Source of the DNA: Eledone cirrhosa
Taxonomy: Eukaryota
DNA: 64,000 bases
Direction: 5' to 3'
Assembly: GCA_964016885.1 (NCBI GenBank)
Contig: OZ024752.1
Span: 15,376,001 to 15,440,000 of the forward strand
A program made the translations under genes and the position numbers. Shown here one piece after another: positions 1 through 64,000 of the stretch; the first letter of the stretch is position 1; every line of letters starts with the position of its first letter. Below the pieces are notes generated by a model. It searched no databases and had not been told where the DNA came from. It saw nothing but the letters and a program-made list of their open reading frames with translations.

Positions 1-1230
1 TTCAAACTTTCTACAAGACTTTTCGTTTACTCGGTTAGCTTGGACAGCGACTGAATATAATTTTATTGAATTCTTCTCCGTTTTCTTGTGTATATGTAAA
101 TGTTACGTAAATGTAACGTTTTCTCTGTCGTTCCATTCAGATTGTCCTCTATTACTTGAACCTAAACTCGGTTAGCCAATTAATACTTAGGAAACATATT
201 TACAATGGGCCTTAAAACGCCATGATACAACGACGGATGCTCTACACTAGCCCATAATTTAGTAGCTATATTTGTCTTATCTTCGTGCTGATGTTTTTGG
301 ACATGCTGTGATATCAAGAGACTGAAAATAAGCTTCACGGCTTCACCCATGCTTTAATATATGAGGGAACCTGCATAATATGGTTCAATACACATCAATG
401 TAGTTTCATTAAACATCGATGATCAGGCTACAGTGTTCTGTTGACGAAAATTAAGAAAGACCACAATCATTTGAGACAATAAGTTCCAGCCAAAGAGCAG
501 CGCCACTTACTGGCGTGGGACTTCTAAATGTTAAATAGAAATTACTCAGTGATGTAGACTATTATCGAATTAGTAGAGTTGCAACTGGCTACATGTAAGA
601 AGAGTGCTTATTTTGCGCAGTGAAAACTGGGAAGGTAAATCACTAATGATTTCTTTCGATAAACAATTTCCTATACTTCTGTTGGCTAAATCTCTAGAGG
701 CATTGAAAATATAGGTTGCTAGGCTCCAGTAGAATATAAGTTTGTCCAAAAGATGATCAGAAATGATAAACCAATATTTCAGAGGATATCTCCTGGAGAT
801 AGAGATTGTAATAGAAAGTAGAATTTATGCTAGCAGTCAACGCCCATGGACATGTAAATCACCGAATTGAATGATTTATATTATTATATATGTACACATA
901 CAATTCTAAGAATCTTTCCTTGTTAAAAGAGAGACAATGCTTACGATTGTTTCAAGAGCTGCAAATTAAATTAAATATCTTGTGACAAATTCAGGGGGTG
1001 AAAATATAAACGCGTTTTTATAGAAATCGTTTTAAATAAGTCCTTGAAATTACTCATTCTCTGAGATTTCCATTAATAATTAGGAAAGATAGACGACAAA
1101 TGATCGTACTTCATCGCCAACGGTTACCAACCACACTTTTTTTACTGAACACAAGTTCTGTTGTTGAATGCCTCTAAGAGAACTGTTACTACATCTTCTA
1201 CTTTGGCCGGAAAATACATGCAACGAACAG

Positions 1231-1231
<1 letters not shown>

Positions 1232-1283
<52 letters not shown>
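1232..1283. repeat. (GT)n microsatellite
   Basis: Uninterrupted TG dinucleotide run. Confidence 0.95.
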
Positions 1284-1284
<1 letters not shown>

Positions 1285-1742
1285 CCACATTTATGTGTGA
1301 ATTGTATTTTGTGTTTAGAATTGTATGTATGTATTGTATGTATCGTTCATAAATATATATTTCATACACAGAACCTATTTAGCAAATCATTATAACAAAT
1401 GTTTTCACCAGAATTGCATGACATACAGACAGACCTTCTTGAAGTTGGTACACGGTGGAAAGATATGACAAAAGCCACAGGCTCTTCGGTTAGCAGACAA
1501 CCACAGCAGGGATTTAATTTATCTCTTCATGTTTTCATTCTTTCTAATCTATTTGTGTTACTGAAATCCCTGACGGAACACTTATCAGAGTCACCTTAGA
1601 CATATAACAAATACTAAGTTGGACACTGGGTAAAATGATGTTTGGAAAATGGCAATTATTGCCACAATGAGCAGAATATGATTCTTGGTTGGAGATTTCT
1701 GACATACATTACATTAACGTAACAGGATTGTTGTATGCAGGG

Positions 1743-1890
1743 CAAAGCATAGAGTTACCTCCCTTTATGATCTGAGTTCAAATCCCGCTGAGGTTAACTT
1801 TGCCTTTCATCCTTACGGGGTCGATAAAATAAAGTACCAGTAATGCACTGGGATATTTGCTGTCCTGGTGCCAAAAGTAGAAACAATTAT
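1743..1890 (+). mobile_element. tRNA-derived Nin-domain SINE, 5'-truncated
   Basis: B-box-like gagttcaaatccc, Nin-like core ttgcctttcatccttacggggtcgataaaataaagtaccag, 3' end gtagaaacaattat shared with other copies in the window. Confidence 0.85.
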
Positions 1891-2871
1891 ATATCATAAC
1901 ATTGGATAAATGTAAGCAAAGTTGCACATATCTATTAGTATTACAGGCCGACGGAGATCAATGATTTGGTTAATTTCGAAAGAGTCATTGCAATTAGTCA
2001 TGGGTAATTTGAAACCACTCGCAAAAGAAGGTAATGGCATGGGGATAATCAGTATTACAAATAACTCTTTAGTCTGTAAATGATATCTTTTTTTTCAAAA
2101 CTTTTGTGAAATCCATCCGATTCACACTGTCAGAAAGAAACGCATCCCTTTTAAAGAATATTGCTCAAAATGTTTAAACTCAACTTGTACATCTGTTAAG
2201 TAGCAACCAATACTACCACAAATGAGTCATTTTTTAATCAAATAAAATGATTATCTACTTCGATTTTCTAAAACAGATGGAATCTCCTGGAGTTCTAAGA
2301 TATTAAGTAATCTATTCGAGCACTCCACATAGTCATTTGTAACCTGGGTATGTCGTGGTCAACGGAGCAAAGCTGGTTGTTAACAGTCACATATGTTTAA
2401 GTATGCTATAGCAGTGTTGCAAATTGGAACGTGTGATAATTGTTAGAATTGCTGTTATTCATACTGGTATGTCATTTCAGACGGACTCCTTAGATTCGCA
2501 TGTCCATGATCAAGACCGGATGCTGAAGATAGATGGGCAGTGGTCGATAGAAAAATACATCATTACCCTGTAAAAAGGAGAGTAAATTTCTGCGTTTTTG
2601 ACAAGACTTAAATGTGAAGTATAAAGATCTCTGTTTATAAATTCAAAGTTGACTGGCATCAAGATTGTTCAGAAGATAGCAATACATTATTTCTACTCAA
2701 CTGTAGAATGCAGAAAGCGATTCGTTGTATAATAATTTGAATGCTTCTTCTAGAGATAATATATTAACATTTTCGTTGTGTGTATTTTGCCGAAGCAAAC
2801 ACAACTGTACTTTTCATAAATCTTACAGTATCACAAAATCAAGAGAAAACATGTTCACTATAAAACGTAAT

Positions 2872-2874
<3 letters not shown>

Positions 2875-2915
<41 letters not shown>
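2875..2915. repeat. (GA)n microsatellite
   Basis: GA run. Confidence 0.95.
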
Positions 2916-2918
<3 letters not shown>

Positions 2919-3971
2919 AATACGGTTAAATTTATGCAGCAGCGATATTTATGCACAAGTGAAAACATTAAAATATTAATAAACAACATAATGGATATAA
3001 AACAAGAAACCTTTTCAAATTCATTGCACAAAAAAAAAAGAAAAATTAACTATGAATGTTTAAACGTGTCAGGGTGTCGGTCACGATTGAATTAGAAGTC
3101 GAATAAGTGTAAATTTAAAATCAAAATTCCAGCAAGAAAGTCAATCATCGTCGAGTGAAGTAGCAGCGAAGAAATCAGTCGTAAATGCTTACACACATGT
3201 ATATATGTAATATGTGTATGCATTTATGTAGGTACGCACGTATGTTTATATGTACACGCACGCACAGACATACACATGCACACACACACGCACGTACACA
3301 CACACGCACGCACATACATACACACACACGCGCGTGTGTGTGTGTGTGTGTGTGTCTGTGTGTACGTGTGCATTTATTAATGGTAAAAAGTCAGTGTTGT
3401 TACTCTGAATTTTTACCTGATTATCAGAGGAACATCAAACACGAACTGTGATAAACAGGTGAAACACCACTAAGACAAGACTCACTATTTGCCTGAACAA
3501 AAATAATATTAAAACTCCACTTCGGTATTGAATACTCTTTTTATTCAGCTTCAACCACTTATATAATAATATATATAATAATAATCTCAGGATTATGTAG
3601 GAATTGAATATTTGTAATTGTCTTACACGTGTTTCATCGAAGGATATATAAAGAATATGGTAAATGGAAATATTTCTTTAAGCTGCATATTATATATAGA
3701 AATATATCCTTATATTATGAGTTGAGCATAATCACTTTTATAATTTTCGTTTTACCATATTCATTTGTTGAATCATGTAAAAGTCTAATAAATTGGCTTA
3801 AATTTCTTCATAATTCCTGTATTTTTTATCTAAATATTCTGTGCACGAAGAATATCCCGGATTTGTTTCAAAAATATATAATTCCTGAGTCCATATGGAT
3901 TAAATCTTGGATAAATAGATTCGTTATATTTACTAATTGTAGAAACATATTAAGCTTCAAAAAACATTGGC

Positions 3972-4005
<34 letters not shown>

Positions 4006-4149
4006 TGAGTATATGTTGGTTGTGTAACAACACCTCGGTGTGCAGGCTGGAGCACTCGACGAAGTGCGCAGGTTGGTTTGGTTACGCCGGAGTAATGTAA
4101 AATAAAGTAAAATAAACAGTCAAATGTTTAAAATTTAGCTTCGATTATT

Positions 4150-4204
4150 ACTGCTATATATATTTCGGTGAGAGCCATATTTGGCTGTGACCTCTTCAGG
4201 CAGT
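4150..4204 (-). ncRNA. Minimal type I hammerhead ribozyme
   Basis: Minus strand: actgc CTGAAGA ggtcacagcca-aata-tggctctcacc GAAA tatata TA gcagt (stem I actgc/gcagt, palindromic stem III). Confidence 0.75.
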
Positions 4205-4350
4205 CCGAATTAGTGTGGTATAGACAAGTACATATGTTGTTGAGGTGTATAATTTTGTCAATACTCTGATATGCCCACTTCCTGGTTGGGTTATTGACAA
4301 AATTATACACCTCAACAACATATGTACTTGTCTATACCACACTAATTCGG

Positions 4351-4405
4351 ACTGCCTGAAGAGGTCACAGCCAAAGATGGCTGTCACCGAAATATATATA
4401 GTGTA
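4351..4405 (+). ncRNA. Minimal type I hammerhead ribozyme (3' strand of stem I mutated)
   Basis: actgc CTGAAGA ggtcacagcca-aaga-tggctgtcacc GAAA tatata TA gtgt. Confidence 0.65.
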
Positions 4406-4445
4406 ATAAACGAGGCTAAATTTTAAACATTTGACTTTTTATTTT

Positions 4446-4506
<61 letters not shown>

Positions 4507-4737
4507 AATTAAGTCAAATAGGTAAATTTTGGCTTCGTTTATTATAAATTATAGATATACTTCTATATATATTTCGGTGACAGCCATCATTGGCTGTGAC
4601 GTCTTCAAGCGGTCCGAATTCGTCAATACTACGATATGTCCAGCTCCTGGTTGCGTTGTTATTTTTCTGAGGAACTGGGATCATATATATATATATATAT
4701 ATAAGAAATCTCGCAAAACAAATTCAAAAACAAATAT

Positions 4738-4927
4738 ATAATTGTTTCTATTTTTAGACACAAGGCCAGCAATTTCGCAGTACATTACTGGTACTTTATT
4801 TTATCGACGTCGTAAGGATGAAAGGCAAAGTTAACCTCGGCGGGATTTCAACTCATATCATAAAGGGACGTAACTATATGCTTCAAATCATGGCGTCCGA
4901 CTCTCTACCGATACTGCCAATCCAACG
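4738..4927 (-). mobile_element. Nin-domain SINE
   Basis: Reverse complement of the SINE at 14380-14568. Confidence 0.9.
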
Positions 4928-5043
4928 AATATATATATATATATATATTTTTTATGTTATTATAACTTAAATTTAGGAATTTTTAAATTTCCAGTTGGTT
5001 GGTTGGTTCCACAACCAGACGATTGTTCATAAATTCACAAACG

Positions 5044-6422
<1,379 letters not shown>

Positions 6423-6607
6423 ATGTGGTTGACCTCTGGGAGGAAGGTGTACTCAATACCGAAGTAGACGTTTCATATTCATCTTTTTAAAGCTGAAAGT
6501 GAGTCTTGTTACTCTGGAGCTTCGCCAGTTTATCACAGGGAAATCAGACATGTTTTTCTTTGATGACACTGTGATAAAGTTCATAGTAAATTAACATACA
6601 CAATAGC

Positions 6608-6684
<77 letters not shown>

Positions 6685-6791
6685 TTCAGATCTAGCTGTC
6701 GAATCGAAACGGCCGGAGCTCAGCCGTCGGAGTCCTGACTCTGTTCATATATATATATTTAAAAGAATAGAGGTGTAACACACAAGTTATG

Positions 6792-7176
6792 ATATATTGG
6801 TAAACGGAAAAGAAAATGCTGACAAATTGTTCACAGTGAAAAATAGTTTAATTAGGAATAAGTGAAAATTAGTAATATTATTGGTTAGTATTCAGTTTTG
6901 GTTTTAAATTTTACCGGTTGCGCATTTCTGATGCTTTTCAAAAACAATTTTGAGATACAGCGTCCGTGATGTTTGCCCTAATCTGATTAGAGCAAACATC
7001 ACGGACGCTCTATCTCAAAATTGTTTTTGAAAAGCATTAGAAATGCGCAACCGGTAAAACTTAAAACCAAAACTGAATACTAACCAATAATATTACTAAT
7101 TTTCACTTATTCCTAATTAAACTATTTTTCACTGTGAACAATTTGTCAGCATTTTCTTTTCCGTTTACCAATATAT
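6792..7176. repeat. Near-perfect palindrome (192-bp arms, centre 6984) with a variant hammerhead motif in each arm
   Basis: Arms are reverse complements; right arm 7023-7060 reads gttt TTGAAAA gcat-tagaa-atgc GCAA ccgg TA aaac. Confidence 0.85.
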
Positions 7177-7254
7177 ATATATATATATTAGAGATACAAC
7201 GATAAGCAAATAAACAAGTTGATATCGATTAACCGGTTGCTGCTTATTTTTAAT

Positions 7255-7444
7255 ATAATTGTTTCTACTTTAGGCACAAGGCCGTCAAATACCCAGTGCA
7301 TTACTGGCACTTTATTTTATCGACCCCGTAAGGATGAAAGGCAAAGTCAACCTCGGCCGGATTTGAACTCAGATCGTAAAGGGACGTAACTATGCTGGAA
7401 AGCATGGCGTCCGACCCTCTACCGATACTGCCAATCCACCGCCC
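7255..7444 (-). mobile_element. Nin-domain SINE, full length, with target-site duplication (TSD)
   Basis: Matches the SINE consensus; flanked by ttatttttaatata on both sides. Confidence 0.9.
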
Positions 7445-8085
7445 TTTTATTTTTAATATATTGATTTGTTTTCATAGCAAAGCGAGTATTATAATTTATT
7501 TTAGGTAATATGTTACAATTTAGTAATTAATCATCATTACAGATTGACTATTTAGGACCATATAGCGACAAATTCGGCTGATTTTACCATAGTTCATTCT
7601 GTTTATTGCCACGAAACATTCAAAATCTCAAACGTGTGGAATCATATTATCTCAGATCCAGGCCTATACATCTTCATTGTGACGGTAACACTATGTGTTG
7701 TCTCATTAGTTATATTGACATAAAGCAAATATATAAAATGCAATGAACTAAACATTTCATAGAATGCAAGAATGTATTTGTTGTTAGCTATCTAAATTTA
7801 GTCTGTTCATTCTCATGTTACATCTTAACTGATGAGAAACGTGGTAGATGTGGTGGATCCATTTGAGCAGGATCTCCAAAATTGGTGCTCTGCCTAGAAT
7901 TGTTAGCTAAAAGCCTATAGGTTGGAGGTGTTTAAGCACGTCGAATCTATTGGCTCTATAATGTAGAGATGCTTCTACAGGACTAGAACCGTTTCACCAG
8001 GAACGCATTGTTTTGAGTACCCTACTTACTGTGAAGCCGGGATACACGTCTCTCCCTCTCTCTCTCACTCTCGCTCTCTCTCTAC

Positions 8086-8137
<52 letters not shown>

Positions 8138-8899
8138 GTAGAGAGAGGTATTATAAGGTATCTATTTTTAAAGTTCTGGTTAACTTTATTTAGTTACCTA
8201 CCTAGCTATGTGTGCTTACACACTTGTAAAAATTATCTCCTGTGATTATTCATGTTTATTTATATGGTAATCAATTTCTAGTTATTATAAAATGCTCGGA
8301 CCTATCTTAGAGCTTATTTTGCGGATGATATGGCGCATGTCTTTCTGGCATGACACCCATAATCTTGATTATCTTAATTTGGGATATATATATATATATA
8401 TACACATATATATATAAAATTTATCCCGGGTTTAATCGGAGTTAACCACATATTTATATATATATTGTCAACTGGTGCCTCTCCCCTTTTGTGCAGTAGA
8501 TACTTGGCGGGATTTCCTTGTTCCTGGATTGCGTGAATGTATCTTGGATGGAGAATATGATGTGTGAATCCGTCATAAATCCATATCTTATGTTTAGTGT
8601 TGTCTATCCCGTCTATTGTCTGAATATTTTTGTCTCAAGAACCCCCTATAAAGACTTTGCAGTGAAGTATTCTACTCTGGTATTGAGTTCCTATCAGTTA
8701 GATTTGTGTCGTTTAGTTTTTATAGCCTATCTACGTCAAACAGCAAGTTAATGATTCCTGTAACACTGATCAGCTTGCGAGATTTTTCCACCCATTTCGT
8801 TCAGTTATTACGTTGCAGTTAAGCAGGCGAAATGTTGTTAATGTAGGCAAAGGAAATTTACTTTAGTCAATATGTTTATAGTATATATTGAGAGTTCAT

Positions 8900-10400
8900 G
8901 TATGTACGTGTGTATATATGTATGTATGCATATATGTATATTTGTAAGTGTGTATGCGTGTGTGTATGTACGTATATATGTAGGCATGTTTGTGCGTATG
9001 CCTGTATATATACATGCATGTATGTGGAGGGTATGTATATATATATATATGTAAGTGTGTGAGTCGGTATGTATGTGTGGATATGTGTACGTGTGTGTGT
9101 ATATACGTCTGCATTGTCTATGTATAGGCATGTATGTATGTATACGTGCATGTAAGTGTGTATATATGTATACCTGCATGCATGTGCATGTGTGTATGTA
9201 TATATATGCATGAATATATGTGTGTGTGTGTACGTATGTATATTATAAATACCTACTTTCTTGCATGAACAATATTATTTCTATGGGTAATGTTCCATGC
9301 ATGTATGTATGTATATATGTGTGTGTATGTATGTGTATATGTGTGCTTATATTTGTATGTATGCGTACCTATGTATGTATTTGTGTGTATATATGTGTAT
9401 GTAGGGTTCGTGAACAATATTATTGCTATGGGTAATTTTCCATGCATGCATGTATGTATATATGTGTGTGTATGTGTATGTGTGATTATATTTGTATGTA
9501 TGCGTACGCACGTATGTATTTATGTGTATACATGTGTGTGTATGTATGTGTATATGTGTGCTTACATACGTACGCATACATACAAATATAAGCACACATA
9601 TACACATACACACACACATATATACACACAAATACATACATACGTACGCATACATACAAATATATGTATTTGTGTGTATACATGTGTATGTATGTGTATA
9701 TGTGTGCTTATATGTGTATGTATACACATACACACACACATGTATACACACAAATACATACATACGTACGCATACATACAAATATATGTATTTGTGTTTA
9801 TACATGTGTATGTATGTGTATATGTGTGCTTATATGTGTATGTATACACATACACACACACACATGTATACACACAAATACATACATACGTACGCATACA
9901 TACAAATATATGTATTTGTGTGTACACATGTGTATGTATGTGTATATGTGTGCTTATATGTGTATGTATACACATACACACACACACATGTATACACACA
10001 AATACATACATACGTATGCATACATACAAATATATGTATTTGTGTGTATGCATGTGTATGTATGTGTATATGTGTGCTTATATGTGTATGTATACACATA
10101 CACACACACATGTATACACACAAATACATACATACGTACGCATACATACGAATATATGTATTTGTGTGTATACATGTGTATGTATGTGTATATGTGTGCT
10201 TATATGTGTATGTATGCGTACGTATGTACGTATTTGTGTGTATATATATGTGTATGTATGTGTATATGTGTGCTTATATGTGTATGTATGCGCACGTATG
10301 TATGTATTTGTGTGTATATATGTGTATGTATGTGTATATGTGTGCTTATATGTGTATGTATGCGCACGTATGTATGTATTTGTGTGTATATATGTGTATG
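8900..10400. repeat. Compound TATG/TGTG microsatellite with higher-order ~122-124-bp repeats
   Basis: caaatacatacatacgta recurs near 9630, 9751, 9876, 10001 and 10121; a unique segment is duplicated at 9266 and 9411. Confidence 0.85.
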
Positions 10401-10692
10401 TAGGGTCATATTTCATACAGTTCGAGATGATAATATGTAGTAAGATGGTTTTATTCGATACAGTGCTGTTTACTGAAACGTTGCGTTTCCGACGTCGGCA
10501 GTCCATTGTTTGAAATCACTTTACAATTAGATTGGATTAGTTTAGTGAAAGAGTATGTCAGATTTAGTGTAGCTCATTAGACACACCATAATACCTCCGC
10601 CTCAAAATACGGTAACTAATGTTACACCATTTCATAATCAATGCTGTTATGAATCACACACACACAATCACACATATGTACACACACGTATG

Positions 10693-10726
<34 letters not shown>

Positions 10727-10801
10727 ATACACGCATACACAGAAAGGGTCGTAACTGTGTATAATCAATACAGACCGTAATGTGAAACCGCCTTGTTTTC
10801 C

Positions 10802-10978
<177 letters not shown>

Positions 10979-11126
10979 GATATTTAAAAGCGTCGAAGTT
11001 AGTGTTACAGCATATTTATTACAGTGTTACAGCATATTTATAAATATATATATATATATATAACGAAGAAAATATGGTACGGAACCGGATAGACCATAAC
11101 GCACCAAAGTACTCAATACTTAGGGT

Positions 11127-11238
11127 AATAGGAACGAGTAGGACCCCGACGGCTGAGCTCAAGCCGTTTCGACGGCTAATTCTGGACAGAATTAGCCGTC
11201 GAAACGGCTTGAGCTCAGCCGTCGGGGTCCTACTCGGT

Positions 11239-11243
<5 letters not shown>
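11127..11243. repeat. Palindrome from a dispersed family (relatives at 6681-6745, 35030-35190, 49097-49200) with an HHR-like 3' half
   Basis: ggaccccgacggctgagctcaagccgtttcgacggctaattct / agaattagccgtcgaaacggcttgagctcagccgtcggggtcc. Confidence 0.75.
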
Positions 11244-11326
<83 letters not shown>

Positions 11327-11617
11327 TGGCTTCTACGGGAATAGAACTGTTTCATTCGAAGGAAACCATCTGATTTCCTTCGAATCAAACAGTTCAAATC
11401 CTGTAGAGGCTATTTCTATATTAAATATTTATACTCTGCTATGTGGTTACCCCCGATTGAACCCGTGATACACACTCACACACTATATATATATATATAA
11501 TTTAATAAAAACAATGAATAAAAACAAAGAACAAGTTTCTTATATTAAAAAATTCATCAATTTACGATCGTTTCTAGGATATATATGTGTGTTGGTATGT
11601 ATATCTACATATATATC

Positions 11618-11670
<53 letters not shown>

Positions 11671-11699
11671 AATAAAATAACAGGAGGCTGGACTGGTGT

Positions 11700-12850
11700 A
11701 AATCATTGAAAGGTTTATTATACTATGATCATTTTAATGACCGGGTTCCATATGAATCGGGTGATATTATCAGGTATTGGAATATAACAAAGGAATATGT
11801 AAAAAACCATGGGTCCGATTAATCAGAGAGAGAGACAAAGAGGACGACTGACCAACTAGCTGCCCCTACCTCGGCCAGTCGCCCTCAAAGTGGTGGGAAC
11901 TGAATCTACTAATGAACATCTGGTGAGGGGGCGAAGGCTTATAATGCACTACCACCTCACCGCCAAAGAAAAAAGGGGAAGAAAGAAAGAATGGAAGAAA
12001 GAAGAAAAAAGAAAGAATGGAAGAAAGAAGAAAAAAGGAAGAAAGAAGTCAGCGTAAGAGTCACTCTACATTCATGCGAGAAAATGCCGCGAAAAAAATG
12101 CTACTCCAAAGAATCTATAATGGGTGTCTGTATGGTCTAATGTGTGAACCGAAGATTGGAATGTTAAACTTATGTTGTGAATTATAAGATGAAATTAAAT
12201 TAAATTAAAAATATTAAATTGCAAAATGATAAAATGAAAAATAAATTATTAGAAAATTAAAGGTTAAAGTAGGGAGATTTATTTAATGGAACTTACGGAG
12301 TCTTATATGAAAAAATGTATCTCGATAAGATATTAGGATGGGATATAGAGTAAAGATTTCGATTGCGAGTCCCAGCCAGCACCCCCTACAATGAGTCAGC
12401 CAGTCTCGAGTGGTATCGTCCAGCGAAAGAAATGGAAATTAATTTTTCCGAGTACTCTAGGAACGTAGCTACCTTAGGCACCGAGAGCGCTAGCGGCAAT
12501 TCCACAATTTCGACAGGCCATCGTCTATACCAAACGAATATTATTAAATCACACATGAGGGGTTTATTTACGTGCCAGTAGAGGCGTGATACAGCTAATA
12601 GTCATGCCTAAACCTGGAGTATAAGTATAATATGGCGGCCAAAACAGGCGGCGCGGTGGGACCGGCGCAAAGCAGTCCGCTCCGAGTAATTTCGTTTACC
12701 GAAAGAGGAGAAATTTATTTTTCCGAGCAATCAAGGAAGGCTGAAGTTCTCGAGTGCCTAGCGCGCAGCCGGGAAATGTCACCATATAAGTCGAAGGTAG
12801 CAACCCAATGAAAAGTGCAAATAGACCATAATTATTTTAAAGTCCCTGTT
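11700..12850 (-). pseudogene. Heavily decayed Penelope-like element remnant
   Basis: Minus-strand peptide scraps YLHFS, DCSE, FGKRNY and LV*TMACRNCG resemble the PLE RT thumb and GIY-YIG; degenerate HHR-like motif at ~11737-11780. Confidence 0.35.
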
Positions 12851-12937
12851 AGTCCGGGTTATAAGTAATGTGGTTCTTAGGTGGGTAGGGGGCTATGAAA
12901 GGTGCATAATGACCTGAGTAAGGAAAGTTACAAAAAG

Positions 12938-13129
12938 AATAATTGTGTCTACTTTTGGCACAAGGCCAGCAATTTCCCAGTGCATTACTGGTACTTTATT
13001 TTATCAACCCCGTAAGGATGAAAGGCAAAGTTAACCTCGGCGGGATTTGAACTCAGATCATACAGGGAGGTAACTCTATGCTTCAAAGCATGGCGTCCGA
13101 CCCTCTACCGATAGTGCCAATCCACCGCC
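12938..13129 (-). mobile_element. Nin-domain SINE, full length
   Basis: Consensus match; TSD-like ttacaaaaa..ataat on both sides. Confidence 0.9.
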
Positions 13130-14379
13130 TTACAAAAAAAATAATAAAAGCAGGATACAAAGATAAAATACAAATATAAAGATAGAATACATTGATAAAA
13201 ATACATTGATAAAAATACATTAATAAAATAATAAAAAAATGTATAAAGTTAAATAACTAGGCGTGTAGAAAGACGGAAGTATATAAGAACGTATCGGAGG
13301 AATCACAGTGTAGGGGAAATACAATATAGATCAAGTTGTAGTAAGATAATACAGGCTGTACATATATATATAGAGGATGGAGGAGATGGAATGGTAACAG
13401 GTTGTACCTAGTGTACAGTTCGGGTCTCCAAATTCAGTGTGAGTCACAAAAAGTCCTGAGGTATAGAGTAGAGAATTTCAGTCAATACAATACATGTTTT
13501 AGTATAATACTTAGAGTTTTGTCGAAATCGGAATCATCCCGACAAGGAAGTAGTATCGGGTGGGCGGTAGATAAAGCACAGAGCAGCCAAAATCCGAATG
13601 GTAAGTAGATCAGTTAATCCCATGCTGGCAAGGCTGTACACTGAAGTCAGTGCCGCTGTTCAATATTACATTTTGAAGTGCTCTATATATATATATATAT
13701 AAATACTATACATATATATATATAAATACACACACAGTTGTGAGAGAGAGACGCAAAAGGGTTTTGCCCTAATTTACAACGTTGAAAATGATAATTAAGT
13801 TGTGGGCTCCCATTTGCTTATAATAGTGAGAGGTGGGGAGACCAGGAGGGGCGAAGGCAGTGACATTAGGACTTTGATTCTTTTGTATTCAGTCCTTGGT
13901 AGGAATTTGTTTGTGTCAGAAACCTACTTTAAGTTTTAACATCCTCTACCACGTGGAAGCACATTCGCAGGACTTTCTTTAAAAATATATAAAATAAAGA
14001 GGCATTTATTTTACGCCCGTATTGAGTACCTTTAGTTAACAAAGATATGCGTGAGGCTACCGTTGTTTAACAGTAGTGAGAAAATGTTTGTTGAATGTAT
14101 TGAGTACCTTTAGTTAACATTTTATTGAATATATTGCTGTTACGAAAAATATATAGAAAGAAAGAATTAGCCATTTCAAAACACTAGGACATCACTTAGA
14201 ACACACGAAGAAATTCATCTGAAATTTCTTCTCAAACACCAAAAGGTGAAAATAATAATTTACTTTAGTTTTATTAAATGTCAAATGATCGAAGCGACTT
14301 ATCTTGCTCTTACAAGTGGTGTCAATACAGCTCTTCAAACTGACAATGTTATAAAGAAACCATTATTCTAAATGTAAAT

Positions 14380-14568
14380 GGCGGTGGATTGGCAGTATCG
14401 GTAGAGGGTCGGACGCCATGCTTTCCAGCATAGTTACGTCCCTTTACGATCTGAGTTCAAATCCCGCCGAGGTTGACTTTGCCTTTCATCCTTACGGGGT
14501 CGATGAAATAAAGTACCAGTAACGCACTGGGTAATTGCTGGCCTTGTGCCTAAAGTAGAAACAATTAT
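14380..14568 (+). mobile_element. Nin-domain SINE, full length, 18-bp TSD
   Basis: A-box-like tggcagtatcgg, B-box gagttcaaatccc, Nin core; TSD attattctaaatgtaaat at 14362-14379 and 14564-14581. Confidence 0.92.
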
Positions 14569-14599
14569 TCTAAATGTAAATGAGCGCAAAGTGTTACAG

Positions 14600-14631
<32 letters not shown>

Positions 14632-15270
14632 TGTGACACGTCTGTTTCTTTCTTACTGCTTCCCCATTTTTGTGTATCTCTCACTTCCCTTTACACACTC
14701 TAACAGTTACTCTCTCTGTTAGCCCCTTTCTCACCTTTCACTCACTCACTCTCTGCTACTCCCTCTCCTACTTCCTCCCGTTTGACCGGTGTGAAATTCT
14801 TTCCTCACGCATACTTCGACCAGGTCGGTTGTTCTTTATTCTCTCTTGTCTACGATTTCACAGAACTTATGTTCACCGATTTCAGGGACTTGACTCCTTC
14901 TTCCCCCCGTTTGACCTGTGCGAAATTCTTTCCTTACTCACATTTCGACCACGTTTGATGGTCTTTATTCTCTCTCGTCCACGATTTTCACAGAACTTAT
15001 GTTCATCGATTTCAGGGACATGACTCCTTCTTCCTCACTTTTCGTTGCATTACCATCTTTGATTGCTTACAGTCTCGCCCGTCCCCTTATTTACGTATCC
15101 CAACGACTTTCTTTAGCCGTTGCTCGCGTCAACCGGAGGTATATGGTATTTAAAGAGATGAAATACCAATGAAGGTTGGCAATGAAGGTTCAGCATCTTC
15201 TAGCTCGGTTAAACTACTGACATGACGTTCTTTTGAATCGCTTGAACCGGCTTATCCCCACAAGGTTACA
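14632..15270. repeat. Unclassified dispersed repeat with an internal ~129-bp duplication
   Basis: Similar blocks at 48575-49010 (same strand) and ~46490-46730 (opposite strand); internal repeat at 14772 and 14901. Confidence 0.5.
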
Positions 15271-16012
15271 TCGTACCATCCACTTATAAATATGTTTAAT
15301 ATATATATAAACATAACGAACATATCTTCCTATATACAACTATTAGGACCCAGTTCTTTAGGTAATTACTCCTAACGATCAAGATTACACTATGAGTATA
15401 TAGGGATCTCGAAACATTTTATTTGATCTATATGTAAATGAGCATATCGAGGTTGCATTTCAAAAGTATATAAGCTATAAGTTAATACTTATCTCAGGAG
15501 CCAGGTTAAAGTATCTATAAATATATCCCTCACATTCTCATACAACAACTGAGATAGCCCTGACATGATCATAGCTAAATAGATTCATAGCCATAACGTA
15601 CGTGTCTATTATTCATAGCCATAACGTATGTGTCTTCATATACCTTCTTTCATAAGATGGCCGATTGCTTTAAACCGTAAACAGGGGACTCAGAAAATAC
15701 AGTTATACCAACCATTGATTTGCAGGTATGATTCTTGTTAAACCCCTCCCACGACACGCATCCCTATATTATGTAAACGTACTAAAGACCCACGCTATGC
15801 GGATAACGTTATCATGCTGCAGCACTATTATTAAGAACTTTCAGTAGGCATGCATGTTCCTGTACCTACCGAGTGAGTCGTTAGGTCGCCGTAGTGACAT
15901 ACGACGTTTTGGGGTAAGTTAAAAACATGGCGGAGACCGCGTCTCACCTTGTCTGAATACAACATATTTCTTCCAGAGAAAATAAAGAGATAAATATAAG
16001 AAAAAAATAGAT

Positions 16013-16165
16013 CCCAGTACTAGACTGGTACTTTTACATCGAACTTGAATGGATGAAAGGCAAAGTTGACCTCGTTGAGATTTGAACTCATAGAGGATAG
16101 AACCGAAACAAATACTGCAAATCATTCTATCTGAATTTCTAACGACTCTGTCAAATCTGCCGCCT
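16013..16165 (-). mobile_element. Diverged Nin-domain SINE
   Basis: ggatgaaaggcaaagttgacctcg...atttgaactca. Confidence 0.7.
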
Positions 16166-16478
16166 AGTTTCAGTAAATTAAACTATTATTATCTGCAGCT
16201 ACTACAACCACCGTTAAGTAATAGGCCGTACTCCACACTTTCATTCAATTCCGGAACTATTTCCCCAAACGAACCACCTTGATAAAAATAAAACCGTAAA
16301 AACATTTAATGAATCTGCAGGAATGTGTCTAGCCGGAAGTTCCTATCAGGAAATCCATTGACCATTCGACACGACATGAAAATAACCAAACTATTATTGA
16401 AATAATTGAAATCATTCCAACAGATGAATATTACATAAATGTATCATAAAGAAATATATACGTAATGAGTCAATGATA

Positions 16479-17415
16479 TGTGTGTATATGTGTGTTGGTG
16501 TCTGTGTGTGTCTGTGTGTGTGTCTCTGTGTGTGTGTGTGTTTTCATGTCAGTGTGTATCAGTGTGTGTCTGTATCAGAGTCAGTATCTGTATCAGTATG
16601 TGTGTCAGTGTGTGCCTGTATCAGTGTGTGTGTGTGTGTCAGTGTGTATCAGTGTGTGTCTGTATCAGTGTGTGTCTGTGTGTGTCAGTGTGTATCAGTG
16701 TGTGTCTGTATCAGTGTCAGTATCTGTATCAGTATGTGTGTCAGTGTGTGCCTGTATCAGTGTGTGTGTGTGTCAGTGTGTGTCAGTGTGTGTGTGTGTG
16801 TCAGTGTGTGTCTGTGTGTGTGTGTATCAGTGTGTCAGTGTGTGTCAGTGTGTGTCAGTGTGTGTCTGTATCAGTGTGTCAGTGTGTGTCAGTGTGTCTG
16901 TATCAGTGTGTCAGTATGTGTGCCTGTGTGTGCCTGTATCAGTGTGTCAGTGTGTGTCAGTGTGTGTCAGTGTGTGTCTGTATCAGTGTGTCAGTGTGTG
17001 TCTGTGTGTGTATGTATCAGTGTGTCAGTGTGTGCCTGTATCAGTGTGTCAGTGTGTGTCTGTGTGTTTATGTATCAGTGTGTCAGTGTGTGCCTGTATC
17101 AGTGTGTCAGTGTGTGTCTGTGTGTGTGTGTATCAGTGTGTCAGTGTGTGTCTGTATCAGTGTGTCTGTGTGTGTCTGTATCAGTGTGTCAGTGTGTGTC
17201 AGTGTGTGTCTGTATCAGTGTCAGTATGTGTGTCAGTGTGTGCCTGTATCAGTGTGTGTGTGTCAGTGTGTGTCTGTGTGTGTCTGTACCAGTGTGTGTG
17301 TGTGTCAGTGTGTGCCTGTATGTGCCTGTATCAGTGTGTCAGTGTGTGTATGTGTGTGTCTGTATCAGTGTGTCAGTGTGTGTCTGTGTGTGTCTGTATC
17401 AGTGTGTGTGTGTGT
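16479..17415. repeat. Compound GT-based satellite (tcagtgtg / ctgtatcagtgtg modules)
   Basis: About 940 bp of reiterated short modules. Confidence 0.92.
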
Positions 17416-17522
17416 AACTATATATCCACATATATATATGTTATTAAATATATGAAACTTTATTTAGCGGATCATATCAAAGAATTTCTCCTCTGTAATT
17501 GTCAATGATAGACCCCACAGCT

Positions 17523-18230
17523 CTGGTCCCTAGTCCTACAGCCCCTCCACCTTCAACCCTCCTCCCAACACCGCTGGTCCCTAGTCCTACAGCCCCTCCA
17601 CCTTCAACCCTCCTCCCAACACCGCTGGTCCCTAGTCTCACAGCCCCTCCACCTTTAACCCTCCTCCCAACACCGCTGGTCCCTAGTCCTACAGCCCCTT
17701 CACCTTCAACCCTCCTCCCAACACCGCTGGTCCCTAGTCATACAGCCCCTCCACCTTCAACCCTCCTCCCAACACCGCTGGTCCCTAGTCCTACAGCCCC
17801 TCCAACTTCAACCCTCCTCCCAACACCGCTGGTCCCTAGTCCTACAGCCCCTCCACCTTCACCCCCCCCCACACCGCTGGTCCCTAGTCCTACAGCCCCT
17901 CCACCTTCAACCCTCCTCCCAACACCGCTGGTCCCTAGTCCTACAGCCCCTCCACCTTCAACCCTCCTCCCAACACCGCTGGTCCCTAATCCTACAGCCC
18001 CTCCACCTTCACCCCCCCCACCGCTGGTCCCTAGTCCTACAGCCCCTCCACCTTCAACGCTCCTCCCAACACCGCTGGTCCCTAGTCCTACAGCCCCTCC
18101 ACCGTCAACCCTCCTCCCCACACCGCTGGTCCCTAGTCCTACAGCCCCTCCACCTTCAACCCTCCTCCCCCCACCGCTGGTCCCTAGTCATACAACCCCT
18201 CCACCTGCAACCCTCCTCCACCCCACCCCC
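17523..18230. repeat. 51-bp GC-rich minisatellite, ~14 units
   Basis: Unit ctggtccctagtcctacagcccctccaccttcaaccctcctcccaacaccg. Confidence 0.95.
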
Positions 18231-18511
18231 TTCCTCCTCCTCTCCTCCTCCAATCCTCTGCTTCCACCCTCTCCTCCACCTTCACTCTCCCCCTCCCGCT
18301 CCTCCTTCAAACCTCCACCTTCACCGCTCCTCCTCCTCCTCATTCAACCCTCCTTCTTCACCCACCTACTCCACCTTCCCTCTCCTACTCCACCCTCCCA
18401 TACTCCTCTCACCCCACAACCCTTTATCTCCCCTTTATCTCCCCTGTCTATGTCTAATGTTGTTATATGAAATATATTTATGATATTTATTTTCACTTTT
18501 ATTAAATATAT

Positions 18512-19107
18512 ATAAATGGAAAAGAATGAAACGAAACTTCATTTCTCACTCTTAGCACGGCTGATACTTAAATATCAGTGTGTACACGTACATATATATA
18601 TGTGTGCATGTATGTATATATATATACATACTACTGTACGTCTGTATACATATATGTATGTGCGTATACATACTTACATTTAAGTATCAGCCGTACTAAG
18701 AGTGAGAAATGAAATTTCGTTTCATTCTTTTCCATTTATCGTTTTCGGTACGCCGGCCGATTAACTCACTTGATATGCACATTAGGCTGCTCAGCCGTTA
18801 ATATGCATAAGGAAAGTATATACTTTAAAACGTTCAATCATCTGACAGGAAGGTATACGATGCTGACGATAGTTAATAAGCTTGAAACTAGTACATCGTT
18901 CCTGTGTCAGTGTTGAACAAAAGGGCGACGATGGGTGCCGAACACTGTACGGCGTAACTCGGGCTGTTTGTTTACAAACAAGCCGAACATTATAATAAAT
19001 TTTCGGTAAACCCATACGTACATATATATATGTGTGCTTGTATGTATATATATATACATACTACTGTACGTCTGTACACATATATGTATGTACGTATACA
19101 TACTTAT
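18512..19107 (+). mobile_element. Retrozyme-like HHR element (~430-nt monomer plus partial repeat, with an inverted 5' piece)
   Basis: ctactgtacgtctgta at 18631 and 19061 (period 430); HHR at 18857-18899; 18512-~18600 is inverted relative to ~18650-18738. Confidence 0.7.
18857..18899 (+). ncRNA. Minimal type I hammerhead ribozyme
   Basis: acgatg CTGACGA tagttaataagctt GAAA ctag TA catcgt. Confidence 0.65.
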
Positions 19108-19119
19108 ATAAATATATAT

Positions 19120-19290
19120 ATTATATTGTAAACTATATATGTTATATTCTATATATATTATATTGTAGCCTGATATATATTATTTTATATATATTATATT
19201 GTAGCCTGATATGTATTATATTGTATATATATTATATTGTAGCCTGATATATATTATATTGTATATATATTATATTGTAGCCTGATATAT
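19120..19290. repeat. ~37-bp AT-rich minisatellite
   Basis: atattatattgtagcctgatat reiterated four to five times. Confidence 0.8.
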
Positions 19291-19361
19291 ACAACTTGGA
19301 CCTGAACAGAGCTAACACATCAACGTCTGATAAATTGGAAGAAAATAAAGAGTGGTAAGTC

Positions 19362-19806
19362 ATCTTCTTTATTTCTTGTTTTTCTTGTTTTTCTTTTGTT
19401 TCTTCTATTTTCTTTTGTTTCTTATTCTTCTTCTTCTTCTTCTTCTTCTTTTTCTTTTTCTTTGTTTCGGTTTTTGTTTTTCTTTTTGATTTTCTTTCTT
19501 TTTCTTTTTCTTTTTTCTCTATTATTCTTTTTATTTTTTCCGTTTTTTCCTTTTTTCTTTTTTTCTTTTTTTCTTTTTTTCTTTTTTTCTTTTTTTCTTT
19601 TTTCATCTTTTTTTTCCATATATTTTTCATATATTTTTTCTTTTGCATCACTTTTTCCTCTTCTTCACCCACTTATTCCTGAGAGGGTTATGGAGGCAAA
19701 GTCCACAAACACTTTTTTCAACGTGTCCTGTCAAAAGCAACCGCCCCCAACTAATCCGTCTGGATCTCCCAAGCGAGACCAGCCAAGCTCATGGATATTA
19801 TCCAAC
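19362..19806 (-). mobile_element. RTE-clade LINE 3' end with an expanded GAA/A-rich tail
   Basis: Minus strand LDNIHELGWSRLG...LWTLPP*P resembles the RTE ORF C-terminus and is followed by a (GAA)/A-rich tract. Confidence 0.6.
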
Positions 19807-19835
19807 AATCGTTCTATAGTTATTGAGCAACGTCT

Positions 19836-20113
19836 CTAAATTTGCAGGCGATATGGTACTACTTACACACGGGAATGTGGTCTCCGACAAACATTTAATG
19901 TGTTTGCTCCCGAGAGCTGCATGACAAAAATGAAAATCAGTGCTGCGCAGACTCAGACATTTGTTCTCTCAAGGAAACCAGCACAGAACAATCAACATAT
20001 GAGTTGAGATTTACTAAAGCAGATGGAGATGTTGAAGTATTTCACAGATGGTGGGTGGAGGGCAAGGGTCAGAATTATGTGCAAGAATCGCAGGAACTGG
20101 TGCAGTAATGCGC
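19836..20113 (+). pseudogene. RTE-clade reverse transcriptase fragment (degenerate)
   Basis: KFAGDMVLL (FADD), [26 protein letters not shown] and [10 protein letters not shown] match RTE RT domain-5-to-thumb motifs, with frameshifts and stops. Confidence 0.7.
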
Positions 20114-20115
20114 AT

Positions 20116-20195
<80 letters not shown>

Positions 20196-20662
20196 CTATA
20201 TATGTATATCTATATATATATATATATGTATATCTATATATGTATATCTATATATGTTTATATATATATATATGTATATCTATATATGTATATCTATATA
20301 TGTATATCTATATATATATATATATATGTATATCTATATATGTATATCTATATATGTATATCTCTCTCTATATATATATATGTATATCTATATATTTATC
20401 TCTATATATATATGTAAGTATGCATGTATACGTACATACATATATGTATACAGACGTACAGTAGCATGCATATATATATATATATATATATACATATATA
20501 TATACATATGCATACAGGTACACATACATATATGCACGTATCAGTTTAGCGGCGCTTATTATAACGTCGCTTTGTTCGTTTGTAAACAAACTGAACAGCC
20601 TGAATTTATGCCATACGGTGTTAAGGCAACCACGTCACCTTTTTGTTCAACACTGACACAGG

Positions 20663-20707
20663 AACGATGTACTAGTTTCAAGCTTGTTAGCTATCATCAG
20701 CACCGTT
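20663..20707 (-). ncRNA. Minimal type I hammerhead ribozyme
   Basis: Reverse complement of 20817-20861. Confidence 0.7.
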
Positions 20708-20816
20708 TACCCATCTGCCGTTTAACTCACTCAATATGCAAATTAGGCTGCTCAGCCGTTAATTTTCATAAGGAAAGTATATACTTTCGAACGTTCAACT
20801 ATCTGGCAGATGGGTA

Positions 20817-20861
20817 AACGGTGCTGATGATAGCTAACAAGCTTGAAACTAGTACATCGTT
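20817..20861 (+). ncRNA. Minimal type I hammerhead ribozyme
   Basis: aacggtg CTGATGA tagct-aaca-agctt GAAA ctag TA catcgtt. Confidence 0.7.
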
Positions 20862-21169
20862 CCTGTGTCAGTGTTGAACAAAAAGGTGACGTGGTTGCCT
20901 TAACACCGTATGGCATAAATTCAGGCTGTTCAGTTTGTTTACAAACGAACAAAGTGACGTTATAATAAGCGCCGCTAAACTGATACGTGCATATATGTAT
21001 GTGTACCTGTATGCATATGTATATATATATGTATATATATATATATATATATGCATGCTACTGTACGTCTGTATACATATATGTACGTACGTATACATGC
21101 ATACTTACATTTAAGTAAGTGCCATTCTAAGAGTGAGAAATGAAATTTCGTTTTCATTTTGTTTCAATT

Positions 21170-22060
<891 letters not shown>

Positions 22061-22135
22061 ACATGTCTGTGTGTGTATGTGTGTCTGTGTATTTGCTGTG
22101 ACATCGCCTTTAATCTTCCTTAATCACACGTTTTT

Positions 22136-22222
22136 TTACTTTCATCCTTACGTGGTCGATAAAATAAAGTACCAGTAATGCACTAGAGTAATTACTGGCC
22201 TTATGTCAAAAGTACAAATATT
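22136..22222 (+). mobile_element. Nin-domain SINE 3' fragment followed by an (ATT)n tail
   Basis: ttcatccttacgtggtcgataaaataaagtaccagtaatgcact. Confidence 0.75.
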
Positions 22223-22226
22223 ATTA

Positions 22227-22281
<55 letters not shown>

Positions 22282-23236
22282 GCCCTATGCGGCTAATAAA
22301 GAAATCATTAACACTGATATAGCCAACGTAGCCACACGTATAATCTTCCCACCTGCTGTCAATGATAGGTTTTAATCTATTGATAAGCATAGAACCGGAT
22401 TGATTTGTAAGCTTTCAATTATACATTCTATGGTATCTATTGAAAATTTGATATCATGTATTTGACAGTTCTCTAACCACAAACACTCATGTGGATTTGT
22501 TCTTCAAAACTTATATGTAGTTTACGAAACTGACTCCGAGCTAACTGCAACACAATATGTTATATGTTACACCATGTAGTCTGCACTCTTTAAGTACATG
22601 TCACATTAGCAACATAGATATGCTTCTCACTTAGTACGTTTGTATTGTCTCATGAGTAGATTTTTTCATTCATTTTGTTATTAAGGAATTTCAATATATA
22701 TAATTACGAGTAATAAGATTTTCTTTGTAACTATTACACACAAGCTAGTAAAATCATGACATCCTATAAATATTAAATTTCCTTTAACCAAACAATACTC
22801 AATAGATTCAAAATAATTGAATTGATGTATTTATTTTTATTCGAATCATTTTGCACCAGGATTTGTAAGAGAAGGGAACTAACAAAACAACATCAAGTAC
22901 TTTGTCAAAGATAAAGATTCGGTGAGTTACCTGCATTTTGTTTATAATAATTTTCTTCTTTTTATTTTCGAAAACTTTCAAAATATTGATAAAGTTTCTA
23001 CAAAGATATCTGTAAGAATTATACAAGTGAAGGATTGTTATACTATACATAAATCTTATAAATGAAACAAACATGTACACGCACACTCGAAAGTACATAT
23101 ATTGATTTCCATTTCTGATAGAGACTGATTGAAACTGCTTTTTCCATTCTTATGAATCTTTTCCCTCTTTCATTAGCTGTGTTATAGCATCTCCGCGCAT
23201 AAGCACACCATTCTCCAAATTATATGTGTGTATATA

Positions 23237-23333
<97 letters not shown>

Positions 23334-23997
23334 CTGTGTGTATACACATACATACATAGTAAAAAAGAGATATAAACTGTAGAAAATGCTAAAGGGATTT
23401 TTTCTGAGATTAACAGCAAAACATTTATTTACAAAATAGGAAGCATTATTCGTACCTGTTTCAGCTTATAGGCTTCTTCATGTCACGGAAGTGTATAATG
23501 AAAATAAATTGCATATTAATAAGTATATGGGAAGAAATTATATGGTTTATATATTATTATTCAAAACTCTCATTCATCATGACTACAAAATGACATGTAT
23601 GTATATATAACGTAAATCTGAATTTTTTTGAATATTAATAATAATATTCGATTCGTTTGCAATTATGCAAACAACCGCATAAGTCATGTGAATAGATTGT
23701 GTTTGTATATATATATATATGCCAATGCTACATATTTTGTCACGCTGATTCTCTCTCTTAGAAGTATTTTAAAGGCACCTAGGTGAAGGGATTGCTAAGA
23801 GAATTGCTCGTTAATTTCACAAGCACAACATTATTTAACTCGAAAACATAGAACGTGTAAATCCATCCAACCTCTAGCAGCGAATTATATCGAGGTATAC
23901 AGTTACCTATGCTTCAGAATGTACAGATTACCCTATGATCATATATCGATTTCTTAATATACATTTGATCTAAGAATTCAAAGCCATTAAATATATT

Positions 23998-24047
<50 letters not shown>

Positions 24048-24231
24048 TTAAGGGAACTATTTATGGTTATGTATGTAGTAAAACCTTTAATGGTAATATA
24101 TTATATATACAAACCTTAAATAGTGAAAGATAGTCATTAATTACTATCCTATTACCAGTAAGATAAATAGCTCAATGTAATAACATCAGTTGTTTTACAG
24201 AGCAGTTATATAGAGATTACAATGATGAAAG

Positions 24232-24275
24232 TTGCTCCGAAGAATCCTCGGTTTGGAGGAAACAATTGTAAGCAA
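24232..24275 (+). ncRNA. Hammerhead-like motif, CCGAAGA core variant
   Basis: ttgct CCGAAGA atcctcggtttggag GAAA caattg TA agcaa; second copy at 37619-37666 (-). Confidence 0.5.
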
Positions 24276-24312
24276 ATAATAAATGACTTAAACTGAACTT
24301 TGATTATTGTAA

Positions 24313-24346
<34 letters not shown>

Positions 24347-24536
24347 TATGAGGAATTCCAACTTTGTCTGATTTACTCGTTTTATTTTCAATCCTTAAAA
24401 ATGTATAATGGTATTATAATGAAATAGTATGATAGAATATAAAATGTTAAGTGTTAATTGAGCAAGTACTTTCATGCTTTCGCAATCTTCAGGTTCATAA
24501 TGTATGGTGACAGTCAGTATTCAGGTTCATAAAGTG

Positions 24537-26174
<1,638 letters not shown>

Positions 26175-27869
26175 CAGTGCCCCGCAAAAGTTTACAATAC
26201 ATTAGGAAAAATGCGCTTTTAGGTATTTTTAATAAAGTTAGGGTAATGAAAATTTAACTACTGATAGAACATATATTGAGGCATTTAATGATACAATCAT
26301 ATTTTTTTTTAAATAACAAGGAAATAACTCATGAAGAAAAATCAATATTTTTATAACGCAAAAGTTTACAACACATTTATTAAATCATCTCTTAATATTT
26401 CGTAGCGTAACCTTTGTTGCTAATACAGCCTGTAGGGCGTTTGGAGTAGCTTTTTGCATGTTTCTTGGCTAGAATAAATGTTCTAAAATGACCATGTCAG
26501 TCTCCAGATCTTAACCCGATCGAAAATTTGTGGAGAGAATTCAAAAAAGGAAACCCAAAATATCCCTGAACTAAAGAAAATTTGTTTCTTCACAACAAAT
26601 TTTCTTTAGTTCAGGGATATTTTGGGGTTGCCTTTTTTGAATTCTCTCCACAAATTTTCGATCGGGTTAAGATCTGGAGACTGACATGGTCATTGTAGAA
26701 CATTTATTCCATTCGTACTTAACCAAGATTGTGTTAGCTTTGCAGTATGCTTTGGATTGTTGTCTTGTTGAAAAAAACAACCTGGCTTTAAGCTGAGAGA
26801 ATGTGCACTTTGATGTAAATTCCTTTGCAAAATACCTCTATAATAAGCGCCACCCATTCTTCCTTCTATTATTTCAATATTTCCTACACCTGTGGCACTA
26901 AAGCAACCCCAGACCATGACTGATCCACATCCAAATTTTACAGTTGGAATAGTATTCTTCGGCGAATATTCAGTACCTTTCTTTCTCCAGACTTTTGCCA
27001 CAGCATTTCGACCAAAAAGTTCAATTTTTGTTTCGTCCGACTAAAGTACATCTTCCCAAAATGACGCAGGTTTGATGAGATGCTCATTTGCAAAGTTTAA
27101 TCGACGAAGAACGTGTTTCCTCGTAAGAAGTAGTGTTTTCCTTGGAGACCTCGAGAAGATATTATATCGACGAAGTGAACGACTAATTGTATCTGCGCTC
27201 ACTTTTACTCCACTTCCTTCTAGGTTATCCTGAAGATTTTTAAGAGTACACCGGTGTTCGTTGCCAACCTTTCTCGTCCATAACCGAGCTGAACGTTCCG
27301 TTATCTTTCTAGGACAACCAGAACTAATTAAAGGACAGATGGAATGATGAGATTTCCAGTGACGAATTATAGTACCAACTAAACTCAATAGCACATTTAA
27401 CTGACAAGATATCTTTCTATAACCAACAGCATTTGTATGAAGATCTACAATGCGTTTACAGAGGTCTTCATCAATCAGTTTATTTTTCCCCATATTGTCA
27501 ATGTTTACAGGACGGTTGTCAATGTTTACAGGATGGTTGTCAGACAAATAATGACGTAATGTTTTTAATAGTCCTTAGAAGTTACCTTAAACCTAATCTA
27601 GAACATTCTACTGAATTTTAAATCTGAAAATTTAAGAATTTTCCTGAAAAAAAGCGATAAATATAAAATGGGTTGTAAACTTTTGCGTTATAAAAATATT
27701 GATTTTTCTTCATGAGTTATTTCCTTGTTATTTTTTAAAAAATATGATTGTATCATTAAATGCCTCATTATATGTTCTATCAGTAGTTAAATTTTCATTA
27801 CCCTTACTTTATTAAAACTACCTAAAACTGCATTTTTCCTAATGTGTTGTAAACTTTTGCGGGGCACTG
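26175..27869 (-). mobile_element. Tc1-family DNA transposon (IR/DR type, ~200-bp TIRs, TA TSD)
   Basis: TA|cagtgccccgcaaaagtttacaa...ttgtaaacttttgcggggcactg|TA; inner DR cgcaaaagtttacaa at ~26357 and ~27673; transposase remnants inside. Confidence 0.95.
26392..27493 (-). pseudogene. Tc1 DD34E transposase pseudogene
   Basis: MGKNK...SGCPRK..., VL*SDETKIELFG, TVKFGCGSVMVWGCF, FQQDNNPKH, SPDLNPIENLW (34 residues from D to E), NKGYATKY*; two in-frame stops and an internal inversion. Confidence 0.92.
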
Positions 27870-27902
27870 TATATATATGTATACAGTATCTATATATATA
27901 CA

Positions 27903-27962
<60 letters not shown>

Positions 27963-28009
27963 TATATATATATATATACAGTATATATATATACAGATAT
28001 ATATATATA

Positions 28010-28050
<41 letters not shown>

Positions 28051-28319
28051 ATTTATTGATATTTTATCTGAGTGACCCGAATCTTCCTGATCGTAATTTT
28101 TCGGTCGTATGGTTGATTTTAGACATAATCTATGTGTGTTGGTATTTTAACGATAGTTATAGCTCGGATTTATCTGAATTATTGAGCCCTCTGCCACTCA
28201 TGTCGAATTTTGTTTATCGTGAACTCGTGCGCCGATTTTTCGATACTCGATTATTCTACTATATATATATATATATATACAGTATATATACATATATATA
28301 TATATATACAGTATATATA

Positions 28320-28865
28320 TATTTGGTGGCTGCCAACTCGTTTTCGAGTACGGCCACTACTTTATATTTTTATATCCATGTAGAAGAACCCTTACCGATG
28401 CGCTGAACGAGTGTGACTTGAAAACTCTGGTACAAACACTGCACTTGTGACAATTATTGACACATAGTGCTGGGCCCATGGTACCATGTGACGACAAGTG
28501 CAGAGATCTCCAGATATAAAGCAATGCCTGTGCCGTGAAGCTTTTATAGTGAGCAAAGGCACTGCACAAAGCCAGTCCCACTCTCTTAACCAAGATGATA
28601 TTTACCAAAAAGAAGAACAAGTCAACATCATTGGATACCATCAGGGTTGCAGGTGTTATATCAGAGTTTTCCTTCTAGAATTCTGCCTTGACAAAGGCTA
28701 AGGAGTCATCTCTCCCGGTGACTTTGGATGGCCATTGACTCTTAAGAGTTCCTTTGCCCTTTGACAGGTTTTGTTTTTAGTCCTGCAGGATGTCCAAAGT
28801 CACCCTCCTCACCAAGAAACCGTGGTGGGGTTGCCAGTTTAGTCGCCAACGACCCGACCATGAGA
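28320..28865 (-). mobile_element. Possible internally deleted RTE-like element
   Basis: Minus-strand CSVCTRVFKSH resembles the RTE C-terminal C2H2-like motif; 28740-28865 is GC-richer and resembles a 5' UTR. Confidence 0.35.
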
Positions 28866-28882
28866 CATATATATACTGTATA

Positions 28883-28922
<40 letters not shown>

Positions 28923-28991
28923 CAGTATATATATATATATAGAGTATATATATATACAGTATATATATATATATATATATATATACAGTAA

Positions 28992-29042
<51 letters not shown>

Positions 29043-29063
29043 ATATATATATATATTGAGTAT

Positions 29064-29264
29064 GAAAAACCACAGACCCTCCATCTCAACTCACCTTTTG
29101 AAAAGCAGAAGAACTGCGAAACCGGTAAAGGAACCAAATAAATATATATATTTTTTAAAAAAATAAGACTTCAGTTGCATTTTCGATTTCATCTCTTTTT
29201 CTTTATACTTTCACTCGTGTAGGACACCTCGGTTATTTTTTATTTTGTAAAAAAAACCTCACTC

Positions 29265-29268
<4 letters not shown>
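29064..29268 (+). mobile_element. HHR-bearing dispersed repeat (also as an inverted pair at 52362-52699)
   Basis: Near-identical to 52562-52699 and to the reverse complement of 52362-52544. Confidence 0.75.
29094..29131 (+). ncRNA. Hammerhead ribozyme, U3-A8 core variant
   Basis: cctt TTGAAAA gcag-aagaa-ctgc GAAA ccgg TA aagg. Confidence 0.65.
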
Positions 29269-29984
<716 letters not shown>

Positions 29985-31059
29985 TGTGTGAGCGTTAGTG
30001 AGTTTTCTCGACTCGATGTATGTTTAAACCATTGTATAACGTACAACACCCCTCTGTCGAAATTGATAACACAACCACTAAATTGAACTGATTCCCTCAG
30101 CTGTAAGTCCTTCTAAGCCGTTAATTTAGGGCTAAATCAAAACTGTAGTTGTATAACAGAAATCTATGAGGAAAATATTGTTTTATTTGTTCATTCTTTA
30201 TTTATTAATAAAAAAACAAAAACATTATTTTCCTGTATATCTATTCTACTTCGTAGAAAGTTCCCAATACTGTTCTTTAAAAATTGTTTACATTTTGTTT
30301 TATTTTATTTTCGTGCATTAAATATATATATGTTACTTCTCGTCTATTTGGATTGAAGTTTCCCAATATTTGCCCTTTGTCAACATTTTTTCATTCGTCT
30401 TGCAGAATATGTGGTTTGAAACAAAACAAATATCATATTTAGTATTGTGGCTGATATCTTGAAAATATTTCGATGATTTATAAGTGATTTCTGTTTGTGT
30501 AACACTTCAAGATTTTCTCTTGATATATAATACTGTTTGTATCAGAATTTCGATGATGTAGTCTGAGCTTTTCTCCCTGTATTTTTATCTTATTTGTGCT
30601 ATATGTGAAGACATATTTGTGTATGTGTTGACAAATGTATGTCTTTATATTCAAATTTGTTTGTGTATATTTATTTTAGCTTCTATTTTACTTGCATTAA
30701 TCTCTATAGACTTTTCGATTTATTACATTACGCACGTAATGAGAGGAGGCACTGTCATCTTCCTATTGCAGACATATTTAATGTTCGTAGTTATCAGAAT
30801 TATGCAGTCCGTTTCCAAACGTGAGTATATCTATGATGGGTTGTATATATTCACTAGAGAACCAAAGAAAAAAGAGGCTACGTCGGACATACCATTACCA
30901 TTACAATTCGAAACAGATAGCAATGGACGATAAAAAGTTGATAACGAGCAGGCATAAACTTTTTTATAGTATATCGCTGTCCGTTTGGGATTGTAATGGA
31001 AATAGCTGTCTTTTGTTTTCTTCTCTTGTGAATATATACTAGTCACGATAGCTATACTC

Positions 31060-31790
31060 ACAAAGGTACTTACTGTGATCGAGGGACGTGAATTGGCTTA
31101 CGCGTCATAGAATCAACTTGGCCTCCTCCATGCGGACGTCCATACCTGTCCCCGCTCCGTAGATGTCCAGTCACCCAAAATGTCTCCCTATCCCTCAGTG
31201 TGGCCTGGTTTATATCTGTACCATCACCCGCGACTGGTATATAGCTGGGCAGCGACTATTAGTGCATCGGTGCTTCCCTGATGCTCGGCCTCTGGATCTA
31301 CCTGAGACATATCCCACTCTCAAGCCGTTATTGTGTCCGCTGCCTCCCATGTCATACTTCTTTGAACAGGACCACAGGGCATGTCTTGCATGCAGCAGGC
31401 TTTCAACGCCATCTTCACCTTCTCTAGTGGAAATATTGTGCATTTGGAAAGTAGCTCAAGCTTGGTTGCTCGTCAGGTTGAGGGGGACAAACTGTCGAAT
31501 TATTGCCTGTTCTCCAAAATGTTTCTGGTCGAGCTTCTGGCAGTGAAAACCTCTCGTGTTCTTGGCTCCTGGTTCACATCCAATCTCACTGCTGCTGCAA
31601 GCACGAACCCCGCGAGTTGGAGTGGACTACATCCCTTCTCACTGCTATCGGGATAGAGTTTGCTAGCCGCAAGAGCGAGACCCAGGAGTTGGAGTGGCTG
31701 TTTCAGTACGTCTCTCTCGCTATCTTACGAGGCAACGTCTCTACTCTGTCCATAGAGACTACGAGGTTGCTTAACACTTAAATAATAGGG
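31060..31790 (+). pseudogene. CRE-like (RLE-type) non-LTR retrotransposon 3' fragment
   Basis: KLSNY...FLVELLAVKTSRVLG (cf. K..KY...F.P.A.ET.G..G) and ELEWLFQYVSLAILRGNVSTL (cf. FL.QR.S.A.QRGNA), frameshifted. Confidence 0.7.
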
Positions 31791-32986
31791 AATTTGATCG
31801 TCTGTCTTAGGAAGACGAAAATACGTAAATTGAATCGTGTTTTGTGTATATATTTATGGTTGTAATATGCATAGCAAAACAAAGCAATGCAACGTATACT
31901 GTAGGGATATATAACTGTGATATATAACTCGGATATATAACTGACTGGCGGATTTCAACATAAATTTAATGAATAACTTTCAAACTTTTCAACAAACTTT
32001 CAACTAACTTCTTGACGTAACCTGTTATTTATAGGAAATTAACAGTAACAGCTGTATATATTTCTGTAGTAATATTACTAATACACACAGAAATTATAAG
32101 GAATCCGGACTCCATACGATTAAGTTGAAACTAAATAAAATGTTACCAATTTAGATTTCAAAGTTACATTTAAGCTTTATGACTAATTTATATCTATGAT
32201 ATGATCAAACTTGTCGATCAATAAATCCAATCCAATAGGAGTTAGATATAGCGAATGAATATCTGAGACACTATTATTCATAGAATTAAATACACAACCA
32301 GCATATTTTGTGGGATAACAGTATTTCAAGTATATATTGGTCCAGTGATTTTACTAATAAGCATTATATAAATTTATCCAATTTGTTATCTTTGAAGTTT
32401 CCAATTCGATAACTAAATCATTGCTCCAATAACCAATACGTTTCGTCGATAATTATATTTTAATGAATTAAGCTAATACCAAAATGATTACGTATGCAAG
32501 AATAAAACGGCTGCCTTCTTTCGATAACATTCTGGATTTAGTTATGTGTAACCTACATTCTCCCATCAGTTTCGAGTTTATTAACCATTTCATGCTGTTT
32601 GTGAATATTAAGACATCGTAGTTTTCTTTTCATGAGTTATCCTCCAATAAAGCGGCACATTTTGTAATGAATTATGGAAATGCAGCGTTATTAGATAACA
32701 GATAAAAAGCTGAGTCTCGTCGGGATCAATGGTGAGTGTTCCAATTGCTCGAGGAACAGAACAGCCTACTCATGGAGTTAGATAGGAAGTGACTAATCAT
32801 TTCACAGACACATGCACGCTTAAATTAAAATTCTGGGAGATTAAGCATTCAAGTTGCTCAGGATTGTATAATTTTATGTAACTATCATTGAACTTAAGTA
32901 AAAATCACATTAATTTATGGTCAGAAATCTGGAAACATATTTTGAAATACGTTTCTAGAATTTCATACGGTCATTAACAGTATGTC

Positions 32987-33179
32987 ATAATTGTTTCTAG
33001 TTTTGGCACAAGGCCAGCAATTATCCCAGTGTATTACTGGTACTTTATTTTATCGACTCCGTAAGGATGAAAGAGAAAGTTAACCTTGGCGATATTTGAA
33101 TTCAGACTATAAAGGGCCGTAACTCTTTGTTGAAAAGCATGCCGTCCGACCCTCTGCCGATACTACGAATCCACCGCCC
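32987..33179 (-). mobile_element. Nin-domain SINE
   Basis: Consensus match. Confidence 0.88.
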
Positions 33180-34379
33180 GGTATAAATAATAGTAATAGC
33201 ATGGTATTAGAATATACCAAAATTATAAAGGGGTAACGATATCTGTCAGGTTTGTATTTCTGTGGGTAATATATCTTAAATGCCCATCCAGAGCTAATAT
33301 CATTTTGTCACTTCAAAGTAACTATTTGATCTTGTGAAAAGGCTAACTGTTGAACGGTGAACAACTTCATATCAGATTTAGACACTTCAAACAATTCAAT
33401 AATTTTCCTTGTTACATTCGATAATTTTTATGACGTAAATCGGCATATTTTACTGTGAAAATTCATCTCTTTCTCTATCTATCTCTCTCTCTCTCTTTCT
33501 CTTTCTACGTATGTATGTGTATATATTTATATGTGTGTGTGTATGTGTGTGGTGTGTGCATATATGTGTGTATATAGGTGTGTGTATATGTGTATGTGTA
33601 TATGTGTATATATATATGTGTATATGTGTATATATATAAATATATATATATATATGTCTGTGTGTATGTCTGTATGTGTGTATATAGGTGTCTGTGTATG
33701 TGTATATGTGTGTATGTATATATTTATGTGGGTGTGTATATATGTGTCTGTGTGTGTATTTGTGTACATATATATGTGCACACATACAAAGGTATCCACG
33801 TACACCGAAAAGTTAAAAAGGACCGATATTCTTCTACATAGAGAGATACAAATCAAAACACTTGTCAGTATAGCTTTTCAGCCTCAAATATATTTATACT
33901 GACAATACATAGTAGATTTCAAAAATTGCTTCACCATCACAGATGACTGCTTCAAGATATTACAACTTCATTATCTGATGAGAATACATACACTGTGTTA
34001 GAACTTTCAATCAAATCCTCCGGTCTTTGTCCAAAATATTTCTATAATAGCAGAATAATATAAAGCCGTTATTTGTAGCTATATGTTGCAAGTAGGCATT
34101 TTTTGTAAATATATGTTTGAAGTGTATGTATTTATAATCTCGTGATTATTTTGAAAATGTCATCTATTTCTAGAAAAGACTTACTTTCTACTGCCATGTT
34201 TACACGCTTTATGTTACTCCCTGATTACCTATACATATACAGTATATACATCTATCCATTGCCAATCCTCATACCTGGTAATTTGCAAAAGTTATATTGC
34301 AGTAGAGATAATTGTTAAGCCGTGACTGGGAAAAGAATCCTCGATTAAATTAACGTTATCATCTCTATCATTAATAATA

Positions 34380-34497
34380 ATAATGTTTTCTGACTTAGGC
34401 ACAAGGCCAGCAATGTTTGGGGAAAGGGAAAGTCGATTAAATTCACCCCAGTTCATTACTGGTACTCTATTTCATAGACTCCATAACGATGAAAGGC
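34380..34497 (-). mobile_element. Nin-domain SINE 3' fragment (longer variant)
   Basis: taggcacaaggccagcaa...cccagttcattactggtact...gatgaaagg. Confidence 0.7.
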
Positions 34498-34790
34498 CAG
34501 GCACAAGTTCAGGATTGAGGTATGAGTATTTGTGAGTTTATTTCATCATTACGGTGTCGATAAAATAAATCTAAGTGTTATGTGGGGGTTTTATTATTCA
34601 TGCATATTTGCGTGACTTTTTCTTTCAGTGTTTAAATAACATCTGCGCGGGTATTTGATAGAGGAAGTTACATCATACATTCATTCACATTGTACTCGTA
34701 AATATCCAGACATCTCCAGCTCATTCTCCTTTGGAGACACATACACTCACAGTGAGTATAGTTCTTTACAGCAACTCCTACCTCCCTTTT

Positions 34791-34826
34791 ACACACACAC
34801 GCACACGCACGCACACACACACACAC

Positions 34827-34881
<55 letters not shown>

Positions 34882-34933
34882 TACATACATTCATACATAC
34901 ATACATACATACATACATACATACATTCATACA

Positions 34934-34965
<32 letters not shown>

Positions 34966-34969
34966 CATT

Positions 34970-35021
<52 letters not shown>
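34791..35021. repeat. (CA)n-(CATA)n-(TA)n compound microsatellite
   Basis: Direct inspection. Confidence 0.95.
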
Positions 35022-35027
<6 letters not shown>

Positions 35028-35811
35028 GGAATAGAGTCATGACCCCTACGGCTGAGTTCGGATCTAGCTGTCGAAATGCCCGGAGCTCAGCCTTCCGGTT
35101 CATGACTCTTTTCCTATTACCCACTTTATTACCCTACGTATTGAGTTCTCTGGTGCGTTAAGGTCCACCTGGTATCTACCGAACCCCTCTTCGTCATATA
35201 TATATATATATATATATATATTGTTATACTTTGGGAGGGTCATGTTGCCAAGAAGAAACACACGCACCAGAAATTTCACTCCAATTTATTATAAATAAAA
35301 TTTTTTTTTATTTTAATGTTTTTTTCAAAAGAATTTATAAATTTCCGGTTGGTTGGTTCGTTGGTTGGTTCCACAACCGGACGGTTGTTCATATATTGTA
35401 AAAGTTATTTCGTAACATTCTGTGACCTCTTCAGTGACTGGGGATTATTTTCTTTGTTTTCTGCCTCTCCTATGTTCTATCCCAAGCCATCTTGTTTTTG
35501 TGTGTGTTGTGTGCTTAGTTTGCGCATGTGTTACATCCGGGTGTCTGTGTAATTTTTTATTTGTTTATTTACATGTTACTGTTTGGTTGTTTGTTCTGTG
35601 TGTGTGTGTTTTCATTTTGTCCTTAAATGTAAGTTGTGATGTTGCTATTCCATTTATGTTTTCTATTTACTTTTGGTTGGAGTTCTTTTATGTTTATTGC
35701 CTCTGTGATTTGTCTAATCATTGCGTCTGTTCTGTGTGTAGATTTTATTTTTATTTCTATGTTCTCGAATTTGCCCTTATGTTCTATTTTAGCATGTTGG
35801 TGGAGTACAGA

Positions 35812-36005
35812 TTATTCTTTTCTATATTGAAGCTCTCGCCAGTGTTCATTTAATCGTGCTCCTATACTACGAGCTGTCTCACCTATGTACACTATATTCT
35901 TATCTTTACATTGTCCTTCAGTACATCTTATGCTATATACTATGTTTCTAGTTTTACAGTTATTATGGGGACTTAGTTTACAGATTATGCATTTATTATC
36001 TATAC
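35812..36005 (-). pseudogene. Penelope-type GIY-YIG endonuclease fragment
   Basis: CIICKLSPHNNCKTRNIVYSIRCTEGQCKDKNIVYIGETARSIGARLNEH. Confidence 0.85.
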
Positions 36006-36565
36006 AGTGTATAGATAAGAAATGCATAATCTGTAAACTAAGCCCCCATAATAACTGTAAAACTAGAAACATAGTATATAGCATAATATGTACTGAAAGA
36101 TAAGAATATAGTGTACATAGGCGAGACAGCTCGTAGTAGAGGAGAGCGGTTAAATGAACACTGGCGAGAGCTTCAAGATAGAAAATAATCATCAATAGAC
36201 CACCAACATGCTAAAATAGAACATAAGGGCAAATTAGAGAACATAGAAATAAAAATAAAATCTACACAGAGAAAAGACGCAATGTTTAGACAAATCACAG
36301 AGACAATAAACATAATTAAATAGAAAACAAACAAAATTAAATAGAAAACATAAATGGAATAGCAACATCACAACTTACAATTAAGGACAAAATGAGAACA
36401 CACATACATAGAACAAACAACCAACCAGTAACATGTAAATAAACAAATAAAAACACACCGACACCCGGATGTCAAACATGCGCAAACTAAGCACACAACA
36501 CACACACAAACAAGATGGCGTTGGACAGAACAAAGGAGAGGACAAAACAAAGAAAATAATCCCCA

Positions 36566-36608
36566 GTTACTGAAGAGGTCACAGAATGTGTGACGAAAGA
36601 ACTTTTAC
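36566..36608 (+). ncRNA. Hammerhead-like motif in PLE 3' UTR
   Basis: gtta CTGAAGA g gtcaca-gaatg-tgtgac GAAA gaac TT ttac. Confidence 0.5.
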
Positions 36609-37351
36609 AATATATGAATAACCGCCCGGTTGTGGAACCAACCAACCAACCGAAAATTTATAAATTTTTTGGAAAATTTTTTTTAAATTTATAATAAATT
36701 GGAGTGAAAGCGTCTGGTGCGTGTGTTTCTTATTGGCAACATGACCCTCCCAAAGTATAACAATATCGGTCTCAACACACGTTTTCAGATAAAGTATCTT
36801 GCTAAACAAATTCAGAAACTAAATATATATATATATATATATACCCACACATAGGTTTGTGCAAAAGTTGAAAGGTTGCTTCTGTTTTCTGTCGTAGAAT
36901 TTTTACTTCCTTCGTTTTAACTCATTCATAGTAGCGGACTGACAGGAAGTCGGATGGACCAGATTCGACCTTTATTTATATAGCTTAATGGCGTTATCGT
37001 CATATGTAGTAATTCATTCGAGCTGTGTTTAGTTCCAGACAAATCTATTACATAATGTATATTATGTATGTTATGCAGCTAGAGAAATATGATGCTCAGT
37101 TAATAAATTTTTGTTTTTGTTTTACATAGATTTCACATTATAACTGTCGTTATTTCATATAGTCATGACAACACGTTGTTAAATGGTTTTACAGTATATT
37201 GAGACACCATGTATATAATTTCAGTTACTTATATCTACTAATATTAGCTGGAAATTTATATTCATATCTGGATTTTGTAGATGTTTCGTTATTTTCAGAC
37301 AGTTTGCAGCGATACTTTTCCCATTTTCGGAATATATACACAAATGAGTAT

Positions 37352-37401
<50 letters not shown>

Positions 37402-37404
37402 ATA

Positions 37405-37491
<87 letters not shown>

Positions 37492-37492
37492 G

Positions 37493-37584
<92 letters not shown>

Positions 37585-37618
37585 TTACAGTAATCAAAGT
37601 TCAGTTTAAGTCATTTAT

Positions 37619-37666
37619 TTGCTTACAATTGTTTCCTCCAAACCGAGGTTTGGATTCTTCGGAGCA
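37619..37666 (-). ncRNA. Hammerhead-like motif, CCGAAGA core variant
   Basis: Minus strand: tgct CCGAAGA atccaaacc-tc-ggtttggag GAAA caattg TA agcaa. Confidence 0.55.
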
Positions 37667-37765
37667 GTTATTTATAACATACTTGACCTCCTTATCAACC
37701 CAAGAGACACATGAAAACATATGTGCATATTGATCAACATATATATATATATATACACACATATA

Positions 37766-37815
<50 letters not shown>

Positions 37816-37817
37816 CT

Positions 37818-37957
<140 letters not shown>

Positions 37958-37959
37958 AG

Positions 37960-39650
37960 GATTAGAATACTGGAGCGTGTTGGAGTCAAACACCCTCTTC
38001 GTATTATAGAAATGACAGTAAAAGGTATAGCTCAATGCAGTTAAACAGAGCCAAAAAATTAAGAGAGTAAAACAAAGAATCCTTTAATACATCAAAAGTT
38101 TTTATTAGCCGACAATGTTTCGTTCTATTAAGGACTCATCAGGGCAATCAAAACAACAAGAGGTAATATCGGCAGATACAAGCCGGAAACTCTGAAGAAT
38201 ATGGAGTGTACATACACTAATGTCTTACAAAAATATATGATAATAAAAATGAAAATAAAAATAAATATAATAAAAATATATAATAAGAATAACTAAGGAT
38301 GTAGATAACATTAAGAACCATATTACAAATATAGTCCAAAGCAACTAACCTAAATTTAAACAAATTTGGTTATATAGAGCAGGAATTATATATAACACAA
38401 TATAATACAATATAATAATAATATACTTTTACCAACATTAAAATTACAAATTAAAAATCAAAAGGTACAATATATACATGTATATATGTGCGCGCACACA
38501 CACACACACACACACACATATATAACAACGCACACATCTATGTTCCACTACACAAAATTAAGCCCTATTAGAAGTTTGAATATAAAAATAAGCATGATAA
38601 GAGTGAAAATAATACTAATACATCTACCCATTATACATGAGGCAATAATATGATATAATTACAAGAAACACATATAACAAATAATAAACAACAAAATTAT
38701 ATAATACAATATAATATAATAAATTAAAATAGATAATCCCCGGTTAATTTACAGAAACAATATAGATGTCACAATAAAATACAATGATAATACGTTAACA
38801 GTGTACTAACATTTACCATAAACAATATATACAAATCGATTCATACTGGGTTACAGAATAAATGAGGAAAAATAAATTATATAATACTCAAAAAAACACT
38901 ATAATGGTACAGGGAAAAATTATGATGTTACATAAAAAAATATACAGACATCTTACATGATATGTAAAGTCTAAATATCATAATGTTACATATAATGAAC
39001 AGTAAGTAATAAGGATCAATATTACAATATTACAAAAATCCAGACATCTTACATGATATATAAAGTTTAAATACCCATAATGTTACATATAATGAACAGT
39101 AAGTAATAAGGATCAATATTACAATACAATATAATATAATATATTATAAATTGGCATAAAATATATAAATACGTATAATTACAAGGTTAGTAGACAGACA
39201 TATGTGGATGAGTAAGCAAAGTCAGACAGTGAATAGCAAATAGAATATAGAATAAAATAAATAAATACAATCAACCGGAAATTACAAAACAAAAGCAAAT
39301 ATATACACACTTAGGCCTCGCGTGCATTTAAGAAATTAGGTAAACACTAAGGAAATCAATCATTTTAATTGACTCCAAACCCTATTTGATAAATTAATAT
39401 TAAAAATATCAAACCCGTCCAATAAGGTAGTATAATATTAGCTGTAGTTTAAGTCATTAAAGTATATAAACTTTAATGTATCCTTACAAATGTTTACAAA
39501 AAGGAAAATATTATAATAAAAAATCAATGAAATTTATACTATCATATCTAAAAAACTGACTTAAGTAGAATTAAGGTAGGCTAATGGGGACAGAATTGAC
39601 GAAATATATGGAGGGTGCGAAGTGGCATAAAATATAGTCGATATACTATA
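37960..39650 (-). mobile_element. Probable Penelope-like element 3' region (long AT-rich UTR)
   Basis: Strand-biased A-rich tract bounded by (TA)n with a terminal HHR plus polyA signal; internal ~96-bp duplication at 38945 and 39040. Confidence 0.4.
38106..38147 (-). ncRNA. Minimal type I hammerhead ribozyme followed by AATAAA
   Basis: Minus strand: gcc CTGATGA gtcc-ttaata-gaac GAAA cattg TC ggc taataaa. Confidence 0.65.
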
Positions 39651-39672
39651 ATAAATAATGTATATATATACT

Positions 39673-39953
<281 letters not shown>

Positions 39954-39982
39954 CATATATATGTATATACATATATATATAT

Positions 39983-40047
<65 letters not shown>

Positions 40048-40362
40048 AGTCGTTTGGAAGCCTCGACAATGCAAATGGGTTAATCTCCGGTAACAAGATC
40101 CGGTGGCGGAGAGAGAGATGTAAGTGGGTGTACGTTGAGATGCGTGGTGTGTATAAGACGTGTAGAGGAATGAAGGAAAGAGTATAAAGGATAAAATTAA
40201 AATAACAACACGAGAGAGAGTTACCTTGGGAGAGATTTAATTGTCCCTATATATTTCGGATTCACATCCATCAACTGGGGTTTTTTCCGGGGTGGGGGAA
40301 AGGTTGTCTGTCGGAAAGGTGCGTCCTCCGCTGTTTGTTGTTTTGAATATCCGAGGCATTCA

Positions 40363-40678
40363 GCAACCACGTCACCTTTTTGTTCAACACTGACACAGGA
40401 ACGATGTAGTAGTTTCAAGCTTCTTAGCTATCATCAGCACCATATACCCTTCTGCCAGATGGTTGAACGTTCGAAAGTATATACTTTCCTTATGAAAATT
40501 AACGGCTGAGCAGTCTAATTTGCATATCGAGTGAGTTCAGTCGGCCAGGCGCACCGAAAACGATAAGTTGGAATAGGATGAAACGAAATTTCATTTCTCA
40601 CTCTTAGTACGGCACTTACTTAAATGTAAGTATGTATGTATACGTACATACATATATGTATACAGACGCACAGTAGCA

Positions 40679-40728
<50 letters not shown>

Positions 40729-41040
40729 ATATATACATACAGGTACGTTCAACCATCTGGCAGAAGGGTATATGGTGCTGATGATAGCTAAGAAGCTTGA
40801 AACTACTACATCGTTCCTGTGTCAGTGTTGAACAAAAAGGTGACGTGGTTGCCTTAACACCGTACGGCATAAATCAGGGTGTCCGTTTGTTTACAAACGG
40901 ACAAAGCGGGCGCTATAATAAACGTCCGCTAAACTGATACGTACATATATATATGTGTACCTGTATATATATATATATATATATATAGATGCTACTGTAC
41001 GTCTGTATACATATATGTATGTACGTATACATACTTACAT
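40363..41040. mobile_element. Inverted pair of retrozyme-like HHR units
   Basis: Minus copy 40363-40745 and plus copy 40745-41040; HHR motifs at 40401-40443 (-) and 40772-40814 (+). Confidence 0.8.
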
Positions 41041-41052
41041 ATATATATATAC

Positions 41053-41142
<90 letters not shown>

Positions 41143-41396
41143 GATAGTAATAATAAGGGTAAAGACAAAATTGCGAAGTGGGCCAGATAAGGATTGTATG
41201 TATATATATATTATATTATAAACCCGTAGACCAAATATTTATTATTAGTACACACTAAAGTTTAAGCAAAGAATTTCTGGCTTCACACTCTACGGGAATT
41301 TTTCTCAGTTTTAGACGACCCCCTATAGGGTAAAATAAAATAAAATCAAAATTGCGGAAACTTTATTCTGTAATAGTAATTATATATATATATATA

Positions 41397-41496
41397 CAGG
41401 GTGTCCCAAAAAATGTATACACACTTCAACAGTATTCTAGTAAATATTGCCTGTACAGGTAATCAACGTGTGTATACATTTTTTTCGGACAATCTG
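41397..41496. mobile_element. 100-bp Tc1/mariner-type MITE
   Basis: TA|cagggtgtcccaaaaaatgtatacacac...gtgtgtatacatttttttcggacaatctg|TA. Confidence 0.8.
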
Positions 41497-41510
41497 TATA
41501 CATATATATA

Positions 41511-41822
41511 AAGGGTAAAGACCACCTTCGGTCAGGAATGTCCATGGGATTTACACCTAACAGTTCCCCACCGAGGCACAAGTCCGGGCAAGATTGTTTG
41601 CGGCCGACCAGCAGTCACCCATGCATACCAGTCTCCACTCTCTATGCCAGTGTTGTCGACCAAGGGAAAGGCAATGGCCGATACAGCTTGGTACCAGTGA
41701 CGTCGCAACTCATTTCTAAAGCTGAGTAAACTGGAACTATGTGAAATAAAGTGTCTTACTCAAGGACTCAACGCACTTTCTGGTGCAGGATTTAAACTCA
41801 CAACCTCACGGGCATGAGCCCT
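41511..41822 (-). mobile_element. Second tRNA-derived SINE family (~310 bp)
   Basis: tRNA-like head (gtgtcttactcaaggactcaacgca...tttaaactcacaacc); homologous partial copy at 52771-52938 (+). Confidence 0.75.
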
Positions 41823-41825
41823 ACA

Positions 41826-41925
41826 GTTCTAGTCCTGTAGAAGCTTTTCTATATCAAACATTTATACTCTGCTATGTATTGAGTACCTTACTTACTGTGG
41901 TTACCTCCGATTGAACCCGGGATAT

Positions 41926-41967
<42 letters not shown>

Positions 41968-42198
41968 CACAATAGATATATATAGATATATATATATATA
42001 TATATAAGTTTGCCCGGGTTCATCGGAGGTAACCACATTAAGTAAGGTACTCAATACATAGCAGAGTATAAATGTTTAATATAGAAAAGCTTCTACAGGA
42101 CTAGAACTGTTTCATTCGTGAGAAATCATCAGGAAGCTTCCTGATGATTTCTCACGAATGAAACGGTTCTAGTCCTGTAGAAGCTTTTCTATATTAAA
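41826..42198. repeat. Nested inverted repeats with back-to-back HHR-like cores
   Basis: 41826-41921 is the reverse complement of 42013-42108; palindrome 42075-42198 centred on aagctt with CTGATGA...GAAA on both strands; relatives at 7970-8045, 11330-11470 and 55645-55780. Confidence 0.8.
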
Positions 42199-42206
42199 TA
42201 TATACG

Positions 42207-42245
<39 letters not shown>

Positions 42246-43792
42246 TTTGGTCAGACCAGTAAGTTGAGGAAGACTATTTAAATATATACCTAATAGAACC
42301 AGAAAACACATTCCGTTGTCTACAAAAGATGCTGGTCTCCTTGTCTAATATCACTGGTAGATCATACATTGAGATATCTGTTAGTTTAATTTCATCTTAG
42401 TCAATATTGCTGTGTTTCTTTTCCACCAAATATAATTGGTGTGTTCCCAATTGATTCGACGCATCAATAGAATAGATTATTATTCCTATTGTTGTTGGAT
42501 TAGTTTCTACAGTGTTACGTGTATTTTTGCAGTATATTGATTTCAAGTGTCAATAAAAGACATCTGATTGTCACCATTACGTTGCTGCTACGGTATTACT
42601 CATTATTCAAAGTTTGGATTTAACCATTTGAGATATACTTCTTTAAATAATGTATTTAACTTAATAATATTTAATTGTATTTTCTTTTCACCTGGATATC
42701 TTCTATCTATTTATTTATATCTACATGCATCAGACATACCACCCTCTAAACACCCAAACGGCGAGTACCATCAAGAAAAGGCCCCAAAACGGCGATGACT
42801 GGGGAGCTTTTACATAATGAAAGCTATACCCATTTTCACAAGAGAAGACATCTCTCACCAGCCCCAAAGGCTACAGTGAATATCCTCGTGGGACGGGGAG
42901 ATTTGTCAGTCCTGCATGCATATATAAATATGCTGTGTATACATAGGAAATTGGGGTGCCTGTGCACTGCGCTGGAATTGTCTTTATCGACCTCGAAATG
43001 ATGGAAGGCAAAGTGAACATTTGGAGGTGTTTAACGCCAAACCGACCGTCTTTATTACATCTATATTGATATAGAATAGGGGGGTGTACCAGGCTGCCCG
43101 CGTGCCAGAATCTGGCCAACCAGACCAGTCAGAGTGGCCCACGATGACCGTTTTTAATCTTTACCTTGCAGGCTCATTTAGAATTTTTTTCGTAACGGTA
43201 ATACAATTTTCAGTTAGTAGACCTATACTAAAGGGCTTCACTAATAGGCTTAGGTGTGTTATAATTTCCCAGTTCCATGTTACGGAAAGAAGTTGTGGTG
43301 AATCTTTGGAATTGTGCTTAATAAATATTAATGGCCTTAATAGTTGTTCCAATGTTCAAAAGTGGCCTGCCAATGGAACATGTTGCATACCCTGTTATAG
43401 AATATATACAAATATCGCCACTTGACGGTTATTTGTTGGGTACAGTCTTACAAAAACAACACCGAGAAGATACTTTCCGGCTTATCCATAAAAGATATGG
43501 GGTGTTATTGATTATTTCTATATAACAAACATTACTATACCTCGTTTGTATAGTGTGAGTCTTGTTTATGTAGAGTACTTTAAATATACAGGGGTACAAA
43601 TCACTTGCATATTCAATCCATGTTCAATATTAATGGTGAAACATATTTATTTAATGAAATATATACAAATGAGATTAATCATTACTGCGAAGTATCTATA
43701 TTCAAGGTTCTTGTTAATATGTTATCTCCGTAATTGTGGGATCTTACACTCTTTACAAATTATTCCCTGTGATTGTTTGATGTGTTTATTAT

Positions 43793-43886
<94 letters not shown>

Positions 43887-43921
43887 TATATAAATATATA
43901 TATACATATATATATATATAA

Positions 43922-44009
<88 letters not shown>

Positions 44010-44292
44010 TATTTACGTATCGAGAGAGAGAAAAAAAAGGGGAGGATAGCTGATACATATAGTTATTTGCCAAGTAGCGTATGCCAAAGGTGCTCGATAC
44101 TAGCGCCGGCAGTATTAAATATTCGAAGTGTTAATATTTAGTGGGCTAGAGAGTTAGCAGAGCGTAAGCACGTGGGAAAGTAAGAAATCGGAGAATAGAC
44201 CGTTAAAACATGTTTATTTAAAACAGCACCTACGTACGTTTCGCCCAGTTGGGCTACTCAAGGGCATAAATAATTAAAAGTGTTCCTTACAT

Positions 44293-44402
<110 letters not shown>

Positions 44403-44692
44403 ATGTATGTCAATTGATTTTTAATTTAATGCTATATATGTACATACAAGTATATCGACGGAAACATAGAAGTTGATTTTTCCATCGATAAACTTGTTTA
44501 TATTTGGTCTGTGTTTATGTCTACACCTCCAAATCTTTCAAACTAAAGGCTTCTTCTTCAACTATATATATTATATAAACTCATCGAGCTACTGCTGAAA
44601 AGACGAGGCAATTATATAATACCATCATATATAATTCTCCACTTTCCTTTGAGCGTTGTATATATTGTTTTACGTTCGCTCTCTCTCTCTCT

Positions 44693-44725
<33 letters not shown>

Positions 44726-44728
<3 letters not shown>

Positions 44729-44812
44729 GGTGTCCCCCAAAAATGTATACACACTTTGATTAACTGTACATTCAATATTTATTAGAATGCTGTTGAAGTG
44801 TGTATACATTTT
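44726..44812. mobile_element. Tc1/mariner-type MITE, one end truncated
   Basis: Same TIR as 41397-41496; internal sequence in the opposite orientation. Confidence 0.7.
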
Positions 44813-45792
44813 AGTATATATGTGTGTATTTGCAGTCAATGTATGGAAATTACAAGTGACTATTTTAAATAAAACATTTTGAATTTCTATAAATATCTGC
44901 AGCATTATTATTCCTCGGGTATTGATGACAATCTACTGAAGTGTAATACACAATACAGTTGAAACTCACTAAACATAATGAAAAACATAAAAACGTAATT
45001 CTCCATATTCTCTTTAAGATTGTTGTAAAACTCAGTTTGGTTCCAATGTCTATATCGAAAATCATTTATCTCCAAATGTCATTTCTGTTGAGAAACTATC
45101 GATTTGATATTAAACTCGTATAAATATCATTTTTCTCACAGAACAATTGTGGGTTTCTGTAAGGTCGATATATTTCGATATCTGGTAAAAGAATTACGTT
45201 CAACTCAAATAAATAATTTAGTATAAGAGAAAAAAATGTTAAAAGGTGGCATGAACAGCCGTAAGTTACGTGTGATTGTTTTAACCACTGGAGCATTGTT
45301 CTGATAATTTGCTCTATTGTGTGAAAATTATACAACAGGATATTGCTATGAAATTATTGTTTTTATTCACATCAAGTAAAGAATTTGATTATTGGGATAA
45401 TACTTATTATATTTACCTACTTCAGTTCATTGCTAATTTGAAGAATATGAATTATAGGTTATGAAAGGAATATACTTTTAAACATAGATTTTATCATTAG
45501 GAGATGTAAGTATTTTTATGCGTATCGTTGATCTACATAATACTAAAAGTCTGTGATTGCTTGCCAAAAAGGCGCATCAAGGTAAACTATTCTGAAAGGA
45601 AGTTGACCCAGAAATGGGAATACAAATTGTACACGTGTTCCCGAAATATGGATTTTTTTCGGGTACCTTCATAAACAGAGAGAGAGAGAGAGAGATACAG
45701 AGAAAGAGACAGTGGTTGTGAGAGAGTAGATTGAAAGAGAGACATAGAGAGAGATGATAGAGAAGGACAATGAAAGAGAGAGATGGTGTTGT

Positions 45793-45841
<49 letters not shown>

Positions 45842-46745
45842 GTATGTGTGTGTATATATATGTGGGTGTATATGTGTGTGCGTCTGGCCAGTATATATAT
45901 ATCACACACCCATATATATATATATATAAATGTAGAAGTTCTATTTAAATTGTTTCGATACAACAAGCAAATATTTTTTATAACTGATATAAAGCACTCA
46001 ACAAATTATTGGAGTAAAAATACAATATAATAACAAATTGAAACTCTATTTATAAAACCATATTTATTTCATTATACATATTTCATATATCCGGGAGCTT
46101 CCAACACAGATGGTCGCATTCTTTAAGGGTATGTCAATATTTATTTATAAAATTGATCTACATTATATTTTATCTGATGTAAGCGCACCATAATTTGAAT
46201 TGGTGTCCTTGAAATAAGTATAATGAAATAAATATGGTTTTATAAACATAGTTTCCATTTGTTAATATATCGTATATATATATATATATATGTAAATGAA
46301 AAATGGTGAGCTGTGTTGTTGTAATTAAGTATAATAAATGAAGAAATAGAAATAGAAGTTAGGAATATCCGTCATCAGTGGTCTACTAGCCATCATAGGT
46401 ATGTCTTCGCATTACAGACAATATACCTCCATCTAGGGCGATACAATAACTAAAATAATTATTGGGATAAAAAGAGTTGGCTGGAGAAAGAGAGACATGT
46501 AAACAAACACGAATGGTGAGGCAACGTAAAGAGAGGAAAAAATGAGAAAATCAAGTCAATAATTCATTTCGAACATAAGAACGTGCGAATATTGACGAGA
46601 AGGCAAAATACACATCTTGGCCGTGCGAATGTGAGCGAGGAAAAGGATCTCGTACGGTGTGGGACGATGGAGGAAGTGAGAGAGAGGATGAGTAGCAGTT
46701 TGTACACACTATAAACACAGAGCTGGCATATCTAAGAACTGACTA

Positions 46746-46801
46746 ACTGCCTGATGAGGTCATAGCCATTCAATGGCTATCATCGAAATATATATAGCAG
46801 T
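46746..46801 (+). ncRNA. Minimal type I hammerhead ribozyme
   Basis: actgc CTGATGA ggtcatagccatt-c-aatggctatcatc GAAA tatata TA gcagt followed by aataaa. Confidence 0.75.
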
Positions 46802-46943
46802 AAATAAAGGATTATGAGTTCATGCAATTGACTTATGGTTCGTCAGTATATATATATAGTAATAATAATAAATTTGAAGACTAAAATCCAAAGAGGGCTC
46901 GATAAGGATAAATATATATCAAATATATAAGAACCGTAGAGCA

Positions 46944-47087
46944 AATATTTATTAAAATAACAGATTAAAGTTTAAGCAAAGAATCGCTGCTTTCACCCTT
47001 AACGGATCTTCTGAAACCAGAAGATCCCGTTAAGGGTGAAAGCAACGATTCTTTGCTTAAACTTTAATCTGTCATTTTAATAAATAT
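46944..47087. repeat. ~70-bp-arm palindrome from a dispersed family (relative at 41150-41310)
   Basis: cagattaaagtttaagcaaagaatcg...cgattctttgcttaaactttaatctg. Confidence 0.8.
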
Positions 47088-47640
47088 CTCTATATATATA
47101 TATATATGTACGTATATAAACACATGTATATGTGGGCCTTCCAGTTTCATTTCATATTATATACATGTCTGTTTATAATTTAATTGTTTAAAAATTATTT
47201 TTAAGTGAACATGATTTTTTTTTAAATATCTAGAAGTGAACGTGACCCAACGAGTCACGGATGGTACAGTTATACAGTAAAATTTATAAATTTCCGTGCT
47301 TGATTATTTGATTAGAAACACCACACTTAAATTTCTAAAACATCATTAAAATAGAAGTTGCATGAAACGAACGTCATCCAGCGATGTAAGAACAAAACAT
47401 CAAATAACAGAGTGATGAAACTAGAATATTACAAAGGATCTTCATTAATTTTGGAAAACATTATTTAAACATCAAGGAAAATGTTCAAAGACAATATTTA
47501 AAAAGTCATGGAGATTAGGAACGGCAATTACTATTCATTGAAATAGAGAGTAAAGAGAGTATGTTTCTAAATGTATAAAACCAACGTAATTAATGTGCTG
47601 GAGGGTGTAACTATATAGTTATTTTACCTACATTTTACCA

Positions 47641-47825
47641 GTGGATTGGCAGTATCGGTAAAGGATCGGACGCCATGCTTTCCAGCATAGTTACGTCCCT
47701 TTACGATCTGAGTTCAAATCCCGCCGAGGTTGACTTTGCCTTTCATTCTTACGGGGTAGATAAAATAAAGTGCCAGTAATGAACTGGGTAATTGCTGGCC
47801 TTGTGCCTAAAGTAGAAACAATTAT
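47641..47825 (+). mobile_element. Nin-domain SINE with TSD; inverted 3' fragment at 47851-47904
   Basis: Consensus match; TSD ttattttacctacat. Confidence 0.9.
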
Positions 47826-49465
47826 TTTACCTACATATATATATATATATATAATTGTTTTTACGTTAGGCACAAGGCCAGCAATTACCCAGTGCATTAC
47901 TGGTGTGTCCGTGTGTGCATGTGTGTGTGTGTATGTATGTATGTGTATGTGTGTTTATGTATGTGTATCTGTGTGTATGTGTCTATATGTGTATGTGTGT
48001 TTATGTATGTGTATGTGTGTGTATGCATGTGTGTATGTATGTATGTGTGTTTGTGTATGTGTGTGTTTGTATGCGTGTGTGTGTGTGCATGTATGTATGT
48101 ATGTGTGTTTATGTATGTGCGTGGGTATGCATCATTTATATATTTATATAAGACAAAAAAAAAAGAAACGTTTATTAGAATTAAGGTTGTACAGAAGATG
48201 AAAGACTGAACAAACGAAAATATGGATGCAAAATTGTATATACATATGGGATTATATTAATAACTCATAACTGAATCAAATAATTAATTAACAAGAATTG
48301 TCTTCTACCTGTGTGAGGTGTTCAATTCGACACCTGTAGTTCTCACTAAGTTACTCCCGCTACATATATCACAAAGTATTACTTTCCTTCTCAAAACCAC
48401 CACCTGTATTCACCTTGCATGACACACACACAGAAACACACACACACACACATATACTTATGTAAATATATATAGATGCATACAGAGAGAAAGAGAGAGA
48501 AAGGGCAAGAATATATACGTATATAACCACGCAGTAATCTTTCTTCTCATGTTTTTTATATATATTTACCTCGGCTACGTTTGTCTCTTTCTCTCTTACT
48601 GCTTCCCCGTTCTCTTTGTTTCTCTCACCTTCTTTCGCCCCCTCTGTCAGTTACATTTTCTCTCGACTGACCGCTTCCTCGCACTTCTACTCACTAACTC
48701 TCTGTTTCTCCCCTTCTCACTTCCTCCCGTTTGGCTTACAGTGGGTCTCTTCTTGCTTACATCCCACTCACGTCGGACGTCTGTACCTTTCGCTCATGAA
48801 ATCCACCCAGTTTATGCTGACCAGGACTACCATGTTGCTTGTTTATTTCCTTTCTTTGGTTTGCTTTCATCCTTCTCTGTTGTTCACTTGTCCCCCTCGC
48901 TTTACGCGATTTACTGGTCCCAATAACTTTTTTAGTTATTGCTCGCACCAACCTGAGGTATCTGATTTTTAATGCGATGGAATACCAATGATGGTTGGAA
49001 AATCACTGACAAAGGACTATTTTTATCATATGTAACCCATGTGCAACCACGCAGTATTCTTCTTTCTTCTCATGTTATATATATATATATATATAGGAAC
49101 AAGTATCACCCCGACGGCAGAGCTCAAGGCGTTTCGACGGCTATGAGTACTTTGGTGCGTTATGGTCCATCTGGTTCCTTACCACATTTCCTTCGTTATA
49201 TATATACATGTGTGTGTGTGTGTGTATGTGTTACTGTGTGCGTATATGTATATATGTATATACATGTATATAGGTATGTGTGTGTGTATTTGTAAATACA
49301 TGTATATATGAATGTGTGTATATATATATATATGTATATTCATGTATATATGTGTTGTGTGTATGTATGTATATATATATATATATGCATATATGTGTGT
49401 GTGTGTATATATGTATGTGTGTGTGTATATATATGCATACATGTGTATCTATATGTGTATATATA

Positions 49466-49629
<164 letters not shown>

Positions 49630-49753
49630 CATATATACATATATATATATTGTTATACTTTGGGAGGGTCATGTTGCCAATAAGAAACACACGCACCAGT
49701 TGCTTTCAGTTCAATTTATTATATATTTATAAATTTATAACAAATTCAGAAAC

Positions 49754-51030
<1,277 letters not shown>

Positions 51031-51771
51031 GTATGTACGTGTGTCTCTATATATATATATATATATTACATGGGAGCTGGCATGTGGAGAAATGTAGAGA
51101 AATTTATTTTTATTGACCCAGTTAGTGCGTTGTCTATTCAGTTTCCTATTGTTTGTGCTATAGTCAACATCTGCTTAATATAAGTAGTTATATTAGTAAG
51201 CGAAGTTACGTTTGTATTTGCTTTACTTTTCATTTGCTATTAATATAGATATAGATATGAATATAACCACACAAATATAGTAAAAGAAGATTTATGGCGA
51301 TATCCCAGGCAGTGAAATATCAACATGATTTACTGTGTCGGTATTCACCTCAGCTATGATAAACAACATATAAAATAAAAGTAGGATGTTACATTCTCAC
51401 TGAAGAAATATATTGATTAGTTTTGACTCACCGTAGTATAATAAAATAACGATAAAAGCCATATTTCTTAGTGTTTTATGAAACAATATAAAGAATCAAT
51501 AATAATTGAACATTGCTCCGAGGAAACTACACTAGATACAATATATGAAGCCGACCGACAGCCTCTAGTGATCAGGTATAAACAGAGAATATAATTTCAT
51601 TATAAAGTTTAAAGAGTAGGATGCTATCAAAACAGAGCCATAGATTAATGTATTATAAAGTAAAGCATGTATTGATTTCAGTTAGACATGTCAAATCATA
51701 TATTTGATGTATTCTGCCAAATATTTTATGACACGTATATATAAAGAGCGGACAGTCCTTAGTACTAATAA

Positions 51772-52139
51772 ATAATTGTTTATACATTTGGCACAAGGCC
51801 AGCTATTATCCCAGTGTATGGTACTTTATTTTATCGACCCGGTAAGGATGAAAGGCAAAGTTAACCTCGGCGTAATTTGAACTCAGACTGTAAAGGGCCG
51901 TAACTCTATGCTGCAAAGCATGGCGCCGACCCTCTACCGATACTCGCAAAAATAATTGTTTCTACTTTTGGCACAAGGCCAGCAATAACCCAGTACATTA
52001 CTGGTACTTTATTTTATCGACCCCATAAGGATGAAAGACAAAGTTAACCTCGACGGGATTTGAACTCAGACCGTAAAGGGACGTAACTATGCTGGAAAGC
52101 ATGGCGTCCGACTCTTTACCGATACTGCCAATCCACCGC
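51772..52139 (-). mobile_element. Two tandem Nin-domain SINEs (51772-51945, 51952-52139)
   Basis: Two consensus matches; gcaaaaataatt flanks the second copy. Confidence 0.9.
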
Positions 52140-52219
52140 AAAAATAATTACATGCAGATGCACAAACACACATACACAGACAGATGCACAGACACACACA
52201 TATATATATATACATATAC

Positions 52220-52770
<551 letters not shown>

Positions 52771-52774
<4 letters not shown>

Positions 52775-52938
52775 CTTAGTAGCTAGAGCGTTGGGCTTGC
52801 AGTCGAGATATCGTGAATCGATTCTCGGCCAAGGTAATGCGTTGTTTCCTTGAGCAAGACACTTTATTCCGCATTGATCCAGTTCATCCGGCTGTATAAA
52901 TAAGTTGCGACGTCACTGTTGGCAAACTGTATCGGTCA
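52771..52938 (+). mobile_element. SINE (second family), 5' part
   Basis: gtggcttagtagctagagcg...ccttgagcaagacactttatt...gcgacgtcactg. Confidence 0.7.
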
Positions 52939-53052
52939 TTATTTTAATATACATATATACACACACACATATATATATATATAACTTTTTCAAATACAAG
53001 TCGATGTTGAACGGTATGTCAAATCTATATATTTATAAAACTGTCTATATTG

Positions 53053-53118
53053 TATTTTGTCTGAGGAAGGCATAACATATTGTTAATGTGATATCCCTGA
53101 AATATATATAATGAAATA
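53053..53118 (+). ncRNA. Hammerhead-like motif (family also at ~45960-46275)
   Basis: tattttgt CTGAGGA agg...cct GAAA tatata TA atgaaata. Confidence 0.45.
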
Positions 53119-53247
53119 AATATGGTTTTATAAATATAGTTTCCATTTATTTAATATCGTAAATATACTCCAAATACTTGTTGAGTGCTTTTATATCAGT
53201 TATAAATATTTACTAGTTGTAACCCAACAATTTAAATATAACTTTCC

Positions 53248-53281
<34 letters not shown>

Positions 53282-53308
53282 ATATATATATGTATATATG
53301 TGTATATA

Positions 53309-53365
<57 letters not shown>

Positions 53366-53388
53366 ATATATGTATATATGTGTATATA

Positions 53389-53453
<65 letters not shown>

Positions 53454-53565
53454 GTATGTGTGTATATATATATATATAGGTATGTGTGTATATATATATA
53501 TATGTATGTGTGTATATAAATATATATATGTATGTGTGTATATATATATATATGTATGTGTATGT

Positions 53566-55338
<1,773 letters not shown>

Positions 55339-55798
55339 CACTTGACCATTCCTGCAGACTTCAGCATCCTTTGATACCATGCAGAGGATGTTAATATAGC
55401 CACCGAAATCCTTTTGTTTGCTTAGAATAAATGAACCCTGAAAACAGGTGTGGCTGTAAGTGCGTTTGTTCTTATTGTGAATGTATTTATATTACTATCT
55501 ATATATCGCTTTAAATATTGTTTTTTCAGATTATCCCCCTTCTTAAAATCCCTTGGCCAACGACCTCCTCACAACCCAATCGCCACCTTCCCCATCCATT
55601 AGAAAACGTATAAATACCACCATATCACAATGCCAGTTGGATTTTCTGTTGATTTCCTTCAAATGAAACAGTTCTAGTCCTGTAGATGCCATTTCTATAT
55701 TAAACATTTATACTCTGCTATGTATTGAATACCTTACTTACTGTGGTTACCCCCGATTGAACCCGGGATACACACTCACTAACATACACACACACACT

Positions 55799-55835
<37 letters not shown>

Positions 55836-55893
55836 ACACACATGCACACACATATATTTATATATATATATGTATATAATAATAGTAATAATA

Positions 55894-56070
55894 ATAATTG
55901 TTTCTACTTTAGGCACAAGGCCAGCAATTAATCAGTACATTACTGGTACTTTAATATATCGACCCCGTAAGGATGAAAGGCAAAGTTAACCTCGGCGGGA
56001 TTTGGACTCAGTCTGTAAAGGGATGTAACTATGCCCGAAAGCATGGCGTCCGACACTCTACCGATACTGC
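55894..56070 (-). mobile_element. Nin-domain SINE
   Basis: Consensus match. Confidence 0.88.
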
Positions 56071-56812
56071 TATGCCTTCATTACGTTTATTGAGTAGTGA
56101 CGCGCCTTTCGCTATTGATAGCTCAAGGTTCGTTCTTTATCGATCTAACCCGACTTCGAGTGCTCAAAGTGTTTATATTTATCTCTAATTTTCCATGTTA
56201 ATTTTATGTACGGACCTCTGTAACGTTCTATATGCCAGCTTTATAGGGAGACATCTTTATTATTAAATCCATCTAAATTCTTGATTAATTTTAAGATTAT
56301 TTGAAAATTATATACAATTCCCATCTATTAAAATACAGTATTGAAAATGTCAAACTTTAGAAATATGATACGGGTTAATCTGTAATTGCTTATCGAATGT
56401 GGGGATTATAAATTCCCCGACAGCTAAGTCACATCGCTTTGAAAAAACCCCCAAATATTTTCCACTAGAAGCATCATAGAGGCAAAGGCAATAGAATATT
56501 ATTGAGGTGAAGTCAACTGCCATATAATCCGGTTTATTAGGGATATATATAAAGTACACAAGCATGACATGTTCCTGTTGCTCACGTCACCACCGTCGTC
56601 GTCATCGTTCTTGCTTTATAGCACAACCACATCTCCCTCACCATCCTCTAGGGAAACGCCTCTATTCTCCCCGTCGGGGCCCCAAGGCGGCTGACGCGTG
56701 GGCCTCCATTTTATCATAATAGTGAGAGACGTGGAGAGCGGTCGAGACGAAGCCAGTGAGAGTGGGAGTTGATTCTTTTGTGTTCAGACCTGGTATATAT
56801 ATATATATGAAA

Positions 56813-56896
<84 letters not shown>

Positions 56897-57112
56897 GTTA
56901 AAAATGTACATCTACATATGCATACTGAAATACTTGTATGCATATGAATACACACACGTATACATATGTAGATGTACCAAGTCTTTCACTGGCTACTTTA
57001 CTGTGAGTAATCCAGCTATTCTGTATGTAAACACACAGACAAACCGGTTTTTAGAGTCATACTGGTTTTTGAGGAAACACCTTTCCTCTATTCCCCAGAA
57101 AGCCAGACAAGG

Positions 57113-57157
57113 AATATTGAACTAGTTTCGTTGTTGTTACAACTCATCAGCAATATT
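57113..57157 (-). ncRNA. Type I hammerhead ribozyme, canonical core
   Basis: Minus strand: aatattg CTGATGA gttg-taacaa-caac GAAA ctag TT caatatt. Confidence 0.88.
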
Positions 57158-57578
57158 TACCTATCTACCGGCCTTTCTGGAGAATCGTAAAAGCACATAT
57201 CGTTATATGCTTTTTCTATGAAAATTAGTAGTGGGCAGACTAATTTGCATAGAGTGTGAGTACGTACCGGTTCAACGGAGACGATAAAAACAAATAACGA
57301 AACGAAATTAAATTTCGTTTCGTTTGTAACTCACTTTTGTATGACTGACGCTTAAACAATTAAGTTAAAAATGTACATCTACATATGCATACTGAAATAC
57401 TAGTATGCATATGAATACACACACGTATACATATGTAGATGTACCAAGTCTTTCACTGGTTACTTTACTGTGAGAATCCAGCTATTCTGTATGTAAACAC
57501 ACAGACAAACCGGTTTTTAGAGTCATACTGGTTTTTGAGGAAACACCTTTCCTCTATTCTCCAGAAAGCCAGACAAGG

Positions 57579-57623
57579 AATATTGAACTAGTTTCGTTGT
57601 TGTTACAACTCATCAGCAATATT
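57579..57623 (-). ncRNA. Type I hammerhead ribozyme, canonical core
   Basis: Identical to 57113-57157. Confidence 0.88.
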
Positions 57624-58044
57624 TACCTATCTACCGGCCTTTCTGGAGAATCGTAAAAGCACATATCGTTATATGCTTTTTCTATGAAAATTAGTAGTGG
57701 GCAGACTAATTTGCATAGAGTGTGAGTACGTACCGGTTCAACGGAGACGATAAAAACAAATAACGAAACGAAATTAAATTTCGTTTCGTTTGTAACTCAC
57801 TTTTGTATGACTGACGCTTAAACAATTAAGTTAAAAATGTACATCTACATATGCATACTGAAATACTAGTATGCATATGAATACACACACGTATACATAT
57901 GTAGATGTACCAAGTCTTTCACTGGTTACTTTACTGTGAATATCCAGCTATTCTGTATGTAAACACACAGACAAACCGGTTTTTAGAGTCATACTGGTTT
58001 TTGAGGAAACACCTTTCCTCTATCCTCCAGAAAGCCAGACAAGG

Positions 58045-58089
58045 AATATTGAACTAGTTTCGTTGTTGTTACAACTCATCAGCAATATT
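58045..58089 (-). ncRNA. Type I hammerhead ribozyme, canonical core
   Basis: Identical to 57113-57157. Confidence 0.88.
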
Positions 58090-58138
58090 TACCTATCTAC
58101 CGGCCTTTCTGGAGAATCGTAAAAGCACATATCGTACT

Positions 58139-58243
<105 letters not shown>

Positions 58244-58999
58244 GGAAGCAGAAAATTGCTTATTGTGATCCAGTTCTTGGTTAAGAGAGCCAGTTTCATG
58301 GAGGGTTTCAACGTACGGTTAGGGGTAACTCCACAAGTTTGTAAGAATTCCGTTCAATCTTGGAGTATAAGGTATAAAAGAGAAAACACAGGTAAGCATA
58401 AAGAAAAGGATTTTATCCACGTATTTACGACCGTTTCATTGGTAAGTGCAACCTTATATTGCTATACTGCAAATAGCAGCCACTCAATGATAATTGTTGT
58501 TCACGTCCAAATTTTCAAAATAGTGAGTAAGTTACTCTTAAAAAAGTTCTTAATATATAGAGAAAATCATGTTTTGGGAATTGTATTTACTAGTATAGAG
58601 AGAGAGAGAGAGAGAGAGGAAGAGGAATTAGAAAGTGGGGGGACAAACGGAATAGTGTAGAGAAAGAGGAAGGGGGAGAAGAGTTAGGAAGTAGAGTGAC
58701 AAACTGAGATGGAGGGAGGGGTAGAGGTGGAAGGATTCCTTGCTCAGTTTTGATACGTAGACTTCATGTCGTCGATTTAGAGTGTAGTGAGTTAAAGAGA
58801 ATTAAATAGTTTATAGATGGAGGGATGGAGAGAGAGAGAGAGGGGGGAGGAGATATATAGAGATAAATATATATATAAAAATAAAGATAAAAACAAAGAA
58901 GTGGGGGGAGAAAGAAGAAAAGAAAAGATAGCCAAAAAGGGGAGAGAAGAAAGGAAGAAAACGAAAAGAAATAGAAAAGGAATGAAGGAGAAGGGAGGC

Positions 59000-59071
<72 letters not shown>

Positions 59072-60377
59072 ATGTTTCACGGACACACATTCATGTATGT
59101 AACAAAATAAATTGACAGCATTTTTATAAATGAATAAACCTATGCTCAATGTATTGGCCTTTATATTTGAATTAGAAAAAGTAACATCAAGTGCGTGTAA
59201 ATTCTGATACGATGTCTTAATCTTCCAAGAGGAACAGTCCTCTGATTGAAAGAAAATATGTCATGAGAAATTAAATACATCTAATAGTGTACCTGAATAT
59301 GCAAAATCATACTAGTTATTAACTTTTCAGCATATTTGGTAAAGTAGATGTGTACAAAATAAACCCGTTGATCTACAACAAAGGCTACTGTATGGCCCAT
59401 CGATAGCTGTGTAGGGCTTATAGGTTTACGGTCAACACAATATGATAATATTCCCTTTTCAAATATGTTCCTGAAAACAGTGCACTAATATAATTATAGG
59501 ATTTCAATTTACAAAGAAACCAAATCTTAGTTACAAAGCAGATGTTATTTTCGTTATCAATAATTTTTGCCCTCGGATTCAATAAGCACCCCTACAAAAG
59601 ACAAAAGCACGCAAGTTAGATTAAAGTTTTATGAAAATATTATTGATCAAAATTCATTTTATGCTGAAACATAAAATTCTGTTAGGTTAAATTTTTTTAT
59701 GGATCATTAGTCTATTGTTTTATGTTAGATAACGTATGTATTACATTAAATTTCATATACTTTGTGTTGTTGTTTCCTTTAGGAGATGTGCAGTAACCAT
59801 TTCTGGTTTCTAACTTCTACCTTCGCGTGGGTCATTGAACACTTCTTTCATATATCTTTCAAATTGTGTTTCTTTTATTCTATGGAAGTGATTCAATTAT
59901 AGATTTTAAATTGATTCTGTGGGGCATGTATCATACTGTAGCTTCATGTATCATACTGTATCATGTATCATACTGTATCATACTGTATCATACTGCCATC
60001 TGGAACCCCGATGTCGCGTATACTATGAAATCAGTTTTGCTTGATTTATTGATTTGTAAAGTATATATTTTCATGCATGTTGTTTTATTTCATCGTCAAA
60101 GGAAATTTTCTGAAATTCAGTGGTTTTGTTCTTCTTTTTTGCATATAAATATTTTAAAATGTATTAAGCCTTATTTCTTTGAAATTGTCGTATTGTTGTT
60201 CTCATAACCTCGGTAGGTGTAACATGGCGGTATAATATTAATTTAATAATTTTAGAGGCATGTTTCCTAGACCGCTATTCATGTGCTGTTTTCTCACATG
60301 CTAATAGGAAATAGCATGTTGTTTCTTGAGGTTTCATATCTGATAAGGATATTTTTAATGTGCTCACGATAATTCGG

Positions 60378-60580
60378 TCTGTTTGTTTGTTTGCAAACAA
60401 ACAAACCGAACATTATAATAAATGTTCGGTAAACCCATACGTACATATATATATGTTTGCATGTATGTATACACACTACTGTACGTCTGTATACATATAT
60501 GTATGTACGTATACATACATACTTACATTTAAATATCAGCCGTACAAAGAGTGAGAAACGAAATTTCGTTTCATTCTTTT

Positions 60581-60583
<3 letters not shown>
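60378..60583 (+). mobile_element. Fragment of the ~430-nt retrozyme-like family (no HHR)
   Basis: Matches 18964-19107 and continues into sequence matching 18670-18735. Confidence 0.75.
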
Positions 60584-60617
<34 letters not shown>

Positions 60618-60763
60618 CAAGTATTGATATAACATTTTCAGTTGAGTTCATGTATTAGAAATGACACAGCTGCCTGGTGGAAGTATTGTTATATATTTGT
60701 GACCCGTGTGACCTGCAAATCTACTCTGAGGAGCAGATATGGATATAGTGAATACACACACAC

Positions 60764-60813
<50 letters not shown>

Positions 60814-60817
60814 ACGT

Positions 60818-60870
60818 AAGAAAGGAAGAAAACGAAAAGAAATAGAAAAGGAATGAAGGAGAAGGGAGGC

Positions 60871-60948
<78 letters not shown>

Positions 60949-61038
60949 ATGTTTCACGGACACACATTCATGTATGTAACAAAATAAATTGACAGCATTT
61001 TTATAAATGAATAAACCTATGCTCAATGTATTGGCCTT
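60818..61038 (+). repeat. Local duplication of 58947-59161
   Basis: Identical except for (TA)n length. Confidence 0.92.
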
Positions 61039-61834
61039 GGACCTATGGACAACTTCCAGAAGTCCCTGGCCTGGCAGTGCTACCGAGGGGCTTTACCCGT
61101 TCGAGAAAGGCTCTACAGACACGGGCGCCCGGGTAGGGACCCCGCCAAAAAGATCTGTCCCAGATGCGTGTGCGACGAGGAAACCGTTGCACACGCATTG
61201 GTACACTGCTCGGGCGTAGCCGATCTGTGGGGCTATGTCGAACAACTGCTGTCAAGGGTGGAACCGATCCGGTTGACCACCGAGTCTATTGTAATGATCA
61301 AGCCGCCTCCCCCCTTCAAAGATGAAGCAGAGGCGGTGTTTCTGTGCGTAATAGCCATGGCGAAAGAGGTTGTATGGTGGACGCGTCTGAAAGGACTGAG
61401 GTCAGGCACCTTTCTCTCTGGCCAACAACTGGTCCGTTTCTTCCGATATCATTTCGGAAGAAGGATCAGGATGGAGAGAGAGGTGCTGCACCCCAGCCGT
61501 TTCTATGAAAGATGGGTGAAAGTGGCGAGAATGGCCCGTGTGAATGGGCCTTCACTCTACATCAGACTATAGGTGAGGAAGATGAAAGACCAAGGGAGCA
61601 CCCCTTCTCTGTGCTCCTGAGGAGAAGGGTTGCACACTTTTTTCGGGGGTGTGTGCGACCCCCCAAGGCGCCTCCTCTCTATTGAGGATTTTGTTAAAAA
61701 TTTTATTTTTTGTTATATCTTATTTTATTTTTATATTTTGTTATTGCCTCCTCCTTATTGAGGACGCCTTTTTGTGTAAACTCCCCCCTTTGTACTTGTC
61801 CCACTTTTGATGCCCTAGTGGCAAATAAAAGAAA
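61039..61834 (+). mobile_element. 5'-truncated L1/Tx1-clade LINE (ORF2 C-terminus plus 3' UTR)
   Basis: Zinc-knuckle ORF followed by aataaaagaaa and (TATC)n. Confidence 0.8.
61045..61572 (+). pseudogene. ORF2 C-terminal fragment with zf-RVT-type CCHC motif
   Basis: AWQCYRGALPVRERL...CPRCVCDEETVAHALVHC...VVWWTR; open for 175 codons but lacks RT and EN domains. Confidence 0.8.
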
Positions 61835-61836
61835 TA

Positions 61837-61887
<51 letters not shown>

Positions 61888-61937
61888 ATATCTATCCATC
61901 TATCTATTTATATCTATCTATATATCCATCTCCAAAT

Positions 61938-62665
61938 GTCCCTGGCAGTGCTACCGAGGAGCGCTACCAGTTCGAGACAAGCTCTACAGACATGGGCGCC
62001 CGAGCAGGGACCCTGCAAAAAAGATCTGTCCGAGGTGCGTGCGAGACGAAGAAACCGTCGCTCACGCATTCATACACTGCTCGGGCGTCACCAACCTGTG
62101 GGGCTATGTAGAACGACTATTGTCGCGGGTGGGACCAATCCGTTAAACCACCGAGTCCATTGTCATGACCAAACTGCCACCCTCCTTCAAAAACGAAGGA
62201 AAGGCGGTTTTCCTTTGTGTGATAGCTATGGCGAAAGAGGTTGTATGGTGGACAAGGTTGAAAGGGCTGAGGTCAGACACCTTTCTCTCCGGCCAACAAC
62301 TGATTATTTTTGGAAGAAGAATCAGGATGGAGAGAAAGGTGCTGTACCCCAGCAAGTTTTATGAATGGTGGGTGAAAGTGGCGAGAATGGCCCGAGTGAA
62401 TGGGCCTTCTCTCTATATCAGCCTGTAGGTTGAGGAAAAAGAGGAGGAGAGGAAAGGTGTACAAACTCTTCGTACTCCTGAAGATGAGGGTTGCACATTT
62501 TTTTTCAGGAGTATGTGTTAACCATATGTAATGTCTCCCCTATTGGGGAAAATCGACTAATTTTAAAATTGCATTTGTGATAATATTTTACACGTTTTTA
62601 TTGTATGTAAACTTCCCCCTTTGTATTTGTCCCCTTCTTTTGTGCCCCTGTGGCTAATAAAGAAA
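61938..62665 (+). mobile_element. Second, frameshifted 5'-truncated copy of the same L1/Tx1 family
   Basis: Homologous to 61062-61834; AVFLCVIAMAKEVVWWTRLKGLRS; ends in aataaagaaa plus TATC repeats. Confidence 0.8.
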
Positions 62666-63149
62666 CATATCTATCTATCTATATCAATCTATCTATTTAT
62701 ACACAACGAAAGATATCTATTTATACATATTTATCTTTTTATCTATTTATCTATTTATCTATCTATCTCTCTTATATTTATTTCTATATCCTGTTTTCTT
62801 CAATGAAACAAAAAACTCTCGCATTGTAGATGTAAACAGATAAATACATCATACACCTCACAATTTCCATATAATGTCTTATTTTGCTTCCTGATTTCAT
62901 TTCATTAGTTATTCGAACTGTCTAGATCCTGTTTAATACATAATGAAGCTCATGGGAAAACATAAATATGACAAGGATTAAATACAATATTTACTGCTGA
63001 AGTGGTGCTGGGCATGAATTGTAAATTAATAAAAATAAGAAAATGGTTTATAATGAGTAATATGAATTCCCATGAGGAAATCTAAATGTACTGTTACAGA
63101 AATTCCAGAACTTCCATTTTTTGTGTACTTATGAAATGTATGAAAGGAA

Positions 63150-63290
63150 CGAATTATCAGATTCGTTAGAACGTCTGATAGAATACTTTGCGGCATTCGT
63201 TTCGGCTATATGCTCTCCGAGTTCAAATCCTACCGAGGTCAACTTTGCCTTTCATCCATTCTAGGTCGATAAAAAAGTACCAGTCTAGTC
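63150..63290 (+). mobile_element. Diverged Nin-domain SINE
   Basis: gagttcaaatcctaccgaggtcaactttgcctttcatcc...gtcgataaaaaagtaccag. Confidence 0.75.
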
Positions 63291-64000
63291 CCGGAGTATA
63301 TTCTTTCTCGGTACCACTTTTCCACTCCTTCTATGTCTAGTACACTACATCCTTCTCCGGAAGAAATCTGTTATATTCAGACCTGGAGAGGGGATTGGCT
63401 CCGCTAGGTTTAGAAATGTCCTAGAAACGCTGTATGTCAATATGGCGCCTCAATGCGTCCCTCAGAAGTTAAAGGGACAATGGGGATGATGAAATGTTCG
63501 AAATAAACGTGCCATTTACCATTTGAGAGATAGTCAGGGCAATGTGAAATGGTAAAATTTCCCAACATTTGAAAGAAATTAAAATTGGGCAAGTGATTTA
63601 AATGTTCACATTTGTATGATATTTGAAAATATAATCATTTATTTTAAAATGTCATTATATACACGTCCTTCAAAATGGAGTTTCAGCACATTTTCAAATA
63701 AATGTTATGAGATAACGTGTTCGAGAACGATATTCGACTTTAATCATTACAAATGACTTTCTCTAGGCCTTAGGTATGATGTCAGTACAGAAACCTTTCC
63801 ATTTCTGTATATATTGCATGCATATCACGACTTTTGCAAATGAATCACTAACAGATAAGATCGAAAACTGCATTACATCAGCCGCAAGCAATATAAACGT
63901 TACTATATTACTGAGAAGGATACAAACATTAAACGATGTTTGAAAAGATACTGTGGTTAAGGAATTATAAGTTTCTCACTGTATATAAGGTTTGCCATAA

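What the first reader, a model, noticed from the sequence alone, without database searches (positions are those of the whole stretch)
18512..19107. Dispersed, circularly permuted ~430-nt HHR family related to the tandem array
Seen: at 18593-19107 the sequence runs one 430-nt period and restarts. Copies at 20413-21167, 40363-41040 and 60378-60583 begin and end at different points of the same cycle. None is attached to coding sequence. They share blocks with the 466-nt unit in the same order (HHR with ctag stem III, tatgaaaatta..gcag.ctaatttgcata..gtgagt, acgataa, aaacgaaatt, ctcact.tt.gta). Inference: variable permutation and longer-than-monomer inserts are what reverse transcription of a circular or multimeric RNA would leave, so there would be two subfamilies of one non-autonomous element in 64 kb.
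Basis: partly seen in the sequence, partly recalled or inferred. Interest (0 to 1): 0.75.

Follow-up and report, generated by a model that had tools for sequence, protein, structure and literature searches.

The report
Penelope-footprint hammerhead retrozyme family
These are copies of a very abundant non-coding repeat that carries a predicted self-cutting RNA motif and sits in (AT)n runs as back-to-back arms ending at two fixed points, the mark of Penelope-type jumping genes, which likely copied it from a small RNA circle; the kind is known, but its copying route is now testable.

Summary
The repeat is real, but the copies are not freely permuted. The unit is 431 nt (relatives 478 and 466 nt) with a covarying type I hammerhead. 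The genome holds 39,319 exact core matches and roughly 45,000 insertions. Only 5' ends vary. In two samples 153 of 177 and 54 of 64 3' ends fall at two fixed internal sites 57-69 nt apart, mostly running into (AT)n. Many insertions, including 18512-19109, are head-to-head arms; 63 of 64 classifiable pairs have one long and one short end. The longer-than-monomer point survives: arms cross the ribozyme cut cleanly, and rare alleles fill every pass of both arms (up to 10 of 10). This favours a one-monomer, probably circular template. DNA-level expansion and a nicked circle are not excluded. A young autonomous PLE with the same anatomy is a candidate driver but shares no sequence. Verdict: a new member of the metazoan non-LTR retrozymes. 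This scan reported the same system before on other pieces of this genome.

The parts
18512..18600 (-). Inverted left arm, unit positions 187-276; its 3' end is the long site and runs into AT-rich flank
18586..19109 (+). Right arm, 524 nt (1.2 units), unit 123 round to 216; ends at the short site; 97% to the 431-nt family majority; overlaps the left arm by about 15 nt in a palindromic hairpin
18851..18903 (+). Type I hammerhead motif: core 18863-18869 and 18884-18887, palindromic stem III, predicted cut after 18893
18776..18783 (+). Octamer-like site (one change in this copy; intact in the majority units of all three subfamilies); promoter role untested
20409..20719 (-). 478-nt subfamily, left arm, ends at the short site, one hammerhead
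20721..21172 (+). 478-nt subfamily, right arm, ends at the long site, one hammerhead
40363..40741 (-). Left arm of an intermediate subfamily (91% to the 478 unit); stops at unit position 44, fused to a PLE end; shares a stem III variant with the right arm
40730..41047 (+). Right arm, ends at the short site into (AT)n
40045..40362 (-). 3' end (pLTR with minimal-hammerhead-like motif) of an autonomous-type RT plus GIY-YIG PLE family, joined to the retrozyme arm with a 3-nt microhomology
56891..58135 (-). 466-nt subfamily, single arm of 2.7 units with three hammerheads, 3' end at the short site into (AT)n
60370..60588 (+). 5'-truncated single arm of the 431 family (unit 62-276), ends at the long site, no hammerhead

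Best explanation
This is a non-coding hammerhead repeat whose insertions end at two fixed internal sites in (AT)n, and it is likely a non-LTR retrozyme copied in trans by a Penelope-like reverse transcriptase-endonuclease from a probably circular monomer RNA. Steps: (1) inferred: arrays are transcribed, and tandem hammerheads pair through the palindromic stem III and cut out monomers; (2) inferred, from coral, mussel and axolotl work: a host ligase closes the monomer, which has one hammerhead and resists recutting; (3) shown as a footprint, enzyme inferred: both strands of an (AT)n target prime cDNA at two internal sites 57-69 nt apart, one site per strand; (4) shown: each arm runs a variable distance, often past the cut site and up to about 12 units in young copies; (5) shown: the two 5' ends are joined head to head, mostly with a few bases of overlap. 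Retrozyme plus PLE mobilisation: about 0.9. One-monomer template (closed or nicked circle): about 0.7. Covalently closed circle: about 0.55.
For: 3' ends at two sites: 153 of 177 (chance about 5.5%) and 54 of 64; 133 of 153 run into AT repeat. Pairs with both ends classed: 49 long+short, 1 long+long, 0 short+short; 14 of 14 long+short. Contigs of another run show (AT)n loose ends at the same two sites. Two autonomous PLE families in this genome show two ends into (AT)n. Hammerhead: 95.6% of cells paired, 8 of 15 pairs changed on both sides, slid controls at most 49% paired. Cut site: 301 crossings, no insertion within 10 nt, one deletion lineage present in 5 of 5 passes. Only 5 of 205 5' ends lie within 10 nt of the cut, 9.4 expected. 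49 minor alleles are fixed in all passes (at least 3 passes or both arms); at sites with 3 or more passes, 80 variants are in all passes and 18 in some. One CpG transition occurs as a single-unit change (1 of 12, 1 of 9 passes) and as an all-unit allele (10 of 10, both arms).
Against: Expression, cleavage and circles were not observed. No autonomous PLE shares sequence with the unit: none in 50 PLE loci apart from independent neighbouring copies, and no meaningful local match for two candidate families. A 32-hammerhead array shows intermediate-frequency variants and periodic unit lengths, so DNA-level expansion does occur. 18 partly shared variants, including a mosaic insertion (L058), do not fit one template. 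In the older 431 family 40 of 60 recurrent variants were in one arm only (many transitions, likely later decay). In the window chimera both outer ends are near short sites, which breaks the long+short rule. BLAST-based samples were biased towards arms that cross the cut, which weakens the 5'-end test. The covariation set has 12 related sequences in a few lineages.
Confidence: 0.7

Rival explanations
1. Nicked circle or end-to-end jumping: the cut linear monomer is held together by stem I, and the RT jumps across the break each round. No ligation is needed.
For: It explains shared alleles equally well. A 7-nt deletion equal to loss of the last 7 nt before the cut occurs in two insertions, once in 5 of 5 passes.
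Against: No insertion at 301 crossings. Only 47 deletion-bearing junctions genome-wide for the pattern covering the 431/478 types; most are single-base losses or sit at 2-nt microhomologies by inspection. No pile-up of 5' ends at the cut (5 of 205).
Confidence: 0.13
2. Linear multimer template: PLE RT copies uncut tandem transcripts, or rolling-circle RNA products, and arrays regrow by unequal crossing-over in DNA.
For: In vitro a PLE used unprocessed RNA and its hammerhead was dispensable (PMC11167929). The 32-hammerhead array shows DNA-level expansion. Li et al. 2026 suggest local amplification.
Against: Single-unit private changes are common (69, 59 and 126 in the three families), yet I saw none mirrored at the same unit index in the partner arm among the multi-pass insertions printed. 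Rare alleles fill both opposed arms (8 of 8, 10 of 10). The youngest families had the longest arms in my samples. A multimer made by RNA rolling from a circle cannot be told apart by genome data.
Confidence: 0.13
3. One reading: a circle primed at arbitrary points, giving freely permuted inserts.
For: 5' ends are spread round the whole unit.
Against: 3' ends are fixed at two sites in 86% and 84% of arms. Many of the 24 exceptions abut other repeats, and in several the arm resumes further on.
Confidence: 0.02
4. DNA element (MITE, Helitron-like or satellite) with inverted ends and no RNA stage.
For: The insertions look palindromic and some arrays are long.
Against: The two outer ends differ (long and short), arm lengths vary freely, the hammerhead covaries, and the layout matches RT-encoding PLEs in the same genome.
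Confidence: 0.02

Closest known systems
Metazoan non-LTR retrozymes (Cervera and de la Pena 2020, PMC7229834: passages and Discussion read; Li, Clavereau and Pollet 2026, 10.64898/2026.07.22.740005: parts 1-3 of 5 read)
   Same: Type I hammerhead in a low-GC, non-coding tandem unit of a few hundred bases; tens of thousands of copies; weak palindromic stem III as in amphibian motifs; PLEs proposed as the mobiliser.
   Different: Units of 431-478 nt are above the 170-400 nt of the 2020 paper and within Li's 51-972. The parts read do not describe two fixed 3' ends, long+short two-armed insertions or allele sharing. Li found pLTR similarity in Xenopus; none was found here.
EN+ Penelope-like elements (Frangieh 2024, PMC11167929: parts 1-2 of 4 read; Craig 2021, 10.1101/2021.04.23.441226: passages; Arkhipova 2013, PMC3846280: passages; Cervera 2014, PMC4209133: passages)
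   Same: Tail on one end only, inverted 5'-truncated arm, (TA)n target, two internal RT start sites downstream of a hammerhead; circle-templated more-than-unit copying was proposed in 2014.
   Different: No ORF; tail 57-69 nt rather than 30-40; full type I hammerhead with a stem I internal loop rather than a minimal one; arms are multi-unit arrays.
Plant LTR retrozymes (as summarised in PMC7229834 and Li 2026)
   Same: Non-autonomous hammerhead element with a circular RNA stage.
   Different: Those have type III hammerheads in LTRs, PBS/PPT and 4-bp TSDs; this has a type I motif and microsatellite targets.

Membership tests
Metazoan non-LTR retrozyme | Type I hammerhead in each unit | tested here: met
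   Core and three stems with covariation. Below Rfam gathering scores; best hammerhead model HH9 at E 0.41.
Metazoan non-LTR retrozyme | Short low-GC tandem unit, monomers to multimers, many copies | tested here: met
   431/466/478 nt; about 36-40% GC outside simple repeats; 39,319 core matches, control 1.
Metazoan non-LTR retrozyme | No protein-coding ORF | tested here: met
   PLE protein matches in 5 of 90 retrozyme loci lie outside the units.
Metazoan non-LTR retrozyme | No PBS or PPT | not tested
   Not examined.
Metazoan non-LTR retrozyme | Self-cleavage and expression as linear and circular RNA | not testable with these tools
   Needs bench work or raw RNA reads.
Penelope-like element (autonomous) | RT plus GIY-YIG ORF | tested here: not met
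   No ORF in the unit; not filed as an autonomous PLE.
PLE-mobilised non-autonomous element | Tail on one end only (two 3' ends) | tested here: met
   63 of 64 classifiable pairs long+short.
PLE-mobilised non-autonomous element | Head-to-head inverted 5'-truncated arm | tested here: met
   65 pairs and 21.
PLE-mobilised non-autonomous element | Microsatellite target | tested here: met
   133 of 153 ends followed by AT repeat.
PLE-mobilised non-autonomous element | Sequence similarity to the 3' end of an autonomous partner | tested here: inconclusive
   None in 50 PLE loci out of 10,595 GIY-YIG candidates, and none meaningful for two further families. Most PLE families were not examined.
Plant LTR retrozyme | Type III hammerhead in LTRs | tested here: not met
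   Stem I is the open stem (type I).

The most novel reading that the evidence does not exclude
A Penelope-type enzyme pair primes both ends of an (AT)n break on one sealed RNA circle, at two fixed sites, and rolls round it in trans. It recognises the circle by structure alone. The driver is the young PLE family seen in L257 and L344-L362: copies 96-99% alike, stop-free frames up to 978 aa, a tail of about 56-60 nt, long+short arms, and one fusion to a young retrozyme arm.
Probability: 0.25. Interest if true: 0.7.

Novelty: new member of a known kind. Interest (0 to 1): 0.42.

Why it matters
Animal retrozymes have been proposed to spread through RNA circles and PLE enzymes, but the papers read give no insertion-level footprint. 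Here the ends name two exact priming sites, the allele pattern constrains the template, and young PLEs with uninterrupted frames lie in the same genome. That makes rolling-circle retrotransposition testable with an existing in vitro assay. The family covers about 0.75% of a 3-Gb genome. The kind is known, and this scan has described the system several times, so the surprise is moderate.

Tried and rejected
RNA: no RNA holder listed. One run of unknown kind holds a single 496-nt contig (466+30) of the 466 unit; a circle or a tandem array would both give this, so it is not used. One search added only that 431-type pieces occur in all four runs. A-to-I editing scars: private variants A>G 32 against T>C 50; fixed minor alleles 11 against 4, p=0.07; not supported, not excluded. 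snRNA-type promoter: no match above shuffles to 100 nt upstream of three U2 genes, which have no exact octamer within 330 nt; U1 and U6 were not tested; the octamer-like site remains unexplained. Mosaic arrays in the 478 family first looked like a multimer template, but proved to be single CpG changes picked up by my query. Retrozyme copies near PLE ORFs in 4 of 50 loci fit background density. Rfam microRNA hits are AT-hairpin artefacts below gathering score. The isolated 78-nt hammerheads of the 431/478 types do not fold better than shuffles (z about -0.8 to 0); the whole units do (z -4.9 and -12.2). A 77-nt tail query found nothing (uninformative). One search timed out. The two chimeras could be template switches, or later PLE insertion with deletion; they are suggestive only.

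Full report
Setting. The window lies in a 3.0-Gb animal genome rich in (AT)n. I take it to be an octopod from a recalled SINE and from earlier notes; no call tested this. Unit positions below count from the base after the predicted ribozyme cut (window 18894 = 1).

Observation. The 430-nt period is real: 84 of 88 bases match where the unit restarts. Majority units are 431, 478 and 466 nt; the 40-kb copy is an intermediate type, 91% to the 478 unit.

Abundance. Sixty evenly placed 10-kb stretches held 9 insertions covering 4,494 of 600,000 bases, which gives about 45,000 insertions (95% interval 20,500-85,000). An exact hammerhead-core pattern matches 39,319 times; the reversed control matches once.

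Ribozyme. Each full unit has a type I hammerhead: a 6-bp stem I with an internal loop, a 4-bp stem II with a 6-nt loop, and a palindromic stem III. Over 12 sequences 95.6% of cells pair and 8 of 15 pairs change on both sides; slid controls reach at most 49%. The sequences are related, so this is support, not a probability. Rfam gives nothing at gathering score and HH9 at E 0.41. Such a stem III works poorly in monomers and well in dimers (PMC4209133 and PMC7229834, passages). Cleavage here is inferred.

Ends. In BLAST-selected loci 153 of 177 arms end at one of two sites (431: 219/276; 466: 233/302; 478: 263/322), against about 5.5% by chance; one arm at a locus edge was left out. 133 of the 153 run into AT repeat. 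Of 65 head-to-head pairs, 49 are long+short, 1 long+long, none short+short, and 15 have an unclassed end. A second sample (29 loci from the first core matches on contig C1, plus 10 multi-unit arrays I chose; one locus overlaps) gave 54 of 64 ends and 14 of 14 classifiable pairs out of 21. Many unclassed ends abut other repeats. Contigs of another run show (AT)n joined at the same two sites of the 466 unit. The 5' ends scatter, and inversion joints mostly overlap by a few bases. This is the PLE layout: an inverted 5'-truncated arm, a tail at one end and (TA)n targets (Craig 2021 and Arkhipova 2013, passages). In vitro the tail is the stretch between two internal RT start sites, and both target strands are cut and extended (PMC11167929, parts 1-2).

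Template. In one search, 125 of 151 arms cross the cut (selection-biased) and 34 cross it twice or more. Only 5 of 205 5' ends lie within 10 nt of the cut, 9.4 expected. At 301 crossings there is no insertion within 10 nt and one deletion, present in 5 of 5 passes of one arm. Genome-wide, 47 deletion-bearing junctions match the 431/478 pattern. In the 466 family both arms share recurrent alleles in 36 of 39 cases; in the older 431 family only in 20 of 60. Across 117 insertions 49 minor alleles are fixed in all passes; at sites with three or more passes, 80 variants are in all passes and 18 in some. One CpG site is telling: 1,726 exact copies carry C and 35 carry T. T appears either once in an array (1 of 12, 1 of 9 passes) or in every unit, up to 10 of 10 in both arms. 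A change that arises in one unit thus came to fill whole insertions, which needs a one-monomer bottleneck followed by amplification. A sealed circle is the simplest source (inference). Against this: a 32-hammerhead array shows intermediate-frequency variants and periodic unit lengths, so DNA-level growth occurs; L058 is mosaic; and a nicked circle or RNA rolling-circle multimers would look much the same.

Partner. The genome has many RT plus GIY-YIG PLEs (10,595 candidates). None of 50 loci shared sequence with the unit beyond neighbouring copies. Two fusions were found. At window 40363 the arm joins, with a 3-nt microhomology, the 3' end of a PLE family that has its own two ends about 40 nt apart; both outer ends are near short sites, which does not fit the rule. 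In L257 a young 478-type arm joins, through a 24-nt filler, an uninterrupted RT-endonuclease piece ending in (AT)n. That family is young (listed copies 96-99%, 3,344 candidates), has ends about 56-60 nt apart, 4 of 4 listed inverted pairs with classed ends long+short, and stop-free frames up to 978 aa with RT motifs, a CX4CxxC linker and a YIG motif. Its Pfam RT match is weak (E 3e-4, below cut-off). It shares no meaningful sequence with the unit. It is a candidate only.

Comparison and novelty. The element meets the sequence features of metazoan non-LTR retrozymes and works like a non-autonomous PLE. Circle-templated copying and PLE mobilisation were proposed (PMC4209133, PMC7229834), and Li 2026 adds phylogenetic support in vertebrates. 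Six searches listed no paper on cephalopod retrozymes or on retrozyme end mapping. The library lacks most subscription papers, and I read no supplements; those of PMC7229834 and Li 2026 may bear on this. I recorded the two-end reading before opening the earlier notes, which report the same system on other pieces of this genome. Two notes favour cut or edited templates; my tests found no clear editing bias and clean junctions.

Verdict. A new member of a known kind, with good genomic evidence for PLE-type insertion and moderate evidence for a circular template. Interest 0.42.

Noticed in passing
window 35221-36822: Older two-armed PLE insertion (short end left, long end right, GIY-YIG fragments), 77-88% like the young candidate-partner family; a 106-nt piece also lies at 49647-49752.
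   Followed up: partly
window 41823-42204, 55646-55775, 11324-11475; L044:2554-2638 (-): Pieces of a more distant hammerhead repeat family with a different palindromic stem III.
   Followed up: partly
G000:C1:5738326-5752444 (L293, L294): Array with 31+1 hammerheads of a 466-type variant; intermediate-frequency alleles and periodic 467-nt units suggest DNA-level expansion.
   Followed up: partly
L305 (G000:C1:184445918-184447812): All 5 junctions lack the 7 nt before the cut, so every hammerhead in that arm is broken; the same loss occurs once on C19.
   Followed up: partly
L202: A 478-type array and a 466-type array lie in the same 10-kb stretch on the same strand.
   Followed up: no
window 4356, 4199(-), 38142(-), 46751, 55126, 58430(-): Minimal-hammerhead-like motifs typical of PLE pLTR remnants.
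   Followed up: no
window 27044-27574 (-); 61015-61569 (+): Tc1/mariner transposase piece and a LINE zf-RVT 3' end.
   Followed up: no
window 17523-18219: 51-bp C-rich minisatellite, 13.8 copies, just left of the finding.
   Followed up: no
L241-L252: U2 snRNA genes in tandem arrays of about 2.2-kb period; no exact octamer within 330 nt upstream of three genes.
   Followed up: no
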